Source of the DNA: Gaiellaceae bacterium | GTDB lineage: Bacteria; Actinomycetota; Thermoleophilia; Gaiellales; Gaiellaceae | Direction of reading: 5' to 3' | Assembly: GCA_036526375.1 (NCBI GenBank) | Contig: DATCYP010000095.1 | Span: 2,133 to 66,132 of the forward strand | Length of the DNA: 64,000 nt | Part shown: positions 1 through 64,000 of the stretch, piece after piece | How positions within the stretch are numbered: position 1 is the stretch's first letter | How the letters are laid out: every line of letters begins with the position of its first letter | Program-made: the position numbers and the translations under genes | Notes under the pieces: model-generated | What the model was told of the DNA's origin: nothing | The model's database searches: none | Seen by the model: only the letters and a program-made list of their open reading frames with translations

Positions 1-306
1 GCGCGTCCGGGCCTCCGTGTGCAGGGGATCCGTCGGGTACCGGGTGATCGCGAGGCGTGCGAGCGTGAAGACGAGCAGCAGCGCCGCGACCAGCCCGTGC
101 CGGTGCAGCGCTGCAGCCAGCAGTGCCGCAGCGACGCCGGCGCAGATCGCTTGCGCCCGGTACCAGCGCGCGTACGCGCCGACGCCGTACTCGCTCACCG
201 CGTTCCGCACCGGCGAGTAGCCGGTCGGAGCCAGGTGGAGGTAGGCGAGGCAGGCGACGCAGAGCGCCGTGAAGACGAGGGACGCCGCAGCTGCCGCGGC
301 GGTCAC
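1..306 (-). CDS. hypothetical membrane protein, 3' end outside window (DUF998-like, tentative)
   Basis: Minus frame open to window edge. GTG 306-304 overlaps the TGA of the upstream gene (GTGA). Hydrophobic translation ...VSEYGVGAYARWYRAQAICAGVAAALLAAAL... Confidence 0.5.
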   Translation of the reverse strand, partial: MTAAAAAASLVFTALCVACLAYLHLAPTGYSPVRNAVSEYGVGAYARWYRAQAICAGVAAALLAAALHRHGLVAALLLVFTLARLAITRYPTDPLHTEARTR

Positions 307-593
307 AGCTTCTTGATGATGTTCTCCGCCTCGTCGCGCGTGAACGCGCGCAGCGTCTCGGTCTGCTCGGCGCCGTGGTGGCTGAGCTTCGTCACGATCT
401 CGAGCGCGGTGTCGTCGTCGGGCGCCTCGAACACCTCGACCACGTCGTAGCGACCGAGCGTCACCCAGACGCCGACGAGCTTTCCACCGGCGTCCTCGAT
501 CTCCCGCTCGCCGTCCTCGATCCGGTCGCGCCAGGCGGGGAGCCCCATCCGCCCCTGCGAGGTCCAGCGGATGAGCGAGATGTACTGCGGCAC
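303..593 (-). CDS. GYD domain-containing protein
   Basis: C-terminal 96 aa of ORF 303..1199: VPQYISLIRWTSQG...GKLVGVWVTLGRYDVVEVFEAPDD... matches the GYD family. GTG start at 593 chosen by homology extent. Confidence 0.7.
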   Translation of the reverse strand: MPQYISLIRWTSQGRMGLPAWRDRIEDGEREIEDAGGKLVGVWVTLGRYDVVEVFEAPDDDTALEIVTKLSHHGAEQTETLRAFTRDEAENIIKKL

Positions 594-599
594 GCTGCA

Positions 600-605
600 T
601 ATCTT
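600..605 (+). promoter_or_regulatory. -10-like TANNNT box (TATCTT) for rluB, leaderless-type
   Basis: TATCTT lies 6 nt before ATG 612 with no Shine-Dalgarno. Part of a window-wide pattern. Confidence 0.4.
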
Positions 606-611
606 CTCAAG

Positions 612-1328
612 ATGCGCCTGAACGCGTTCCTCGCCCGGGCGGGAGTCGCCTCGCGCCGGCATGCCGACGAGCTGATCAAGGCAGGTCGCGTCACGGTCAA
701 CGGCGGCCCGGGGCAGCTCAACACGGACGTCGGGCCGCACGACCGGGTCGAGGTCGACGGGAGGAGGGTGGAGCGGCAAAGGCTCCGGTACGTCCTGCTG
801 CACAAGCCGGCGGGCGTCCTCACCACGGCCCGCGACCCTCGAGGCAGGCCCACGGTGGTGGAGCTCGTGCCGGGTGAGCCCCGTGTCGTCCCCGTGGGAA
901 GGCTCGACGCGGACACGACGGGGGCGCTGCTGCTCACGAACGACGGGCAGCTCGCGCACGGGCTCGCCCATCCGCGGTACGGCGTCGAGAAGACGTACGT
1001 CGCCGAGGTGGAGGGCGACCCGGACGAGGACGCGCTGCAGCGGCTCCGCGACGGCATCGAGCTCGACGACGGCCCCACCGCTCCGGCGAAGGCGCGCCGG
1101 CTCGGCCCGCGCAGCGTCGAGCTCGTCCTCCACGAGGGGCGAAAGCATCAGGTGAAGCGGATGCTCGCCGCCGTCGGCCATCCCGTGCAACGGCTGCACC
1201 GCAGCGCGTACGCCGGCCTGACGCTCGACGGGGTGGACCCGGGCGCGTGTCGGGAGCTCGAGCCCGCCGAGGTGGCAAGCCTCAGGGAAGCGTCAGCGCG
1301 AGAACCCGGCCGTGGCCGTGCAGGTTGA
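612..1328 (+). CDS. rluB: RNA pseudouridine synthase, RsuA/RluB family with S4 domain
   Basis: MRLNAFLARAGVASRR (S4 domain), then VGRLDADTTGALLLTNDG and KTYVAEV motifs. Start is the ATG inside ORF 375..1328. Confidence 0.85.
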   Translation: MRLNAFLARAGVASRRHADELIKAGRVTVNGGPGQLNTDVGPHDRVEVDGRRVERQRLRYVLLHKPAGVLTTARDPRGRPTVVELVPGEPRVVPVGRLDADTTGALLLTNDGQLAHGLAHPRYGVEKTYVAEVEGDPDEDALQRLRDGIELDDGPTAPAKARRLGPRSVELVLHEGRKHQVKRMLAAVGHPVQRLHRSAYAGLTLDGVDPGACRELEPAEVASLREASAREPGRGRAG

Positions 1329-2391
1329 CCGCCCACGCCACACGCTTGCCGACGACCGAGAGTCCGATCGGGGACCTGGGCGAAACGCCGAGCACGCGTA
1401 GCGCGCCGGTCGTCAGGTTCATCGCCTCGATCTTGCCGCCGCCGACGGCGTAGACCAGCGTTTGTCCGCTCGCGGAGAGCGTGTCGCCGACCGCGATGCC
1501 GTCCGTCGTTCCGAGCAGGGCTCCCGTGGTCGCGTCGTAGCGCTCGATGTTCCGCGTTCCGTCGGCGAGCTCGTCCACCACGGCCGCCACCGAGCCGGAG
1601 AGCGCCAGGGCGCGCACGGTCCCCGGCGGCGTGAACTGCGCGACGAGGCTCCCCGTCGTCGCGTCGCGGATCTCGACCGGCCTGCCCGCCGGGGCCGGAG
1701 GCGGGAAGTCGGGATTGGAGAGCTGTGTCGCGGCGACCTGCTCGGGCGCGGGCAACAGGGCGATTCGGTTCCCCGAGACGGCGAGCTCCGTCGCCCCCGG
1801 CACGACGACCGGCAATTGCGTGATCCCGGTGGTGCCCGTGACGCGAAACACTCCGTTCGACGGCGAGGGCTGTTCCGCCAGCTCCGAGCAGTCGTTCGGA
1901 TCGACGCATTCGTAGTCGACGTCCGTGTACGCGAGCGTGGAGCCGACTCCCACGATCGGGCCGAAGAAACCGCCTGGCCCGCCATCCCTGAGCGCCGCCG
2001 CGAGGAAGACCATCTTGGGGGCGGGCCGAGCCCCGGCTTTCCGGACCCAGACGCTCGTCTCGAGGAAGTTGCCGCCGCCGTGACGTGTCCAGAGAACTCG
2101 TGCTCCGGCGAGCGCGAGCTGCGAGGGCACGCCGCCGTTCCCCGGGAAGGGATGCGCGGTGCCGACGAGGAGGGTCTTCGGCCGGCGACCTGTGCCGCGC
2201 ACGTCGACGTGCCACTTCGCGCCGATCCACGCGATGCGGCCCGAGCCCTGCGCGAAGGCGCGGATCGGCGTCTTCGTCGTGAGCAGCGTGTGCGGAGCTC
2301 TCGCCTCGCGGGCACCGGCGGCCTGGACGGCGACGGACGCGGCGAGCGCGACCCCGAGAAGGGCAGCAGCCTGGCGAGACCGCAGGTGCAT
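1282..2391 (-). CDS. secreted hypothetical protein (beta-propeller-like repeats, tentative)
   Basis: Internal ATG 2391 gives the signal peptide MHLRSRQAAALLGVALAASVAVQAAGA. Strong GC3. No family recognised. Confidence 0.6.
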   Translation of the reverse strand: MHLRSRQAAALLGVALAASVAVQAAGAREARAPHTLLTTKTPIRAFAQGSGRIAWIGAKWHVDVRGTGRRPKTLLVGTAHPFPGNGGVPSQLALAGARVLWTRHGGGNFLETSVWVRKAGARPAPKMVFLAAALRDGGPGGFFGPIVGVGSTLAYTDVDYECVDPNDCSELAEQPSPSNGVFRVTGTTGITQLPVVVPGATELAVSGNRIALLPAPEQVAATQLSNPDFPPPAPAGRPVEIRDATTGSLVAQFTPPGTVRALALSGSVAAVVDELADGTRNIERYDATTGALLGTTDGIAVGDTLSASGQTLVYAVGGGKIEAMNLTTGALRVLGVSPRSPIGLSVVGKRVAWAVNLHGHGRVLALTLP

Positions 2392-2397
2392 GCTCCG

Positions 2398-2403
2398 ACG
2401 GTA
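2398..2403 (-). promoter_or_regulatory. -10-like TANNNT box (TACCGT) for secreted protein gene
   Basis: Minus-strand TACCGT lies 6 nt before ATG 2391. Confidence 0.4.
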
Positions 2404-2446
2404 ATCGCGGTGGACAGAAGGAGCAATAGGCGTAACAGAACCGTGA

Positions 2447-3178
2447 CAACTGCCGTTCCGGCCGGCGGCCTCCCCGGGCTCGGGCACGGCGGACACGCGG
2501 AGCAACGTCGACGGCTGCCCGTCGGCAACCGCGGCGACCGCCGCCTCGGCGTGCAGCTTCGTCAACAACGGCTTCGCATGGGACCACGGGTACTACGCCC
2601 CCGAGATCGACAACACGTGGCTCGGGCTCGTGGGCCCCGGCGTCGCGCACAAGGGGGTCGACGGCCGCAGCGCCACAGACGGGCCGAACTCGTCCGACGG
2701 CGCGAACTCCGATCCCAAGCTGGTGACCCAGCTCGACGACCCCGGGACGTGGGCCGACGAGACGGACATGCGTCCGACGCTGCTCTCGCTCGTCGGGCTC
2801 AAGGACGACTACGTCGAGGACGGCCGCGTCCTCGTCGAGGACCTCACCAACCCGCCGGACAAGAGCGGTCAGCCGAAGTTCGAGCGGCTGGCCACCTGCT
2901 ACAAGCAGCTCAACGCCAGCGTCGGCGTGTTCGGTACGGATCTGATCCTCGCCGACACGGCCGCGCTGAAGACCGGCTCGAGCAGCGACGACTCGACGTA
3001 CGACTCGGCGCTCGACCGGATCAGGTCGCTGGGCGCGGACCGTGACGCCCTGGCGACGAAGATCAAGGGCGACCTGTTCGCCGCCGAGTTCGACAACCAC
3101 CCGATCCCCGGCGCCAACGATCTCGAGAACTGCGAGAGCATCCTGGCGCGGGCGAACGCGCTGGCCGGACAGGGCTAG
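2447..3178 (+). pseudogene. 5'-truncated remnant of an alkaline-phosphatase-superfamily (nucleotide pyrophosphatase/phosphodiesterase-like) gene
   Basis: Frame is open from 2447 but has no ATG/GTG before 2630. The translation ...FVNNGFAWDHGYYAPEIDNTWLGLVGPGV...DMRPTLLSLVGL... looks like the C-terminal third only. The upstream neighbour is on the opposite strand. Confidence 0.5.
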
Positions 3179-3184
3179 CCGGCT

Positions 3185-4246
3185 TTAGAGGCCACGCGGG
3201 CGGGCCGCCCCGAACAGGCGGCCCGCCTCGGCCTTCACGAAGCCCATGTGCTCGTACATCGCCTCGAGCGTCGGCTCGCTCGCCCGGCGCGCCTTCTCGG
3301 CGCCGACCGCGAGCAGCCGCTGCAGCTCCCGCTCGTCGGCGCGCAGCTCACGGTAGCGCTCCTGGATCGGAGCGAGGAGCGCGACGACGGACTCGCCGAC
3401 GGCCTCCTTGAAGTCGCCGTAGCCGGAGCCGTCGAAGCGGCGCTCGAGCTCGGCGACCGGCTCGCCCGTCGCGACGGACATGATCTCGAGCAGGTTCGAG
3501 ATGCCCGCCTTCGCCTCGGGGTCGTGCCGGATCTCCTTCTCCGAGTCGGTGACCGCCGTCTTGAACTTCTTGCGGATCACGTCCGGCTCGTCGACCATCC
3601 GCACGACGCCCTGGGGCGCGCCCCGCGTCGTGGACATGAGCCGCTCCGGCTCCTGGAGGTTCTTGATCCGCGCGCCCTCCGCCGGATAGACGCCGCGCGG
3701 GATCGTGAACGTCTCGCCGTAGCGCTGGTTGAAGCGCTCCGCCACGTCACGGGTCAGCTCGAGATGCTGGCGCTGGTCGTCGCCGATCGGGACGATCTCC
3801 GTCTGGTAGAGCAGGATGTCGCCGGCCATCAGCACCGGATACGTGAAGAGCCCGGCCGAGACGAAGTCCTGTCCCTCGGACTTCTCCTTGAACTGCGTCA
3901 TCCGCCGCAGCTCGCCGAAGCTCGTCGCGGCGCTCAGCAGCCAGGCCGCCTCGGCATGGGCGACGACGTGACTCTGCGCGAAGACCGTCGAGCGCTCCGG
4001 GTCGAGTCCGGTCGCGAAGAGCATCGCCGCGCCTGCCAGCGTGTACTCGCGCAGCTCCGCCGGCTCGATCGGCGTCGTGATCGAGTGGAGGTCGACGATG
4101 CAGAAGAACGCCTCGCCCTCCTCTTGGGTCGCGACGTACTGGCGGTAGCCACCCGAGTAGTTGCCGAGCGTCTTGTCGCCCGTGGCTCGGATGCCGGAGA
4201 AGACGCGCGGCTTGGCGGGCTCGGGTGCGGGCTGGGCGTCGGCCAT
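3185..4246 (-). CDS. trpS: tryptophan--tRNA ligase
   Basis: 353 aa collinear with bacterial TrpRS (SGIRATGDKTLGNY, GELRRMTQFKEKS, VPIGDDQRQHLELTRD). The KMSKS position reads LMSTT. Confidence 0.9.
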   Translation of the reverse strand: MADAQPAPEPAKPRVFSGIRATGDKTLGNYSGGYRQYVATQEEGEAFFCIVDLHSITTPIEPAELREYTLAGAAMLFATGLDPERSTVFAQSHVVAHAEAAWLLSAATSFGELRRMTQFKEKSEGQDFVSAGLFTYPVLMAGDILLYQTEIVPIGDDQRQHLELTRDVAERFNQRYGETFTIPRGVYPAEGARIKNLQEPERLMSTTRGAPQGVVRMVDEPDVIRKKFKTAVTDSEKEIRHDPEAKAGISNLLEIMSVATGEPVAELERRFDGSGYGDFKEAVGESVVALLAPIQERYRELRADERELQRLLAVGAEKARRASEPTLEAMYEHMGFVKAEAGRLFGAARPRGL

Positions 4247-4272
4247 GGAGGCTGATTGTGCCTAACCGCCTC

Positions 4273-4278
4273 TAAGCT
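4273..4278 (+). promoter_or_regulatory. -10-like TANNNT box (TAAGCT) for aroF
   Basis: TAAGCT lies 6 nt before ATG 4285, inside the 38-bp trpS/aroF divergent spacer. Confidence 0.4.
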
Positions 4279-4284
4279 GTTCCG

Positions 4285-5325
4285 ATGGCTGTCACCGGCG
4301 CACCCGAGCTGCTGATCGTGATGGGCGCGAGCGCGACCCAGGAGCAGGTGGACGAGGTCGTTGCGCGGCTCGACGAGGCCGGCTGCTCGGCCCTCGTCAC
4401 GCCCGGACGGGAAGCGACCGTGATCGGCGCGATCGGCGAGCGGGAGCTGCTCGCGACGCTGCCGCTCGAGGGCTTCGCCGGCGTCGAGCAGGTTCTGCCG
4501 ATCCTCAAGCCGTACAAGCTCGTCTCGCGCGAGCTGTCCCCCGATCCCACCGTGATCGAGGCGCGCGGCCGGCGTATCGGTGACGGCTACTTCGGCTTCA
4601 TCGCCGGCCCCTGCACGGTCGAGACGCGCGAGCAGACGCTCGAGACGGCGCGCGCCGTCGCCGCCGAGGGCGTGACGATGCTGCGCGGCGGCGCCTTCAA
4701 GCCGCGCACCTCGCCGTACGCGTTCCAGGGCCTGGGGGAGGAGGCGCTCGAGATCCTCAAGGAGGCGCGCGAGGAGACCGGGCTGCCGCTCGTCACCGAG
4801 CTCATGGACCCGCGGCACGTCGAGGCGGTCGTCGAGGCGGCCGACGTGATCCAGATCGGCGCCCGCAACATGTCGAACTTCTCGCTCCTCTCCGAGGTCG
4901 GCCGCACCCCGAAGCCGGTCCTGCTCAAGCGCGGGCTCTCGTCGACGGTCGAGGACCTGCTGATGGCCGCCGAGTACATCGTCAAGGAGGGGAACTCCGA
5001 GGTGATCCTCTGCGAGCGCGGGATCAAGACGTTCGAGACGGCGACACGGTTCACGCTCGACATCGGCGCGATCCCCGTGCTGAAGCAGGAGACGCACCTG
5101 CCGGTGATCGTCGACCCGTCCCATCCGGCCGGCCGGCGCGACCTCGTCCTGCCGCTGGCGCGGGCGGCCGTCGCGGCCGGCGCCGACGGGATCATCGTCG
5201 AGGTGCACCCGCGGCCGGAGGAGGCGCTGTGCGATGCCGCGCAGCAGATCCCGACCTCCGAGTTCCGCGACTTCTCCGACGAGATCCGCGCGCTCGCGTC
5301 CCTCATGGGACGCACCGTCGGGTAG
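4285..5325 (+). CDS. aroF: 3-deoxy-7-phosphoheptulonate (DAHP) synthase, type I-beta with N-terminal regulatory domain
   Basis: 346 aa. IAGPCTVE, RGGAFKPRTSPYAFQG, KRG and DPSH motifs typical of the KDO8P/DAHP I-beta family. Confidence 0.9.
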   Translation: MAVTGAPELLIVMGASATQEQVDEVVARLDEAGCSALVTPGREATVIGAIGERELLATLPLEGFAGVEQVLPILKPYKLVSRELSPDPTVIEARGRRIGDGYFGFIAGPCTVETREQTLETARAVAAEGVTMLRGGAFKPRTSPYAFQGLGEEALEILKEAREETGLPLVTELMDPRHVEAVVEAADVIQIGARNMSNFSLLSEVGRTPKPVLLKRGLSSTVEDLLMAAEYIVKEGNSEVILCERGIKTFETATRFTLDIGAIPVLKQETHLPVIVDPSHPAGRRDLVLPLARAAVAAGADGIIVEVHPRPEEALCDAAQQIPTSEFRDFSDEIRALASLMGRTVG

Positions 5326-5328
5326 CAC

Positions 5329-6606
5329 ATGCGCGTCGAGCCCGCGGCGTCGCTCGTCGGGCACCTCGTCGTGCCCGGGGACAAGTCCATCTCGCACCGC
5401 GCCGTCCTGGTCGGCGCCCTCGGCGAGGACGAGACGCGCGTGCGCGGCTTCGGGCGCTCGGGCGACACGCAGGCGACGGTCGACGCGATGCGCGCTCTGG
5501 GGGCCGAGGTCGAGGACGTCGCCGACGACGAGCTCGTCGTGCGGGGCGTCGGGCTGCGCGGCCTGCGGGCGGGCAGCGTCGACTGCCGCAACGCCGGCAC
5601 GCTCATGCGTCTTCTCACCGGGATCCTTGCGGGTCAGGAGGGAGAGTTCACGCTGACCGGGGACGAGTCGCTGAGCCCGCGGCCGATGGAGCGGGTCGCG
5701 GCGCCGCTGCGGCGGATGGGAGCCGACGTCGAGACGACCGACGGGCATGCGCCGCTCGTCGTCCGAGGCTCGGACGCCCTGCGCGGGATCGAGATCGAGC
5801 CGGAGGTGGCGAGCGCGCAGGTCAAGTCCGCGATCCTCCTCGCGGGTCTCAACGCGCAGGGGCCGACGACGGTCGTCGAGCGCATCCAGACGCGCGACCA
5901 CACGGAGCGCATGCTCGAGGCTGCGGGCGCGGTCGTCCGGCGCCGCGGGGCTTCGGTGACCCTTGAGCCCGCCGGAGCGCTGCAGCTCGAGGAGGTGGTC
6001 GTGCCCGGAGACCTCTCGTCCGCGGCGCCGCTGCTCGTCGCAGCGGCGCTCGTGCCGGGGAGCGATCTCACGATCCACGACCTCGGAGTCAACCCGCGCC
6101 GCACCGGACTCCTGGACGTGCTCGAGCGCATGGGCGCCCGCGTCTCGGTGTTCGACCGGCGCCGCGCGGGCGGCGAGCCCGTCGCGTCGGTGCAGGTGCA
6201 GCCGGGAGAGCTCGTCGCGACGGAGATCGGCGCGGACGAGGTTCCGGGCCTCGTCGACGAGCTGCCCCTCGTCGCGCTCCTCGCCTCCCACGCGCGCGGC
6301 GAGACGCGCGTCTCCGGTGCGGGCGAGCTGCGCGTGAAGGAGACCGACCGCATCGAGGCGGTGACCGACGGCCTGCGCCCGCTCGGCGCCCGGATCCATT
6401 CGCGGCCCGACGGCTGGACGGTCACCGGCGTCCCGGCTCGCCTCCGCGGCGGCCGCGTCGACGCGCGAGGCGACCACCGCATCGCCATGCTCGGCGCCGT
6501 CGCGGGCCTCGCCTCGCGCGAGGGCGTCGCGATCGAGGGCGCCGACACGGCCGCTATAAGCTTCCCCGGCTTCTACGAGCTCCTGGATTCGGTGACGAGG
6601 CGGTGA
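5329..6606 (+). CDS. aroA: 3-phosphoshikimate 1-carboxyvinyltransferase (EPSP synthase)
   Basis: 425 aa. VPGDKSISHRAVL, CRNAGTLMRLL and VKETDRI motifs. Confidence 0.95.
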   Translation: MRVEPAASLVGHLVVPGDKSISHRAVLVGALGEDETRVRGFGRSGDTQATVDAMRALGAEVEDVADDELVVRGVGLRGLRAGSVDCRNAGTLMRLLTGILAGQEGEFTLTGDESLSPRPMERVAAPLRRMGADVETTDGHAPLVVRGSDALRGIEIEPEVASAQVKSAILLAGLNAQGPTTVVERIQTRDHTERMLEAAGAVVRRRGASVTLEPAGALQLEEVVVPGDLSSAAPLLVAAALVPGSDLTIHDLGVNPRRTGLLDVLERMGARVSVFDRRRAGGEPVASVQVQPGELVATEIGADEVPGLVDELPLVALLASHARGETRVSGAGELRVKETDRIEAVTDGLRPLGARIHSRPDGWTVTGVPARLRGGRVDARGDHRIAMLGAVAGLASREGVAIEGADTAAISFPGFYELLDSVTRR

Positions 6607-6616
6607 AGCGGCAGCG

Positions 6617-7252
6617 ATGATCGTGGCGATCGACGGGCCCGCCGGCGCGGGGAAGAGCACGGTGGCGCGCGCGCTCGCCGAGCGCCTCGGCTTCCGCTAC
6701 CTCGACACCGGCGCGATGTATCGCGCGCTTACGTGGCTGGCCATGCAGCGGAGACTCGACCTCGGCGACGCGCAGGGGCTGGCGCAGCTCGCGCGCGAGC
6801 AGCCGGTGCTCTTCTCCGACGACGACCGCGTCTGGATCGCGGGCACCGACGTCACGTCCTCGATCCGCGAGACCCGCGTCGACCGGATGGTGCCGGTCGT
6901 GGCGCGCCACCATCCCGTTCGCGAGGTGATGCGCGAGCGGCAGCGCGAGCTCGGGCGCGACGGCGACGTCGTGATCGAGGGACGCGACATCGGCACCGTC
7001 GTCGCTCCCGACGCCGAGGTGAAGGTGTTCCTCGTCGCCGACCGCGACGAGCGGGCGAAGCGGCGCGTCGCCGAGCGGCCCGGTATCGGCGCCGACGCGC
7101 TCGCCACCGACCTCCGCCTCCGCGACGAGAGCGACGCGGCGCGGATGCAGCCGGCCCCCGACGCGATCGAGATCGACACCACGAGCCTCGAGGTCGAGGA
7201 CGTCGTCGACCGGATCGAGGCGCTCGTCGACGAGCGCTCGGCTGCGGCGTGA
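6617..7252 (+). CDS. cmk: cytidylate kinase
   Basis: [21 protein letters not shown]...LDTGAMYRA; 211 aa. Confidence 0.95.
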
Positions 7253-7932
7253 AGTCGGAGGACGTCGTCTGGACCTTCGGTCGGCCGGTGCTCGGCTTCC
7301 CGACCGCGGTCATGACCCGGCTCCGCTCGTACGGCACCGACCGGGTCCCGCGCACCGGCGGCGTCGTCCTCGCGTTCAACCACTTCAGTTGGATCGACAT
7401 CCCGTGCGTCGGGTACGTCGCGGGGCGCCACCTCAACTTCCTCGCCAAGGTCGAGGCGCACGGCGTTCCAGGCCTCGGGCAGCTCATTCGCGGCTTCGGC
7501 ACGCTCTCGGTGCGCCGCGGCGAATCCGACCGCGACGCGGTGCGCAGGATGCGCGAGGTCGTCCGAGACGGCGGGGCCCTCGGCGTCTTCGTCGAGGGGA
7601 CGCGCCAGCGGAGCGGCGTCCCCGGCCACGTGCAGCCGGGTGCGGCGATGGTCGCGCTGCAGGAGGACGTGCCGGTGATCTGCGCCGCCATCCACGGCTC
7701 GCAGGACTGGCGGCTGGGCAACTTCGCGCCCGTCTCGATCGCGTGGGGCGAGCCGATGCGCTTCGAGGGGCTGCCACGCGGGGCCAAGGGCTACCGCGAG
7801 GCGTCGGCGCAGATCGAGGCCGAGCTCTACCGCCTCTGGAGCTGGCTGCGCGATCTGCACGAGGCGGGAAGGCCGCGCGTCGCGGTCCCGCCGGCGCGGG
7901 ACGACGCCGCACCGGTCACGCTTCCGGCGTGA
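7249..7932 (+). CDS. plsC: 1-acyl-sn-glycerol-3-phosphate acyltransferase family protein
   Basis: NHFSWIDI (HX4D) and VFVEGTR motifs. GTG 7249 overlaps the cmk TGA (GTGA). Confidence 0.8.
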
Positions 7933-9293
7933 CCGATCTCGAGGACATCGACTCCGGCGAGCTCCCCGCGCCGCCGCCTCCGCCGCTGCTGGGCGCGGTC
8001 GCGATCATCGGCTTCCCGAACGTCGGCAAGTCGACGCTCGTCAACCGGCTGACCGAGACGCGCGCGGCCGTCGTCCACGAGACCCCGGGCGTGACGCGCG
8101 ACCGGAAGGAGCTCGTCTGCGAGTGGACGGGGAAGCGCTTCGTCCTCGTCGACACCGGCGGCGTCGACATCGCCGACCCTGCGCCGCTGACGCGGGCGAT
8201 CGCACAGCAGGCGCGGGAGGCGGTCGGGGAGGCGGATCTCGTCCTCTTCGTCGTCGACGCGCGCGCCGGGGTGACGCCCGGGGACGAGGAGATCGCCCAG
8301 ATCCTGCGGGAGGCGCGCAAGCCGGTGCTCGTGCTCGCGAACAAGATCGACGACCCGAGCCAGGAGCCGTTCGCCCTCGAATTGCACCGCCTCGGGCTCG
8401 GCGACCCGATCCCGATCTCGGGACTGCACGGGACGGGCAGCGGCGACCTGCTCGACCGCATCGTCGAGGAGCTCGAGCGGCTGGCGCCGGCCGGGCGGCC
8501 CTCGCTTCCCGACGACGCGATCCGTGTCGCGATCCTCGGCCGGCCCAACGTCGGCAAGTCGAGCCTCGTCAACGCGCTGCTCGGGCGCGAGCGGCTGATC
8601 GTGAGCGAGATCCCGGGCACGACGCGGGATGCCGTCGACACCGTCCTCGAGCGCGGCGAGCGCACCTTCGTCCTCATCGACACCGCCGGCCTCCGGCGCA
8701 AGCGGCGGCACCGGCAGGGCGTCGAGTACTACTCCGAGCTCCGCGCGCTCGAGGCGGCCGAGCGGGCCGACGTCGCGCTCGTCCTGATCGACTCCTCGGA
8801 GGGGATCGTGGAGCAGGACATCGCCGTCGCGGACGTCTCCCGGCACGCCGACTGCTCGACGCTCGTCGTTCTCTCGAAGTGGGACGCGACAACGATCCGC
8901 GTCGAGGACGTCCGCGGCGAGCTGCGCCGGCGGCTCCGCCAGCGGCCGCCCTTCGTCGCCGTCTCCTCGCACACGGGACGCGGGCTCGAGCGGCTGCTCG
9001 ACGGCGTCGCCGAGCTGTTCGACCGGCACACGGCCCGGGTCCCGACGGCGGAGCTGAATCGCGCGTTCGCGGAGCTGCGCGAGGCGCGGCAGCCGCCGAG
9101 CGGCCCGCGAGGCCGCAGGCTCAACCTCCTTTACGGCGCGCAGATCCGGGTTCGGCCGCCCCGCTTTCGCGTCTTCGTCAACGACCCCGGGCTCGTCACG
9201 CGCGACTACGGCTATTGGGTCGAGAACCGGCTGCGGGAGCGTTTCGGCCTCGACGGCGTCCCGGTCTCGATCGACTTCGTGAAACGATCCTGA
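7929..9293 (+). CDS. der: ribosome biogenesis GTPase Der (EngA)
   Basis: Two GTPase domains ([18 protein letters not shown]) plus a KH-like C-terminus. GTG 7929 overlaps the plsC TGA. Confidence 0.9.
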
Positions 9294-9295
9294 CG

Positions 9296-10249
9296 ATGCG
9301 CTTCCTGGTGGTCGGTGCGGGCTCGTGGGGGACGGCGTTCACGGGCGTGCTGCTCGAGCGGGGCCACGACGTCGTGCTCGCGTGCCGCTCGCGGGAGCAG
9401 GCCGAGGCGATCGCGAGCACCGGCTGGAACCCTCGCTACCTGCAGGGCGTGAACCTCGGCGCGGCCGAAGCGGTGGCGCTCGCGGACGCCCCGGGCGACG
9501 TCGACGTGGTGGTCGCAGCCGTGCCGAGCCAGGCCTTTGCCGAGGTCGTCGAGGCGCTGAGGGGCGACGCGCCGGTCCTCAGCCTCGCGAAGGGACTCGA
9601 CCCCGAGACCGGCGAGCGTCTGTCCACGCGCGTCAGGGGCCGGTCGGTGGCGGTGCTCTCGGGCCCGAACATGGCGGAGGAGATCGCCGAGGGCCTGCCG
9701 ACGGCGGCGGTGATCGCGAGCGAGGACGGCTTCCTCGCGGGCCAGCTCCAGCACGCGCTGAACTCGAGCCTCTTCCGCGCCTACGTCAATCCGGACCTCG
9801 TCGGCGTCGAGCTGTGCGCGGCGGCGAAGAACGTGATCGCGCTCGCGGCCGGCGGCGTCGACGGGCTGGGCCTCGGCGACAACGCGAAGGCCTCCCTCAT
9901 CGCGCGCGGCCTCGCGGAGATGGCGCGGCTCGGGGAGGCGGCGGGCGCGCGCCCGGAGACGTTCGCGGGCCTCGCCGGGATCGGCGACCTGGTGGTGACG
10001 TGCTGGAGCCGCCACGGCCGCAACCGCCACGCGGGCGAGCTGATCGCGCAGGGGCTGACGCCCGACCGGGCCGTCGCGGAGATCGGCCAGACGGTGGAGG
10101 GCCTCACGACGGCCCCGATCCTGCGCGACCTCTCGCACAGGCTCGGCGTCGAGCTGCCGATCACGGAAGGCGTCTGCGCCGTCCTCTCCGGCCAGAGCCT
10201 CACCGACCTGGCCGCCGGGCTGATGGGCCGGGAACCGACGGAGGAGTGA
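9296..10249 (+). CDS. gpsA: NAD(P)H-dependent glycerol-3-phosphate dehydrogenase
   Basis: [14 protein letters not shown]..., [20 protein letters not shown] motifs. Confidence 0.9.
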
Positions 10250-10261
10250 GGCCGCGTTGGC

Positions 10262-10267
10262 TAGCCT
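10262..10267 (+). promoter_or_regulatory. -10-like TANNNT box (TAGCCT) for metK
   Basis: TAGCCT lies 7 nt before ATG 10275. Confidence 0.4.
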
Positions 10268-10274
10268 GCCGGTC

Positions 10275-11519
10275 ATGTCCAAGCGCGCGTTCTCCTTCAC
10301 GTCCGAGTCGGTCACCGAGGGCCATCCCGACAAGATGGCCGACCAGCTCTCCGACTCGGTGCTCGATGCCGTCCTGGCCGACGACCCAGAGGGGCGCGTC
10401 GCCTGCGAGACGCTGATCACGACCGGACTCGTCGTCGTCGCCGGCGAGATCACGACCGATACGTACGTGGACATCCCGCGCCTCGTCCGCGAGAAGATCC
10501 GCGAGATCGGGTACACGCGCGCGAAGTTCGGCTTCGACGCCGAGACGTGCGGTGTCGTCGTCGCGATCGACGAGCAGTCGCCCGACATCGCGCAGGGGGT
10601 CGACCGCTCCTACGAGCAGCAGCACGGCGACAGCGACCCACTCGACCGCGAAGGTGCGGGCGACCAGGGGATGATGTTCGGCTACGCGTCGAACGAGACG
10701 GACGAGCTGATGCCGCTGCCGATCATGCTGGCGCACCGGCTGGCGCGGCGGCTCGCAGAGGTGCGGAAGGCCGACGTGCTCCCGTACCTGCGCCCCGACG
10801 GGAAGACGCAGGTCACCGTCCGCTACGAGATCGACGAGCACGGCCGCCACCGGCCCGTGGAGATCGAGCGCGTGCTCATCTCGACGCAGCACCGCGACGG
10901 GCTCGATCCTGAGACGCTGCTCAAGCCCGACCTGATCGAGCACGTGATCGAGCCGATCCTGCCCAGGGATCTCTACGACCAGCGGCGGCTCGAGCACGAC
11001 CGCGACTTCGTCTACTGCAATCCGACCGGCAAGTTCGTGATCGGCGGGCCGATGGGGGACACCGGCCTGACGGGGCGGTAGATCATCGTCGACACGTACG
11101 GCGGCGCGGCTCCGCACGGCGGCGGTGCGTTCTCGGGCAAGGACCCGACGAAGGTCGACCGCTCGGCGGCCTACGCGGCGCGCTGGGTGGCGAAGAACGT
11201 CGTCGCGGCGGGCCTCGCCGAGCGCTGCCAGATCCAGGTCGCGTACGCGATCGGGGTGGCGCATCCGCTCTCGGTGCTCGTCGAGACGTTCGGAACCGAG
11301 GCGATCCCCGTGCCGCGGATCGAGGAGCTCGTCGGCGAGCACTTCGACCTGCGCCCGGCCGCGATCCTCCGCGACCTCGAGCTGCGCCGGCCGATCTACG
11401 CGAAGACCGCCGCCTACGGCCACTTCGGCCGCGAGGACGGCGACTTCACCTGGGAGCGGACCGACCGCGCCGAGGCGCTGCGCGCGGCGGCGGGGCTCGC
11501 CGAGCCTACGACGGTCTGA
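10275..11519 (+). pseudogene. metK: S-adenosylmethionine synthase interrupted by an in-frame TAG at 11079-11081
   Basis: One frame encodes a full MetK ([58 protein letters not shown]). The TAG sits where the invariant Lys belongs. Confidence 0.9.
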
Positions 11520-12195
11520 CGAACAGCCCGGCGGCGGCCTTCTCCGAGATCGCCCGCTCGCCGACCTTCTCGATCGCGACCGTGAACTGATCCGCGGCCG
11601 GCTCGGCCGCGCGCACGAGGATGCTCGTGCCCGGCACGAGACCCTGGTCGTAGAACCAGTGCAGGAGGTCGCCGTCGTGCTCCGCGAGGCGGACGATCGT
11701 GGCCCGCGTTCCGGCCGACAGCGTGGCGAGCGGCGCCAGCTCGGCATTCTCCGCCTGCTCCACCGCCGGATCGACGGGCCAGCCGTGCGGGCAGCGCTGC
11801 GGATGGCCCAGCTTGTCGTCGATCCGCTCGATCATCTCGTCGCTGAAGGTGTCGCCGAGCTCGTCGGCCCGTTCGTGGGACTCGTACCCGGTGTAGCCCA
11901 TGAAGTCGGTCAGGAGCCGCTCGATGATCCGGTGCTTGCGGACGACGCGCTCGGCGCGCTCGCGGCCCGTCTCGGTGAGGAGCGCCTCCTTCTTCTTGCC
12001 GCGCTCGATCAGCCCCTCCGCCTCGAGCCGCTTCAGCATCTCGCCGGCGGACGCGCGCGAGACGTGGAGCATCTCGGCCACGCGCGAGGCGAGGGGAGGG
12101 GAACCGGCGCCGTGCGGCGTGTACTCGCCGATCGGGAAGGCGAGGAAGTAGATCGTCTCGAGGTACTCGTCCACTGAGTGGCCGGCGGCAGGCAC
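11506..12195 (-). CDS. DtxR/MntR/IdeR-family metal-dependent transcriptional regulator with C-terminal FeoA/SH3-like domain
   Basis: 229 aa. [32 protein letters not shown] (HTH) and [10 protein letters not shown] motifs. GTG 12195; GTG 12174 is an alternative start. Confidence 0.85.
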
Positions 12196-12200
12196 GCAGC

Positions 12201-12206
12201 TATATT
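12201..12206 (+). promoter_or_regulatory. -10-like box (TATATT) for ZIP transporter; complement CAATAT may serve the regulator gene
   Basis: Only AT-rich hexamer in the 64-bp divergent spacer. Upstream of the palindrome and ATG 12260, and 6 nt from GTG 12195 on the other strand. Confidence 0.35.
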
Positions 12207-12221
12207 GCCCGCGAGCCTGCG

Positions 12222-12239
12222 TGTAAGGGCACCCTTACA
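12222..12239. promoter_or_regulatory. candidate metalloregulator operator: perfect inverted repeat TGTAAGGG-CA-CCCTTACA
   Basis: 8-2-8 perfect palindrome between the DtxR-family gene and the ZIP transporter gene. Confidence 0.55.
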
Positions 12240-12259
12240 AGGGCAGGCACCGACTGCTC

Positions 12260-13102
12260 ATGACGACGGCACACATCCTTCTGCTGGGGGCGATCGCGGG
12301 CGCGACGATCTTCCTCGGCCTGCCCGTGGCCCGCGTGAACACCGTCGCGCCGATCGTGCGCGCGTGCCTCTCGGCGCTCGCGACCGGGATCCTCCTCTTC
12401 CTCTTCTGGGACGTGCTCACCGGCGCGGTCGACCCGATCGACTCGGCGCTCCAGGCGCGGCACTGGGGGAGGTTCGCGTGGCTCTCGGGCGTCGGCGCGG
12501 CCGGCTTCGCCCTCGGCCTGATGGGGCTCGTCCACTACGCGGTCTGGATGCGTCGCCGCGCGAGTCGGCGGGTGACGACGATGGTCGGTCCGGGCGCCGC
12601 CGCGGTTGACGAGTTCACCCACCGCACGTGGCTCGACGATCTCACGCCGGGCAAGCAGCTTGCGCTTCTGATCGCGATCGGGATCGGCGTGCACAACTTC
12701 GGCGAGGGGCTGGCGATCGGCCAGGCGGCCGCGGCGGGCTCGATCAGCCTCGCGGTGACGCTGATCGTCGGCTTCGGGCTGCACAACGCGACCGAGGGAT
12801 TCGGCATCTGCGGTCCGCTGGCCGGGGAGGGGACGCGCCCGAGCTGGGGATTCCTCGGCGCCATGGGCCTGATCGGCGGCGGCCCCACGTTCCTCGGGAC
12901 GGTGCTCGGGCAGGCGTGGTCGAGCGAGGCGATGTCGGTCGTGTTCTTCGCGGTCGCCGCCGGCTCGATCCTCTACGTCGTGCAGGAGCTGATGGCGGTC
13001 AACCGCAGCTACGGCCGCACTGCGCTCGTCACCTGGCTCGTCGTCGCCGGCGTCCTGCTCGGCTTCGCGACCGACTTCGTGGTCAGCGCGGCCGGCGTCT
13101 AG
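12260..13102 (+). CDS. ZIP family metal (Zn/Fe/Mn) transporter
   Basis: 280 aa multi-pass membrane protein with HNFGEGLAIG and GLHNATEGFG motifs. Confidence 0.85.
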   Translation: MTTAHILLLGAIAGATIFLGLPVARVNTVAPIVRACLSALATGILLFLFWDVLTGAVDPIDSALQARHWGRFAWLSGVGAAGFALGLMGLVHYAVWMRRRASRRVTTMVGPGAAAVDEFTHRTWLDDLTPGKQLALLIAIGIGVHNFGEGLAIGQAAAAGSISLAVTLIVGFGLHNATEGFGICGPLAGEGTRPSWGFLGAMGLIGGGPTFLGTVLGQAWSSEAMSVVFFAVAAGSILYVVQELMAVNRSYGRTALVTWLVVAGVLLGFATDFVVSAAGV

Positions 13103-14421
13103 CGCGCCGGCAGCCTGGCGGTCGCGAACCAGATCTCCGAGGCGGCTCGCCCCTTGATCGCGCTGCCCCAGCTCAGGAGCGCCGTGCCTCCCCTCGTCGA
13201 GAGGCCGAACGTGTCGCCCGGCCAGATCCTCGGCTTTCCGTAGGCCGGCGAGACCTTCGTCGCCGGAGCGGTCCAGCCGCGGCCGAGCGAGTAACGGCGC
13301 AGGAAGGTCGCGTACCCCTTGCCGCGCACGACGGTCTGCCAGCCGACGTAGACGTTGCGACGGCCCGCGGGGGCGACCTGGGTGAGGTGCTCCGTCCGGC
13401 TCGAGGCGACCCGCAGCGGCGCCGACCACTGCCTGCCGCCGTTCGTCGACCAGGCGAGCCACCCGGTGTCGCGTCCCTGGCTCTGCGTGTCCCAGGCCGC
13501 GTAGAGGATCCCGGCCCGGTCGACGGCCAGCGAGCCGTCGATCCACCATTCCTTCAGCCCGATCGTGCCGGCCTGCGGCCCCACCAGCACCGGGTGCGAC
13601 CAGGTGGCGCCGCCGTCGGTCGAGCGGATGAAGTACTCGTGCCCCGGCGAGACGGCGAGGGTCTTCGGATCGGTCGGGTGCTGCCAGTAGAGGACGTCGA
13701 GCGCCCCGTTCCGCTCCGCGACGACGGGAGCGCTGTAGACGCCGCCGAGGGGGAAGCCGGGGCTGATCGGGGAGGGCTTCGTCCAGGTCTTGCCACCGTC
13801 GACCGACTTCTGGAGCACTGCGTTGAAGTCGCCTGCGGTGAAGTAGCAGCTGCTCGTGGGAGGACAGACGATCCTCACGTCGGCTCTGCGCGGCCCGTAG
13901 TCCCACGTCACGTACAGCGTTCCGTTCGGCCCGGCGGCGATGAACGGGCGGTCGCCCCAGTTCCCCACCGCCTGCTTCGCGTCCGGTACCGGCAGCCGCG
14001 TGACGCGGCCGAACGACCGACCGTGGTCGTGTGAGACGGCGACGGCGGGCCTCATGGGCGCCGAGCCGTTCTGCGTGCCCTCGGCCGGGCCGAGCATGTA
14101 CGACACGTAGACGGTTCCGTTCCGCGCCACCGCGATCGCCGGATCCCAGGTGTGCAAGCCCTTCTGGTGCGATCCGCGGACGGCCCTCGACGGCCCGAAG
14201 GTCCTGCCGCCGTCGCCGGACCGGGCGAAGCCGATCCCGCGGTTGCAGCCGATCCAGACCTCGTAGACGAAGCGCCCGTCGACCGCCTGCACCACCTCGG
14301 CGTTCGGCGGGGAGCAGTGACTCACCCGGAGCGCCTTCGCGCGGGCGGACGCGTCCGCTCCGTCGGCGAACGGCAGGAGGAGCGCCGCAGCCAGGCCGGC
14401 GGTCAGGGCGAGACGGCTCAT
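13099..14421 (-). CDS. secreted BNR/Asp-box repeat (sialidase-fold) protein
   Basis: Five SxDxGxTW-like boxes (SGDGGRTF, SHDHGRSF, SVDGGKTW, STDGGATW, STNGGRQW). Signal peptide from ATG 14421; ATG 14463 is an alternative start. Confidence 0.75.
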   Translation of the reverse strand: MSRLALTAGLAAALLLPFADGADASARAKALRVSHCSPPNAEVVQAVDGRFVYEVWIGCNRGIGFARSGDGGRTFGPSRAVRGSHQKGLHTWDPAIAVARNGTVYVSYMLGPAEGTQNGSAPMRPAVAVSHDHGRSFGRVTRLPVPDAKQAVGNWGDRPFIAAGPNGTLYVTWDYGPRRADVRIVCPPTSSCYFTAGDFNAVLQKSVDGGKTWTKPSPISPGFPLGGVYSAPVVAERNGALDVLYWQHPTDPKTLAVSPGHEYFIRSTDGGATWSHPVLVGPQAGTIGLKEWWIDGSLAVDRAGILYAAWDTQSQGRDTGWLAWSTNGGRQWSAPLRVASSRTEHLTQVAPAGRRNVYVGWQTVVRGKGYATFLRRYSLGRGWTAPATKVSPAYGKPRIWPGDTFGLSTRGGTALLSWGSAIKGRAASEIWFATARLPAR

Positions 14422-14477
14422 GGCAGTTGAGACGTGCGCCGGCCGATTTCGGACGTGGCGCATGCGAGCATGGGCGA

Positions 14478-14789
14478 ATGAGGCTCGAGGACATCAGCCG
14501 CCTCGCCGGCCAGCTCGAAGGCGTCTCCGAGCGTCGCCGCGACGGCCTGCTCGACTGGCGGTATCACGGACGGTTGGTGGCCCGGCAGCTCGACGACACC
14601 CACGTCGTGATCCGTGCGACCTTCGACTTCCGGGACTTCCTGCTCCACTCGTTCCCCGAGACGTTCTCGGTGCCGGAGCGCTTCGCGAGGCACATGATGG
14701 TCGTCGCCGACCTCGAGCACGGAAACGCAGATGCGGTCGAGGACGCGGTCATCGGCGCCTGGGAGCTGCAGTCCGGAAGACCGAGCTAG
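14478..14789 (+). CDS. hypothetical protein (MmcQ/YjbR-like, tentative)
   Basis: 103-aa ORF from the ATG inside ORF 14031..14789. High GC3. Family assignment is weak. Confidence 0.45.
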   Translation: MRLEDISRLAGQLEGVSERRRDGLLDWRYHGRLVARQLDDTHVVIRATFDFRDFLLHSFPETFSVPERFARHMMVVADLEHGNADAVEDAVIGAWELQSGRPS

Positions 14790-15334
14790 GCGGCCCATTC
14801 GCGGTCGAGCATCGCGTAGACGAGCTCGCTCTGCCACTCGCCCTTCGCCCATTCGTTCTCGACGTGATGCGCCTCGAGGCGCATGCCGAGCTTCTCGAGC
14901 ACGCGCGCCGACGCGGTGTTGCGGGCCTCGGTTCTGCCGATCACCCGGTGGAAACCGGAGGTGAACGCCCAGTCGAGCAAGGCGCGCGCTGCCTCGGTGG
15001 CGAACCCCTGGCCCTGGTGGCGCGGGTCGAGGATGAAGCCGACCTCCGCCGTCTTGTCACGCTCGCTGACCCAGTGGAACGCCAGGTCTCCGACCGTCGT
15101 CCCTGACGCGCGCTCGACGATCGCCGCGCTGAGCCAGTCGCCTTCACTCGTCCAGGCGGTGAGGGCCATCCGTCTCGTGAGGAGGTCCCGAGTCTCGTCC
15201 TCGGACAGCACCTCGCCGTAGAGCCAGCGAACGACCTCCGGGTCCGATCGCATCGCGTGTACCGCCTCGAGGTCGCCCTCGACGTAGGGGCGCAAGGTCA
15301 GGCGGGCCGTCTCGAGGGGCCAGTCGGGCGACAC
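14786..15334 (-). CDS. GNAT family N-acetyltransferase (RimJ/RimL-like)
   Basis: 182 aa. LTLRPY..., HQGQGFATEA, RNTASARVLEKLGM motifs. Confidence 0.85.
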   Translation of the reverse strand: MSPDWPLETARLTLRPYVEGDLEAVHAMRSDPEVVRWLYGEVLSEDETRDLLTRRMALTAWTSEGDWLSAAIVERASGTTVGDLAFHWVSERDKTAEVGFILDPRHQGQGFATEAARALLDWAFTSGFHRVIGRTEARNTASARVLEKLGMRLEAHHVENEWAKGEWQSELVYAMLDREWAA

Positions 15335-15340
15335 ACCCGG

Positions 15341-15346
15341 ACGCTA
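15341..15346 (-). promoter_or_regulatory. -10-like TANNNT box (TAGCGT) for GNAT gene
   Basis: Minus-strand TAGCGT lies 6 nt before GTG 15334. Confidence 0.4.
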
Positions 15347-15384
15347 CCCCGTTCGGGCGCCCGAGCTCTGACCAGCGGCGCGGC

Positions 15385-15390
15385 TACGCT
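15385..15390 (+). promoter_or_regulatory. -10-like TANNNT box (TACGCT) for priA
   Basis: TACGCT lies 8 nt before GTG 15399. Confidence 0.4.
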
Positions 15391-15398
15391 CGCTGCCC

Positions 15399-17324
15399 GT
15401 GTCCCGCCTCGCGTCCGTGTATCCGATCGTCAGCGCTCGTTCGCTCGCACGGCCGTTCACGTACGAGATCGGGGACGAGGTGGGGAAGGGCGCGGTGCTC
15501 GCGATCCCCTTCGGCAACGCGCGGCGACGCGGGGTCGTCGTGGACGCCGACGCGGAGCTGCCGCCGGATGTCGAGCCCGTCGCGGCCGAGCGAGTGCTCG
15601 AGACGCTGCCCGCGGCGCTCGTCGATCTCGCGCTCTGGCTCGCCGACTACTACGGCTCGACGCCGGCCCGCGCGCTCGCCCTCATCGCGCCGCAGCAGCG
15701 GAAGCGGCGCGGCGAGCGCCGCGAGGTGGCCGCGACCTCGGCGCTGGCCGCCGAGCCCGCGCCGGCGCGCCTCTCCGATTCGCAGGAGCGCGCGTTGCAG
15801 CGGATCGAGAGCCTGCTCGCGAGCGGGGGCGGCAACGTCCTGCTCGCCGGAGCGACCGGCAGCGGCAAGACCGAGGTCTACATCCGCGCCTGCGAGGCCG
15901 CCCTCGCCGCCGGGCGAGGCGCGATCGTCCTCGTGCCCGAGATCGCGCTCACGCCGCAGACGCTCGGCCGTTTCCGGGCGCGCTTCGGCGACCGTGTCGC
16001 CGTTCTCCACTCCGGCCTCTCGGAGGCCGAGCGGCGGGACGAGCGGGAGCGGATCGTGTCCGGCGAGGCGCCCGTCGTCGTCGGCGCCCGCTCGGCGGTG
16101 TTTGCGCCGCTCCCCTCGCTCGGTGTGATCTGCGTGGACGAGGAGCACGACGCCTCGTACAAGCAGGAGTCCGATCCCCGCTACGACGCCCGCACTGTCG
16201 CCGCGAAGCGCGCCGCTCTCGAAGGAGCGGTCGCGATCTTCGGCTCGGCCACGCCGCGGCCGGAGTCGTGGCACGCCCTCGAGCGGCTCGAGCTCGGCGG
16301 CCGGATTGCGGCGCCGCTGCCGACGGTTCGGGTAGTCGACCTGCGGCACGAGACCGGCTACCCGCTGTCCGCGCCGCTGCTCGCCGAGCTGGGCCGGCTC
16401 GCGGAGGGCGGCGGGAAGGCGATCCTCCTCCTCAACCGCCGCGGCGTCGCGCCCGCCCTCCACTGCCGCGCCTGCGGAGCCACCCGCCGCTGCCCGAACT
16501 GCGACATCGCGTTCACGCTGCATGGGGACCACTCGCTCCGCTGCCACCACTGCGGCTCCCGCGAGCCGGCCGGGGAGACGTGCCCGACGTGCGGCTCGGC
16601 CGGGCTCGCACGGATCGGAGCGGGGACGCAGCGGCTCGAGCGCGAGCTCGAACGTCACGTCCCCGAGCTGGAGCGGATCCGGCTGGACGCCGACGCGATC
16701 GCGAGGCCCGAGCAGCTGCGGGAGGCGCTCGAGCGGTTCGCGCGCGCCGGGCGCGCGGTCCTCGTCGGGACGCAGATGGTCGCGAAGGGCCATCACTTCG
16801 CCGGGGTCGAGCTCGCCGCGGTCGTCGACGCGGACACGGGGCTCGGCCTGCCCGACTTCCGCGCCGAGGAGCGGACGTTCCAGCTGCTCACCCAGCTCGC
16901 GGGTCGGAGCGGCCGCGACGCGCCTGGACGCGTCCTCGTGCAGACCTTCCAGCCGGAGTCGCGTGCCGTCGAGCAGGCCGCGCGCCACGACGTCGCCGGC
17001 TTCCTCGCGAGCGAGCTCGAGCGCCGCCGGGCGCTCGGCTATCCGCCGTTCCGCCACCTCGTGCGCGTCCTCGTCTCCGGTCCGGAGCTCGCCGACGCGA
17101 CGCGCGCGCTCGAGGAGCTGAAGGCGGGCCTCGCCGAGTTCGAGCTCCTCGGTCCGGCGCCGCTGCTGCGCCTGCGAGGACGCCACCGCGCCCAGCTCGT
17201 GGGCAAGACCGACCGCCCGCGAGCGCTCGCGTCGCGCGCCGCGATGCTGCTCGCGGCGGCCGCGTCCCCGATGCGCCGCGCGGGCCTCGCGGCCGTCGTC
17301 GACGTCGATCCCCAGAGCCTCTAG
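15399..17324 (+). CDS. priA: primosomal protein N' (replication restart helicase PriA)
   Basis: 641 aa. GATGSGKTEVY, DEEHD, Cys-rich Zn region CRACG...CPNC...CHHCG...CPTCG, helicase C motifs. Confidence 0.9.
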   Translation: MSRLASVYPIVSARSLARPFTYEIGDEVGKGAVLAIPFGNARRRGVVVDADAELPPDVEPVAAERVLETLPAALVDLALWLADYYGSTPARALALIAPQQRKRRGERREVAATSALAAEPAPARLSDSQERALQRIESLLASGGGNVLLAGATGSGKTEVYIRACEAALAAGRGAIVLVPEIALTPQTLGRFRARFGDRVAVLHSGLSEAERRDERERIVSGEAPVVVGARSAVFAPLPSLGVICVDEEHDASYKQESDPRYDARTVAAKRAALEGAVAIFGSATPRPESWHALERLELGGRIAAPLPTVRVVDLRHETGYPLSAPLLAELGRLAEGGGKAILLLNRRGVAPALHCRACGATRRCPNCDIAFTLHGDHSLRCHHCGSREPAGETCPTCGSAGLARIGAGTQRLERELERHVPELERIRLDADAIARPEQLREALERFARAGRAVLVGTQMVAKGHHFAGVELAAVVDADTGLGLPDFRAEERTFQLLTQLAGRSGRDAPGRVLVQTFQPESRAVEQAARHDVAGFLASELERRRALGYPPFRHLVRVLVSGPELADATRALEELKAGLAEFELLGPAPLLRLRGRHRAQLVGKTDRPRALASRAAMLLAAAASPMRRAGLAAVVDVDPQSL

Positions 17325-17327
17325 GCT
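17322..17327 (+). promoter_or_regulatory. -10-like TANNNT box (TAGGCT) built on the priA stop codon
   Basis: The priA TAG plus GCT lies 7 nt before ATG 17335. Confidence 0.35.
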
Positions 17328-17334
17328 CAGGGCG

Positions 17335-17715
17335 ATGGAGGAGAGAACTCGCACCGGCGGCTGCCTGTGCGGCGCCGTCCGCTACACGGTTCGCGGCGAG
17401 CCTTTCCACGTCGGGCGCTGCCACTGCGCCGACTGCCGGAAGAGGACGGGCAGCACGTACACGATCTACGGGCAGTGGCCGCTCCAGGCGTTCGAGTCGA
17501 CCGGGCACTACGCCACCTACGACGGAGACAGCTTCTGCCCGCGTTGCGGCTCGCGGCTGTTCATCGTCGCCGAGGAGGTCGTCGAGCTCCAGCTCGGCTC
17601 CCTCGACGAGGCGCCGTTCGAGCTACGGCCGGAGGCGGAGATCTGGATCAAGCGCCGCGAGCCGTGGATGCCGCCGGTGGACGGCGCCTCCCAGCACCGG
17701 GAGAACCGGGGCTAG
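17335..17715 (+). CDS. GFA (glutathione-dependent formaldehyde-activating/CENP-V) family protein
   Basis: GGCLCGAVRY...CHCADCRK...FCPRCGS Cys pattern; 126 aa. Confidence 0.8.
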   Translation: MEERTRTGGCLCGAVRYTVRGEPFHVGRCHCADCRKRTGSTYTIYGQWPLQAFESTGHYATYDGDSFCPRCGSRLFIVAEEVVELQLGSLDEAPFELRPEAEIWIKRREPWMPPVDGASQHRENRG

Positions 17716-17716
17716 C

Positions 17717-18214
17717 TCAGTCGTCGGCTATTCGCTGGAAGAGGAGGAAGTCCCGCCACTCGTCGTTGATGCGCAGGAAGCGCCGCGCGAGCCCTATCCG
17801 CTCGAAGCCGTTCTTCTCGAGGACGCGCTGCGACGGGACGTTGTCCACGAGCGTCGCCGCCTCGACGCGGTGCAGGTCGAGGTCGTCGAACGCGAACGCG
17901 ACGATCTCTCCGACGGCGCCGGTCGCGAGCCCACGACCGTTTCGGCGGTGGTCGACGAAGTAGCCGATCGTGCCGCTCTGGAGCGACTCGCGCCTGATGT
18001 GGAAGAGGTTGATCGTGCCGGCGATCGCGCCGTCGTCGAGGATCGCGAACGGGTGCGTCTCGTCGTCGAGCTGTCGTTGGAGCCGCTCGCGCTGGCCGTC
18101 GGCGGTGAAGAACTCAGGTGGCCGGACCGGCTCGAACGGCGCGAGGAAGTCGCGGTTCGCCAGGTAGAGAGCCGCGAGCTCCTCGCCGTCCTCCGGCCGC
18201 ACGGGCCGGATCAC
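17717..18214 (-). CDS. GNAT family N-acetyltransferase (RimJ-like)
   Basis: 165 aa. IRPVRPEDGEEL..., GRGLATGAV, NVPSQRVLEKNGF motifs. Confidence 0.85.
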   Translation of the reverse strand: MIRPVRPEDGEELAALYLANRDFLAPFEPVRPPEFFTADGQRERLQRQLDDETHPFAILDDGAIAGTINLFHIRRESLQSGTIGYFVDHRRNGRGLATGAVGEIVAFAFDDLDLHRVEAATLVDNVPSQRVLEKNGFERIGLARRFLRINDEWRDFLLFQRIADD

Positions 18215-18738
18215 CTCAGAGCAGCCCGGCGATCGGCAGGGAAGCGGTCGAGAATCCAGCGCGCGTCGAGCGGCACGCGCAGGTACGACCGGCCGTTGAT
18301 GCGGACGAAGTCACGCGTGCGCGGATCCATCGCCAGCCGCGCCTCGGCCGGGAAGTTCCGGTTGTGGCGCTCGATCAGCTCGTTCACCTCGGCGAAGCTC
18401 CAGTTGCCCGCGAGCTCCTGCCAGGCGGCCGCGAACCGCGCGGGGTCCTCGAGCTCCCCGGCGAGCGACCGCCAGGCCGCTTCTAGCTGGCGCTCGTGCT
18501 GCCCGACGGCGTCCTCGATCGCACGCAGCCGACGCATCCAGACCGTCGGTCCGCCGAGTGCCCGCACCCCCGACTCGGGGTCCGGGCGGAAGTTCCGCAG
18601 CCGTTGCCGCAGCGGCGTTCCGCGCACGGGGCTCGTCGCGAGATCGGCCTCGAGTACCTCGCGCTCGTGCCGCTCCCGCGGCGTCTCGGGCCGCGTCGCG
18701 CCCTGGCCCATGATCTCCTTGAGCGTCCTGGGATCCAC
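18211..18738 (-). CDS. hypothetical protein, 4-nt overlap with downstream GNAT
   Basis: C-terminal part of ORF 18211..19989. GTG 18738 is preferred because a TACCCT box lies 7 nt upstream; ATG 18711 is an alternative. No family recognised. Confidence 0.55.
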   Translation of the reverse strand: MDPRTLKEIMGQGATRPETPRERHEREVLEADLATSPVRGTPLRQRLRNFRPDPESGVRALGGPTVWMRRLRAIEDAVGQHERQLEAAWRSLAGELEDPARFAAAWQELAGNWSFAEVNELIERHNRNFPAEARLAMDPRTRDFVRINGRSYLRVPLDARWILDRFPADRRAALR

Positions 18739-18745
18739 CGCTGCG

Positions 18746-18751
18746 AGGGTA
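18746..18751 (-). promoter_or_regulatory. -10-like TANNNT box (TACCCT) for hypothetical/GNAT operon
   Basis: Lies 7 nt before GTG 18738. Shares its TA (18750-18751) with the def box. Confidence 0.4.
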
Positions 18752-18755
18752 CAGT
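18750..18755 (+). promoter_or_regulatory. -10-like TANNNT box (TACAGT) for def
   Basis: Lies 8 nt before ATG 18764. Confidence 0.45.
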
Positions 18756-18763
18756 CCGAAGAA

Positions 18764-19327
18764 ATGGCAGAGATCGAGGGACAGATCAAGGAAGAGGAGC
18801 TCGATCCCGAGCGGGAGGCCCGACGACGCCTCGCGCTCGCGCAGATCCGCCAGTACCCGGACGCGGCGCTGAAGATGGTCGCCCGCCCCGTGGAGGATTT
18901 CGACGACGACCTGCGGCGGCTTGCCGACCGGATGAAGCAGCTCATGGTCGACGCCAACGGCATCGGGCTCGCCGCGACGCAGGTCGGCGTCCTGCAGCGG
19001 CTGTTCGTCTTCCATATCTCCGAGGACGAGACGGTCGCCCTTGCGAACCCGGAGATCGTGGCTCGCAGCGAGGAGACGGCCGTCGAGGACGAGGGCTGCC
19101 TCTCGATCCAGGGCGTGCTCCTTCCCGTCGAGCGGCCGACGACGATCGCGATCCAGGGCCGCGACGAGCAGGGCGCCGAGGTCCGGTACGAGCTCGAAGA
19201 GCCGTACTCGCGGGTCGCGCAGCACGAGACCGACCACCTCGACGGCGTGCTCATCCTCGATCGGACGACGCCCGAGGCGAAGCGCGAGGCGCTCGCGAGC
19301 CTGCGTCCGCGCCTCGTCATCGGCTGA
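18764..19327 (+). CDS. def: peptide deformylase
   Basis: GIGLAATQVG, EGCLS and HETDHLDG motifs; 187 aa. Confidence 0.95.
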   Translation: MAEIEGQIKEEELDPEREARRRLALAQIRQYPDAALKMVARPVEDFDDDLRRLADRMKQLMVDANGIGLAATQVGVLQRLFVFHISEDETVALANPEIVARSEETAVEDEGCLSIQGVLLPVERPTTIAIQGRDEQGAEVRYELEEPYSRVAQHETDHLDGVLILDRTTPEAKREALASLRPRLVIG

Positions 19328-19329
19328 GC

Positions 19330-20124
19330 ATGGCGCGGCGGATCGCGGTCGCTGCGACCGCGCCGTTCGGGGCCGACGTGCTCGAGCGGCTGGCGGCGGA
19401 GCACGACGTCGTGCAGCTGTTCACGCGGCCGGACAAGCCCCGGGGGCGCGGCCGGAAGCTGGCTTCCCCGCCGGCGAAGGAGGTTGCGCAGCGGCTCGGG
19501 ATCCCGGTGGAGCAGCCCGCCAGGCTCGACTCGTCCGTCGGGATCGCGGCGCACACGGTCGTCGTCTGCGCCTACGGACTCCTGATCCCGAGCGCGCTGC
19601 TCGACCGCGCGCTGTGGCTCAACGTCCATCCCTCGCTGCTGCCGCGCTGGCGCGGCGCCGCTCCCGTCGAGCGCGCGCTCATGGCGGGGGACGAGGAGAC
19701 CGGCGTCACGATCCACCGCACGGTCGAGGCCCTCGACGCCGGGCCGGTCGCGGCCGTGCGTGCCTTTCCCGTCGCGCCCGAGGACGACGCCGGCGCGGTC
19801 TACGCGCGCTCGGCCGAGATCGCCGCCGAGCTCCTCGGGGACGTGCTCGCGCAGGACGACCCGCGCTTCGAGCCCCAGCCCGAGGAGGGCGCGACGTATG
19901 CCGAGAAGATCGGACCGGAGGATCGCGAGCTCGCTCCGGGCGCGCCGGCGCAGGAGCTCGTCAACCGCGTGCGCGCCCTGTCGCCGCACATCGGGGCGCG
20001 GCTCGGCGACCTGATCGTCTGGCGGGCACGTGTCTCGGGCGACGGCTCGTTCGAGCCGGTCGAGGTGCAGCCTGCGGGCGGCCGCCGCATGGCGTACGAC
20101 GCGTACCTCCGGGGACGCCGATGA
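19330..20124 (+). CDS. fmt: methionyl-tRNA formyltransferase
   Basis: NVHPSLLPRWRGAAPVERA motif, and position directly after def. Confidence 0.9.
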   Translation: MARRIAVAATAPFGADVLERLAAEHDVVQLFTRPDKPRGRGRKLASPPAKEVAQRLGIPVEQPARLDSSVGIAAHTVVVCAYGLLIPSALLDRALWLNVHPSLLPRWRGAAPVERALMAGDEETGVTIHRTVEALDAGPVAAVRAFPVAPEDDAGAVYARSAEIAAELLGDVLAQDDPRFEPQPEEGATYAEKIGPEDRELAPGAPAQELVNRVRALSPHIGARLGDLIVWRARVSGDGSFEPVEVQPAGGRRMAYDAYLRGRR

Positions 20125-20849
20125 CCTGGTGGTACGCGGTCGTCGAGGCCGAGCACGAGATCCAGAACCCGACGAGCGGGGAGAAGATCCGCCTGCTCGG
20201 AGAGCGGCTCGGGCTCGGGCCGGACTCGCACGTGCTCGACGTGGCCTCGGGAAAGGGCGGGCCTGCGCTCATCCTCGCCGAGACGTTCGGCTGCCGGCTG
20301 ACGTGCGTCGAGCGTGCCCCCGAGTTCGCGGCAGCGGCCCGCGAGCGCACCGCGGCAGCGGGCCTCGAAGACCGCGTCGAGATCGTCGAGGCGGACGCCG
20401 CGACCTACGAGCTCGGCAGCTACGACGCCGCCCTCTGCCTCGGGGCGAGCTTCGCTTACGGCGGTCTCGTGCCGACCCTCGAGCGGCTGCGCACCGCCGC
20501 GCCGCTCCTCGCTGTCGGAGAGCCGTACTGGCGCGAGTGGCCGCTGCCCGCGGCGGCGGCGAACGACGATCCGAAGCGCGTCGCGGAGGAGGCGTGGCTT
20601 CCGCTCGCCGAGACGATCGACCTGGCCGAGTCGACCGGTGTCCGCGTCGTCTCGCTCATCGCGTCGTCGGAGGACGACTGGGACCGCTACGAGTCACTCC
20701 ACTGGCAGGCGCTCGACGCGTGGCTGGCGGCGAACCCCGAGCATCCGGAGGCGGACGAGTTCCGCGGGCGCGGCGCCGCGTATCGCGCCCGGTATCTCGC
20801 CTGGCAGCGCGCCGTGCTCGGGTGGGCGATCTTCGTCTGTCGCGCGTGA
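20121..20849 (+). CDS. class I SAM-dependent methyltransferase
   Basis: VLDVASGKGGPA motif I. ATGA overlap with fmt and GTGA overlap with rsmB. Confidence 0.75.
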   Translation: MTWWYAVVEAEHEIQNPTSGEKIRLLGERLGLGPDSHVLDVASGKGGPALILAETFGCRLTCVERAPEFAAAARERTAAAGLEDRVEIVEADAATYELGSYDAALCLGASFAYGGLVPTLERLRTAAPLLAVGEPYWREWPLPAAAANDDPKRVAEEAWLPLAETIDLAESTGVRVVSLIASSEDDWDRYESLHWQALDAWLAANPEHPEADEFRGRGAAYRARYLAWQRAVLGWAIFVCRA

Positions 20850-22066
20850 GCGTCTCGCGTGCCAGGCGCGCGGCGTACGAGGTGCTACTCCGCGTGTTCG
20901 AGCAGTCCGCCTACGCGGACCGGGCGTTCCGCAGCGCCGCCGACGGCCTCGACGAGCGCGAGCGCGCGTTCGCCCAGCGCCTCGCGTACGGCTCGGTCCA
21001 GCGCGTGCGGACGCTCGACCATGCGATCGAGAAGCTCGGCCGGCGGCCGGTGCGGAAGCTCGACCCGCCGGTGCGCGCGGCGCTTCGACTCGGCGCGTAC
21101 CAGCTCGGGTACACCGAAACCGCTCCGCACGCAGCCGTGAACGAGTCGGTCGAGCTCGTCCGCCGGGCCCGTCTCGAGCGCGCCGTCCCGTTCACGAACG
21201 CCGTCCTGAGGCGGCTCGGCGACGGGATCCGTCCCCTCCTCGAGTCGCTCCCGGACGGGCCGCTGAAGGAGTCGTACCCCGACTGGATCCACGACGTCTT
21301 CGTGCGTGTGCTCGGCGAGGAGGGTGCGCTCGCACTCATGCGCACGATGAACGAGCCGCTCGAGACGGTGGTGCGGCTCGTGCGCGGCGACGCGCCGCCC
21401 GGTGCCGAGCCGACGGACGTCCCGGGCGCCTACCGCGTCGAGCGCGTCGACGAGGCGCTCGTGGCCGAGGGACGGATCTGGCCGCAGAGTCGCGGCTCCC
21501 AGCTCGCCGGCCTCTGCGTCGGCGAGCAGGACGGCGAGCGTGTGCTCGATCTCTGCGCGGCGCCCGGCGGCAAGACCGGGCAGCTGCGCGGCGCGGTGGC
21601 GGCGGTGGAGATCGATCCCGCCCGCGCACGCGAGCTGCGGGAGAACCTCGCGGCGACGGGCCGCGACGACGTGACGGTCGTCGAGGCGGACGCGACCAAC
21701 CTCCCGCCGGAGCTCGACGGCTTCGACCGGGCGCTCGTCGATGCGCCGTGCTCGGGTCTCGGCGTCCTGGCCCAGCGGCCCGACCTGCGCTGGCGGGCGA
21801 CCGCCCTGCCGGAGCTCCAGCTCGCGCTCCTCCGCTCCGCCGCCGGGCGGGTGCGCCCCGGCGGCACGATCGTCTACTCCGTCTGCACGCTCAACCCCGA
21901 CGAGTGCGAGGCGATCGTCGACGCGAGCGGTCTGCGCGTCCTGCCGCTCGGGGAGGAGTGGCCGGCCTTCGCGCACCCGTTGCGGCCGGAGTTCCTCCTC
22001 ACCCTGCCGCACGTGCACGGCACGAGCGGGTTCTTCGTCGCCCGTCTCGTACGATCGCCGGGATGA
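20846..22066 (+). CDS. rsmB: 16S rRNA (cytosine967-C5)-methyltransferase RsmB/Sun
   Basis: NusB-like N-terminus, DLCAAPGGKT, DAPCSGLGV and YSVCT motifs. Confidence 0.9.
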   Translation: MSVSRARRAAYEVLLRVFEQSAYADRAFRSAADGLDERERAFAQRLAYGSVQRVRTLDHAIEKLGRRPVRKLDPPVRAALRLGAYQLGYTETAPHAAVNESVELVRRARLERAVPFTNAVLRRLGDGIRPLLESLPDGPLKESYPDWIHDVFVRVLGEEGALALMRTMNEPLETVVRLVRGDAPPGAEPTDVPGAYRVERVDEALVAEGRIWPQSRGSQLAGLCVGEQDGERVLDLCAAPGGKTGQLRGAVAAVEIDPARARELRENLAATGRDDVTVVEADATNLPPELDGFDRALVDAPCSGLGVLAQRPDLRWRATALPELQLALLRSAAGRVRPGGTIVYSVCTLNPDECEAIVDASGLRVLPLGEEWPAFAHPLRPEFLLTLPHVHGTSGFFVARLVRSPG

Positions 22067-22740
22067 GCTGGCCGGAGTGGGTGCGGAACGTCGAGGTCGA
22101 GCCGTCGCTCTACGCGGCGGATTTCGCGCGCCTCGGCGAGCAGGTCGACGTGCTTCTCCGCGGCGGCTGCCGCATCTTCCACTTCGACGTCGGCGACGGC
22201 CACTTCGTGGAGCCGATCACCATCGGGCCGGTCGTCCTGGAGTCCATCGCGCCGCTCGTGCACGAGGCGGGCGGCGTCCTCGACTGCCATCTGATGGTCG
22301 ACAATCCTCTGCGCCACTTCCCGCAGATCGCGCGCGCCGGCGGGGACAGCGCCACGTTCCACTACGAGGTCGTCGACGACGTGCCCACCACGATCGACGC
22401 CGCCCGCGAGCACGGACTCCAGGTCGGCGTCGCCTTCAACCCCGAGAGCGAGCCGGAGGACGTGGCCGCGGTCGCAGTGGATGCCGACCTCGTCCTCTGC
22501 ATGAGCATCCACCCGGGCTACAGCGGCCAGAAGTTCATGCCCGAGGCGGTCGACCGGATCGGGCGGCTGCGCGCGGCGCTGCCCGAACACGTCCACGTGC
22601 AGGTCGACGGTGGGATCGACGACGAGACGATCCGCGAGGCGCACGCCGCCGGCGCGACCCTCCTCGTCGCCGGCTCGGCGATCTTCGGACGCGAGGACCC
22701 GGCACAGGCCTACCGCGGTCTTCTCCGGGCGATCGAGTGA
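22063..22740 (+). CDS. rpe: ribulose-phosphate 3-epimerase
   Basis: FHFDVGDGHFV, DCHLMV and VDGGI motifs. Confidence 0.9.
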   Translation: MSWPEWVRNVEVEPSLYAADFARLGEQVDVLLRGGCRIFHFDVGDGHFVEPITIGPVVLESIAPLVHEAGGVLDCHLMVDNPLRHFPQIARAGGDSATFHYEVVDDVPTTIDAAREHGLQVGVAFNPESEPEDVAAVAVDADLVLCMSIHPGYSGQKFMPEAVDRIGRLRAALPEHVHVQVDGGIDDETIREAHAAGATLLVAGSAIFGREDPAQAYRGLLRAIE

Positions 22741-23681
22741 ACCACTTCGCGCGCGCTCTCGAGCTTGCGGAGCGCGGACGGGACAGGACCCGCGACCATC
22801 CTCTCGTCGGCGCGGTCGTGGTGCGCGACGGCGGGGTCGTGGGGGAGGGCTGGTACGAGTACGACGGAGTCCGGCATGCGGAGGCGATCGCGCTCGAGCA
22901 GGCCGGCGACGCGGCCCGCGGCGCGACCCTCTTCGTCACGCTCGAGCCGTGCTCCCACCACGGCCGGACGCCTCCCTGCGCCGACGCGGTCGTCGCCGCC
23001 GGGGTCGCCCGCGTCGTCGTCGGCGCACGCGACCCGAATCCGGTCGTCGACGGCCGCGGGCTCGAGCGTCTCCGTGCGGCCGGGATCGAGGTGGAGCTCC
23101 TCGACGACCTGGCCGCGCGCCGGCAGAACGAGGCGTGGCGCGTCTGGAAGGCCCTCGGCCGCCCGTTCGTCACCTACAAGGCGGCGGTCACGCTCGACGG
23201 CCGCGTCGCGGTCCCCGGCCGCCGCTGGGTCTCCGGCGAGGAGTCGAGGCGCCGCGTGCACGAGCTGCGCGCCGCTTCGGACGCGATCGCCGTCGGGATG
23301 GGGACGGTGCGCGCGGACTCGCCGCGGCTCGACGCGCGCGAGGTCGGCGCGGCGCGGCAGCCCCGGCGGCTGGCCTTCGGACGCGGTCCGTTGCCGGAGG
23401 GCTCGGACCTCGAGCTGCGCGGCGGATCGCTGGAGGAGGAGCTGCGGGCGCTCGCGGCCGAAGGGGTCCGGTCGCTGCTGCTCGAGGGAGGGCCGACGCT
23501 TGCGACCGCGTTCCTCGCCGCCGGCCTGGTGGACAAGCTGCTGTTCTTCGTCGCCCCGGTCCTCGCCGGCGAGGGGCCGCACGCGCTCGGCGATCTCGAC
23601 ACCCGGCGCGAGCTCCTCCACCTGCACGCCGAGCCCTCCGGCGAGGACATCCTGTTGGAGGCGTACCTGCACGAGCCGTAA
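22737..23681 (+). CDS. ribD: bifunctional riboflavin deaminase/reductase
   Basis: HAEAIAL, TLEPCSHHGRTPPC, KAAVTLDGR motifs. Confidence 0.9.
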   Translation: MNHFARALELAERGRDRTRDHPLVGAVVVRDGGVVGEGWYEYDGVRHAEAIALEQAGDAARGATLFVTLEPCSHHGRTPPCADAVVAAGVARVVVGARDPNPVVDGRGLERLRAAGIEVELLDDLAARRQNEAWRVWKALGRPFVTYKAAVTLDGRVAVPGRRWVSGEESRRRVHELRAASDAIAVGMGTVRADSPRLDAREVGAARQPRRLAFGRGPLPEGSDLELRGGSLEEELRALAAEGVRSLLLEGGPTLATAFLAAGLVDKLLFFVAPVLAGEGPHALGDLDTRRELLHLHAEPSGEDILLEAYLHEP

Positions 23682-23684
23682 CCT
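23679..23684 (+). promoter_or_regulatory. -10-like TANNNT box (TAACCT) built on the ribD stop codon
   Basis: The ribD TAA plus CCT lies 7 nt before ATG 23692. Confidence 0.3.
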
Positions 23685-23691
23685 GTGACGC

Positions 23692-24276
23692 ATGTTCACG
23701 GGCATCGTCCGCGAGGTCGGAACCGTCGCCGCGTTCGACGGCTCCCGGCTCGTCGTCGCGGCGACCGCGACGGCCGAGGGCGCGACGGTCGGCGACTCGG
23801 TGTCCGTCGCGGGTGTCTGCCTCACCGTCGTGGAGACGAACGGCTCCCGGCTCGCGTTCGACGTGGTTCCGGAGACGCTCTCGCGGACGGCGCTCGGCGG
23901 CCTCGAGCAAGGCGGCTCGGTGAACCTCGAGCCGTCGCTCCGCGTGGGCGACCAGCTCGGCGGCCACGTCGTGCAGGGCCACGTCGACGCCGTCGGCCGC
24001 GTCCGCTCCGTGACCCCGGAGGGAGACGGCCGCCGCGTGTGGATCGACGCGCCCGAACAGGTTCTCGGCTACTGCATCGAGAAGGGCTCGGTGGCACTCG
24101 ACGGCGTCTCGCTCACGGTCGCCGCGCTCGACGACGAGGGGCTCGAGGTCGCGCTGATCCCGCACACGCTCGCGGTGACGACCCTCGGCCGGCTCGAGCC
24201 CGGCGACGAGGTCAACCTCGAGGCCGACGTGCTCGGGAAGGTCGTCGAGCGCCTGGTCGCGGGGAGGCTGCGGTGA
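23692..24276 (+). CDS. ribE: riboflavin synthase (alpha chain; B. subtilis naming)
   Basis: MFTGIVREVG..., duplicated GVCLTV/GVSLTV barrel motifs. Confidence 0.95.
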   Translation: MFTGIVREVGTVAAFDGSRLVVAATATAEGATVGDSVSVAGVCLTVVETNGSRLAFDVVPETLSRTALGGLEQGGSVNLEPSLRVGDQLGGHVVQGHVDAVGRVRSVTPEGDGRRVWIDAPEQVLGYCIEKGSVALDGVSLTVAALDDEGLEVALIPHTLAVTTLGRLEPGDEVNLEADVLGKVVERLVAGRLR

Positions 24277-25511
24277 GCTCGGCCGTCACGCCGTTCGCCT
24301 CGATCGAGGAGGCCGTCGAGGACATCCGGAACGGGAAGATGGTGGTCGTCGTCGACGATCCCGAGCGTGAGAACGAAGGGGATCTCGTCGTCGCCGCCCG
24401 GTTCGCGACGCCCGAGGCAGTCAACTTCATGGCGACGCACGCGCGTGGGCTGATCTGCCTCTGCCTGACCGGCGAGCGCTGCGAGCAGCTCGGTCTGCCG
24501 CAGATGACGCAGCGGAACGAGGCGCGTCTCGGCACCGCCTTCACCGTCTCGGTCGAAGCCCGCGAGGGCGTGACCACCGGGATCTCGGCGGCGGACCGCG
24601 CGCACACGATCCACGTCGCGATCGACCCGGCCTCGACGCCGCACGACCTCGTCCAGCCCGGCCACGTCTTCCCGCTGCGCGCCCGCGACGGCGGCGTCCT
24701 GGTCCGCGCCGGCCAGACGGAGGCGGCCGTCGACCTCGCCCGCCTCGCCGGTCTCGTTCCGGCCGGCGTGGTCTGCGAGATCATGAACGAGGACGGGACG
24801 ATGGCCCGCGTCCCCGACCTCGTCCCGTACTGCGAGCGGCACGGACTGCGGATGATCACCGTCGCCGACCTGATCGAGTACCGGCGCCGGACGGAGAAGC
24901 TCGTCGAGCGCGTCGTCACGGTCCAGCTGCCGACGGAGTTCGGGCTCTTCAGCGCGACCGCCTTCCGCGAGACGCTCACCGGGCGCGAGCACGTCGCCCT
25001 CGTCATGGGCGAGATCGACGAGGACGTGCTCGTCCGCGTCCACTCCGAGTGCCTCACCGGCGACGTCTTCCACTCGCTCCGCTGCGACTGCGGCGAGCAG
25101 CTCGAGGCGGCGCTCGCCGCGATCGCCGCCGAGGGGCGCGGCGTTCTCCTCTACATGGCGCAGGAGGGGCGCGGCATCGGGCTCCTCAACAAGCTCAAGG
25201 CATACGAGCTACAGGAGCAGGGACTCGACACGGTCGACGCGAACCTCGCGCTCGGCTTCGCCGCGGACGAGCGCGAGTGGGGGATCGGCAACCAGATCCT
25301 CGCCGAGCTCGGCATCACGACCATGCGGCTGCTGACGAACAACCCGAAGAAGGTCTCCGGCGTCGAGGCGTACGGACTGAGGGTGACCGAGCAGGTGCCG
25401 ATCGAGATGCCGCCCCGTCCCGAAAACGTTCGCTATCTGGCCGCCAAGCGGGATAAGCTCGGGCACAAGTTGCACCACCAGGATCTCAAGTTCGAGTCGG
25501 AGGGCGAATGA
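24273..25511 (+). CDS. ribBA: bifunctional 3,4-dihydroxy-2-butanone-4-phosphate synthase / GTP cyclohydrolase II
   Basis: ENEGDLV, RVHSECLTGDVF and CDCG motifs. Confidence 0.95.
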   Translation: MSSAVTPFASIEEAVEDIRNGKMVVVVDDPERENEGDLVVAARFATPEAVNFMATHARGLICLCLTGERCEQLGLPQMTQRNEARLGTAFTVSVEAREGVTTGISAADRAHTIHVAIDPASTPHDLVQPGHVFPLRARDGGVLVRAGQTEAAVDLARLAGLVPAGVVCEIMNEDGTMARVPDLVPYCERHGLRMITVADLIEYRRRTEKLVERVVTVQLPTEFGLFSATAFRETLTGREHVALVMGEIDEDVLVRVHSECLTGDVFHSLRCDCGEQLEAALAAIAAEGRGVLLYMAQEGRGIGLLNKLKAYELQEQGLDTVDANLALGFAADEREWGIGNQILAELGITTMRLLTNNPKKVSGVEAYGLRVTEQVPIEMPPRPENVRYLAAKRDKLGHKLHHQDLKFESEGE

Positions 25512-26230
25512 GCACGACAGGAGGGTTCTGGCCGGGCGAAGCGCACCCGGCTGTCGAGGAGGAGGACGCACAGGAGCCGGCCGCGGCCGCCGAGGTCCCC
25601 GGGTGGCCGCAGCCACACGAGGAGGCGCCGGAGGCCGACGCCGACGCTCAGCCTGCGGCCGCAGCGGTGACCGAGGAGGAGTCGGAGCCGGAAGCCGAGG
25701 AGGAGGTGCCGGAGGTCGAGCCTGCGGGACACGCTCCCGGCGAGCTCGACGTCCCCGACGGCATCGCCGTCCTCGAGGGCTCCCCGTCCGGCGCGGACCG
25801 CACGGTCGGCATCGTCGTCTCGCGCTTCAACGGCGAGATCTCGAACCGGCTCCTCGAGTCGGCGCTCGAGGCCCTCGGCGCGGCCGGCGTCTCCGAGGAG
25901 AGGATCACCGTGATGCCCGTGCCCGGCGCGTTCGAGCTGCCGATCGGCGCGATGGCGCTGGCGAAGACGCGCCGCTACTCGTGCGTCGTGGCCCTCGGCT
26001 GCGTCGTCCGGGGCGAGACCGCGCACTTCGACTACGTCGCGGGCGAGGCGGCGTCGGGGCTCCAGCTCGCCGGCCTCGAGACGGGCGTGCCTGTCGCGTT
26101 CGGCGTGCTCACGGTGGACACCGCCGAGCAGGCCGAGGAGCGCGTCGAGAAGGGCGCGGACGCGGCGCGCGCGGCGCTCGAGATGGCAGACCTCTTCTCG
26201 CAGGTACGGCAGCAGGCAAAGAGCGGCTAG
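25508..26230 (+). CDS. ribH: 6,7-dimethyl-8-ribityllumazine synthase with ~85-aa acidic N-terminal extension
   Basis: Core is GIVVSRFNGEIS...VPGAFELP...HFDYV. ATGA overlap with ribBA. No ATG/GTG/TTG in the 25 codons before the core. Confidence 0.85.
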   Translation: MSTTGGFWPGEAHPAVEEEDAQEPAAAAEVPGWPQPHEEAPEADADAQPAAAAVTEEESEPEAEEEVPEVEPAGHAPGELDVPDGIAVLEGSPSGADRTVGIVVSRFNGEISNRLLESALEALGAAGVSEERITVMPVPGAFELPIGAMALAKTRRYSCVVALGCVVRGETAHFDYVAGEAASGLQLAGLETGVPVAFGVLTVDTAEQAEERVEKGADAARAALEMADLFSQVRQQAKSG

Positions 26231-26245
26231 GCGTCAGTCCTCGGC

Positions 26246-26251
26246 TATCCT
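26246..26251 (+). promoter_or_regulatory. -10-like TANNNT box (TATCCT) for rpmB
   Basis: Lies 9 nt before ATG 26261. Confidence 0.4.
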
Positions 26252-26260
26252 GGGCCGCCG

Positions 26261-26452
26261 ATGTCCAAGGTCTGCGCGATCTGCGGCAAGAAGCCCGGCT
26301 TCGGCAACCACCGCAGCCACTCGATGGTGGCGACGAAGCGGCGCTTCGAACCGAACCTGCAGCGCGTCCGCGTCCTGCTCGGCGGGAAGGCGACGCGGGC
26401 GTACGTCTGCACGCGCTGCCTCAAGGCCGGCAAGGTCCAGAAAGCGCTCTAG
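26261..26452 (+). CDS. rpmB: 50S ribosomal protein L28
   Basis: [21 protein letters not shown]...; 63 aa. Confidence 0.95.
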
Positions 26453-26454
26453 AG

Positions 26455-27039
26455 CTAGCGCGGCTCGCGCCACATCGGCCGGACGCGCACGTCGTCGAGA
26501 ATCTCGACCTCCTCCCGCGGCTCAAAGCCGAGGCGCGCGTAGAGCCGGGCGTTGTCCTCGGTCGAGGCCTCGAGGTACGCGGGAACCCGCGCCTCGTCGC
26601 ACTGCCGTAGCACCGGCTCGAGCAGCACGGTTCCGCGACCGCCGCCCCTCGCCTCGGGGACGACAGCGACGGCGAAGAGGTACCAGTGCGGGTCCCGAGG
26701 GTGCACCCGCGCCAGCCGGTTGACCTCACGTGTCGCGCGCAGGAACTGACGCGGGAAGAGGCGCAGGTAGTGCGGGAGGAGCCGGAGCTGCGCCGAGAGC
26801 GGCTCCGGATAGCCTCCCGGCCGCCGCCAGATCGCCGCGCCCAGCCGGTCGTCGTCGAGCCACACCTCGCCGTAGCCGGCGAATGCGAGCCGGCACTCGA
26901 GCTCGAAGTAGCGGGCCAGCCGGGCCGCGTCCACCGGCTCCTCGCCGAAGAACGCCGTCAACACGGGGTCACGGACGAACGCGCGGCCGAGGATCTCTGC
27001 GGCGACGCCGCCCTCGGTCCCGGTCGCGAGTCGCGCCAC
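26455..27039 (-). CDS. GNAT family N-acetyltransferase
   Basis: 194 aa. ARGGGRGTVLL and NARLYARLGF motifs. Confidence 0.75.
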   Translation of the reverse strand: MARLATGTEGGVAAEILGRAFVRDPVLTAFFGEEPVDAARLARYFELECRLAFAGYGEVWLDDDRLGAAIWRRPGGYPEPLSAQLRLLPHYLRLFPRQFLRATREVNRLARVHPRDPHWYLFAVAVVPEARGGGRGTVLLEPVLRQCDEARVPAYLEASTEDNARLYARLGFEPREEVEILDDVRVRPMWREPR

Positions 27040-27044
27040 CGGCG

Positions 27045-27497
27045 TCAGCCGTCTTGCGGGACGTCGTAGATGAACCAGAGCCGCTCACCGGTCTGGGACG
27101 CCGTCGGCGCCTGCGCGGTGATCTGGCCGAGCTCCGGGTACTCGCAAACCTCCGGCATCTCCCGGTGTCGAGACGAGGCCATGAGGTAGCGGCACGTCTC
27201 GTCGCCGTCGTTGCGGAAGCCGTGCGCGCCGGCCGGGCCGACGGGGAACACCACGACCTCGCCGCGCCGCACGAGCCGCTCGCCCCGATCGGTCTTCAGC
27301 GTCATCTCGCCGTCGAGCACGAAGAGCATCTCCTCGGAGGCATGGTGGAAGTGGTACACGCAGAAGTTGCCGGGGCCGAGCTCGTAGACGGTCGCGCCGA
27401 GCTTCTCGCCGCGAGGTAACCGCTTCGCCTTCGCGCCGCCACCCGACCAGTCCTCGCCCTCGTCCCACTCGTCCGTCCAGATGTTGTCGTCGCTCAT
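27045..27497 (-). CDS. cupin domain-containing protein
   Basis: HFHHASEEMLFVLDGE...GAHGFRN cupin motifs; 150 aa. Confidence 0.8.
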   Translation of the reverse strand: MSDDNIWTDEWDEGEDWSGGGAKAKRLPRGEKLGATVYELGPGNFCVYHFHHASEEMLFVLDGEMTLKTDRGERLVRRGEVVVFPVGPAGAHGFRNDGDETCRYLMASSRHREMPEVCEYPELGQITAQAPTASQTGERLWFIYDVPQDG

Positions 27498-27522
27498 GCG
27501 CGGATTCTGTTACATCGCGGCG

Positions 27523-28155
27523 ATGGCGCTCGTCTTCCTGCACGGGCTCGGCACGGGGCCGGAGGCGTGGGAGTCCCAGCTCGCGGCACTCGGCAGCGGT
27601 CGCCGGGCGATCGCGCCGAGGCTGTTGCTCGACGGCGGGTTCACGATCGAGCGCGAAGCGGATCGAATCCTCCGCGAGCTGCTGACAGAGCCGCTCGACC
27701 TCTGCGGACTCTCGCTCGGAGCGCTCGTCGCGCTGCGGATGGCCCTCGAGGAGCCCGACCGAGTGCGCCGTCTCGTTCTCTGCGCCGGCTTCGCGTCGCT
27801 GCCGCTCCGCTTCCGCGTCCTGCAGGCCGCAGTCGGGACGATCGCGGCGCTCGTCCCGGCCGGCGCCCGCGGCGAGCTCGGTCACCTCGACGCGGCGGCG
27901 ATCCGCTCAGTCTTCAGGGCGGGGCGCCGCTTCGACGTCTCTGCCGAGCTCGGCCGCCTGACGATGCCCGCACTCGTCCTCGTGGGCGAGCGGGATCGCG
28001 CGAACCTCGGACTGTCGAAGGCGCTGGCTGCCGCTCTGCCCGACGCGCGGCTCGAGGTCGTCCCCGGCGCCGGCCATGTCGCCAGCACCGAGGCGCCCGA
28101 GTGGTTCAACGAGACGGTGGCCTCGTTCCTCGGCGCCGCCGGTTCGCAACCGTAG
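27523..28155 (+). CDS. alpha/beta hydrolase
   Basis: MALVFLHGLGTG..., GLSLGA nucleophile elbow, AGH near the C-terminus. ATG 27523 inside ORF 27481..28155. Confidence 0.75.
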   Translation: MALVFLHGLGTGPEAWESQLAALGSGRRAIAPRLLLDGGFTIEREADRILRELLTEPLDLCGLSLGALVALRMALEEPDRVRRLVLCAGFASLPLRFRVLQAAVGTIAALVPAGARGELGHLDAAAIRSVFRAGRRFDVSAELGRLTMPALVLVGERDRANLGLSKALAAALPDARLEVVPGAGHVASTEAPEWFNETVASFLGAAGSQP

Positions 28156-28181
28156 GCCGCAGGCGGCGGTCCAACCGATCG

Positions 28182-28532
28182 ATGGAAGCGGGGCACGCGC
28201 TCTCCTCGCAGTTGGGGCGGATCACGATCGCGAGCGACGCGATTGCACAGATCGTCGGCGAGACGGCGCTCGAGTGCTACGGCGTCGTCGGGATGAAGGG
28301 CTCCCTGCGCGGGCAGCTCGCCCGGGCGCGCGGACGCCCGCGGGGGATCGAGATCGGCCGCGAGGACGGAGAGGTGACGATCGACCTGCACGTCGTCGTG
28401 GAGTACGGCCTCAATCTCGCCGAGGTCGCCTCGAGCGTGAGCAACCGCGTCGCCTACGAGGTGGAGCGGCTCACCGGGCTCTCGGTGCGCGCGGTGGAGG
28501 TGCACGTCGACGACGTACGCACCGGGAAGTGA
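28182..28532 (+). CDS. Asp23/Gls24 family envelope stress protein (YloU-like)
   Basis: ITIASDAIAQIVGETALECYGVVGM...VDDV; precedes the DAK2 gene as in Firmicutes yloU-yloV. Confidence 0.85.
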   Translation: MEAGHALSSQLGRITIASDAIAQIVGETALECYGVVGMKGSLRGQLARARGRPRGIEIGREDGEVTIDLHVVVEYGLNLAEVASSVSNRVAYEVERLTGLSVRAVEVHVDDVRTGK

Positions 28533-30145
28533 CCGCGGAGAGCGACCTCGAGCTCGTTCGCGGCCTCGTCGGAGGCGCCCTCGCTTCGCTCGAGACGAGC
28601 CGTAGTCGCATCGACGACCTCAACGTCTACCCCGTCCCCGACGGAGACACCGGCACCAACCTCACGCTGACCGTGCGCGCGGTCGCCGAAGCGGTCGCCG
28701 CCGCGGAGCCCGCCGACCGGACGGCGCTCGCGCAGGCCGTGGCGCGGGCGGCGCTGATGGGAGCGCGCGGCAACTCGGGCGTCATCCTGTCGCAGATCGT
28801 CCGCGGAGTGGCCGACACGCTCGCCGAGTCGACGGACGGCATCGACCCGGCGCTGACGGCGCGGGCGCTGCGCGGCGCCTCCGACGCCGCCTACCGCGCA
28901 GTGCGGCGGCCGGTCGAGGGGACGATGCTCTCCGTCATCCGCGAGCTCGCGGAGGAGGCCGAGCGTCGCGCGGCCGGCCCCGAGCCCCTCGGTGACCTGC
29001 TCGTCGAGCTCGTGCGGCACGGGGAGGAGGCCGTGGCGCGCACCCCGGAGCAGCTCGACGTCCTCCGGGACGCGGGAGTGGTCGACGCCGGGGGCGCCGG
29101 GCTCGTCGAGCTCCTCCGCGGACTCGCCGCCGCGGTCACCGGCGAGGTCGTGCCTGCGGCGCCCGCCGCGGTTGCCGCCGTGCCCGGCCCGGACGCGATC
29201 CACCTCGAGCCTTCCCGCTACCTCTACTGCACCGTCTTCGTGGTCGAGGGGAACGCGCTCGACCGCGACGAGCTCGAGGCGCAGCTCGAGCGGCTCGGCG
29301 ACTCGCTCGTCGTCGTCGGCGACGACACCGCGCTCAAGGTGCACGTCCACACCGACTCGCCGGGCGCGGCGCTCTCGCTCGGCACGGCCGCCGGGACGAT
29401 CGAGGGCGTCGAGATCGCGAACATGCACGAGCAGCAGGAACGCCGGGAGCGACGGCTCTCGCTCGTTCCGTCCGCCGCCCGCGCGAAGAGCGGCGTCGTG
29501 GCGGTCGTCCCGGGAGACGGAAACCGGCTCCTGTTCGAGACGCTCGCCGAGCCCGTCGGGACGATCCGCGTCGTGGCGGGTGGACAGACCGCCAATCCGT
29601 CCACCGCCGAGCTCGTCGCGGCGCTCGACGAGCTCGAGGCGGACGAGGCCGTGATCCTGCCCAACAACTCGAACGTGCGGCTCGCGGCCGAGCACGCCGC
29701 CGAGCAGGCGGAGCGGCTGGTCGAGGTCGTGCCGACGGAGTCGATTCCCGCCGGCCTCGCCGCGCTCGTCGTCTACGACGGGACGCGCGGCGCCGCGGAG
29801 AACGCGGCCGAGATGTCCGAAGCCGCCGCAGCCGTCGCGACGGGCGAGGTCACCCACGCGTCCCGCGACGTCTCCCTGAACGGGCTGGCGATCCGAACCG
29901 GCGACTGGCTCGGTCTCGCGGACGGCGAGCCGGTGGCGGGGGGAGGCGACTTCGCCGAGGTCGCGTTCGAGGTCGCGGCCCGTCTCCTCGCCGAGCCACG
30001 AGCGGTGCTCACCCTCCTCACCGGCGCCGAGCCGCCGCCGCTCGACGGGCTCCTCGAACGGCTCGCCTCGGCCCATCCGGAGCTCGACGTCGAGGTGCAC
30101 GAGGGCGGGCAACCGCACTATCCCCTTCTGCTGGGCGCGGAATAG
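28529..30145 (+). CDS. DAK2 domain fusion protein (YloV / fatty-acid kinase FakA-like)
   Basis: NVYPVPDGDTGTNL DhaL motif. 538 aa. GTGA overlap with the asp23-like gene. Confidence 0.85.
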   Translation: MTAESDLELVRGLVGGALASLETSRSRIDDLNVYPVPDGDTGTNLTLTVRAVAEAVAAAEPADRTALAQAVARAALMGARGNSGVILSQIVRGVADTLAESTDGIDPALTARALRGASDAAYRAVRRPVEGTMLSVIRELAEEAERRAAGPEPLGDLLVELVRHGEEAVARTPEQLDVLRDAGVVDAGGAGLVELLRGLAAAVTGEVVPAAPAAVAAVPGPDAIHLEPSRYLYCTVFVVEGNALDRDELEAQLERLGDSLVVVGDDTALKVHVHTDSPGAALSLGTAAGTIEGVEIANMHEQQERRERRLSLVPSAARAKSGVVAVVPGDGNRLLFETLAEPVGTIRVVAGGQTANPSTAELVAALDELEADEAVILPNNSNVRLAAEHAAEQAERLVEVVPTESIPAGLAALVVYDGTRGAAENAAEMSEAAAAVATGEVTHASRDVSLNGLAIRTGDWLGLADGEPVAGGGDFAEVAFEVAARLLAEPRAVLTLLTGAEPPPLDGLLERLASAHPELDVEVHEGGQPHYPLLLGAE

Positions 30146-30148
30146 GGT
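30143..30148 (+). promoter_or_regulatory. -10-like TANNNT box (TAGGGT) built on the DAK2 gene stop codon
   Basis: TAG plus GGT lies 8 nt before ATG 30157. Confidence 0.35.
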
Positions 30149-30156
30149 TCGACACG

Positions 30157-30534
30157 ATGCCGCCGGTCCGGATCCTGCTCGTCGAGGACAACGAGGTCTT
30201 TCGGGACGCGCTCGAGCTGCTGCTCGGGATGCGGAGCGACGTCGAGGTCGTCGCCTCGGTCGGGGACGGCGCGGCCGCCGTCTCCGCGGCGGTCGAGCAC
30301 CACCCGGACGTCGTGCTCATGGACTACCGGCTGCCGGCGCTGGACGGCATCCAGGCGACAGCGCAGGTCGTCGCGGCTCTGCCGGACGTGGCGGTCGTGG
30401 CGCTGACCGCATCCGCGGACGCGGCCGAGCGAGAGGCGCTCATCGACGCGGGAGCCGTCGCCTGCCTGGCGAAGGATCAGGAGCTCGACGAGATCGTCGG
30501 CGCCATCCTGAGCGCGGCCGCAGTGACCGGGTGA
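30157..30534 (+). CDS. single-domain response regulator (CheY-like receiver)
   Basis: 125 aa. ILLVEDNE, VVLMDYRLPALDG (phospho-Asp), VVALTAS and LAKD motifs. No output domain. Confidence 0.85.
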   Translation: MPPVRILLVEDNEVFRDALELLLGMRSDVEVVASVGDGAAAVSAAVEHHPDVVLMDYRLPALDGIQATAQVVAALPDVAVVALTASADAAEREALIDAGAVACLAKDQELDEIVGAILSAAAVTG

Positions 30535-31394
30535 GGCTCTCGAGCGCGAACACCGCGATCGTCCTCGACTCGACAGCCGACCTGCCGGACGCCGCCGACC
30601 GCTTCCGCAACTGGCGTGTGGTGCCGCTGTACGTGCGCTTCGGCGACGAGAGCCTGCGCGACGGCGTGGACATCGACCCGACGCAGTTCTACGGGAGGCT
30701 CCGGCACTCGAGCGTCTTCCCGACGACGTCCCAGCCGACGCCGGGCGACTTCCTCACCTGCTACCGCGAGCTCACCGGGTACGAGCGGATCTTCTCGCTG
30801 CACGTGTCGGCGCAGGTCTCCGGCACCTTCGGGAGCGCGGAGGCCGCCGCGGCGGAGCTCGGGGACGGGCGCGTGCGGGCCGTCGACACCGAGACCGCAT
30901 CCGCCTCGATCGCCATGCTCGCCCTCGCGATGCAGCGGCGGCTCGAGCGCGGCACGAGCGACGACGAGATCGACGCGCTCGTGGAGCGCTACCGGCGGGA
31001 GCGCGGGCTGCTGTTCACGGTCGACACGCTCGAGTTCCTGCAGCGCGGCGGCCGCATCGGCAAGGCGGCCGCGTTCGCCGGCACGCTCCTGCAGGTCAAG
31101 CCGATCCTCTCGATCCGCGACGGCGAGGTCGTGCCCGTGAAGCGGGTGCGCGGAGAGCGGAAGGCGTTCGCCGAGCTCGCCGCGGCGCTCGAGACCGAGA
31201 CGCGGGACGAGCCGGCGTTCCGACTCGCCGTCGCGCATGCGGCGGCGCCGGAGCGGGCGGCGGAGCTGGAGGCGCTCGTCCGCGAGCGGCGGCCGCAGGT
31301 CGAGCTCGAGCTCGTGGTGACCCTCGGTGCGGTGATCGGCGCACACGCGGGCCCGGGCACGCTCGCCCTGTTCTGGTTCCGCGATGACGAGTAG
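30531..31394 (+). CDS. DegV family fatty-acid-binding protein (FakB-like)
   Basis: IVLDSTADLP...TSQPTPGDF...HVSAQVSGT motifs. GTGA overlap with the receiver gene. Confidence 0.9.
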   Translation: MRLSSANTAIVLDSTADLPDAADRFRNWRVVPLYVRFGDESLRDGVDIDPTQFYGRLRHSSVFPTTSQPTPGDFLTCYRELTGYERIFSLHVSAQVSGTFGSAEAAAAELGDGRVRAVDTETASASIAMLALAMQRRLERGTSDDEIDALVERYRRERGLLFTVDTLEFLQRGGRIGKAAAFAGTLLQVKPILSIRDGEVVPVKRVRGERKAFAELAAALETETRDEPAFRLAVAHAAAPERAAELEALVRERRPQVELELVVTLGAVIGAHAGPGTLALFWFRDDE

Positions 31395-32140
31395 CAGGAT
31401 CTGGATCGGGGGCGGGACCGGCGCCGGTAAGTCCACCACGGCGCGCGCGCTCGCAGGGCGTCACGGCTTGCGCCGGTTCGCGATCGACAGCTTCTGGTAC
31501 GCGTACGACGCCCGCTGGGCGCAGCCCCGCAAGTCGCCCGACGAGCAGTGGCTCGAGACGCCGCCCGAGGTGCAGGCCGCCGAGTTCGAGGAGACGTCGC
31601 GCCGGGATGATGCGCTTCGCGCTCGACGATCTCGCCGCGCTGCCCGACTTCCCGACGGTCGTGGAGGGCCCGCAGGTGCTCCCCGACCTCGTCCCGCCGG
31701 GCGACCAGGCTCTTTTCCTCGACCCGACGCCGGAGTTCCAGCGCGAGGTGCTCGGGCCGCGGCCGATGCCGTCGAGCGACCCCGCCCGCGCCCTCGCCGC
31801 GCGGCTCGTCAAGGACCGGATCCACGCCGATCGCGTCGCGACGCTCGCGCGTGAGCACGGCTTTCCGGTGCTCGTGATGGACGGATCATGCGACCTCGTC
31901 GCCGCGGCGGAGTCGGTGCTCGAGATCCCGGAGGTCGCAGCGGATCTACGAGCGGTCCGGCGCTGGGAGAACGAGGCCGCGGCCGCGAACATCCGGGCCT
32001 GGCTCTGCTCGCCGGAGGCGCCGCGAGAGCACCATGGCTTCCCGTTCGGGTGCGAGTGCGGCCGTTCGGGCTGCGGCGAGACCGTGCAGCTGACGATCGA
32101 GGAGTTCGACGCGGCACCGCAGGTGCTCGCGCACGCCTGA
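31384..32140 (+). pseudogene. P-loop NTPase (kinase-like) split by a +1 frameshift in a GGG run (31604-31606)
   Basis: ORF 31384.. (IGGGTGAGKSTTARAL) loses protein-like sequence after ...EFEETSRR. ORF 31607..32140 continues in the next frame as MMRFALDDLAAL... Confidence 0.6.
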
Positions 32141-32164
32141 CGTCCGGTCCGCGGAGGATACTCC

Positions 32165-34273
32165 GTGCGCTCGGTGCCTCGGACGCAGACGATGACAGCA
32201 GCCCGTCGACAGACGGTCTTCGCAGGCCTGGACCAGCCGCGGGCCTGGCCGCCGACGCCACGTGCGCCGCGCCCCGACCGGCTCGCCCTCGGTCTCGACA
32301 GCTTGCCCGGCGTCGCCGCGACGACGCAACGGAAGCTCGGCCGGCTCGGGCTCGCGTCGGTTCGTGACGTCCTCGAGCACCGGCCGCGCCGCTACGAGAC
32401 GGCGGCGGACGAAGTCTCCATCGCGGCGCTGCGCCAGGGCGAGGAGGTGGTCGTGAGCGGCCGTGTGCTGAACGTCGAGAAGCGCCCCATGCGCGGCAGG
32501 CGCCGCAGCCGGATTGTCGCGCGGGTGGACGACGGTACCGCCACCGTCAGCGTCACCTGGTTCAACCAGCCGTGGCTCGTCGACCGGTTGCAGCCGGGGA
32601 CGCCGGTCCGGCTGCGCGGGAAGCTCGGGCGCTTCGGCTTCGAGCCGCGCTCGTACGACCTCGGGGACGAGGCGCGCGCGACCGCCGACTTCGCTCCGGT
32701 CTATCCCGCGGCCGAGGAGATCGCCGCCGCGACCGTGCGGCGGGTCGTGGACGCGGCCCTCCCGCTCGCCGTGCACGCCACGGATCCGCTGCCCGCCGAG
32801 CTGCGCGAGCGTGAGGGGCTGGCCCTGAAGCGGGACGCGCTGGCGGCGGTGCACCGTCCGCGCGACCTCGACGAGGCCGAGACGGGCCGCCGGCGACTCG
32901 CCTTCGAGGAGCTGCTCGTCCTCCAGGTCGGCATCGCGCGCCGCGTGGCCGAACGGGAGCGGACGCTCGCGCCTGCGCTCGGCGAGCCGGGCGACCTGAT
33001 CCGCCGCTACCGCGAGGCGCTGCCGTTCGCGCTCACGCCGTACCAGGAGCAGGCGATCCGCGAGATCGACGGCGACCTGACGCGCACCGTCCCGATGCAG
33101 CGGCTCCTGCAGGGCGACGTCGGCTCGGGCAAGACGGTCGTCGCGCTCTACGCGCTGCTGCGTGCCGTGGAGAGCGGCAGGCAGGGCGCGCTCATGGCGC
33201 CCACCGAGACCCTCGCGGAGCAGCACTTCCTCACGGTCGCCGACCTCTGCCTCGAGCTCGGCGTCAGCTGCGCGCTCCTCACGAGCTCGTCCGGCAAGCG
33301 GGAGCGTGAGACCGCGCTCGTCGCCGACGTCGTCGTCGGGACCCATGCGCTCATCCAGGAGGGATTCGAGCTGCGCGACCTCGCCGTCGCCGTCGTCGAC
33401 GAGCAGCACCGCTTCGGGGTCGAGCAGCGGTCGGCGCTCGTGGCCGGCCGGACGCCTCACGTGCTCCACATGACGGCGACGCCGATCCCGCGCACCCTCG
33501 CACTCACGATCTACGGCGACCTGGCGGTCTCGGAGATCGCCAAGCCGCCCGCCTCGCGCAAGCCGGTGATCACGAGCTGGATCACCGAGGATCGCGCGTC
33601 GGAGGCGTACACCCGGCTGACGCGGCTGCTCGGCGAGGGACGGCAGGCGTACGTCGTCTGCCCGCTCATCGAGGCGTCCGAGACCTCGCTCGCGCGGGCG
33701 GCCGAGGAGGAGGCCGAACGGCTGCGGCGCGCCGAGCTGCGCGACTTTCGCGTCGGCTGCCTTCACGGGCGGCTCAGGGCCGCCGACCGGCGCGACCTCA
33801 TGGCGCGGTTCAAGGCGCGGAAGCTCGACGTCCTCGTGGCCACCACGGTGATCGAGGTCGGCGTCGACGTCCCGAACGCGACCGTGATGATCGTCCAGGA
33901 GGCCGACCGCTTCGGGCTGGCGCAGCTCCACCAGCTCCGCGGACGCGTCGGCCGCGGCGCCGAGCAGTCGTATTGCCTGCTCGTCTCGCGCGCGAAGGAG
34001 GAGCTGACCGAGTCCGCACATGCCCGGTTGCAGGCACTTTGCGACACGAGCGACGGCTTCGAGCTCGCGGAGGTCGACCTCGAGCTGCGCGGCGGGGGGG
34101 CCCTGCTCGGCACGCGCCAATCGGGCCTCTCCGATCTCCGTTTCGCCCACCTCCGCCGGGATCGCGACCTGCTCGAGCGGGCGCGCACGGCGGCGCCGAC
34201 GATCGAGGCCGGGCCGCTGCAGGACGCCGCCGCGGCGCTCTTCGCCGAGGTCGAGCCGGAGGCGCTCGCATGA
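32165..34273 (+). CDS. recG: ATP-dependent DNA helicase RecG
   Basis: Wedge/OB N-terminus, GDVGSGKT, DEQHRFG and QLHQLRGRVGRG motifs. Start uncertain (GTG 32165/32174 or ATG 32192). Confidence 0.9.
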   Translation: MRSVPRTQTMTAARRQTVFAGLDQPRAWPPTPRAPRPDRLALGLDSLPGVAATTQRKLGRLGLASVRDVLEHRPRRYETAADEVSIAALRQGEEVVVSGRVLNVEKRPMRGRRRSRIVARVDDGTATVSVTWFNQPWLVDRLQPGTPVRLRGKLGRFGFEPRSYDLGDEARATADFAPVYPAAEEIAAATVRRVVDAALPLAVHATDPLPAELREREGLALKRDALAAVHRPRDLDEAETGRRRLAFEELLVLQVGIARRVAERERTLAPALGEPGDLIRRYREALPFALTPYQEQAIREIDGDLTRTVPMQRLLQGDVGSGKTVVALYALLRAVESGRQGALMAPTETLAEQHFLTVADLCLELGVSCALLTSSSGKRERETALVADVVVGTHALIQEGFELRDLAVAVVDEQHRFGVEQRSALVAGRTPHVLHMTATPIPRTLALTIYGDLAVSEIAKPPASRKPVITSWITEDRASEAYTRLTRLLGEGRQAYVVCPLIEASETSLARAAEEEAERLRRAELRDFRVGCLHGRLRAADRRDLMARFKARKLDVLVATTVIEVGVDVPNATVMIVQEADRFGLAQLHQLRGRVGRGAEQSYCLLVSRAKEELTESAHARLQALCDTSDGFELAEVDLELRGGGALLGTRQSGLSDLRFAHLRRDRDLLERARTAAPTIEAGPLQDAAAALFAEVEPEALA

Positions 34274-34395
34274 GGCTCATCCGTCGCCTGCTCGCTCGCC
34301 GGCGAACCGTGCCGCGTCTGGCCGATCCCGAGCGCCTGCAGCAGATCTACCGTGAGACCCACCGGCGGGTCGAGGAGCTTCGCCGCGCGGCCTGA
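34270..34395 (+). CDS. putative 41-aa Arg-rich small protein, ATGA-coupled to recG
   Basis: MRLIRRLLARRRTVPRLADPERLQQIYRETHRRVEELRRAA. ATG overlaps the recG TGA. About 34 of 41 codons end in G/C. Confidence 0.3.
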   Translation: MRLIRRLLARRRTVPRLADPERLQQIYRETHRRVEELRRAA

Positions 34396-34410
34396 TGCGA
34401 CGATCCTCGC

Positions 34411-34950
34411 GTGAGGGTCATCGCCGGCAGCCGGAAGGGACACAGGCTCGCGGCCCCGCGCGGCCTCGACACCCGGCCGACCTCGGACCGCGTCCGCGAG
34501 AACATCTTCAACCTCGTCGGGCCGGTGGACGACGCGCGGGTGCTCGATCTCTTCGCGGGATCGGGCGCCCTCGGGATCGAGGCGCTCTCGCGCGGCGCCG
34601 TGACCGCGGTCTTCGTCGAGCACGACTCCGACGCCGTGCGCGCGATCGAGCGCAACCTCGACCGGCTGCGGCTGACGGGCGCGCGCGTCGTCCACGCGGA
34701 CGTCTTCCGGACGATCGCCGAGGAGGCGACCGCGGGCGCGAAGTACGATCTCGTGCTGGTCGACCCTCCCTACGGCATGCTCACCGAGATCCAGCCCCGC
34801 CTTGCGCGCCATCTGCCGCAGCTGCTCACAGCGGACGGCCTGCTCGTCGTCGAGACGGACGCGCGGACGGAGCCCGAGCTGCCGCTGCCCGTCCGGACGA
34901 GCCGCAAGTACGGCCAGACGCGCGTCACCCTCTACGAGGCAGCGACGTGA
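34411..34950 (+). CDS. rsmD: 16S rRNA (guanine966-N2)-methyltransferase
   Basis: RPTSDRVRENIFN, DLFAGSGALGIEALSRG and DPPY motifs. Confidence 0.9.
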   Translation: MRVIAGSRKGHRLAAPRGLDTRPTSDRVRENIFNLVGPVDDARVLDLFAGSGALGIEALSRGAVTAVFVEHDSDAVRAIERNLDRLRLTGARVVHADVFRTIAEEATAGAKYDLVLVDPPYGMLTEIQPRLARHLPQLLTADGLLVVETDARTEPELPLPVRTSRKYGQTRVTLYEAAT

Positions 34951-35462
34951 TCACCGCCATCGCTCCCGGCTCGTACGACCCCGTGACGAACGGCCACGTC
35001 GACGTCATCACACGCGCGGCGGGGATCTTCGACCGCGTGGTCGTCGGCGTCGTGGGGATGCCGCACCACAAGGAGCCGACGTTCGCGGTCGAGGAGCGGG
35101 TCGAGTTCCTCCGCGATGCGCTGTCCGGCCTCGCCAACGTCGAGATCGACGTCTTCCGCGAGCTCGTCGTCGACTTCGCGCGGAAATGGGAGGCGAAGGC
35201 GATCGTCAAGGGGCTGCGCGTCATCTCGGACTTCGAGTGGGAGTTCCAGATGAACCAGCTCAACCGCACCCTGGCGCCCGAGGTGGAGACGGTGTACGTG
35301 ATGGCGAGCCCACAGGTGAGCTTCGTCTCCTCGAGCGGCGTCAAGGAGATCGCGGCTTTCGGGGGCGACGTGTCCGCGCTGGTGCCGTCTCCGGTGGCCC
35401 GCCGCCTCGCGGAGATCTTCCCCAACGGGCGGCCGGGAACGCCCGAACGGCCGGGCGAATAA
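34947..35462 (+). CDS. coaD: pantetheine-phosphate adenylyltransferase
   Basis: PGSYDPVTNGHVDVI and SSSGVKE motifs. GTGA overlap with rsmD. Confidence 0.9.
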   Translation: MITAIAPGSYDPVTNGHVDVITRAAGIFDRVVVGVVGMPHHKEPTFAVEERVEFLRDALSGLANVEIDVFRELVVDFARKWEAKAIVKGLRVISDFEWEFQMNQLNRTLAPEVETVYVMASPQVSFVSSSGVKEIAAFGGDVSALVPSPVARRLAEIFPNGRPGTPERPGE

Positions 35463-35484
35463 CCGCGTCCTCCGCTCAGAGGGC

Positions 35485-35490
35485 TACACT
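35485..35490 (+). promoter_or_regulatory. -10-like TANNNT box (TACACT)
   Basis: Lies 9 nt before ATG 35500. Confidence 0.4.
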
Positions 35491-35499
35491 GCGAGGCCA

Positions 35500-36006
35500 A
35501 TGGACGTCCTTGTTCTGATCGACAAGCTCGACGACCTCGTCCACAACGCCAAGGCCGTACCCCTCACCGACCAGGTGCGGATCGACCGCGAGGAGATCTA
35601 CGACATCCTCGACCAGATGCGCGCGACGATCCCGGAGGAGATCAAGCAGGCCCGCTGGATCGTCAAGGAGCGGCAGGAGATGCTGGCCGAGGCGAAGCGC
35701 GAGGTCGACCGGCTCCTCGCCGAGGCGCGGGAACAGGCGGTGCGCGAGGCGTCGCAGACCGAGATCGTGAAGATCGCGGAGCGGCAGGCCGACGAGATCG
35801 TCGACGACGCTCGGCGGGGCGCGCGCGAGATGAAGCTCGAGATGGAGGATTGGGCCGACAACCAGCTCGCCTCCCTCGAGGTGAACCTCGAGCGCTTCCT
35901 CACCGCAGTCCGGCGCGGTCGCGAGCGGCTGCACGAGCGCTCGCAGGAGACGGTCATCGCCGGCCTCGGCGCCAACGGCGCCGTCGCCGACGACGAGCGC
36001 TTCTAG
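35500..36006 (+). CDS. coiled-coil hypothetical protein (ATP-synthase-b/DivIVA-like heptads)
   Basis: 168 aa, E/R/A-rich helical sequence. Conserved position after coaD. Family not firmly recognised. Confidence 0.6.
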   Translation: MDVLVLIDKLDDLVHNAKAVPLTDQVRIDREEIYDILDQMRATIPEEIKQARWIVKERQEMLAEAKREVDRLLAEAREQAVREASQTEIVKIAERQADEIVDDARRGAREMKLEMEDWADNQLASLEVNLERFLTAVRRGRERLHERSQETVIAGLGANGAVADDERF

Positions 36007-36303
36007 CGTCTCGCCTCGGCAGAGCCGCAAAGTCACTCTGACCGGGTGGCCGTGGCGTGCGATACGTGCCCCGGCCCAGATCCGCCGCCGCCTCTTTCGC
36101 GGCGCCGGGCCCGGAGACGAGCCTGCGCTCGCGTGCGCGGTTCGCGGCGAAGGGGCGTGGATCGCTCTCCCCGGTCATCTCGGCGCGGAGACGCCGTCGA
36201 CCTCCGCCTCGGCGAGATCCGTCTCGAGCTGCGTCCGGCCAGCCGTCGCTCGCTCCGCGATGGGTTGCGACCAGGTTTGTCCTGCGGCGCAAGGCAGGCG
36301 GCG

Positions 36304-37209
36304 TTACGGGTTCGCCACCTCGCGTGCGAGCTCGACGAAGGCCTCGGCCGCCTGTGAGCGGTAACGGTCCCGGTGCCACGCGAGGACGAGCGTCCGCGGC
36401 GGGATCCGCGAGCCGAAGGGGAGCATCTTGACCGCGCGGTCGCGCGGGTCGACGACGAGCTGCGGCTCGATCGCGGCGCCGAGATCCTCGGCGACGAGGG
36501 CGCCGAGCGTCCCGTTGTCGTCGGTGCGGAAGACGACGTCGAGGTCCGGGACGCGGCCGGCGAGAAAGCGCTCGGGCTCGTCGGTCGTGCGGCGTCCGAT
36601 CAGGGGCAGCTTCGCGACCTCCCGCAGCGGCGGCGCCGAGTCGAGCTTCGCGAGCTCCGAGTGGGCCGAGACGAGCAGGACGTACGGATCCTGCAGCACC
36701 TCCGCCCACTCGAAAGGCCCCTCCGGGAGCGGGAGGTCGGCGAAGGTCAGGTCGAGCTCCCCGTGCTCGAGCAGGCGCAGCAAATCGGCCGCCGAGCTCT
36801 CTTCCCGGACCCGGACGCCGACGAGCGGCCACTGCGCGCGGAAGCGCCGGACGAGCGCGGGGAGGAGGCGGGCGCCGACGCTTTGGTAGATGCCGACCCG
36901 GAGCGTTCCCGCGGCGCCCTCGGCCAGCGCGGCCATGTCCGCCCGAGCCGCGTCGAGACGCGCGACGATCGCATCCGCATGGCCGAGCAGGAGGAGGCCG
37001 GCCTCGGTCGGCTCGACCCGGCGAGGCCCGCCGGGGCGGTGGAACAGCCGTTGCCCGACGATCCGCTCGAGCTGCGCGATCTGCTGGCTGACGGCCGACT
37101 GCGTGTACCCGAGCTCGCGTGCGGCGCGACCGAAGGAACGTGTGCGCGCGACCGCCTCCAGCGCCGCGAGATGGCGCAGTTCGACACCCAGCCAATCATT
37201 AGTGTTCAT
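36304..37209 (-). CDS. LysR family transcriptional regulator
   Basis: LRHLAALEAVARTRSFGRAARELGYTQSAVSQQIAQLE HTH plus a substrate-binding domain. ATG 37209 inside ORF 36304..37233. Confidence 0.85.
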   Translation of the reverse strand: MNTNDWLGVELRHLAALEAVARTRSFGRAARELGYTQSAVSQQIAQLERIVGQRLFHRPGGPRRVEPTEAGLLLLGHADAIVARLDAARADMAALAEGAAGTLRVGIYQSVGARLLPALVRRFRAQWPLVGVRVREESSAADLLRLLEHGELDLTFADLPLPEGPFEWAEVLQDPYVLLVSAHSELAKLDSAPPLREVAKLPLIGRRTTDEPERFLAGRVPDLDVVFRTDDNGTLGALVAEDLGAAIEPQLVVDPRDRAVKMLPFGSRIPPRTLVLAWHRDRYRSQAAEAFVELAREVANP

Positions 37210-37210
37210 G

Positions 37211-37225
37211 ATCGAAACGAACGAT
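37211..37225. promoter_or_regulatory. candidate LysR box, ATCG-N7-CGAT (T-N11-A)
   Basis: ATCGAAACGAACGAT dyad in the LysR/EamA divergent spacer, overlapping the putative lysR -10 box. Confidence 0.35.
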
Positions 37226-37226
37226 A
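37221..37226 (-). promoter_or_regulatory. -10-like TANNNT box (TATCGT) for LysR gene
   Basis: Lies 11 nt before ATG 37209. Confidence 0.3.
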
Positions 37227-37268
37227 ACTCCATTTGTCCTGATCGCGCCGGCGCGGCACGATGGAATC

Positions 37269-38270
37269 ATGAGAGCCAAGATCGCCATCGCGCTCGGGAT
37301 CGTGTACGTCGTCTGGGGATCGACGTATCTTGCGATCGCCGTCGCCGACCGGACGCTGCCGCCGCTGCTCATGCTCGCCGTGCGGTTCGGGCTCGCCGGT
37401 GGGCTCCTCTACGCGTGGTCCGCCTGGCGCGGCGACGTCCGCGCCGCGCGGCCGGGACGGCGTGAATGGACCTCCGCGGCGGTCGTCGGCGGGCTGCTCC
37501 TCTTCGTCGACACCGGCGGCATCGCCTGGGCCGAGCAGCGCGTCGCCTCGGGCCTGACCGCGCTGCTCGTCGCGACCGTGCCGCTGTTCACGGCGCTGCT
37601 CGACCGCACGTTCTTCGGCATTCGGCTCTCTCTCGGCGGACTGGCCGGAATCGCCGCGGGCCTGCTTGGCGTCGCGCTGCTGGTCGGCCAGAGCGGACAC
37701 GTCGATCCGGTCGGCGCCGCCGTCATCCTCGGCGCCGCGGTCGCGTGGGCGGCCGGCTCGGCCTACGGGCGCGTCGCGCCGCTGCCGCGGCCGCCCTTCC
37801 TCTCGGCGGCGATGCAGATGCTCTGCGCCGCGGCGTTCCTCGCCGTCGCCGGATCGGCGATGGGCGAACTCGGCCGCGTGCATCCGGCTGCGATCTCGGC
37901 GGGCTCGGCCGCTGCGTTCGCCTTCCTCGTCGTCTTCGGCTCGATCGTCGCCTTCACCGCGTACGGCTGGCTGCTGCGGAGCGGAGCGTCCAGCGTCCTC
38001 GTCTCGACGTACGCCTACGTCAATCCGGCGGTGGCCGTCGTGCTCGGTTGGGCGCTCGCCGGCGAAGCCGTCGGGGGCCGCGAGCTCGCCGCAGGCGCGG
38101 TGATCGTCGGCTCGGTCGGGATGCTCGTCCTCGCCCGCAAGCCGCACGAGCGTCGCGAGGCGGAGCCGACGCCGGAGACGGTCGAGCCGTACCTGCGGGA
38201 GAAGGAGGCACAGGAAGGCCCCGTCCAGCCGGTGCCGCGACTGGCCGACCTCCGCCGCATGGCGCCCTGA
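37269..38270 (+). CDS. EamA/DMT family transporter
   Basis: Ten hydrophobic segments and duplicated EamA-type halves; 333 aa. Confidence 0.8.
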   Translation: MRAKIAIALGIVYVVWGSTYLAIAVADRTLPPLLMLAVRFGLAGGLLYAWSAWRGDVRAARPGRREWTSAAVVGGLLLFVDTGGIAWAEQRVASGLTALLVATVPLFTALLDRTFFGIRLSLGGLAGIAAGLLGVALLVGQSGHVDPVGAAVILGAAVAWAAGSAYGRVAPLPRPPFLSAAMQMLCAAAFLAVAGSAMGELGRVHPAAISAGSAAAFAFLVVFGSIVAFTAYGWLLRSGASSVLVSTYAYVNPAVAVVLGWALAGEAVGGRELAAGAVIVGSVGMLVLARKPHERREAEPTPETVEPYLREKEAQEGPVQPVPRLADLRRMAP

Positions 38271-38289
38271 GCGGCAGTCCTCGCGGCGC

Positions 38290-38295
38290 TACCGT
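38290..38295 (+). promoter_or_regulatory. -10-like TANNNT box (TACCGT) for yceD-like gene
   Basis: Lies 6 nt before ATG 38302. Confidence 0.4.
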
Positions 38296-38301
38296 GGCGG
38301 C

Positions 38302-38805
38302 ATGACCACGTTCGACCTCCGCACGCTGCGACTGCGCTCCGGCGACCAGGCTCGCGAGCGCGTCGAGATCGAGCTCGAGCCGCTCGTGCTCGGCGGCCAG
38401 GCCTACGAGCCGCGGCCGAATCCCGCACCCGCAGAGCTCGCGATCACCCGCGCGTCGAGCGGCACCGTCCTCGAGCTTGCGTTCGACGTGCGGCTCGAGG
38501 GCCCGTGCTTCCGCTGCCTCACGGACGCCGAGCTGCCGGTCGAGCTCCGGCTCCGCGAGTACGAGGCGACGAAGCCCGAGAGCGACGACGAGCGGACGGA
38601 GTACCTCGACGACGACCGGCTCGACCTCTCCGCGTGGGCGCACGACGCGATCGCGCTCGCGCTGCCGGACAAGATCCTCTGCCGTCCCGACTGCGCCGGG
38701 CTCTGCCCGGTCTGCGGCAAGGATCTGAACGCCGAGCCGCACGAGCACGTGGAGGAGCGCGTCGATCCGCGGTGGGAGAAGCTCAGCGAGTTGCGGCAGG
38801 AATGA
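38302..38805 (+). CDS. YceD/DUF177 family ribosome-maturation protein
   Basis: CFRCL...CRPDCAGLCPVCGKDLN Cys motifs. Usual partner of rpmF. Confidence 0.85.
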   Translation: MTTFDLRTLRLRSGDQARERVEIELEPLVLGGQAYEPRPNPAPAELAITRASSGTVLELAFDVRLEGPCFRCLTDAELPVELRLREYEATKPESDDERTEYLDDDRLDLSAWAHDAIALALPDKILCRPDCAGLCPVCGKDLNAEPHEHVEERVDPRWEKLSELRQE

Positions 38806-39457
38806 CGAACGGCGTCGTCGTGGTCATAGCGACGAATCCGTTCCGCTCGAGGATCGGCCGGCTCGTCGGCAGCGCGTCCGAGTAGAGCCAGCGGTAGCCG
38901 CGCTCGCGCGCGAGCTCCGCGCGCTTCGCCACGGTCGCCCGGTACAGGCCGCGCCCGCGGTATTCCGGCAGCGTGACTCCGCCGAAGAGACCGGCGAACT
39001 CGACGCCGTTCTCGAGGTCGACGCGTCCGCCGGAGACCGGCTCGCCGTCGACGTACGCGACGACGGCGACCGCGTTGTCGTGGAGTCCCGAGCCCTGCCC
39101 GCGTCCGAACACGCGCTCGGCGAGCTCGAGGAACACGTCGGTCTCCTCCCGCAGGTCGACGTCGGCAGGTGGGGGCGGGATCGAGGCCGCCTCGGCGACG
39201 ACGACGGTCTCCTCGTCCTCTGGCACCAGTCCCGCAGCGAGCAGGCGTTCCCGCAGCTCCGGCCCGTCGTGGGAGTAGTACTTCCACTCGACCCAGCCCG
39301 GCAGCTCGCGCATTCGCGCGACGAGCGGCTCGACGTCCGCCGGGTCGTCCGGCCGCCAGAGCACCGCGCTCCAGCCGTCGCTGACGAACAGGCACTCCGG
39401 CGCCGCCCTGCGCCGCATCTGCTCGTCGAAGAGCTCCAGGATCTCGGTCGTGTCCAC
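38783..39457 (-). CDS. GNAT family N-acetyltransferase
   Basis: 224 aa. YRGRGLYRATVAKRAELARERGY motif. Its 3' end overlaps the yceD 3' end by 23 nt. Confidence 0.75.
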   Translation of the reverse strand: MDTTEILELFDEQMRRRAAPECLFVSDGWSAVLWRPDDPADVEPLVARMRELPGWVEWKYYSHDGPELRERLLAAGLVPEDEETVVVAEAASIPPPPADVDLREETDVFLELAERVFGRGQGSGLHDNAVAVVAYVDGEPVSGGRVDLENGVEFAGLFGGVTLPEYRGRGLYRATVAKRAELARERGYRWLYSDALPTSRPILERNGFVAMTTTTPFVIPAATR

Positions 39458-39463
39458 GGGCGC

Positions 39464-39469
39464 AGGCTA
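39464..39469 (-). promoter_or_regulatory. -10-like TANNNT box (TAGCCT) for GNAT gene
   Basis: Lies 6 nt before GTG 39457. Shares its TA (39468-39469) with the rpmF box. Confidence 0.4.
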
Positions 39470-39473
39470 TAGT
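39468..39473 (+). promoter_or_regulatory. -10-like TANNNT box (TATAGT) for rpmF
   Basis: Lies 11 nt before ATG 39485. No Shine-Dalgarno. Confidence 0.45.
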
Positions 39474-39484
39474 GGCCCGCGCCC

Positions 39485-39673
39485 ATGGCTGTCCCGAAGC
39501 GGAAAACCTCGAAGTCGCGCCGTGACAAGCGGCGTGCGACGCACGCGATCAGCGCGCCGAAGGTCAACGTCTGCCCGACGTGCGGCCAGCCGAAGCGCCC
39601 GCACCGCGTCTGCCCGACCTGCGGCACCTACAAGGGCCGCGAGGTCGAGCCGCTCCGCGTCAACGCTCCGTAA
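39485..39673 (+). CDS. rpmF: 50S ribosomal protein L32
   Basis: [17 protein letters not shown]...CPTCG...CPTCG; 62 aa. Confidence 0.95.
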
Positions 39674-39676
39674 GCT
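39671..39676 (+). promoter_or_regulatory. -10-like TANNNT box (TAAGCT) built on the rpmF stop codon
   Basis: TAA plus GCT lies 7 nt before ATG 39684. Confidence 0.3.
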
Positions 39677-39683
39677 CCAGCGC

Positions 39684-40655
39684 ATGACCCGCATCGCGGT
39701 CGACGCGATGGGAGGAGATCGCGGCCCTGCGGCTGTCGTCGAGGGCGCTCTCTCCACGCGCCCAGATGGGATCGAGCCGATTCTCTTCGGCTCGGCCGAC
39801 CTCGAGACGGGCGACCTCGAGCTCGTCCCGACGACGCAGGTCGTGGGCATGGACGAGAAGCCCGCGGATGCGTTCCGGACGAAGGCCGACAGCTCGCTTG
39901 TCCGCGCGGTCAAGGCCGTCGCGGACGGGGAGGCCGACGCGGTCGTGTCCCCGGGGAACACGGGAGCGATGCTCGCCGCGGGCCTCGTCCTGCTGCGGCG
40001 TGTCCCCGGCGTGCGCCGCCCCGCGATCGCGGTGCCGATCCCGGCCAAGAAGGGCCCGTCGGTCCTGATCGACGCCGGGGCGAACGCCGACTGCCGCGCC
40101 GAGCACCTGCTCCAGTTCGCGACGATGGGTGCCGTCTTCGCCGAGGAGATCCTCGGCATCGCCAGGCCGCAGGTGCGGCTCCTCTCGATCGGCGAGGAGC
40201 CGGAGAAGGGGAACCAGCTCGCGCTCGAGGCCCATGAGCTCCTCGCCGCCTCCGACCTCGACTTCCGCGGCAACGCCGAGGGCCGCGACGTCCTCGAGGG
40301 CGCCGCGGACGTCCTCGTCACCGACGGCTTCACGGGCAACGTCGCGCTCAAGGCGGTCGAGGGGACGATCCGCACCCTGCTCGACTCGCTGCGGGAGGAG
40401 ATCACGGCCACGACAGCGGGGACGCTCGGCGGCCTCCTCATCCGTCCCGCCTCCCGGCGCCTGCGTGCGCGCCTCGATCCTGACACGTACGGAGGCGCCT
40501 ACCTCCTCGGCCTGCGGGGGCTCGTCGTCATCGCGCACGGCAACTCGTCGGCGACCGCGATCGCCAACGCGATCCGGCTCGCCGCCCGCGGCGTCGACCA
40601 CGACGTCGTAGGCCGCCTCGCCTCGCGCCTGCCGCAGAAGGCGGAGATTGTATGA
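39684..40655 (+). CDS. plsX: phosphate acyltransferase PlsX
   Basis: [16 protein letters not shown] and TDGFTGN motifs. Confidence 0.95.
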
Positions 40656-40690
40656 TCGGCGCGCTTCGGCCCCCGACACAACGAGGTGAC

Positions 40691-40936
40691 ATGGCAGCGT
40701 CGCGCGAGGAAGTCTACGAGCGGGTCAAGGAGGTCCTGACCGAGCAGCTCGGCATCGACGAGGCGGACATCACGGAGGAGGCTTCCTTCCAGGAGGATCT
40801 CGACGCCGACTCTCTCGACCTCGTCGAGCTGATCATGGAGCTCGAGGACCAGTTCGGGATCAAGATCTCGGACGAGGACGCGCAGAAGATCCAGACCGTC
40901 GGCCAGGCCGTCGACTACGTCACTTCGCACCAGTAG
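40691..40936 (+). CDS. acpP: acyl carrier protein
   Basis: [16 protein letters not shown] phosphopantetheine site. GAGG-like SD before ATG 40691. Confidence 0.95.
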
Positions 40937-40959
40937 CCGCGGACTCCGACCTCGCGCAG

Positions 40960-41625
40960 CTGATCGACGAGCTCCCGCCGGAGCTGGCGCAGCATGTCTT
41001 CACGCATACGTCGTGGGCGAGCGAGCGTAGCGCCTCCTACGAGCGGCTCGAGTTCCTCGGCGACAGCGTGCTCGAGCTGGCCGTCGCGCACGCGCTCTTC
41101 GTCCGCCATCCGGATTTCTCCGAGGGGAAGCTCGCGAAGGTGCGCTCCCACGTCGTCTCGCGCGCGACGTGCGCGGAGGTGGCGCGCGAGCTCGAGCTCG
41201 GGCGCAGGCTCGTGGAGCACGCGGATTTCTCGCAGACGGACGAGGAGACCGAGCGGCTCTCGCGGAACCGCAACGTCCTCGCGGCCGTCATCGAGGCTGC
41301 CCTGGGCGCGCTCTTCCTCGAGCACGGCTTCGCCGCGATCGAGGAGGCGGTCGTCGCAGCGTTCTCGAAGCAGATCGAGCACGCGCTCACGACGCGCGTC
41401 GACCACAAGACCGACCTGCAGGAGCTGCTCGCCCGCACCGGGCGCCACGTGACGTACACGGAGATCTCCGTCGAAGGGCCGCCGCACGAGCGGCGCTTCA
41501 CGTGCGCCGCGATCATCGGTGGCGAGGAGCTTGGACGGGGCGACGGCCGGACGAAGAAGGCCGCCGAGCAGGAGGCCGCCCGCGAGGCGCTCTCGAAGCT
41601 CGACAGCGGCGAGGGCGAGGAGTAG
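40960..41625 (+). CDS. rnc: ribonuclease III (start codon unresolved; CTG 40960 used provisionally)
   Basis: ERLEFLGDSVLELAV signature and a dsRBD C-terminus. The signature begins upstream of the first canonical start (GTG 41068). Confidence 0.85.
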   Translation: MIDELPPELAQHVFTHTSWASERSASYERLEFLGDSVLELAVAHALFVRHPDFSEGKLAKVRSHVVSRATCAEVARELELGRRLVEHADFSQTDEETERLSRNRNVLAAVIEAALGALFLEHGFAAIEEAVVAAFSKQIEHALTTRVDHKTDLQELLARTGRHVTYTEISVEGPPHERRFTCAAIIGGEELGRGDGRTKKAAEQEAAREALSKLDSGEGEE

Positions 41626-41628
41626 CGT
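41623..41628 (+). promoter_or_regulatory. -10-like TANNNT box (TAGCGT) built on the rnc stop codon
   Basis: TAG plus CGT lies 7 nt before GTG 41636. Confidence 0.3.
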
Positions 41629-41635
41629 CGCGCAC

Positions 41636-42436
41636 GTGCCGGACTTCGCGCTCCTGAAGCAGATGCAGTCCGCCGCGTGGTCGGCGGGCGCATTCGAGGA
41701 CGTCGCCGAGTCGATCCACGACATGCACGTCGCGGTCGTCGAGGCGCTCGGTCCGCAGCCGGGCGACCGGTGGCTCGACGTCGGCTGCGGCGCGGGCAAC
41801 CTCGCCGAGCTCGCCGCGGGCGGCGGAGCGCGGGTCACGGGAATCGACCTTTCGCCGCGCCTGATCGACGTCGCCAGGGCACGCGCCGAGGCCGGCGGGC
41901 ACGACATCGAGTACCGCGTCGGGGATGCCGAGAGCCTCGATGTCGAGGACGCGAGCTTCGACAAGGTGAGCTCTTCCGTCGCGATGATCTTCGCTCCCGA
42001 CCACGATGCCGTCGCCCGCGAGGTCGCGCGGGTGACCAGGCCGGGCGGCCGCCTCGCGTTCTCCGCCTGGACGCCCGAGGGCACGGTCGGAGAGATGTTC
42101 AGGGTGTTCGCCGCCTTCCAGCCGCCGCTCCCACCGGGCGCGGGCGCGCCGGTCGCGTGGGGTAGGGAGGAGTACGTCCGGGAGAAGCTTGGAAGCGCGT
42201 TCGAGCTGACGATCGAGCGGCGGATCTCCCGCCACGAGGACGAGTCCCCCGAGCACGCCTGGGAGTACTTCGCGCCGCGCTTCGGGCCGGTCAAGACGAT
42301 GCTCGAGAATCTCGACCCCGACCGCCGTACGGCGTTCGAGCTGGCGGCGCGCGAGCACTTCGAGCGCGGGCGGCAGCCCGACGGGCGGTTCCTCGACGAA
42401 CGCGAGTACCTGCTCGTCACCGGCACGCGGCGCTAG
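41636..42436 (+). CDS. class I SAM-dependent methyltransferase
   Basis: WLDVGCGAGN motif I and a PGGRLAFSAW post-motif. Confidence 0.75.
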   Translation: MPDFALLKQMQSAAWSAGAFEDVAESIHDMHVAVVEALGPQPGDRWLDVGCGAGNLAELAAGGGARVTGIDLSPRLIDVARARAEAGGHDIEYRVGDAESLDVEDASFDKVSSSVAMIFAPDHDAVAREVARVTRPGGRLAFSAWTPEGTVGEMFRVFAAFQPPLPPGAGAPVAWGREEYVREKLGSAFELTIERRISRHEDESPEHAWEYFAPRFGPVKTMLENLDPDRRTAFELAAREHFERGRQPDGRFLDEREYLLVTGTRR

Positions 42437-42487
42437 CGTCGCCCGTCTCACGGCTGCGCCGGGATTTCTGGCATCCTGGGCGGCCTC

Positions 42488-42649
42488 ATGGCTGAACGGC
42501 GGCCCACGAACTCCGAGCTGCGCCTGCGGCGGCTCACGGCGGAGGAGCTCGACTCCGAGCCGCGCGGGATCCTCGAGATCTTCCCCGACGACGAGCCGGT
42601 CGACGAGGACGCACCGCTCGCGCGCGACGACGCCCAGCACGACCGGTAG
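42488..42649 (+). CDS. putative 53-aa acidic small protein (absent from ORF track)
   Basis: MAERRPTNSELRLRRLTAEELDSEPRGILEIFPDDEPVDEDAPLARDDAQHDR followed by TAG TAG. 50 of 53 codons end in G/C. Confidence 0.5.
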   Translation: MAERRPTNSELRLRRLTAEELDSEPRGILEIFPDDEPVDEDAPLARDDAQHDR

Positions 42650-42668
42650 TAGCGTCCTCCCGCGTCTT

Positions 42669-42674
42669 TAGGGT
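42669..42674 (+). promoter_or_regulatory. -10-like TANNNT box (TAGGGT) for smc
   Basis: Lies 8 nt before GTG 42683. Confidence 0.4.
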
Positions 42675-42682
42675 GCGCAGCG

Positions 42683-45600
42683 GTGCATCTGCGCGCCGTC
42701 AAGCTGCGTGGCTTCAAGTCGTTCCCCGACCCGGTCGAGATCCGTCTCGAGCCGGGCGTCGGCGTGATCGTCGGGCCGAACGGCTCCGGCAAGTCGAACG
42801 TCTCCGACGCCATCCGCTGGGCCGCCGGCTCCCTCAGCCCGACGGAGCTGCGGGCCGAGAAGCCCGACGACGTCCTCTTCGCCGGCGGCGGCTCGCGTGG
42901 GCCGGCCGACTTCTGCGAGGTCGAGCTCCTCTTCGACAACGCGGACGGGGCGTTGCCGGTCGACTACGCGGAGCTCTCGGTCGCGCGCCGGCTGCACCGC
43001 GGCGGCGAGGGGCAGTACCTCGTCAACCGTGCGGCGGTGCGGCGGCTCGACCTCGTGGAGCTCCTCGCCGATCTCGGGCTCGGCCAGGGGATGCACTCGA
43101 TCATCAGCCAGGGGAAGGTCGAGGCGATCCTCGCGTCGCGGCCCGCCGAGCGGCGGGCGCTGATCGAGGAGGCCGCGGGGCTCGGGCGCTTCAAGGCCCG
43201 TCGCCATCGCGCCGAGCTGAAGCTCGCGCGGGTCGCCGTCGAGGTCGAGCGCGCCCGCGACGTCGAGGCGGAGGTCCGGAAGCGGCTCCGGCCGCTGGCG
43301 CTCCAGGCGACGGCGGCCGAACGCGCGCAGAAGCTCGCAGTCGAGATTGCACGCCTGCGGGCGCGCATCGCGCAGCTCGATCTCGCGGGACTCGAGGAGC
43401 GGCTCGCGGAGCTCGAGACACGGCGCGCAACCGCCGCCGGCGGGCGGCGCGGAGTGGAGGAGAGGCTCGAGGCGCTGCTCGCCGAGCGCGGGCGCGCCGA
43501 GGAGGAGCTCGCGGACGCTGCGGGCGCGCGCGAGCAGGCGCTGCAGGCTCTGTACCGGCTCCGGAGCGCGGTGGAACGTCTCGAGCTGCGGCGCGAGTCG
43601 GCGACGTCGCTGGTGGCCGAGACACGGGCGCGGCACGAGTCGGCCGCAGCCGAGGCCGGCGATCCCGCGGTCGAGCTCGCGGACCTAGAGCGCGCTTCCG
43701 AGAGCGCGGCCGCGACCGCGCAGGCGGCGGCGGTGGAGCGGGAGGCGTCCGCGGAGCGCGCTCGCCGGGCTCTGACGCTCCTGCTCGTCGCCGAGGTCGA
43801 AGAGCGGCGCGGGCAGGAGGCCCGGCTGGACGAGCTCCTCGCGGAACGGCGCGGCATCGAGGGGGAGCTGACGGGCGCGGCCGGCGAGCGCGAAGCGGCA
43901 CTCGCGGTCTCCTACGAGCTCCGCTCACGAGTCGCGGGGCTCTCGGTGCAGCGGGAGTCCGCGGAGCGGCTCGCAGTCCGGCTCCGCGCCGACCTCGCCG
44001 ACGCCGAGGCCGAGGCTGCCCGCGGCGGACCCTCGCCGCGCGATCTCGAGCAAGAGGCTCTGGCGGCGCGCGCGCGGGCCCGGGAGGCGCTGCACGAGCG
44101 GGACACGCTCGCCGAACGGGCGCGGACCGCGGCCGAGCGGCTCGTGGCGCTCGAGCTGTCCCTGGCCGAGCGTGAGGGGATTCCGCCGGCAGCCCGGGCG
44201 CTCGCCGAGGAAGGCGAGCGGCTCGTGCTCGCCGAGATCGAGGTCGAGGAGGGGCGCGAGCGCGCGGTCGCCGCCGCGCTCGGGCCGCGGGCGGCGGCTC
44301 TCCTGGCCGACGACGCCGAGGCGGCTCTCGCGCTGCTCGAGCGGGCGGCTGCACTCGGGCTCGGCTCGCTCGTGGTCGTCGCCGGACGGAACCCACGCGA
44401 CCTCGTGGCCGATCTCCCGGTCGTCGAGCGCGACGAGCTGCTCGCGTCGGCGACGCCCGCCGTGACCGCCGACGGCTTCGGCTACGACCCGAGCACCGGC
44501 GAGCTCTGGTACGCGGGCGAGACCGCCGAGGCAGTCCTCCTCGAGCTCGACGTGCGGCGGCGCGCGCTTGCCGACGAGGCGAAGACGCTCGCGGAGCAGG
44601 CCCGGTTCGCCGAGCGGAAGGCGACCGAGGCGGACGAACGGGCCGTCGCCGCCGAGAGCGCGTTCGCGGCCGTGGCGCCGCGGCTCGCGATCCGCCGCGC
44701 CGACCCGGGGACTCTTTCGGCCCTGGCCACCGCAGCCCGTCGTCTCGAGCAGGCGCTGACGGGACTCGACCCACGTGTCGAGCGGATCGAGGCTCCTCTG
44801 CGGGCTCGCGGCGAGGCGGGCGCGGAGCGCACCGGCGAGCTCGGCGAGCGGCTGCGGACGATCGCCGAGAGTGAAGCCGCGCTGCGGCGCGAGCTCGCGG
44901 AGGCCGCCGAGCGCATCGCCGGGGCCGAGCGCGATCTGCTGCGGCTCGGCGGCGGGCCGGTGGCCGCCGACGCCGAGGCAGGAGACGCCGTTTCGCTCCG
45001 GACGGAGGCGCAGTCGCTCGTCGCCGCCGCCGACGCCGCGGCACTCCGTGCGAGCGAGGCCGGCGAGAGCGCGCGCGCCGCGGAGACGGCGCGCATCGAC
45101 GCCGCGGTGCGAGCCGGCCGCCGCCGGGCCCGGCCGCACGAGCTCGCGCGCGTCGTCGGCGCGGCCGAGCGGCTCGACTCCGCGCTCCTCGCCACAGCGG
45201 CTGCAGCCGCCCGCTTCGAGTCGCCGCTCCGCGAGGACGTGGACGCAGGCGCCGCGCGCAGCGGCGAGCTCGGCGCGGAACTGCGTCGGCTCGGCGCCGC
45301 CGAGGTCGAGCTGCGGCAGGAGCTCGCCGCCGCAGCCGAGGCCGTCTCCGCCCTCGAGGTCGAGGCTGCCCGGCTCGACGCCGAGGCCGACGAGGCGCGC
45401 CGGCGCTTCGAGCACGCCAGCTCAACGCTGGAAGCGTCGGCGGCCGAGCGGCCGACGCCCGGCGGGAAGACCGCGCCCTCGGCGCCTAGGGACGAGCCGG
45501 CAGAAGGGGACGACCGCGAGCAGCTCGTCGCCACCGCCGAACGCCTCGAGCGCCGCCGCGAGACGCTCGGCCAGGTCAACCCGTTCGCGCAGGAGGAATA

Positions 45601-46192
45601 TGAGGCCGAGAAGGTGCGACTCGAGGAGCTCGCGACGCAGCGGGCTGACCTCGAGGACAGCCTCACCGAGCTCGAGAAGCTCCGCAACGAGCTGACGGAG
45701 ACGGTCGAACGCCGCTTCGCCGAGACGTTCGACGCCGTGCGGCGGCATTTCTCCGACGTGACGGCGACGGTCTTCCCGGGCGGCGAGGGGCGCCTCCGGC
45801 TGACCGAGGCGGACGAGGACGAGGACGAACCGGGCGTCGAGGTCGAGCTGCGTCCCGCCGGCAAGCGGGTGCAGCGGCTGTCGCTGCTCTCGGGCGGCGA
45901 GAAGGCGCTCGGCGCGATCGCGTTCCTCTTCGCGCTCTTCCTCGCTCGGCCGTGCCCGTTCTACCTCCTCGACGAGGTCGAGGCTGCGCTCGACGACACG
46001 AACATCGGGCGCTTCGTCGAGCTGCTCCGCCGTTACTCCGACCGGGCCCAGTTCGTCGTGATCACGCACCAGAAGCGGACGATGGAGGCCGCCGACGTCC
46101 TCTACGGCGTGACGATGGGCGGCGAGGGCGTCTCGCAGGTCGTCTCGCGCCGCCTGCCGCGGGAGGAAGCGAAGCTCGCGGGCGCCGCCTAG
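42683..46192 (+). CDS. smc: chromosome segregation protein SMC
   Basis: 1169 aa. GPNGSGKSN Walker A, long A/E/R coiled coils, hinge, LSGGEK signature, LLDEVEAALD Walker B. Confidence 0.95.
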   Translation: MHLRAVKLRGFKSFPDPVEIRLEPGVGVIVGPNGSGKSNVSDAIRWAAGSLSPTELRAEKPDDVLFAGGGSRGPADFCEVELLFDNADGALPVDYAELSVARRLHRGGEGQYLVNRAAVRRLDLVELLADLGLGQGMHSIISQGKVEAILASRPAERRALIEEAAGLGRFKARRHRAELKLARVAVEVERARDVEAEVRKRLRPLALQATAAERAQKLAVEIARLRARIAQLDLAGLEERLAELETRRATAAGGRRGVEERLEALLAERGRAEEELADAAGAREQALQALYRLRSAVERLELRRESATSLVAETRARHESAAAEAGDPAVELADLERASESAAATAQAAAVEREASAERARRALTLLLVAEVEERRGQEARLDELLAERRGIEGELTGAAGEREAALAVSYELRSRVAGLSVQRESAERLAVRLRADLADAEAEAARGGPSPRDLEQEALAARARAREALHERDTLAERARTAAERLVALELSLAEREGIPPAARALAEEGERLVLAEIEVEEGRERAVAAALGPRAAALLADDAEAALALLERAAALGLGSLVVVAGRNPRDLVADLPVVERDELLASATPAVTADGFGYDPSTGELWYAGETAEAVLLELDVRRRALADEAKTLAEQARFAERKATEADERAVAAESAFAAVAPRLAIRRADPGTLSALATAARRLEQALTGLDPRVERIEAPLRARGEAGAERTGELGERLRTIAESEAALRRELAEAAERIAGAERDLLRLGGGPVAADAEAGDAVSLRTEAQSLVAAADAAALRASEAGESARAAETARIDAAVRAGRRRARPHELARVVGAAERLDSALLATAAAAARFESPLREDVDAGAARSGELGAELRRLGAAEVELRQELAAAAEAVSALEVEAARLDAEADEARRRFEHASSTLEASAAERPTPGGKTAPSAPRDEPAEGDDREQLVATAERLERRRETLGQVNPFAQEEYEAEKVRLEELATQRADLEDSLTELEKLRNELTETVERRFAETFDAVRRHFSDVTATVFPGGEGRLRLTEADEDEDEPGVEVELRPAGKRVQRLSLLSGGEKALGAIAFLFALFLARPCPFYLLDEVEAALDDTNIGRFVELLRRYSDRAQFVVITHQKRTMEAADVLYGVTMGGEGVSQVVSRRLPREEAKLAGAA

Positions 46193-46195
46193 GCT
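46190..46195 (+). promoter_or_regulatory. -10-like TANNNT box (TAGGCT) built on the smc stop codon
   Basis: TAG plus GCT lies 7 nt before GTG 46203. Confidence 0.35.
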
Positions 46196-46202
46196 CCCGT
46201 CC

Positions 46203-47315
46203 GTGCTCTACGAGCCGGGCGCGTTCGAGCCGCTGACCGACGAGCCGTGGGACGAGGCGCGTGTCCGCGACGGCATCGCCGCCGTCGTGGCGGGCGCCGA
46301 GGCGGCGCTCGATCCCGACGTCCTCTGGCCGGCGCACGAGTGGGACGGCTGGAACGCCGCGCAGCCGATGAAGAACCTCTACGTCGGAGCGGCGGGCGTG
46401 GTGTTCGCCCTCGACGACCTGCAGCGCCGCGGCCTGGCCGAGACGAGGCTCGACCTTCCCGCGGTTGCGCTGCGCGCGCTCGAGCGCTGGCGCGCGGAAC
46501 CGGACTTCATGGAGGGCGAGTCCCTGCCCGACCCGCCCGAGTCCGGCCTGCTCACGGGCGAGACAGGGATCCTCCTCGTCGCGTGCAGACTCGGACTCGG
46601 GCTCGAGGCGGACCTGAAGGCTCGGATCCGCGCCAACCTCGCCAACGAGGCCGAAGACCTGATGTGGGGCACGCCCGGGACGCTGGTCGCTGCCGTCGCG
46701 ATGGAGTGGGACGATCTGGCCCGAGAGTCGGCCGACGCGCTCGTCGCCCGCCGCGACGCCGACGGCCTGTGGACGCAGCGGCTGTGGGGTGCGAGCTTCC
46801 AGGGCGTCGGCCCCGTGCACGGGCTCACCGGCAACGTGCGGGCGCTCCTCCAGGTCGACCATCCGCGGAACGAGTCGCTTCGCGTCGAGTCCGCCGCCGC
46901 GCTCGCGCGTACCGCGACGCGCGAGGAGGGGCTCGCGAACTGGAGCAGCGAGGGCAAGCTCCAGTGGTGCGCCGGCGCGCCCGGGATCGTCTCCGCTGCG
47001 CGCGACTACCTCGACGAGGAGCTGCTCCTCGCCGGTGCGGAGCTCGTCTGGCAGGCGGGCCCGCCCGGCCCCGAGAAGGGACACGGGATCTGCCACGGCA
47101 CCTCGGGCAACGGCTTCGCGCTGCTCGCCGCGTTCGAGCGAACCCGGGACGAGCTGTGGCTCGACCGGGCGCGCCGCTTCGCCGTCCACGCGCTCGCGCA
47201 GGCGGAGCGCATGCCGGCGCGGCAGTCGCTCTTCACGGGCGGTCCGGGGACCGCGCTCTTCGCCGCCGCGTGCCTGGACGCCAACGCGCGCTTCCCGGTG
47301 CTCGAGCGCCGCTAG
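46203..47315 (+). CDS. stand-alone LanC-like (lanthionine synthetase C-like) protein
   Basis: Repeated GxxG toroid motifs. PVHGLTG, WCAGAPG and ICHGTSGNG match the LanC His and Cys-Cys-His zinc site. Confidence 0.8.
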   Translation: MLYEPGAFEPLTDEPWDEARVRDGIAAVVAGAEAALDPDVLWPAHEWDGWNAAQPMKNLYVGAAGVVFALDDLQRRGLAETRLDLPAVALRALERWRAEPDFMEGESLPDPPESGLLTGETGILLVACRLGLGLEADLKARIRANLANEAEDLMWGTPGTLVAAVAMEWDDLARESADALVARRDADGLWTQRLWGASFQGVGPVHGLTGNVRALLQVDHPRNESLRVESAAALARTATREEGLANWSSEGKLQWCAGAPGIVSAARDYLDEELLLAGAELVWQAGPPGPEKGHGICHGTSGNGFALLAAFERTRDELWLDRARRFAVHALAQAERMPARQSLFTGGPGTALFAAACLDANARFPVLERR

Positions 47316-47944
47316 GCGAGCGCGGCTTCGAGCGCTGCGCGGTCCGCCGGCTCGCCGTGGGCCGGGAGCACGAGCTCGACGGGCAGGTCGAGCAGCGGGC
47401 GGAGCCGTTCGGCGACATCGTCCCGGGTCACGTGCTTGCGACCTCCGAGCTGGATGCCCAGCCCGTCGCCGAAGTTCGAGAGCGAGTCGCCGCTGACGAG
47501 CGCGCCGACGGACGGCAGCCAGAAGACGAGGTCGTTGTCCTCGCGACCTGCGTAGGCGTGCATGCCGAACGGCCACGGGCCGGGCCCGTGGAACTCGCCC
47601 TCGCCCTCGCCCGCCCGCAGCCAGGCGAGGTCCTCGCTCTCCATGCCGCGCACACGGTCCGGGTCCACGCCGAACTTCTCCACCCAGTCCTGCCAGGTGT
47701 CGGCGGGCGGCGTGTGCACCGGCAGGCCGAGCCCGCGGGCGTCGCGCTCGTGGTACGGCGCGGTCAGGATGACCGCGGTCGCGCGCTCGCGCAGCTCGCC
47801 GGGAACGGACAGCGGGTCGAACAACACCAGGTCGCCGCCGAGCTCGATCGCGTACGACGACACTTCCTGCGGCCACCAGTCGTCCCCGGTCCAGTCCGGG
47901 TGCGGGGTCTGCCAGTGCCAGAGACCGGGCCGCAGCTCGCGCAT
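47312..47944 (-). CDS. MBL-fold metallo-hydrolase-like protein
   Basis: 210 aa. LWHWQTP...VLFDP...TAPYHERD...SGDSL...PAHG pattern. Convergent with the LanC-like gene, overlapping it by 4 nt. Confidence 0.6.
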   Translation of the reverse strand: MRELRPGLWHWQTPHPDWTGDDWWPQEVSSYAIELGGDLVLFDPLSVPGELRERATAVILTAPYHERDARGLGLPVHTPPADTWQDWVEKFGVDPDRVRGMESEDLAWLRAGEGEGEFHGPGPWPFGMHAYAGREDNDLVFWLPSVGALVSGDSLSNFGDGLGIQLGGRKHVTRDDVAERLRPLLDLPVELVLPAHGEPADRAALEAALA

Positions 47945-47950
47945 CCGCCG

Positions 47951-47956
47951 ATCCTA
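47951..47956 (-). promoter_or_regulatory. -10-like TANNNT box (TAGGAT) for MBL-fold gene
   Basis: Lies 6 nt before ATG 47944. Mirror image of the aminopeptidase box. Confidence 0.4.
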
Positions 47957-47971
47957 GCCGCGCGGTCCGCA

Positions 47972-47977
47972 TAGGAT
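47972..47977 (+). promoter_or_regulatory. -10-like TANNNT box (TAGGAT) for aminopeptidase triplet
   Basis: Lies 7 nt before ATG 47985. Confidence 0.4.
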
Positions 47978-47984
47978 CTTTGCG

Positions 47985-49166
47985 ATGGACGAACGCCTCG
48001 AGCGCTACGCAGAGCTCGCCGTCCGGGTCGGCGCCAACGTGCAGCCGGGTCAGGAGGTCTTCCTCTTCGCCGCGGTCGAGCATCACGATCTCGCTCGGGC
48101 CCTCACGCGCCAGGCCTACCGCGCCGGCGCCTCCTACGTGAACGTCCTCTACAGCGACATGCACGCGCGCAAGGCGATGATCGAGCTCGGCCCGGACGAG
48201 GCCCTCACCTATGCGCCCGGGTGGCTGAAGGACTTCGTCACCTCGATCGCCGGCAACGCGTTGATCGCCACGACCGGCGATCCGGAGCCGGATCTGCTGG
48301 CCGACCTCGACGGCGAGCGCGTCGGTCGAGCCGTACCGCAGGAGATCGTGCAGATCCGGATGCAGCAGATGGGCGAGAACTCCGTCAACTGGGTCGGCGT
48401 CGGTGCACCGGGTGAGGAGTGGGCGCGCCAGGTGTTCGGAGAGCCGGACGTCGAGCGCCTGTGGGAGGCCGTCGCGTACTGCATGCGCCTCGACGAGCCG
48501 GACCCCGCAGCCGCCTGGAGCGAGCACCTCGCACGGCTCGAGGCGCGAACGACGCAGCTGAACGAGCTCAAGGCCGACGCGCTCCGCTATCGCGGCCCCG
48601 GTACCGACCTGACGGTGGGATTGCTCGCGAACGCCCGCTGGGAGTCGGGCTCCTCCACGACCTCGGGCGGGATCACCTACGTCGCGAACATGCCGACGGA
48701 GGAGCTCTTCACCTCGCCGGACGCGCGCCGCACCGAAGGGACGATCCGCCAGACGCTGCCGCTGCCTCTCTCCGGCCAGGTCGTGCGCAATCTGGAGCTG
48801 ACGTTCGAGGGGGGGCGGGCCGTCCGGGTCGAGGCCGAGAGCGGAGCCGACCTCGTTCGCAGCCACTTCGCGACGATCGAGAACGCCGACCGCCTCGGCG
48901 AGGTGGCGCTCGTGACGAAGGAATCCCGCGTCGGTCAGACGGGGCTGGTCTTCAACGACCCGCTGTACGACGAGAACGCGACCTGCCACATGGCGTACGG
49001 AGCCGCGTTTCCGTTCCTGCTCGACGGCGAGCCCGGCGAGGGATTCAACGTGGCGAACATGCACGTCGACTTCATGGTCGGCGGACCCGAGCTCGAGGTG
49101 GACGCGGTGATGCCGGACGGAGCCGAGGTCCCGCTGATTCGCAACGAGGAGTGGCAGCTGGCGTGA
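47985..49166 (+). CDS. M29 family aminopeptidase (AmpS/PepS/aminopeptidase T-like), copy 1
   Basis: 393 aa. ANMPTEELFT, GEVALV, DENATCHMAYG and HVDFMVG metal-site motifs. Confidence 0.85.
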   Translation: MDERLERYAELAVRVGANVQPGQEVFLFAAVEHHDLARALTRQAYRAGASYVNVLYSDMHARKAMIELGPDEALTYAPGWLKDFVTSIAGNALIATTGDPEPDLLADLDGERVGRAVPQEIVQIRMQQMGENSVNWVGVGAPGEEWARQVFGEPDVERLWEAVAYCMRLDEPDPAAAWSEHLARLEARTTQLNELKADALRYRGPGTDLTVGLLANARWESGSSTTSGGITYVANMPTEELFTSPDARRTEGTIRQTLPLPLSGQVVRNLELTFEGGRAVRVEAESGADLVRSHFATIENADRLGEVALVTKESRVGQTGLVFNDPLYDENATCHMAYGAAFPFLLDGEPGEGFNVANMHVDFMVGGPELEVDAVMPDGAEVPLIRNEEWQLA

Positions 49167-50365
49167 GCGTCGACGGCGACGACAACGGCAGGAGGCTCGA
49201 GCAGTACGCGGAGCTGGCCGTGCGTGTCGGCGCGAACGTACAGCCCGGGCAGGAGGTCTTCATCCAGCCGATGGTCGAGCACACCGAGCTCGCGCGGGCG
49301 CTCGTGCGGCAGGCCTACGAGGCGGGCGCCTCCTACGTGCACGTGGTCTACCGGGACGAGCACGTGAGGCGCGCGCGGATCGAACTCGGCCCCGACTCCG
49401 CGCTCACGTACTCGCCAGACTGGGAGATCGCGCTCACGGAGGCGGAGTCGGGCAACGCATCGATCGGGACGATGGGCAAGCCGGATCCGCAGCTGCTCGC
49501 AGACCTCGACGGAGAGCGCATCGGCCGTGCGGTCCAGGTGCAGATCGCGGAGATCGTGCAACGGCAGCATCGCGAGAGCAGCGTCAACTGGTGCGGCATC
49601 GGAGCGCCGAACGCGGGCTGGGCGAAGCAGGTCTTCGGCGAGCCCGACGTCGAGCGGCTGTGGGACAAGGTCGCCTTCTGCATGCGGCTCGACGAGCCGG
49701 ACCCGGTCGCCGCCTGGCGCGAGCACATCGCCCGGCTCGACGCCCGCGCCGAGACGCTCACGGCGCTCCGGCCGGACGCGCTCCGGTACCGCGGCCCCGG
49801 CACCGACCTCACGGTCGGCCTCCTGCCGACCGCGCGCTGGGGGAGCGCCCGCTTCCGCACCTCCGGCGGGATCGACTACGTCGCGAACATGCCGACGGAG
49901 GAGATCTTCACCACTCCCGACTCCCGGCGCGCGGAGGGGACGATCCGGTCGAGGAAGCCGCTCTCCCTCAACGGCCAGATCATCCGCGGCCTGCAGTTCA
50001 CGTTCGAGGAGGGGCGGATCGTCGGCGTCGACGCCGAGCAGGGCGCCGATCTCGTCCGCAGTCAGATCGCCACGAACGAGAACGCCGACCGGCTGGGCGA
50101 GCTCGCGCTCGTCACGAGCGAGTCGCGCGTCGGACAGTCGGGGACGCTCTTCTTCGACACGCTCTTCGACGAGAACGCGACCTGCCACATCGCCTACGGG
50201 ATGGGGCTGCCGTACGCGTTCGACGGCGAGCCCGACGAGCGCACGAACGCGTGCAACGTCCACGTCGACTTCATGGTCGGGGCGCCCGAGCTCGAGGTGG
50301 ACGCGGTGCTCGCCGACGGGAGCGAGGTGCCGCTGATCCGGAACGAGGAATGGCAGCTGGCGTAA
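49163..50365 (+). CDS. M29 family aminopeptidase, copy 2
   Basis: Paralog of copy 1 with the same motifs intact. GTGA overlap with copy 1. Confidence 0.85.
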   Translation: MSVDGDDNGRRLEQYAELAVRVGANVQPGQEVFIQPMVEHTELARALVRQAYEAGASYVHVVYRDEHVRRARIELGPDSALTYSPDWEIALTEAESGNASIGTMGKPDPQLLADLDGERIGRAVQVQIAEIVQRQHRESSVNWCGIGAPNAGWAKQVFGEPDVERLWDKVAFCMRLDEPDPVAAWREHIARLDARAETLTALRPDALRYRGPGTDLTVGLLPTARWGSARFRTSGGIDYVANMPTEEIFTTPDSRRAEGTIRSRKPLSLNGQIIRGLQFTFEEGRIVGVDAEQGADLVRSQIATNENADRLGELALVTSESRVGQSGTLFFDTLFDENATCHIAYGMGLPYAFDGEPDERTNACNVHVDFMVGAPELEVDAVLADGSEVPLIRNEEWQLA

Positions 50366-51549
50366 CCGACGAGCGGCTCGAGCGCTATGCCGAGCTCGCC
50401 GTTCGGATCGGTGCGAACGTGCAGCCGGGCCAGGAGGTGTTCATCGGCGGGATGGTCGAGCACGCGGAGTTGATCCGGGCGCTCGCGCGGCAGTCGTACC
50501 TGGCGGATGCCTCCTACGTCCACGTCGCGTACGACGACCAGCACGTCCATCGCGCGAGGATCGAGCTCGGGCCGGACGAGATGCTCTCGCACTCGCCCGA
50601 GTGGTTGAAGACCCTGGCCGAGGAGAGCAGCGGACACGCTCAGCTCGGGACGATGGGGAATCCCGAGCCGGAGCTGCTCGCCGACCTCGACGGCGATCGT
50701 GTCAGCCGCGCGATCCCGCTGGAGGCCCTGGAGATCTTCCAGCGCCAGCTCGCGGATCGCACGGTCAACTGGTGCGGCGTCGGCGCGCCGAACGAGGGCT
50801 GGGCGGCGCAGGTCTTCGGGGAGCCCGACGTCGAGCGGCTCTGGGAGCTCGTCGCCTTCTGCTTCCGCCTCGACGAGCCCGATCCCGTCGCCGCCTGGAC
50901 CGAGCATCTCGACCGGCTCGAGGCGCGCGGCGCCGCCCTGACCGCGCTCCGGCCCGACGCGATCCGCTACCGCGGTCCCGGCACCGATCTCACGGTCGGC
51001 CTGCTCCCGACCGCACGCTGGGTCAGCGCCCGCTTCCGCACGGTGTCGGACATCGAGTACGTCGCGAACATGCCGACGGAGGAGATCTTCACGACGCCCG
51101 ATCCGCGTCGCGCAGAGGGGACGATCCGCTCGAGCCTGCCGCTCTCGCTCGGCGGACAGCTGATCCGGGGCCTCGAGTTCACGTTCTCGGACGGACGGAT
51201 CACCGGCGTCGAGGCCGAGACCGGCGCCGACCTCGTGCGCGGGCACATGGCGACGATCGAGAACGCCGACCGCCTGGGCGAGCTCGCTCTCGTCACCAAC
51301 GAGTCGCGGGTCGGCCAGACCGGCACGCTCTTCTACAACACGCTCTTCGACGAGAACGCGACGTGCCACATCGCCTACGGGTTCGGGATCCCCACCGCGT
51401 TCGACGGTGAGCCCGACGAGGCGATGAACGTCTCGAACATGCACGTCGACTTCATGGTCGGCAGCCCGGAGCTCGAGGTCGACGCGCTGCTCGAGGACGG
51501 GACGGCCGTGCCGCTCGTCCGCGAGGAGACCTGGCAGCTCGAGCGGTGA
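50350..51549 (+). CDS. M29 family aminopeptidase, copy 3
   Basis: Paralog with the same motifs intact. ATG 50350 lies inside the last codons of copy 2 (16-nt overlap). Confidence 0.85.
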   Translation: MAAGVTDERLERYAELAVRIGANVQPGQEVFIGGMVEHAELIRALARQSYLADASYVHVAYDDQHVHRARIELGPDEMLSHSPEWLKTLAEESSGHAQLGTMGNPEPELLADLDGDRVSRAIPLEALEIFQRQLADRTVNWCGVGAPNEGWAAQVFGEPDVERLWELVAFCFRLDEPDPVAAWTEHLDRLEARGAALTALRPDAIRYRGPGTDLTVGLLPTARWVSARFRTVSDIEYVANMPTEEIFTTPDPRRAEGTIRSSLPLSLGGQLIRGLEFTFSDGRITGVEAETGADLVRGHMATIENADRLGELALVTNESRVGQTGTLFYNTLFDENATCHIAYGFGIPTAFDGEPDEAMNVSNMHVDFMVGSPELEVDALLEDGTAVPLVREETWQLER

Positions 51550-51560
51550 CGCCCGGCCAC

Positions 51561-51566
51561 TAGCCT
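51561..51566 (+). promoter_or_regulatory. -10-like TANNNT box (TAGCCT) for ftsY
   Basis: Lies 6 nt before ATG 51573. Confidence 0.4.
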
Positions 51567-51572
51567 GAGGCG

Positions 51573-52529
51573 ATGGCGCGGAGTTGGGGGGAGCTGCTGG
51601 GCGAGCCGGACGCGGGGGTCGAACCCGAGGAGCAGGGCGAAGGCCGCTTCTTCTCGCGGCTGCGCGACTCGCTCTCGAAGTCGCGCCGCGCGCTCACCGG
51701 CGAGCTTGTCGCGGCCGCGTCCTTCGATCCCGGGAACGACGCCGACTGGGAGCGCCTCGAGGAGGCGCTGATCGCCGGCGACGTCGGTGTCCGCGCGACC
51801 GCCGAGCTCGTGCGGAGGCTGGAGGCGCGCGGCGAGCTCGTGGATCTGAACGCGGCGCTGGCGGACGAGGTGGCTGGGCTCTTCGGCGAGCCGCCGGTCC
51901 TCGACGTCGCCCACGAGCCCGCCGTGATCCTCGTCGTCGGCGTCAACGGAACCGGCAAGACGACCACCATCGGCAAGCTGGCGGCGCGGCTCGCCGAGTG
52001 CGGCCGGTCGATCGTCGTCGCCGCCGCCGACACCTACCGCGCGGCCGCGGAGGAGCAGCTCGAGATCTGGGCGAAGCGGGCCGGCGCGGACTTCGTCGGC
52101 TCCGAGCGCGGCGCGGATCCGGCGGCGGTCGCCTACGACGCGCTCGAGGCAGCCGTCGCGCGCGGCCGCGACGTCGTCGTCGTCGACACGGCCGGCCGCC
52201 TCCACACGCAGACCAACCTCATGGAGGAGCTCGCGAAGGTGCGCCGCGTCATCGCCGGCCGCCTCGACGGGGCGCCGCACGAGACGCTGCTCGTCGTCGA
52301 CGCGACGACCGGACAGAACGGCGTCCAGCAGGCGCGATTGTTCGGCGAGGCGGTCGGCGTCACCGGGGTCGTGCTCACGAAGCTCGACGGCTCCGCGAAG
52401 GGCGGAGTCGCGATCCCGATCGCCTACGAGCTCGGCCTGCCGGTGAAGCTCGTCGGTGTCGGAGAGGCGCTCGAGGACCTGCAGCCGTTCGACCCGCGCG
52501 ACTACGCGCGGGCGCTCGTGGCCGGGTAG
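51573..52529 (+). CDS. ftsY: signal recognition particle receptor FtsY
   Basis: VGVNGTGKTTT, DTAGR, TKLDGSAKGG motifs; 318 aa. Confidence 0.95.
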   Translation: MARSWGELLGEPDAGVEPEEQGEGRFFSRLRDSLSKSRRALTGELVAAASFDPGNDADWERLEEALIAGDVGVRATAELVRRLEARGELVDLNAALADEVAGLFGEPPVLDVAHEPAVILVVGVNGTGKTTTIGKLAARLAECGRSIVVAAADTYRAAAEEQLEIWAKRAGADFVGSERGADPAAVAYDALEAAVARGRDVVVVDTAGRLHTQTNLMEELAKVRRVIAGRLDGAPHETLLVVDATTGQNGVQQARLFGEAVGVTGVVLTKLDGSAKGGVAIPIAYELGLPVKLVGVGEALEDLQPFDPRDYARALVAG

Positions 52530-52591
52530 GAGGCGCATGCCGACGCGCACCGGCGGCGGAGGGCCGGGCGCTGCGACGTCCGCCCGGATAA

Positions 52592-52609
52592 CCGGCAGGA
52601 CGCTGCCGG
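52592..52609. terminator. GC hairpin CCGGCAG-GACG-CTGCCGG between convergent ftsY and lipoprotein genes
   Basis: Perfect 7-bp stem with a 4-nt loop. No U-tract, so function is tentative. Confidence 0.3.
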
Positions 52610-52750
52610 CACACGCCGGAACGATTCGGAGCGGACCTCGTCAGCGGACGAAGCCGGGCGGTGCCGACAGGGGCGTCGTTGCGCCGGCGGCAATCGGAAT
52701 CGGCGCCCTGTACGGCCCCAATGACGTGTCGGCGCGTCGCGGGTCGTACC

Positions 52751-53092
52751 TCATGCGCCCGGCGCCTTCACGACGAGCGGCACCCCGCCCCGGCCCGAGA
52801 GCGGAAATCTCGCCGGACGGCTGGAGACGTTGTGCAGCGCGAACGCGACCCTCAACTCGTCTCGGGCTGGACCGGGCATGGCGACGGTGGCGGTGCGACG
52901 GATGTGCCCTCCGAGGATGAGGCGGCTGGAACCGACCCGTCGCGCGGAGGCCAGCGCTCCGGCAGCATGCACCGGCCCGCGATGAGCGGCCCGGTGGCTG
53001 GCTACGCACGCCGACAGCACGAGTGCGATCGCGACAAGCACAGCGACACCGCCGAAACCTTCACGTGACTGAAGGTACGACGCCGCGCGCAC
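52751..53092 (-). CDS. putative lipoprotein (possibly truncated or frameshifted at its 3' end)
   Basis: GTG 53092 gives MRAASYLQSREGFGGVAVLVAIALVLSAC (lipobox LSAC). An adjacent frame stays protein-like down to 52641. Confidence 0.45.
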   Translation of the reverse strand: MRAASYLQSREGFGGVAVLVAIALVLSACVASHRAAHRGPVHAAGALASARRVGSSRLILGGHIRRTATVAMPGPARDELRVAFALHNVSSRPARFPLSGRGGVPLVVKAPGA

Positions 53093-53127
53093 CGACGTCG
53101 CGCGATTGGGCCTGCGCTTCCCGCCGG

Positions 53128-53133
53128 TACCCT
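53128..53133 (+). promoter_or_regulatory. -10-like TANNNT box (TACCCT) for ffh
   Basis: Lies 7 nt before ATG 53141. Confidence 0.4.
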
Positions 53134-53140
53134 GCGGCGG

Positions 53141-54547
53141 ATGTTCGACGCGCTCAGCGACAAGCTCCAGAGCGCCCTCGGCGACCTTCGCGGGCGCGGC
53201 GTCCTCGACGAGGAGGCGATCTCCCGCGCCATGCGCGAGGTGCGGCTCGCCCTGCTCGAGGCAGACGTCAACTTCGGCGTCGTCAAGGAGTTCGTCGCGC
53301 AGGTGCGCGAGCGCGCGCTCGGCGAGGACGTACGGAAGAGCCTCACGCCCGGCCAGCAGGTGGTGAAGATCGTCCACGAAGAGCTGACCGAGCTCCTCGG
53401 CTCGTCCGACTCGCGGCTCGCCTTCTCGCAGCGGCCGCCCACGACGATCCTCCTCGCCGGCCTGCAGGGCTCGGGCAAGACGACGGCCGCGGGCAAGCTC
53501 GCGCTTCTGCTCACGAAGGAAGGCCGCAAGCCCGCGCTCGTCGCCGCGGACCTGCAGCGTCCGGCCGCGATCGACCAGCTCGTCCAGCTGGGCGAGCAAG
53601 TCGGAGTACCGGTCTATGCCGACGAGCGCGCCGACCCCGTGAAGGCCGTCCACGACGGAATCGAGCGGGCGAAGGCCGACGCGCGCGACGTCGTGATCCT
53701 CGACACCGCCGGCCGCCTGCACGTCGACGAGGCGCTGATGGAGGAGCTCGCCGCCGTGCGGCGCGAAGCGAAGCCGACCAACGTCCTCCTCGTCCTCGAC
53801 GCGATGACCGGCCAGGAGGCCGTCGACGTCGCGCAGGCGTTCCAGGAGCGGATCGACTTCGACGGCGTCGTCCTCACGAAGCTCGACGGCGACGCGCGCG
53901 GCGGCGCGGCGCTCTCCGTGCGCGCGGTCACCGGTCGCCCCATCAAGCTCGCCTCGCTCGGCGAGAAGCTCGACGCGCTCGACTGGTTCCACCCGGACCG
54001 GATGGCGTCGCGCATCCTCGGCATGGGCGACGTCCTGACGCTGATCGAGCGCGCCGAGGCGGCGATCGAGGAGGACGAGAAGGAAGAGCTCGAGCGTCGC
54101 ATGATGAAGGGCGAGTTCACCTTCGACGACTTCCTCTCGAGCTACAAGATGGTGCGCCGCATGGGGCCGCTCCAGGGCGTGATCAAGATGATTCCCGGCC
54201 TGGGCAAGCAGCTCGAGGGCCTCGACCAGGTGGACGAGGGCCAGCTCAAGCGGGTCGAGGCGATCGTCCTCTCGATGACGCCGCACGAGCGGCGCGTCCC
54301 GCACGTGATCGACGCGTCGCGCCGCAGGCGGATCGCGGCCGGCTCCGGCACGAGCGTGGAGCAGGTCAACCAGCTGATCGAGGCGCGCAAGCAGATGGCG
54401 AAGATGATGAAGATGGTCGGATCGGGGAAGATGCCGCAGTTGCCCGGCGCGGCGGCGGGAGCGCCTACGATGGGCGGCGGTCCGCGACCGAGCGCGACCC
54501 GTAAGGCGAGTTCAAAACGAAAGAAGAAGAAGAAAGCGAGAAGGTAA
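53141..54547 (+). CDS. ffh: signal recognition particle protein Ffh
   Basis: [24 protein letters not shown] motifs, Met-rich M domain, basic tail. Confidence 0.95.
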
Positions 54548-54551
54548 CCGG

Positions 54552-54794
54552 ATGGCAGTCAAGCTCAGGCTGACGCGGGTCGGCTCCAAGAAGAACCCGA
54601 TCTACCGCGTCGTCGCCGCCGATTCGCGCTCGCCGCGCGACGGCAAGTTCATCGAGATCGTCGGTCGCTACAACCCGCAGTCGGATCCGTCGCTCATCGA
54701 TCTCGACGAGGAGAAGGTGCGCGGCTGGCTCGAGAAGGGCGCGCAGCCGACCGAGTCGGTGGCGAAGCTCCTCAAGGCCCAGGGCATCTCGTAG
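54552..54794 (+). CDS. rpsP: 30S ribosomal protein S16
   Basis: [21 protein letters not shown]... Confidence 0.95.
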
Positions 54795-54796
54795 CG

Positions 54797-55030
54797 ATGG
54801 CCGAGCTCGTCGCCGAGCTCGCGCGCCGGCTCGTCGACGAGCCGGACGCCGTGCGCGTCGACGAGGTCGAGGAGGAGGACGGCACGCTCCTTCTGCGGCT
54901 GCACGTGGCCGAGGCGGACATCGGCAAGGTGATCGGCCGCCAGGGCCGGCTCGCGCGTGCGCTGAGGACGGTCGTTCGCGCCGGCGGGGTCGAGGCCGGG
55001 CGCAGGCTCCAGCTCGAGATCGTCGACTGA
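54797..55030 (+). CDS. KH domain RNA-binding protein (YlqC-like)
   Basis: GKVIGRQGRLARALRTV KH motif. Canonical position after rpsP. Confidence 0.85.
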   Translation: MAELVAELARRLVDEPDAVRVDEVEEEDGTLLLRLHVAEADIGKVIGRQGRLARALRTVVRAGGVEAGRRLQLEIVD

Positions 55031-55031
55031 C

Positions 55032-55667
55032 GTGGCGTCGGTAGCCGCGCTCTACGACGTCCACGGCAACCTCGCCGCGCTCGAGGCGGTGCTCGCCGAG
55101 GTGCCGGACGACGCGACGATCGTCGTCGGCGGCGACATCTGCGCGGGCGGCGATCGGCCCTCGGAGACGCTCGCACGGCTCCGGGAGCTCGGCGACCGGG
55201 TCGCATGGCTGCGCGGGAACTCCGACCGGGAGCTGTATCCCGGCGAGGAAGGTCTCGCGCCGGCGGAGGTCGTCGAGGAGGCTCGCTCGAAGCTGAGCGA
55301 GGACGAGATCGAGTTCCTGCACGCGCTGCCGCCCACGCAGCGCATCGGCGACGTCCTCTACTGCCACGCCTCCCCGCGCAACGACGTCGACATCTTCACC
55401 GAGCGGACGCCCGAGGACCGGCTCGTGCCGCTCTTCGCAGGGCTCGACGTGCCGACGGTCGTGTGCGGGCACACCCACACGCAGTACGAGCGGACGGTCG
55501 GCGGTGTGCGCGTGGTCAACGCGGGGAGCGTCGGCATGCCGTACGAGGACGAGCCGGGCGCCTACTGGCTCCTCGACCTCGTCCACCGGCGGACGCCGTA
55601 CGACGGCGCCGAGCTGAAGGCTTCGCGAGAAGAGGCGGTCTCAGAGTTCACGGAACGTGGGCTCTGA
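55032..55667 (+). CDS. metallophosphoesterase family protein
   Basis: YDVHGN, GGDI, GNSD and CGHTH motifs. Confidence 0.8.
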   Translation: MASVAALYDVHGNLAALEAVLAEVPDDATIVVGGDICAGGDRPSETLARLRELGDRVAWLRGNSDRELYPGEEGLAPAEVVEEARSKLSEDEIEFLHALPPTQRIGDVLYCHASPRNDVDIFTERTPEDRLVPLFAGLDVPTVVCGHTHTQYERTVGGVRVVNAGSVGMPYEDEPGAYWLLDLVHRRTPYDGAELKASREEAVSEFTERGL

Positions 55668-56130
55668 CCTCGTCCGGGTCGGGCTCGTCGGCAAGCCGCA
55701 CGGGCTCGACGGCGGCTTCTTCGTCGAGGGAGCGAGCGAGCGGAAGGACGTCTTCGCCGAGGGCGCGACACTCTATGCAGGCGGCGAGGCGGCGACGGTG
55801 GTGGGCTCGCGGCACGGCTCCGGCGGCCGTCCGGTGATCCGCCTCGACCGGCACGTGGAACGGGGCGCCGAGCTCGCCGTCGCGCGCGCGACGCTGCCCC
55901 CGCTCGACGACGAGGACGAGTTCTACGTCTTCCAGCTCGTCGGGCTCAGCGTCGAGGAGGAGAGCGGGCGGCAGCTCGGGCGGGTGCGGCAGGTACTCGA
56001 GTACCCTGGGAACGACGTACTCGAGCTCGACTCCGGTGCGTCGTTGCCCCTCGTCGAGGCGTGCGTCCAGAAGGTGGATCTAGCCGGCGGGCGAATCGTC
56101 GTCGCCGTGGGGTTCGCAGACCCGGAATAG
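55657..56130 (+). CDS. rimM: ribosome maturation factor RimM
   Basis: VGLVGKPHGLDGGFFV plus a PRC barrel C-terminus. Confidence 0.85.
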   Translation: MGSDLVRVGLVGKPHGLDGGFFVEGASERKDVFAEGATLYAGGEAATVVGSRHGSGGRPVIRLDRHVERGAELAVARATLPPLDDEDEFYVFQLVGLSVEEESGRQLGRVRQVLEYPGNDVLELDSGASLPLVEACVQKVDLAGGRIVVAVGFADPE

Positions 56131-56141
56131 TCCAGCCGCCC

Positions 56142-56783
56142 GTGCGCATCGACGTCTTCACCCTCGTTCCCCACGCCTATGCCTGGCTGACCGAGCAGCG
56201 GCCGGTGGCGAGCGTCCTCGGCATGAATCTCGAGCTGCGGCTCTTCAACTACCGCGACTCGACGCCGCTCCGCGCGGGCCAGGTCGACGACGAGCCGTAC
56301 GGCGGCGGAGCGGGAATGGTGCTGCGCGTGGACGTCGTCGCAGCGGCGCTCGACGCCGTCTACGCGGCGGATCCGCCCGGGCCGGTGATCGCGCTCTCGC
56401 CGAAGGGCCGGCAGCTGACGCAGGCCGTCGTGGAGGAGCTCGCGGAACTGCCTGCGCTGACGCTCCTCTCCTCCCGCTTCGAGGGCTTCGACGAGCGAAT
56501 CGTCGAGCACCTCGCGACGGACGCGATCTCGGTCGGGCCGTACGTCCTCTCGAACGGCGACCTGCCCGCGATGATCGTCCTCGACGCGGTCGCGCGCCGG
56601 CTGCCCGGCGCGCTCGCCGAGGGATCCGGGGAGCTCGAGAGCTTCTCAGCCGAGCTCGGCGGCGGGCTCGAGTACCCGCACTACACGCGGCCGGCCGACT
56701 TCCGGGGCTGGTCCGTGCCGGACGTGTTGCTCTCGGGCGACCATGGGCGGGTCGACGCCTGGCGTCGGGAGCACGTGCGATGA
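56142..56783 (+). CDS. trmD: tRNA (guanine37-N1)-methyltransferase
   Basis: DDEPYGGGAGMV, SRFEGFDERI and LEYPHYTRP motifs. Confidence 0.9.
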   Translation: MRIDVFTLVPHAYAWLTEQRPVASVLGMNLELRLFNYRDSTPLRAGQVDDEPYGGGAGMVLRVDVVAAALDAVYAADPPGPVIALSPKGRQLTQAVVEELAELPALTLLSSRFEGFDERIVEHLATDAISVGPYVLSNGDLPAMIVLDAVARRLPGALAEGSGELESFSAELGGGLEYPHYTRPADFRGWSVPDVLLSGDHGRVDAWRREHVR

Positions 56784-57769
56784 GCGACGACTTCGGCCGC
56801 TACCGCCCCGAGCTGGGCGACGAGGGCGAGAAGGACGAGGGGGACGAGGGGGACGCCGGCCGCGACGCTCCGTTCGGCTGGCCCGAGCACGAGCCGGGCC
56901 GGCGCGGCGAGGCGCCGGGCGGCTGGCTCGACGACGAGCCGGAATCCGGCAGGGCGCCGGGCGGCTGGCTCGACGACGACGCGCAGACCGACAGCGAAAG
57001 CGCGGGAGACTGGCCCACTCGGGGCGACACGTGGCAGCCGGAGTACGGCCGGACCTACCGCGACTACGGGTATGCCGACAGGGACGCGGTGCTCTCGGAC
57101 GAGGCGGGCTACGACGCTCGTCGCAGCCGCGATCCGCTCGCCCGTCTCTTCCCGGGCCTGCCGCGTGGGGTGCGGGTCACCCTCGACTGGATCCTCACGA
57201 TCGCGGGCGCGATCCTGATCGTGCTCGCGCTCAAGCAGTGGGTGGTCAACCCGTATCGCATCCCCTCGTCCTCGATGGAGCCGACGCTGAACTGCGCCAA
57301 GGGCCTGAGCCCGAGCCAGAGCGGCTGTCTCGGCCAGTCGAGCGACCGCGTGCTCGCGTGCCGCATCTGCCTCGACTTCCGCAATCCCTCGCGCGGCGAC
57401 ATCGTCGTCTTCAACACGCCGCGCGCGGCCGCGAACAAGTGCGGTGAGGGCGGCACGTTCGTGAAGCGCGTGATCGGCCTGCCGGGTGACTGGATCAGGG
57501 AAGACAAGGACGGCTTCATCTGGGTCAAGGACCCCGGCGAGAAGAGGTTCGTCAAGCTCAGGGAGCCGTACATCTCCAGGGTCCGACGGCTTGCGGACAG
57601 CAGCCACTTCGGCATGAAGTGGCACGTCAAGAAGGACAGCTACTTCATGATGGGCGACAACCGCGCCCAGTCGTGCGACTCGCGCACGTGGGGCTCGGTG
57701 CCCCGCAACAAGCTGATCGGGATCGTGTTCTTCGTCTACTGGCCGCCGGACAGAATCGGCTTCCGGTAG
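56780..57769 (+). CDS. lepB: signal peptidase I with ~130-aa acidic cytoplasmic N-terminal extension
   Basis: IPSSSMEPTL, GDIVVF, KRVIGLPGD and GDNRAQSCDSR boxes after one TM segment. ATGA overlap with trmD. Confidence 0.9.
   Translation: MSDDFGRYRPELGDEGEKDEGDEGDAGRDAPFGWPEHEPGRRGEAPGGWLDDEPESGRAPGGWLDDDAQTDSESAGDWPTRGDTWQPEYGRTYRDYGYADRDAVLSDEAGYDARRSRDPLARLFPGLPRGVRVTLDWILTIAGAILIVLALKQWVVNPYRIPSSSMEPTLNCAKGLSPSQSGCLGQSSDRVLACRICLDFRNPSRGDIVVFNTPRAAANKCGEGGTFVKRVIGLPGDWIREDKDGFIWVKDPGEKRFVKLREPYISRVRRLADSSHFGMKWHVKKDSYFMMGDNRAQSCDSRTWGSVPRNKLIGIVFFVYWPPDRIGFR
56911..56979 (+). repeat. 42-bp tandem duplication inside lepB (27-nt identical cores at 56911-56937 and 56953-56979)
   Basis: GGCGCCGGGCGGCTGGCTCGACGACGA occurs twice, 42 nt apart, encoding APGGWLDDE / APGGWLDDD. 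Confidence 0.9.
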
Positions 57770-57829
57770 GCGGATCGGGTCGAGGTCGATTCCGCTACCC
57801 TTGGCCGTCGGCCGTCAGGCCCTCTTTTC

Positions 57830-58465
57830 ATGAGCAACGTCATCCAGGACCTCGAGCGCGCCCAGCTGCGCAACGTGCCGCGCTTCAAGGCGGGCGACAC
57901 GGTGCGCGTCCACTTCCAGGTGATCGAGGGCACGCGCCGGCGCGTGCAGGTGTTCGAGGGAATCGTGCTCAAGCGGCAGGGAGCAGGCGCCCGCGAGACC
58001 TTCACCGTGCGGAAGCAGTCGTTCGGCGTCGGCGTCGAGCGGACGTTCCCGCTCCATTCGCCGAAGATCGAGCGGATCGAGGTCGCCGCGATCGGCGACG
58101 TCAACCGCGCGAAGCTCTACTACCTCCGCGGTCGCGTCGGCAAGAAGGCCCGCGTCCGTGAGCGGCGGTACGGAGCCGGCTCCGAGCTCCCCGCGGCGGT
58201 GGAGGCGACGCTCGCCGCGACCGAGGGAGCACCGGAGGCGGCCGAGCCCGAGGACGCTCAGGGTCCCCAGTCCGAGGCGGAGCCCGTCGAGGCCGAGGCC
58301 GAGGAGACGCCGGAGGGCGAGGAGCCGACGGCGGAGGAAGCTCCTGCCGACGAGCCGGCCGAGGACGCGCCGGCGGACGAGGGATCCCAGCCCGAAGCCG
58401 CAGAGCCCGAGGCTGCGGCGGAGCCGGAGCCGGCCGAAGAGGCCGAAGCCGCTCCCGCCGAGTAA
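57830..58465 (+). CDS. rplS: 50S ribosomal protein L19 with ~95-aa acidic C-terminal extension
   Basis: The L19 core (first ~113 aa, [11 protein letters not shown]...ERTFPLHSP) is followed by an E/P/A-rich tail in the same frame with no stop. Confidence 0.9.
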
Positions 58466-58517
58466 CTCCTTTCCGGCAACTTTCTGACGTCCACCCTCTG
58501 CAGCCGGAACGCGCGCT

Positions 58518-59180
58518 ATGGTCGCGGTCGTGCAGAAGCGGACCGGCCAGAAGCTCCTGCGCTTCGATCGACGCCTCGGCGCGCGCTTCGTCGCCGGCGC
58601 GGACGAGGCAGGCCGCGGCTCCCTCGCCGGCCCACTCGTCGTTGCGGGTGTCCTGCTCGACTACGCCTCGCTGCGCGACCACCGCGTCCGCCCGCTCGGC
58701 TTCCTCAACGACTCGAAGCAGTGCTCGCCCGAGCGCCGCGAGGATCTCTTCCGCGCCGTCGTCGGCTGCGCCGCGCGCGTCGCCGTGCGCGTGATCCCGC
58801 CCGGGGAGATCGACCGCAACGGTCTTCACCGCTCGAACCTCGCCGGCCTGCGCGCGATGCTCGAGGCGCTGTCGCCGCCGGCGGAGGCGTGCCTCGTGGA
58901 CGGCTTCCGACTCGGCCCGACGGCCCCCGAGCACACGGCCGTGGTCGACGGTGACGAGAAGAGCGCCGCGATCGCTGCGGCGTCGATCATCGCCAAGGTC
59001 ACGCGAGACCGTCTGATGCGCCGCCTCGACGCGCTCTATCCCGCCTACGGGTTCGCGCAGCACGTCGGGTACATCACGCCCGGACACTCCGCAGTCGTCC
59101 GCGAGCGCGGGCCGTCCGCGGTGCACCGCCTGAGCTTCCAGGCGCTCTGCTACGAGAGCGACGTCGAGGCAGTTGCCTAG
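58518..59180 (+). CDS. rnhB: ribonuclease HII
   Basis: GADEAGRGSLAGPLV, DSKQ and IAAASIIAKV motifs. Confidence 0.9.
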   Translation: MVAVVQKRTGQKLLRFDRRLGARFVAGADEAGRGSLAGPLVVAGVLLDYASLRDHRVRPLGFLNDSKQCSPERREDLFRAVVGCAARVAVRVIPPGEIDRNGLHRSNLAGLRAMLEALSPPAEACLVDGFRLGPTAPEHTAVVDGDEKSAAIAAASIIAKVTRDRLMRRLDALYPAYGFAQHVGYITPGHSAVVRERGPSAVHRLSFQALCYESDVEAVA

Positions 59181-59514
59181 GGGTGGCTCGGGCTACGCCG
59201 CCGAGCGACGGGCGGTCCGGTGGTACCGGTTGCGCGGCTGGAAGATCCTCGGCGAGAACGTCTGGGCGGGCGGCAACGAGCTCGACCTGATCGTCCGCCG
59301 CGGCCGCGCGCTTCGGTTCGTGGAGGTCAAGGCGAAGAGCGGATCCCGCTTCGGCGACCCGCTCGAGATGGTGACGGCCGAGAAGCGGCGACGTCTGCGG
59401 CGCGCCGCGGAGGCCTGGCTCGGCGCGCGGCCCGAGTTCGCCGGGCTCGCAGTCGGCTTCGACGTGATCGCGGTGCGCGACGGCCGCGTGCAGCGGGTTC
59501 CGCAGGCGTTCTGA
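59173..59514 (+). CDS. YraN family (UPF0102) endonuclease-like protein
   Basis: GNELDLIV...FVEVKAK PD-(D/E)xK pattern. Conserved position after rnhB. TTG start is tentative. Confidence 0.8.
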   Translation: MPRGGSGYAAERRAVRWYRLRGWKILGENVWAGGNELDLIVRRGRALRFVEVKAKSGSRFGDPLEMVTAEKRRRLRRAAEAWLGARPEFAGLAVGFDVIAVRDGRVQRVPQAF

Positions 59515-59536
59515 GCCCGGCGGCGAAATCCGTCGC

Positions 59537-60655
59537 GTGGCCGTCAGCCAGGACGAGCTGTACGCGACGCTCGACCTCGACCTCTCGTGGTCGGAGGCCG
59601 AGCTGCCCGAGCGCGAGCGGACGAAGCACGTCCACCGTCTCCACCCGTACCACGGGAAGTTCATCCCGCAGCTCGTCGAGATCCTGCTCGACCGCTATCT
59701 GGAGCGCGGCGACCACGTCCTGGATCCGTTCGCCGGCTCCGGGACGACGCTCGTCCAGGCGCTCGAGTCGGGCCTCGACGCGACCGGCCTGGACATCGCG
59801 GCGTTCAATTGCCTCCTGATGCGGGTCAAGACGGCTCCGTACGACCTCGCGGAGCTCGGGGAGGAGCTGCGGGACGTTGCAGCGCGGGTCGAATCGCTTC
59901 CGCAGCGGGGCCCGCGCGCGAGCGGATATCTCCGCGCGTGGTACGCGCCGCGTTCCGCCGCGGAGCTGCTCGGCTTCCGCGCGCTGATCCCGGAGTACCG
60001 GCATCGCGACGTCCTCCGCGTGATCCTGTCGCGTGCGGCGCGGTCGGCGCGGCAGACTGCCCATTTCGACCTCGAGGCGCCGAAGGCGCCGCAACGCGGG
60101 GAGTACTGGTGCCACAAGCACCGCCGCGAGTGCCGGCCGGTCGAGTCGGCGGCAGGATTCCTGCGCCGGTACACGCTCGACACGCTCATGCGCATCGAGG
60201 AGTTCGCGAGCCTGCGCGACCTCGAGCGAGAGGCGACCGTGCTGCATGGGGACGCGCGCGAGGCGGAGCTCGCCGCGCGGTACCACGGGATTCTCACCTC
60301 GCCGCCCTATCCGGGACTGATCGACTACCACGAGCAGCACCGCTACGCGTACGAGCTGCTCGGGCTCGACGACCGGCGCGAGCGCGAGATCGGGGCCGCC
60401 GCATGCGGCACGTCGCTTGCGTCGCTCGAGGCGTACCGCGCCGGCGTTGCCGCGGTGCTCGCACGCGCCTCGACTGCGCTACGCCCCGGCGCGCCGGTGC
60501 TGGTCGTCGTGAACGACCGGCGCGACCTCTACCCGGAGATCCTCGCCCGGGCCAACCTCCAGCTCGAGGCGCGGCTGCGCCGACACGTCAACCGCCGGAC
60601 GGGCCGACGGGCGGGCGAGTACTTCGAAGACGTTCTCGTCGCTCGTCCGGCGTAA
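59537..60655 (+). CDS. DNA methyltransferase, motif I before motif IV (alpha-type order), SPPY catalytic motif
   Basis: HPYHGKFIPQLVE...VLDPFAGSGTT (SAM binding) at aa ~45-71 and ILTSPPYPGLIDY at aa ~250; 372 aa. Confidence 0.75.
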   Translation: MAVSQDELYATLDLDLSWSEAELPERERTKHVHRLHPYHGKFIPQLVEILLDRYLERGDHVLDPFAGSGTTLVQALESGLDATGLDIAAFNCLLMRVKTAPYDLAELGEELRDVAARVESLPQRGPRASGYLRAWYAPRSAAELLGFRALIPEYRHRDVLRVILSRAARSARQTAHFDLEAPKAPQRGEYWCHKHRRECRPVESAAGFLRRYTLDTLMRIEEFASLRDLEREATVLHGDAREAELAARYHGILTSPPYPGLIDYHEQHRYAYELLGLDDRREREIGAAACGTSLASLEAYRAGVAAVLARASTALRPGAPVLVVVNDRRDLYPEILARANLQLEARLRRHVNRRTGRRAGEYFEDVLVARPA

Positions 60656-60666
60656 CGACATCCACG

Positions 60667-60686
60667 CCCCCACCCAAGGGTGGGGG
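60667..60686 (+). terminator. hairpin CCCCCACCC-AA-GGGTGGGGG followed by TT, after the methyltransferase gene
   Basis: Perfect 9-bp GC stem 12 nt after TAA 60655. Confidence 0.5.
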
Positions 60687-60834
60687 TTGCTCCCCTCCGC
60701 CCTCGGCATGGACGCTAGCGGCGCAGGGTTGACGAGCGCGTGCCGGCTGTGTTGCGAGTCCTTGCAGGGCGCGCGCCTTTGTGATTTCACTGATGCGCGA
60801 CGAATCCGGCGCAGCGTTGTGACGACTGCACGCT

Positions 60835-60840
60835 TAGCGT
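60835..60840 (+). promoter_or_regulatory. -10-like TANNNT box (TAGCGT) for comM-like gene
   Basis: Lies 6 nt before GTG 60847. Confidence 0.4.
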
Positions 60841-60846
60841 CGTTGC

Positions 60847-62310
60847 GTGCTTGCACGCGCGGTCACGCATGCGCTCGTCGGGCTCGAGCCGCGCCGGGTC
60901 GACGTCGAGGCACACGTCCGCGACGGCATCCCCGGCTTCGCAATCGTCGGCCTCGCCGACCGCGCCTGCCAGGAGGCTCGCGAACGGGTCAGGAGCGGGA
61001 TCTCCGCCGCCGAGCTGAGCTTCCCGCCCGGCCGCATCACCGTCAACCTCGCCCCGGCCGAGCTGCGCAAGGAGGGATCCGGATTCGACCTGCCGATCGC
61101 GCTCGCCCTGCTCGCTGCGTCCCAGCAGCTGCCGCGGAGCGCCCTCGAGCGCACGGCCGCGGTCGGGGAGCTTGCGCTCGACGGCCGGCTTCGCCGCGTG
61201 GGCGGCGTCCTCGCCGTCGCCGAAGGCGCACGGCGGCTCGGCGTCGAACGTCTCCTCTGTCCCGCCGACTCCGCGCGCGAGGCGGCCCTCGCCGGCGTCG
61301 CCGTGATCCCTGTCCGACACCTCGCCGAGGCGGTCGCGTACCTGCGCAGCGAACTCGAGCTGGAGCCCGAGCAGCCGCTCGCGCCGAACGGCGACGGCGC
61401 GGCCGCTGCGCCCGACCTCGCCGACGTCCGCGGCCAGGAGCGCGCCCGGCGGGCGCTGGAGCTGGCGGCCGCGGGCGGGCACAACGTTCTCCTCGGCGGT
61501 CCGCCCGGGACAGGGAAGACGATGCTTGCGAGGCGGCTGCCGGGGATCCTGCCGCTCCTCGACTCCGACGCCGCGCTCGAGGTGACGCGGATCCACTCGG
61601 TCGCGGGGCTCCTCGACGGCGAGCAGCCGCTCGTCTCGCGCGCGCCCTTCCGTGCGCCCCACCACAGCGCCTCGACCGCGGCGATCGTCGGTGGCGGCCC
61701 GAACCTGCGGCCGGGGGAGGCGAGCCTCGCCCATCGCGGCGTGCTCCTCCTCGACGAGCTCGCCGAGTTCCAGAGGCCGGCGCTCGAGGCGCTGCGCCAG
61801 CCGCTGGAGGACGGCTTCGTCTCGGTCTCCCGCGCGGCGGGTCGCGTCGTGTTCCCGGCGCGGTTCATGTTGGTCGCGACCATGAACCTCTGCCCCTGCG
61901 GCGGCCGCGGCGACCCCGCCGCGCAGTGCAGCTGCTCGGCGCAGCGGCTCGCCCGCTATCGGGACAAGCTCTCTCGGGCGCTGCTCGACCGGTTCGACCT
62001 CGTCCTCGCCATGCCCCGGGTGCGCGGCGAGGAGCTCGCGGCTGCGCCGAGCGAGGACTCCTCCGTCGTCGCCGCTCGCGTCGCCGCGGCGCGCGAACGG
62101 CTCGCGACGAAGCCCCCCTCTCGGACAAGGGAGGCCGACGCGCTGCTGCGTCGCGCCGCCGACCGGCTCCACCTCTCCGGCCGCGGCTATGCGCGCGTCG
62201 GCCGTGTCGCGCGCACGATCGCCGCGCTCTCCGGGTCGGACTCGGTGCGCGCCGCGCACGTGGCGGAGGCGCTCTCCTATCGCTCACCGGACGAGCTCGC
62301 GAGTGTCTGA
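60847..62310 (+). CDS. YifB/ComM family Mg-chelatase-like AAA+ ATPase
   Basis: Lon-like N-terminal domain, GPPGTGKTMLA, LDELAEF and a C-terminal ChlI-like region; 487 aa. Confidence 0.9.
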   Translation: MLARAVTHALVGLEPRRVDVEAHVRDGIPGFAIVGLADRACQEARERVRSGISAAELSFPPGRITVNLAPAELRKEGSGFDLPIALALLAASQQLPRSALERTAAVGELALDGRLRRVGGVLAVAEGARRLGVERLLCPADSAREAALAGVAVIPVRHLAEAVAYLRSELELEPEQPLAPNGDGAAAAPDLADVRGQERARRALELAAAGGHNVLLGGPPGTGKTMLARRLPGILPLLDSDAALEVTRIHSVAGLLDGEQPLVSRAPFRAPHHSASTAAIVGGGPNLRPGEASLAHRGVLLLDELAEFQRPALEALRQPLEDGFVSVSRAAGRVVFPARFMLVATMNLCPCGGRGDPAAQCSCSAQRLARYRDKLSRALLDRFDLVLAMPRVRGEELAAAPSEDSSVVAARVAAARERLATKPPSRTREADALLRRAADRLHLSGRGYARVGRVARTIAALSGSDSVRAAHVAEALSYRSPDELASV

Positions 62311-63262
62311 GCTCGCGCTCGCCGTGTTCGCCTCCGAGACGGGAACCCATCTCGTCAGGCCGCCGCGTGGTGAGCGCTGGCGGGCCTTCGAGCGGCGCTT
62401 CGACAGCCGCGACTATCTCGAGCGGCTCGCTGCGGCAGGGCACCGCTTCCTGCCGCGCTCCTCGCCGGACTTCCCGCCTCTCCTGCAGGCGATCCACGAT
62501 CCACCGGCCGGGCTCTTCCTGCGCGGCGGAGCGGAGCCGGAGATCCTGGCGCGGCCCGCCGTCGCAATCGTGGGAGCGCGCGCCTGCTCGGCCTACGGCG
62601 CCTCGGTGGCCCGCAGCCTGGGCCGGGATCTCGCAGCGGCGGGCCTCGTCGTCGTGAGCGGGCTCGCGCGCGGCATCGACGCCGAGGCGCACCGCGGCGC
62701 CCTCGAGGTGGACGGATCGACCGTCGCCGTGCTCGGCTGCGGCATCGACCGCGACTATCCCGCAGCGCACGCCCAGCTCGCGCGCCGGGTGGCGCAGGCC
62801 GGTCTCATCGTCTCGGAGTACGCGCCCGGAGTCGAGCCCGCGCCGTGGCGGTTCCCGGCGCGCAATCGTCTCGTCGCCGGTCTGTCCGCGGTGACCGTCG
62901 TCGTCGAGGCGCGCGAGCGGAGCGGCGCCCTGATCACGACCGACCTGGCTCTCGAGGAGGGACGGGAGGTGTTCGCGGTCCCGGGGGAGATCACGAGCAC
63001 GCTCTCGGCCGGCACGAACGCGCTCCTCAAGCTGGGCGCCGCGCCGCTGACCGGCGCCGCCGACGTCCTCGCCTCGTTCGGCATCGAGCCGCAGGCGGTG
63101 GAGGGGGAACGGTCACCGCTCCTCGAGCTCCTGCCCGCGAGCGCCGACGAGCTCGTCCGCAAGACCGGGCTGGGCGCCGACGAGGTCGCGCGCGCTCTCG
63201 TCGAGCTGGAGATAGACGGACGAGTCGCCTCACACGAGGGGATCTACCGGAGCCTGCGATAG
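62303..63262 (+). CDS. dprA: DNA-processing protein DprA
   Basis: VSGLARGIDAEAHRGAL and FPARNRLVAGL Rossmann motifs plus a winged-helix tail. Confidence 0.9.
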   Translation: MSELALAVFASETGTHLVRPPRGERWRAFERRFDSRDYLERLAAAGHRFLPRSSPDFPPLLQAIHDPPAGLFLRGGAEPEILARPAVAIVGARACSAYGASVARSLGRDLAAAGLVVVSGLARGIDAEAHRGALEVDGSTVAVLGCGIDRDYPAAHAQLARRVAQAGLIVSEYAPGVEPAPWRFPARNRLVAGLSAVTVVVEARERSGALITTDLALEEGREVFAVPGEITSTLSAGTNALLKLGAAPLTGAADVLASFGIEPQAVEGERSPLLELLPASADELVRKTGLGADEVARALVELEIDGRVASHEGIYRSLR

Positions 63263-63265
63263 CCT
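63260..63265 (+). promoter_or_regulatory. -10-like TANNNT box (TAGCCT) built on the dprA stop codon
   Basis: TAG plus CCT lies 9 nt before ATG 63275. Confidence 0.3.
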
Positions 63266-63274
63266 CGGCCGCGC

Positions 63275-64000
63275 ATGGACGTCCCCTACTGGCTGGAGGA
63301 GCCCGGCCCCGCCCGGTCCGAGACATCGGTCGACGGACGCGTCGACGTCGCGATCGTCGGCGCCGGCGTCACGGGCTGCTCGGCCGCGCGCCGCCTCGCC
63401 GAGGCCGGCCTTCGCGTTCGCGTGCACGACGCGCGCGGGATCGCCGAGGGCGCGAGCGGACGCAACGGCGGCTTCGCGCTCGGCGGAGGCGCCGCCCGCT
63501 ACGACGTCGCCCGCGACACCTACGGCGCGGACAGGGCCGCGTCGTATTGGAGCTGGACACGTGACGCGCTCGACCGGCTCGCGGAGCTCGCCGGAGACGC
63601 GCTGCGGCGAACCGGGAGCTACCGCCTCGCCGCCGACGAGGAGGAGCGGGAGGGCATCCGGCTCGAGTACGAGGCGCTGCGCGAGGACGGCTTCGAGGCC
63701 GAGTGGCTCGACGACGTCCCGGGGGGCGCGGCGGGCCGCTTCCGCGGCGCGATCCTCCATCCCCACGACGGCTCGATCCAGCCGGCGCGCTTCGTCCGCC
63801 GTCTGGCCGCTCTCGCCGCGGCGGCGGGCGCCGAGCTCCGCGAGCACGACCCGGTCGAGGACGTCGACGCACTCGACGCCGACCGCGTCATCGTGGCGAC
63901 GGACGGCTACGGGCACGGCCTCGTCGCGGAGCTCGCCGACCTGATCTGGCCGACCCGTGGCCAGGTGGTCGCGAGCGAGCCGATCGACCGTGTGCTCTAC
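63275..64000 (+). CDS. FAD-dependent oxidoreductase (DAO family), 3' end outside window
   Basis: VDVAIVGAGVTGCSAARRLAEAG dinucleotide fold and GRNGG. Frame open to the window edge (not in ORF track). Confidence 0.75.
   Translation, partial: MDVPYWLEEPGPARSETSVDGRVDVAIVGAGVTGCSAARRLAEAGLRVRVHDARGIAEGASGRNGGFALGGGAARYDVARDTYGADRAASYWSWTRDALDRLAELAGDALRRTGSYRLAADEEEREGIRLEYEALREDGFEAEWLDDVPGGAAGRFRGAILHPHDGSIQPARFVRRLAALAAAAGAELREHDPVEDVDALDADRVIVATDGYGHGLVAELADLIWPTRGQVVASEPIDRVLY

Follow-up and report, generated by a model that had tools for sequence, protein, structure and literature searches.

Is a TAG codon that interrupts an essential gene, at the very position of its conserved lysine, a signal that the cell decodes, a fresh loss of function, or a blemish in an assembled sequence? 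The question is posed by metK, the gene for S-adenosylmethionine synthase, in a 64-kb stretch of Gaiellaceae DNA with a G+C content of 72.7% ("the window" below means the whole of this stretch, all of which was analyzed). A sequence-only reading of the same DNA had drawn attention to the codon and had left three explanations side by side: a sequence error, a very recent nonsense allele, and readthrough or recoding.

The metK reading frame and its internal stop

The earlier reading had described a complete metK with one in-frame TAG, and this description holds: a single frame runs through the gene and carries the three domains of the enzyme family. The parts of the frame are given below in window coordinates.

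10275-11519, forward strand: metK (S-adenosylmethionine synthase), from ATG 10275 to TGA 11517-11519, 413-414 sense codons plus one internal TAG
10275-11078, forward strand: part before the TAG, 268 aa, N-terminal and central domains (PF00438 and PF02772, both full length)
11079-11081, forward strand: in-frame TAG, metK codon 269, at the Lys codon of GRK(I/V)IVDTYGG, corresponding to E. coli K245
11082-11516, forward strand: part after the TAG, 145 aa, C-terminal domain (PF02773)

In the Pfam comparison, the first part matches S-AdoMet_synt_N (E 3e-43) and S-AdoMet_synt_M (E 4.5e-43), and the second matches S-AdoMet_synt_C (E 4e-59), such that PF00438, PF02772, and PF02773 are all essentially full length, as expected of a MetK/MAT protein. 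What departs from the family is the frame itself, which is broken by TAG 11079-11081 where GRK(I/V)IVDTYGG should have its Lys. Alignment with the solved MetK structures 3rv2 and 5h9u (E ~1e-158) puts the TAG opposite the conserved motif Lys, the position to which it had already been assigned. Please note that in E. coli mature numbering the replaced residue is K245, not K265; K265 and K269 lie further downstream. We take this Lys to be catalytic and part of the basic active-site cluster that binds triphosphate.

Both parts of the gene keep a coding-type GC3, as had been remarked from the letters alone, with values of 0.94 before and 0.97 after the TAG. Among the 3,726 single-base changes that are possible in metK, 101 create a stop codon. 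The first in-frame ATG, GTG, or TTG stands 35 codons beyond the TAG, and separate translation of the C-terminal piece is therefore unlikely; nor was a ribosome-binding site for such a piece found after the TAG. The RNA 3' of the stop folds no better than shuffled sequence (z = -0.82), which gives no indication of a stimulatory structure.

The start of metK and its neighbors

Three features frame the gene.

9296-10249, forward strand: gpsA (glycerol-3-phosphate dehydrogenase), upstream neighbor of metK, in conserved synteny
10262-10267, forward strand: TAGCCT, a -10-like box of the TANNNT type, 7 nt before metK ATG 10275
11506-12195, reverse strand: gene for a DtxR/IdeR-type iron-dependent repressor, convergent with metK and overlapping its 3' end by 14 nt

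The TAGCCT box had been pointed out previously, and it is indeed found 7 nt upstream of the start. It is part of a longer motif, TTGGCTAGCCTGCCG (window 10257-10275), which contains the palindrome GGCTAGCC in addition to the TANNNT-type box and is identical upstream of metK in two loci (L021 and L024) of a sister species that are ~88% identical overall. No Shine-Dalgarno sequence was found in the 25-nt gap between gpsA and metK, and a simple scan returned neither a sigma-70 consensus promoter nor an intrinsic terminator around metK. The metK mRNA may be leaderless, an arrangement with which the box, as a putative promoter element, is compatible. Gene callers working on related genomes have chosen an alternative start, TTG 10257, which gives a product of 420 aa.

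The gene order leading up to metK is trpS/tyrS, aroF, aroA, cmk, plsC, der, gpsA, metK, and then the convergent DtxR/IdeR repressor gene. Since the next gene is convergent, a premature stop in metK would have no polar effect on it. Beyond ideR come a ZIP transporter gene, priA, def, fmt, rsmB, rpe, the rib operon, and rpmB; further along are recG, coaD, plsX, acpP, rnc, smc, ftsY, and ffh, and the last stretch holds rpsP, rimM, trmD, lepB, rplS, rnhB, and dprA. These are core housekeeping genes and, by Pfam, all of them other than metK look intact. With metK as the sole gene to contain an internal stop among intact housekeeping neighbors, the locus does not lie in a decaying region.

Other features were noticed elsewhere in the window. 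One concerns a start codon.

40937-41625, forward strand: rnc (RNase III), corresponding to ~3247-3935 in the related loci L011-L020

In this gene, the first canonical start is GTG 41068, yet ~43 N-terminal residues, including the catalytic signature ERLEFLGD, are encoded before it. No stop interrupts the frame from a point within acpP onward, no ATG, GTG, or TTG precedes ERLEFLGD in it, and the same pattern is seen in 10/10 related Gaiellaceae loci (L011-L020). Gene calls for rnc in these relatives are mostly truncated (157-185 aa), with one of 212 aa and none at all in L018. The conserved candidate starts are CTG 40960 and ATC 40963, within ...GCG CAG CTG ATC GAC..., and this looks like a lineage-wide non-canonical start codon rather than an error. 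Elsewhere, three tandem paralogues of the M29 aminopeptidase family occupy 47985-51549 on the forward strand (393, 400, and 399 aa, each with a full-length PF02073). RibH (lumazine synthase, 25508-26230) has an acidic, Ala/Glu/Pro-rich N-terminal extension of ~95 aa, and the signal peptidase (56780-57769) has one of ~130 aa. Of the 211 aa of ribosomal protein L19 (57830-58465), the L19 domain takes up just residues 3-112. The 611-bp gap between ftsY and ffh (52530-53140) has no confident gene call and no Rfam match, and its longest ORF (52661-53068) is without a Pfam match.

How is TAG used in this genome?

If TAG were read as an amino acid throughout the genome, it should be avoided as a terminator and should appear within many frames. 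Neither is seen. Among 73 ORF calls based on codon usage, the stops are TGA in 35, TAG in 30, and TAA in 8; expressed for called genes, TAG terminates ~29 of ~72 (~40%). In aroF, ribH, priA, and others, the TAG falls at the expected end of the Pfam domain.

The window was also scanned for internal stops, defined as stops with 50 stop-free coding-type codons on each side. This flagged gene junctions, one site antisense to smc, the metK TAG, and nothing else. The same-frame TAG junctions are real ones, namely aroF/aroA at 5326, ribH/rpmB at 26231, and the junction between a methyltransferase gene and a small ORF before smc at 42437. Since just one of ~72 genes, metK, is interrupted by an in-frame stop, a reassignment of TAG throughout the genome is excluded.

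A dedicated decoding apparatus was likewise sought across the 64-kb window. It contains no tRNA, with a CUA anticodon or any other; no pyl genes (pylS, pylB, pylC, pylD, or tRNA-Pyl(CUA)); and no methylamine methyltransferase genes of the MttB/MtbB/MtmB type. A second metK was not found in the same 64 kb. An Rfam scan of the whole window gave no match at the gathering threshold, hence no riboswitch or recoding element, and a literature search returned no paper connecting Gaiellales with pyrrolysine.

The same locus in relatives

The sequence-only reading had proposed that orthologous loci be compared in related genomes. We have made this comparison, and the codon at this position is AAG in L001, from a very close relative, and in L021-L024, from a sister species. 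The closest database match to the protein (P0001) is an intact MetK of 420 aa (TTG start) from an independent Hunan farmland-soil assembly. The two proteins agree at each of the 413 sense codons and part only at codon 269, where P0001 has Lys. The 4.7-kb contig that encodes it (L001) aligns to window 8318-13020 at 99.38% identity, without gaps and with 29 differences. At 11079, L001 has A, giving the codon AAG; that AAG to TAG is a one-base change, as had been supposed, can thus be read directly from the nearest relative. Loci L021-L024 come from four samples, are ~88-90% identical to the window, and have the synteny trpS-aroF-aroA-cmk-plsC-der-gpsA-metK-ideR-ZIP...priA-def-fmt, the same as in the window. 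The order gpsA-metK-ideR...priA-def-fmt, which marks the orthologous position, is common to L001 and L021-L024.

Within metK, the window differs from L001 by this one nonsense change and 9 synonymous changes, without a single missense change; 7 of the 9 come after the TAG, and the post-TAG part of metK has therefore not drifted. The T/A difference at 11079 is the sole A:T-to-T:A transversion among the 29. Another of the 29, in gpsA, is the sole dinucleotide change: codon 89 (window 9560-9561) is AGG (Arg) here versus CCG (Pro) in L001.

A decaying pseudogene would be expected to have several lesions, missense drift, or a lesion shared by a clade. Here there is one lesion, a missense-to-synonymous count of 0:9 against a 99.4%-identical sequence, and no trace of the stop in relatives, all of which agrees with the earlier view that this is not an old pseudogene. 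Judged by synteny and substitution pattern, the window metK is the orthologous metK of its lineage, under strong purifying selection, and the lesion arose after the window strain had parted from the nearest known strain, from which it diverges by 0.6%.

Database searches with the protein fit this picture. All 120 homologues among the matches listed are full-length three-domain MetK proteins of 412-438 aa, and none is truncated at this codon; the 119 other than P0001 are 91-95% identical, and some are labelled Gaiellaceae. The truncated products that the window would encode, 268 aa from the ATG and 274 aa from the TTG, are absent from ~15 billion proteins and from a gene-position index, collections that do not contain the record of the window itself. 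A homologue search with MetK residues 121-268 returned fragments only, none ending at GLTGR. Exact look-up of the window IdeR and GpsA led to two short contigs of a Jiangxi farmland assembly (99.4-99.6% identity), which span 9180-10426 and 11391-12492 and so lie on either side of the TAG codon.

Stops at the same codon in other genomes

How often is this lysine codon a stop elsewhere? A degenerate-pattern scan for G-L-T-G-R-stop-x-I-V-D-T-Y-G-G was run over 185,579 species-representative genomes and 241 million metagenome records. Two of the genomes have TAG at this codon.

L002, 4600-4640, reverse strand: TAG at the metK Lys codon, Verrucomicrobiia metagenome-assembled genome (MAG)
L003, 858-898, reverse strand: TAG at the metK Lys codon, Pseudonocardiaceae MAG

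Apart from this stop, the metK genes of L002 and L003 are intact, and their DNA sequences show them to be clearly independent. Both MAGs belong to one shared series of third-party soil assemblies (isolate names SMAG_U..., MEGAHIT-style k141 contigs), which may indicate that single-base errors are unusually frequent in that resource.

The metagenome records yielded five TAR stops at the codon, three TAG (L004, L005, and L008) and two TAA (L006 and L007), each a single stop in an otherwise conserved metK. The stop codon tracks the local Lys codon, with AAG giving TAG and AAA giving TAA: contig G+C is 58-69% for the metagenome TAG cases (58-70% for the TAG cases overall, with L002 and L003 included) and ~37% for the TAA cases. 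For L006, the contig name records a coverage of 2.03x. No tRNA was found near any of these seven other same-codon stops. All are unrelated singletons, with no inherited, diverging clade sharing the stop. Random substitution or error would be expected to give both features, the lack of kinship among the singletons and the dependence of the stop on the local Lys codon; UAG-specific recoding would be expected to give neither.

In round figures, a stop at the metK Lys codon occurs in about 1 in 100,000 public genomes (~1e-5). At ~1e-5 per path, a nonsense-interrupted metK would be found in roughly 0.1% of public genomes. Figures of ~1e-5 per codon, or ~0.1% per gene, are probably within the usual background of internal-stop pseudogene calls in MAGs.

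Broken metK frames of another kind are found in organisms related to that of the window. On long contigs from ENA assemblies, many metK ORFs are broken in frameshift fashion and end in out-of-frame tails (e.g., ...TRPGSS), a sign that frameshift-type errors are present in these assemblies. Loci L011 and L018 offer a parallel in their truncated plsX, L018 also in its lack of an rnc call.

P0122, P0130, P0161, P0190, P0211, P0235, P0240, P0241: truncated metK ORFs of relatives, on contigs of 30-464 kb

Because frameshift-broken metK is common on these long contigs, a metK broken by assembly error is a known background.

What is the most likely explanation?

The analysis shows that one base in metK is altered, that the alteration is peculiar to this sequence, and that purifying selection acts on a gene and a neighborhood that are intact in every other respect. 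We consider it probable (about 0.62) that position 11079 does not show a functional genotype, its T being instead an error of the consensus or a rare, dead-end variant. The T would be a sporadic A-to-T substitution in the assembled consensus. Sequencing or assembly may have introduced it, as is typical when soil metagenomes are assembled at low coverage; alternatively, the assembler may have retained a variant that was rare and either non-viable or unfixed. The TAG would then not be decoded; the living population would have AAG (Lys) at this codon and would make normal full-length MetK from this gene. Two points should be kept in mind when weighing an error. The rest of the 64 kb is without frameshifts or other nonsense codons, so that the assembly is not obviously error-prone, and we know of no platform for which A-to-T substitution is a classic systematic error.

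As to the three initial explanations, error and very recent nonsense allele both fit the evidence, and readthrough or recoding is disfavored. A genuine loss-of-function allele, that is, AAG to TAG in a real cell line that leaves a 268-aa fragment lacking the C-terminal domain and the catalytic Lys, strikes us as rather unlikely, albeit the main rival. The T is present in the assembled sequence, the assembly around it is clean, and the 0.6% strain-level polymorphism in the population suggests an assembler that was resolving real variants. Natural inactivation of metK is known in Rickettsia, where a SAM transporter of the drug/metabolite family compensates (PMC1779305, PMC3104491), and the window has a gene for an EamA (drug/metabolite) family transporter at 37269-38270. 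However, metK is essential and E. coli is unable to take up SAM (PMC3104491); a cell with a null allele would therefore depend on a second metK or on uptake of SAM, unless the DNA came from dead cells or was relic DNA in soil. No second copy exists in the 64-kb window, where metK is the single syntenic ortholog of a GC-rich lineage with a dense set of housekeeping genes; the EamA gene is also present in relatives and so is not a specific compensation; and the allele, which is accompanied by neither further lesions nor missense drift, was met in none of the other assemblies searched.

Programmed decoding of the UAG, whether by a suppressor tRNA (CUA), by insertion of pyrrolysine, or by efficient near-cognate tRNA-Lys readthrough, would give a full-length active MetK and could be regulatory. 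The stop does fall exactly on a Lys codon, pyrrolysine is a lysine derivative, metK is otherwise perfectly conserved on both sides of the TAG, and unrelated bacteria supply five more metK genes (L002, L003, L004, L005, and L008) that are otherwise intact and have TAG at the same codon. We nevertheless regard such decoding as very improbable, because TAG is a normal stop here, ending ~29/~72 genes of the window where their domains should end; because there is no CUA tRNA in the window, no tRNA near the other cases, no pyl or methylamine methyltransferase gene in the 64 kb, and no RNA structure past the TAG that betters shuffled sequence; because the other cases are unrelated singletons without sign of inheritance, of which the AT-rich L006 and L007 have TAA, as random AAA-to-TAA change predicts; and because the allele is in no other public assembly searched, and the relatives at 99.4% and 88% have AAG. 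The link between Gaiellales and pyrrolysine is also missing from the papers searched, and a bulky pyrrolysine at the triphosphate-binding catalytic Lys would, in our judgment, be implausible. Slimmer still is the chance that site-specific decoding of UAG as Lys or a Lys derivative has arisen repeatedly in unrelated lineages, where it might, for instance, throttle SAM synthesis at the level of translation, a reading that would take in the Gaiellaceae window, the Verrucomicrobiia and Pseudonocardiaceae MAGs, and three metagenome contigs, several of them soil MAGs. Hardly credible at all is a split enzyme, in which an active MetK is put together from the 268-aa N-terminal fragment and a C-terminal fragment with a translation start of its own. 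Both parts do keep their coding character and intact Pfam domains. Against this, the 35 codons after the stop offer no ATG, GTG, or TTG and no ribosome-binding site, neither fragment would contain the catalytic Lys or the IIVDTYGG...GAFSGK segment, and MetK of the relatives is not split.

What does this mean for annotation?

Were the TAG decoded, an essential enzyme of an actinobacterial lineage that has been little studied would provide a new example of site-specific recoding. What has been observed points away from decoding and toward a lone base difference that makes an essential gene look pseudogenic in a metagenome assembly; nothing in the case calls for a new mechanism. Its practical value is that of a quality flag. 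We recommend that annotators record this metK as probably intact, note a suspected sequence error in it, and not treat the function as lost. The case also supplies a rough measure of such events, a stop at one metK codon in ~1 in 100,000 public genomes.

Comparison with known systems

Reassignment of TAG as a sense codon, which is known from some phages and uncultivated bacteria, resembles the present case in that an in-frame TAG occurs in a functional-looking gene. It differs in scale, since the window has an internal TAG in 1 of ~72 genes and ~40% of its genes end at TAG.

Pyrrolysine decoding through pylTSBCD is similar in having an in-frame UAG in the gene of a conserved enzyme, and in the present case this is at a position usually occupied by Lys. 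The resemblance ends there. The window is without pyl genes, a CUA tRNA, and methylamine methyltransferases; TAG is a frequent functional stop; and the UAG is not conserved in the lineage as it would be among the orthologs of a pyrrolysine protein, the relatives at 99.4% and 88% both having AAG.

The decay of metK in Rickettsia offers an interrupted metK frame in a natural bacterial genome (PMC1779305). There, the split or degraded gene is offset by RP076, the "sam" SAM transporter of the drug/metabolite family (PMC3104491). Rickettsia live obligately inside host cells, whose SAM is available to them; their genome is reduced, and metK is degraded in several of their lineages. The organism of the window, in contrast, belongs to a GC-rich soil lineage, and its single lesion is not in the 99.4% or 88% relatives and is accompanied by no relaxation of selection.

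A fourth comparison is with the assembly or consensus single-base errors of MAGs that lead to "internal stop" pseudogene calls. One difference should be mentioned: the window shows no other error of this type. The likenesses are one substitution in an otherwise intact essential gene, unique to one assembly while near-identical sequences are intact, and the recurrence of similar singletons, at ~1e-5 per genome, in unrelated MAGs and low-coverage contigs.

What the first reader, a model, noticed from the sequence alone, without database searches (positions are those of the whole stretch)
46203..51549. 5.3-kb accessory insertion between smc and ftsY: LanC-like + MBL-fold + three M29 aminopeptidases
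The rnc-smc-ftsY-ffh order is widely conserved, with smc followed directly by ftsY. Here five genes are wedged between them. They are a stand-alone LanC-like protein, a convergent MBL-fold protein (4-nt overlap), and three translationally coupled M29 aminopeptidase paralogs read divergently from the MBL-fold gene via mirrored TAGGAT boxes. This combines a thiol-Michael-addition type enzyme, a metallo-hydrolase and triplicated exopeptidases, with no precursor peptide, dehydratase or transporter in view. It could be a peptide-modification or peptide-salvage module that I do not recognise as a described system. It could equally be a chance juxtaposition.
Basis: inference. Interest (0 to 1): 0.6.

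Follow-up and report, generated by a model that had tools for sequence, protein, structure and literature searches.

The report
Variable gene slot between smc and ftsY
The five genes wedged between smc and ftsY in this uncultured soil actinobacterium (Gaiellaceae) are real, but comparison with 65 related genomes shows that they accumulated in layers and come and go independently, so they are a variable slot and not one peptide-processing system.

Summary
Between smc and ftsY lie a LanC-like gene, a convergent MBL-fold gene and three tandem M29 aminopeptidase paralogues. Outgroup families have smc directly followed by ftsY.

The "one module" reading does not hold. The genome is a Gaiellaceae MAG.
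- In 65 genomes of the genus with M29 at this site, the array has 1-4 copies.
- LanC-like and MBL each occur in about half, and independently. Of 62 scorable loci, 14 have both, 17 LanC only, 16 MBL only and 15 neither. Independence predicts 15 with both.
- Five genomes carry a GST and several a cupin instead.
- Ten other Thermoleophilia MAGs have smc-LanC-ftsY with no M29 or MBL.
- None of 80 LanC-like loci has an M29 within 10 kb.
- The MBL orthologue sits elsewhere in many genomes.
- The M29 array keeps its own conserved TAGGAT -10 box whatever lies upstream.

Best reading: a recombination-prone slot holding three separate units. These are an older LanCL-type zinc enzyme, a relocating degenerate MBL-fold protein, and an anciently triplicated M29 family with differential loss.

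Two details are odd. All three M29 copies lack the Tyr of the EEHYHD hexad, and the LanC-like protein has Ala at the enolate-stabilising position.

Another window of this scan noted a similar locus (cupin-LanC-2×M29). Interest is low to moderate.

The parts
42683..46192 (+). smc, upstream anchor of the slot
   Evidence: Pfam SMC_N 202 bits. In outgroups it is directly followed by ftsY.
46203..47315 (+). Stand-alone LanC-like (LanCL-type) protein of 370 aa. The Zn ligands C256, C297 and H298 and the acid H206 are kept. Ala257 replaces the His/Tyr that stabilises the enolate.
   Evidence: Pfam LANC_like. The best PDB matches are eukaryotic LANCL2 and LANCL1. The residue roles come from PMC9934072. 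The gene is the older resident of the site.
47312..47944 (-). Small MBL-fold protein of 210 aa, convergent with the LanC-like gene. The HxHxDH motif is degenerate (TAPYHERD).
   Evidence: Lactamase_B 24.2 bits. The model has pLDDT 89 and its top fold match is 2p97 at TM 0.67-0.70. The orthologue lies elsewhere in many genomes.
47945..47984 (.). 40-bp divergent spacer. ATCCTA is at 47951-47956, 6 nt from the MBL ATG. TAGGAT is at 47972-47977, 7 nt from the M29a ATG.
   Evidence: Sequence. The TAGGAT or TACGAT box before the first M29 is conserved in all ten relatives compared, whatever gene lies upstream. The MBL-side arm is ATCCTA again only in G009 and G022.
47985..49166 (+). M29 aminopeptidase paralogue a (393 aa)
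   Evidence: Peptidase_M29 E 4e-118. Thermus aminopeptidase T 2ayi matches at E 3e-85. It belongs to orthologue group a.
49151..50365 (+). M29 aminopeptidase paralogue b. The start is GTG 49151 or GTG 49163, overlapping the end of a.
   Evidence: Peptidase_M29 E 3e-122. Orthologue group b has 99/99 support.
50350..51549 (+). M29 aminopeptidase paralogue c. The start is ATG 50350, a 16-nt overlap with b.
   Evidence: Translation. Peptidase_M29 E 4e-115. It groups with c-type copies.
51573..52529 (+). ftsY, downstream anchor of the slot
   Evidence: TIGR00064 at 312 bits.

Best explanation
The smc|ftsY junction in this Gaiellaceae lineage is a tolerated insertion slot that has accumulated unrelated cargo in layers. 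It is not a single functional system.

**Layer 1, oldest.** This is a stand-alone LanCL-type zinc protein placed 10 nt after smc. It is inferred to catalyse thiol addition to an electrophile such as a dehydroamino acid, as LanCL1 does. In this subclade the enolate-stabilising residue is Ala.

**Layer 2.** This is an M29 metallo-aminopeptidase gene inserted once next to ftsY in the ancestor of a subclade of the genus.
- It duplicated early into three paralogue groups (a, b, c).
- Since then copies have been differentially lost or re-duplicated, giving 1-4 copies. This genome keeps all three.
- The array has its own conserved -10 box, TAGGAT, 6-9 nt before the first start codon. That spacing is typical of leaderless transcripts.
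- The downstream copies are translationally coupled by overlapping stop and start codons.
- The inferred function is cytosolic N-terminal trimming of peptides with diverged specificities.

**Layer 3.** This is a small MBL-fold gene without the canonical metal motif. It is read divergently from the array. It alternates between this site and another chromosomal locus in different species.

The gene identities, the anatomy and the evolutionary history are shown by the data. The enzymatic activities and the transcription units are inferred.
For: **Ancestral state**
- Outgroup families and the more distant species of the genus have smc directly followed by ftsY.

**The M29 array is the constant part**
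- 67 of 133 genomes of the genus carry a/b/c-type M29.
- Among 65 loci with M29 at smc|ftsY, the array has 1 copy in 25, 2 in 33, 3 in 6 and 4 in 1.
- The M29-bearing genomes are monophyletic on a tree of the flanking genes, with 100/99 support.
- The M29 tree shows groups a, b and c predating the species splits.
- The TAGGAT/TACGAT box and the start context of the first M29 are conserved in all ten relatives compared, whether LanC or MBL lies upstream.

**LanC-like and MBL vary independently**
- Of 62 loci where both can be scored, 14 have both, 17 LanC only, 16 MBL only and 15 neither. Independence predicts 15.0 with both.
- Five of the "neither" loci have a GST and three have a cupin in the upstream position.

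**LanC-like is older and unlinked to M29**
- None of 80 LanC-like loci across Thermoleophilia has an M29 within 10 kb.
- Ten of them show smc-LanC with no M29 next to it. In nine ftsY follows directly, with no MBL either. The tenth, L067, ends in an MBL fragment at its contig end.
- On the LanC tree the M29-associated copies are a terminal subclade (100/98) inside a clade that also holds most of the smc-linked copies without M29.

**The MBL gene moves**
- The MBL orthologue (80-87% identity) lies at another locus in at least ten genomes, in a syntenic context in G018, G020, G012 and G023.

**No sign of a mobile element or recent transfer**
- There is no composition shift across the block, no flanking repeats and no RNA family match.
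Against: - Within the subclade the LanC-like gene is the same-strand upstream neighbour of the M29 array in 17 genomes, 24-49 nt away in most. Read-through co-transcription cannot be excluded.
- Two different MBL paralogues (types 1 and 2, about 55% identical) occupy the same divergent position in different genomes. This could reflect selection for an MBL-M29 pairing.
- Two unrelated thiol-transferase folds, LanCL-type and GST, recur immediately upstream of the array. This hints at a shared theme.
- All genomes are related MAGs, so the census counts are not independent events.
Confidence: 0.72

Rival explanations
1. The LanC-like protein, the MBL-fold hydrolase and the M29 exopeptidases cooperate in one peptide-modification or peptide-salvage pathway and are kept together by selection.
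For: All three co-occur at the same site in 14 of 62 related loci. The gene spacing is tight. The LanC-like zinc site is intact.
Against: - Every subset occurs, and LanC and MBL presence is independent: 14 loci have both against 15.0 expected.
- Seven loci have M29 alone.
- Nine genomes have smc-LanC-ftsY with neither M29 nor MBL, and a tenth (L067) ends in an MBL fragment.
- None of 80 LanC-like loci has an M29 nearby.
- The MBL orthologue is elsewhere in many genomes.
- The array has a separate conserved promoter box.
- The intergenic spaces of 10, 40 and 23 nt leave no room for a precursor peptide.
- No LanB or LanM dehydratase domain was found in the genome. That genome is only 82% complete and the control genomes gave no hits either, so this is weak evidence.
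Confidence: 0.06
2. This is a thiol-conjugate breakdown theme. The M29 array trims the peptide moiety of low-molecular-weight-thiol conjugates, in a mercapturate-like route. The upstream slot is filled by whichever conjugating or thioester-handling enzyme the species uses: LanCL-type, GST, or a glyoxalase-II-like MBL fold.
For: - Two unrelated thiol-transferase folds take the same upstream position. LanC-like is there in 31 loci and GST in 5, with the GST only 9-12 nt from the M29 in the three intact cases measured.
- The closest solved relatives of the LanC-like protein are glutathione S-transferase LANCL1 and LANCL2.
- The genome encodes a gamma-glutamyltranspeptidase.
- One source annotates the MBL relatives as glyoxylase-like.
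Against: - Ten loci have M29 with only a cupin or with nothing upstream.
- LanC-like was at the site before M29 arrived, so that adjacency is explained by history.
- The MBL lacks the HxHxDH metal motif that glyoxalase II needs.
- Glutathione synthesis is not established. Only a 31-bit GSH-S_ATP hit was found, and the mycothiol ligase search was uninformative.
- The five GST genomes may trace to a single ancestral event.
Confidence: 0.12
3. MBL and M29 form a divergently regulated functional pair. They share the dyad GATCCTA-N15-TAGGATC as an operator for one regulator.
For: - The dyad with N15 spacing is present in G000, G009 and G022, and in weaker form in G004.
- Two MBL paralogue types occupy the same position.
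- MBL accompanies the array in 30 of 62 loci.
Against: - The MBL-side arm is not conserved in G005, G002 or G012.
- 32 of 62 loci have the array without MBL and still keep the TAGGAT box.
- The MBL orthologue lies in a context without M29 in at least ten genomes.
- Each arm sits 6-7 nt from a start codon, as a simple leaderless -10 box would.
- No regulator gene is present in the block.
Confidence: 0.07
4. The block is a recently acquired genomic island or mobile element.
For: - It interrupts a widely conserved gene pair.
- One relative (G012) has a roughly 190-bp element flanked by inverted repeats inserted at the smc stop.
Against: - GC content is 0.70-0.74, against 0.72-0.78 in the flanks.
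- There is no integrase or transposase, and no flanking direct or inverted repeats.
- The paralogue groups predate the species splits.
- The block is inherited vertically in a monophyletic clade.
Confidence: 0.03

Closest known systems
M29 aminopeptidases (Thermus aminopeptidase T 2ayi, S. pneumoniae PepS 4icq, S. aureus AmpS 1zjc, Listeria AmpII)
   Same: - They align over the full length, at E 3e-85 to 1e-63.
- The five metal-binding residues are present in all three copies: E in PTEE, E in GE(V/L)AL, H in CH(M/I)A, and H and D in HVD.
- The size is about 395 aa.
   Different: - The Tyr of the EEHYHD hexad is essential in Listeria AmpII, where Y352A is inactive (PMC7023490). Here it is Phe, Leu or Ile.
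- A Tyr sits four residues earlier instead.
- The genes form a tandem array of 1-4 old paralogues.
- No activity has been measured.
Eukaryotic LanCL1/LanCL2 (glutathione addition to dehydroamino acids) and bacterial LanC cyclases (NisC)
   Same: - It shows the LANC_like repeat pattern.
- The Zn ligands Cys-Cys-His are kept, as is the catalytic acid His that corresponds to His219 of LanCL1.
- It is stand-alone, like the LanCLs.
   Different: - There is no dehydratase, precursor peptide or transporter nearby.
- The position equivalent to LanCL1 His277 or NisC Tyr285 is Ala. The wider bacterial family has His there in 79 of 94 sequences.
- That position is hypervariable in the Gaiellaceae clade.
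- The thiol and the electrophile substrates are unknown.
Small MBL-fold 'putative metal-dependent hydrolases' (for example Ava_3068, PDB 2p97)
   Same: The predicted fold matches at TM 0.67-0.70 with Foldseek probability 1.0. The size is about 200 aa.
   Different: - Sequence identity is 17%.
- The canonical HxHxDH is replaced by P-Y/W-H-E-R.
- Only one His in that motif, one Asp (GDSL) and one His (AHG) are conserved.
- No function is known for either protein.
Variable insertion hot spots between conserved core genes (integration slots or 'genomic islets')
   Same: The flanking core genes are constant while the cargo varies among close relatives. The cargo includes LanC-like, MBL types 1 and 2, cupin, GST, a PabB-like gene, PPK2, MarR-ABC and 1-4 M29 copies.
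   Different: No recombinase, tRNA or repeat signature marks the site. The mechanism of turnover is unknown.

Membership tests
Peptidase family M29 | Full-length match to the Peptidase_M29 profile above the curated cut-off | tested here: met
   385-409 bits against a cut-off of 27 for all three copies.
Peptidase family M29 | Five metal-ligand residues (E, E, H, H, D) | tested here: met
   PTEE, GE(V/L)AL, CH(M/I)A and HVD are present in a, b and c and in nearly all orthologues. They align to the AmpT, PepS and AmpS residues.
Peptidase family M29 | Catalytic Tyr of the EEHYHD hexad, 7 residues after the first His | tested here: not met
   The residue is F in a, L in b and I in c. A Tyr lies at +3 instead. 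The alignments have no gap in this stretch. Listeria AmpII Y352A is inactive (PMC7023490). Other Gaiellales M29 paralogues share the Tyr-less form, so homology is certain but the standard mechanism is not.
Peptidase family M29 | Aminopeptidase activity | not testable with these tools
   This needs a purified-enzyme assay.
LanC / LanCL thia-Michael enzymes | LANC_like profile match | tested here: met
   62.5 bits against a cut-off of 23.2.
LanC / LanCL thia-Michael enzymes | Zn ligands Cys-Cys-His and the catalytic acid His | tested here: met
   C256, C297, H298 and H206 lie in invariant columns of 37-94 homologues.
LanC / LanCL thia-Michael enzymes | Enolate-stabilising residue after the first Cys (His in LanCL, Tyr in LanC, Lys/Asn/His in LanM) | tested here: not met
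   It is Ala257 here. LanCL1 H277A keeps kcat but loses about 4-fold in kcat/Km (PMC9934072).
Lanthipeptide biosynthetic gene cluster | Dehydratase (LanB, LanM, LanKC or LanL), precursor peptide and transporter near the cyclase | tested here: not met
   None lies in the block or its flanks. The LanM, LanL and LanKC models match only through the cyclase domain and far below their cut-offs. PF04738 and PF13575 were not found in the 82%-complete genome, but the controls gave no hits either.
Metallo-beta-lactamase superfamily | alpha-beta/beta-alpha MBL fold | tested here: met
   The model has pLDDT 89.4 and pTM 0.88. There are 433 PDB matches at E <= 0.001, all 50 listed ones MBL-fold proteins.
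Metallo-beta-lactamase superfamily | HxHxDH metal-binding motif | tested here: not met
   TAPYHERD in this protein and P(Y/W)HER across the family.
Conserved functional gene cluster (LanC + MBL + M29) | Co-location kept across independent lineages, with correlated presence and absence | tested here: not met
   14 of 62 loci have both against 15.0 expected under independence. None of 80 LanC-like loci has an M29 nearby. The MBL orthologue is elsewhere in at least ten genomes.
Mobile genomic island | Recombinase, flanking repeats or compositional anomaly | tested here: not met

The most novel reading that the evidence does not exclude
The M29 array may be a specialised set of exopeptidases, Tyr-less at the canonical catalytic position. 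They would degrade the peptide part of low-molecular-weight-thiol adducts made by whichever thiol-transferase sits upstream, LanCL-type in half the genomes and GST in the basal ones. That would be a bacterial, mercapturate-like repair or detoxification route for dehydroamino acids and other electrophiles, in an abundant uncultured soil lineage.
Probability: 0.1. Interest if true: 0.55.

Novelty: new member of a known kind. Interest (0 to 1): 0.25.

Why it matters
- It removes a tempting false lead. A stand-alone LanC-like gene next to hydrolases and peptidases looks like an undescribed peptide-modification system. A census of related genomes shows the parts are separable.
- It documents a clear example of a hypervariable cargo slot inside the otherwise rigid rnc-smc-ftsY-ffh backbone, in Gaiellaceae. 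These are an abundant soil group known almost only from metagenomes.
- It flags two enzyme subfamilies with altered catalytic positions that would be worth a biochemical look. One is the M29 group without the hexad Tyr. The other is the LanCL-like group with a hypervariable enolate-stabilising residue.

Tried and rejected
- **Recent horizontal transfer or mobile element.** Rejected. There is no GC shift, no flanking repeats, no recombinase and no RNA gene.
- **Conserved neighbours of LanC-like genes elsewhere in the order.** None is shared beyond close relatives.
- **The look-up of encoding contigs on three diverse LanC-like representatives.** The contigs were too short (1.5-3.7 kb) to be informative.
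- **Sigma-70 promoter and intrinsic terminator scan.** Nothing was found. This is expected for a 72% GC actinobacterium with TANNNT-only promoters.
- **Thiol cofactor.** The MshC search gave no hit at all, although the same search rang in all 14 control genomes, so it is uninformative for an 82%-complete MAG. The GSH-S_ATP hit is weak.
- **Sequence search of the MBL protein against PDB.** Only marginal hits came back. The fold had to be established from a model.
- **Literature.** No paper was found that links LanC-like proteins to mycothiol, or that bears on Gaiellaceae aminopeptidase genes.

Full report
**1. What is in the window**

- smc at 42683-46192
- a 370-aa LanC-like protein at 46203-47315
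- a convergent 210-aa gene at 47312-47944, on the minus strand, sharing 4 nt with the LanC stop
- three head-to-tail M29 genes ending at 49166, 50365 and 51549
- ftsY at 51573-52529

Profile searches confirm the identities.
- Pfam gives LANC_like at E 3e-17 and Peptidase_M29 at E 1e-115 to 1e-122 for the three copies. Lactamase_B is only just above threshold, at 24.2 against 22.7 bits.
- NCBIfam gives ftsY at 312 bits.

At DNA level the M29 units repeat every 1199 and 1181 nt at 70-83% identity.

Two starts need correction.
- M29c begins at ATG 50350, a 16-nt overlap with M29b.
- M29b begins at GTG 49151 or GTG 49163.

There is no Rfam match, no consensus promoter or terminator, and no flanking repeat pair. 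G+C does not differ from the flanks.

**2. The organism**

The window lies in a 2.1-Mb, 82%-complete MAG. Named homologues and related loci place it in Gaiellaceae, class Thermoleophilia. The genome holds five M29 genes and two LanC-like genes.

**3. The three proteins**

*M29*
- The closest solved relatives are Thermus aminopeptidase T, PepS and AmpS.
- The five metal ligands are intact in all copies.
- The Tyr of the EEHYHD hexad is essential in Listeria AmpII (PMC7023490). Here it is replaced by Phe, Leu or Ile, and a Tyr lies four residues earlier.
- This holds for every a/b/c orthologue. A similar Tyr-less form occurs in other Gaiellales paralogues.

*LanC-like*
- The best PDB matches are eukaryotic LANCL2 and LANCL1, not NisC.
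- In an alignment of 94 full-length bacterial relatives the Zn ligands and the acid His are nearly invariant, and all are present here.
- The residue after the first Cys is His in 79 of the 94, as in the LanCLs. It is Ala here.
- That residue stabilises the enolate. LanCL1 H277A keeps kcat but has about 4-fold lower kcat/Km (PMC9934072).
- In the Gaiellaceae clade this position is hypervariable: H, A, V, G, T, S, W, Y, F, D and L all occur.

*MBL*
- An AlphaFold model (pLDDT 89.4) matches MBL-fold structures. The top hit is 2p97 at TM 0.67-0.70.
- The HxHxDH motif reads TAPYHERD. Only one His, one Asp and one further His are conserved across the family.

**4. Comparative genomics: first sample**

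- In 16 genomes from four other families of the order, and in the more distant species of the genus, smc is followed by ftsY within 0.8 kb.
- In a subclade of the genus the interval is filled, but differently in each species:
  - LanC-MBL-M29×1: G005, G002, G012
  - LanC-M29×2: G018, G020
  - LanC-M29×1: G017
  - MBL-M29×3 without LanC: G009
  - cupin-MBL-M29×2: G022
  - GST-M29-PabB-like: G008
  - PPK2-LanC-MarR-ABC-hydrolase without M29: G024
- A tree of the flanking genes puts all M29-bearing genomes in one clade with 100/99 support. This indicates a single acquisition.
- The M29 tree resolves three paralogue groups that predate the species splits. Group b has 99/99 support and group a sits basal. 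One-copy and two-copy genomes are therefore products of differential loss.

**5. Genus-wide census**

- 67 of 133 genomes of the genus carry a/b/c-type M29.
- I fetched 60 further loci and classified them by tblastn.
- With the earlier ones, 65 loci have M29 at smc|ftsY. Copy number is 1 in 25, 2 in 33, 3 in 6 and 4 in 1.
- LanC and MBL can both be scored in 62 loci:

| State | Loci |
|---|---|
| LanC + MBL | 14 |
| LanC only | 17 |
| MBL only | 16 |
| Neither | 15 |

- Of the 15 with neither, 5 have a GST, which sits 9-12 nt upstream of the M29 in the three intact cases measured. Three have only a cupin and 7 have nothing.
- With LanC in 31 and MBL in 30 of 62, independence predicts 15.0 loci with both. 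The observed number is 14.
- These genomes are related, so this is descriptive and not a formal test. Even so, every combination exists.
- Six a/b/c-type M29 genes at other loci have none of these neighbours within 6 kb.

**6. Each partner on its own**

- A pattern scan of GTDB species genomes returned 80 LanC-like loci with 10-kb flanks.
  - None has an M29 nearby.
  - Ten show smc-LanC with no M29 beside it. In nine of them ftsY follows directly and there is no MBL. The tenth, L067, is a short contig that ends in an MBL fragment after LanC.
- On the LanC tree the M29-associated copies form a terminal subclade (100/98). It sits inside a 100/100 clade that also holds two smc-linked copies without M29 (L068, G024). 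The other seven such copies form a neighbouring group joined only weakly (81/51). LanC-like at this site is therefore older than the array.
- The MBL orthologue (80-87% identity) is present in most genomes of the genus.
  - In G018, G020, G012 and G023 it lies in a different, syntenic context.
  - G012 and G004 carry a 55%-identical paralogue at the smc|ftsY site instead.
  - In this genome the alternative context holds a different gene.

**7. Regulation**

- The 40-bp MBL/M29a spacer holds ATCCTA-N15-TAGGAT. Each arm is 6-7 nt from a start codon.
- The M29-side box (TAGGAT, or TACGAT in two genomes) and its surroundings are conserved in all ten relatives compared. This includes those where LanC, not MBL, lies upstream.
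- The MBL-side arm is ATCCTA again only in G009 and G022. It is AGCCTA in G004, and different in G005, G002 and G012.
- The simplest reading is two divergent -10 elements of the leaderless type. Another note of this scan describes that type window-wide (e1-3894315). A shared operator is the less simple reading.
- The array therefore has its own promoter.

**8. Conclusion**

The block is real, but it is a layered, variable slot and not one system. The enzymatic roles are inferred from family membership and are flagged where catalytic positions deviate.

A minority hypothesis cannot be excluded. It holds that thiol-transferase-type neighbours, LanCL-like or GST, together with peptidases reflect thiol-conjugate catabolism. 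It rests on the recurrence of two unrelated transferase folds upstream of the array, on a GGT in the genome, and on nothing more.

Noticed in passing
window 48990-49030, 50190-50230, 51370-51410 (the DENATCH..G.. motif of each M29 copy): All three M29 copies, and all their orthologues, lack the Tyr of the EEHYHD catalytic hexad (F, L or I at that position). A Tyr lies four residues earlier. Other Gaiellales M29 paralogues show a similar Tyr-less form, while the paralogue on contig C87 keeps the canonical Tyr.
   Followed up: partly
window 46965-46976 (QWCAGAPG): The LanC-like protein has Ala at the enolate-stabilising position, which is His in 79 of 94 bacterial relatives and in the LanCLs. 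Across the Gaiellaceae clade this one position is hypervariable (H, A, V, G, T, S, W, Y, F, D, L), while the Zn ligands stay invariant.
   Followed up: partly
L029 (G012:C2) about 9605-9790: A roughly 190-bp element bounded by perfect 20-nt inverted repeats (AGAGGCTTGATGTGAAATAG ... CTATTTCACATCAAGCCTCT) lies between the smc stop and the LanC start. It looks like a miniature inverted-repeat element.
   Followed up: no
L203 (G091:C16), L209 (G140), L211 (G126), L218 (G054), L047 (G008): In five genomes a glutathione S-transferase (GST_N + GST_C) sits directly upstream of the M29 array, in the position LanC-like holds elsewhere. In G008, G091 and G140 a chorismate-binding (PabB-like) gene follows the array. 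G091 has four M29 copies.
   Followed up: partly
G000 contig C104:2106-3194 (locus L008): A second LanC-like paralogue in the same genome (45% identity) keeps the canonical Cys-His. It belongs to a separate, more conservative clade found across Thermoleophilia.
   Followed up: partly
G000 contig C52:10650-11950: G018, G020, G012 and G023 keep the MBL orthologue in a slot between an FtsH-like gene and a roughly 500-aa gene. In this genome that slot holds a different 236-aa gene, so it is a second variable position. The 236-aa product looks like a peptidase E (S51) type to me. An 80-residue N-terminal fragment gave no Pfam hit, and the full protein was not scanned.
   Followed up: partly
L032 (G024:C15) 6651-11650: In one species the smc|ftsY interval holds PPK2, LanC-like, MarR, an ABC ATPase and an alpha/beta hydrolase, with no M29 (Pfam-checked).
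   Followed up: yes
L178, L179, L214, L227, L228, L229: Six single a/b/c-type M29 genes (66-80% identical to M29a) lie at loci away from smc and ftsY. None has a LanC, MBL or GST neighbour within 6 kb upstream. Their contexts were not examined further.
   Followed up: no
window 46190-46202: The smc stop TAG is the start of a TAGGCT box 7 nt before the LanC GTG. The same layout is conserved in G018 and G020.
   Followed up: partly
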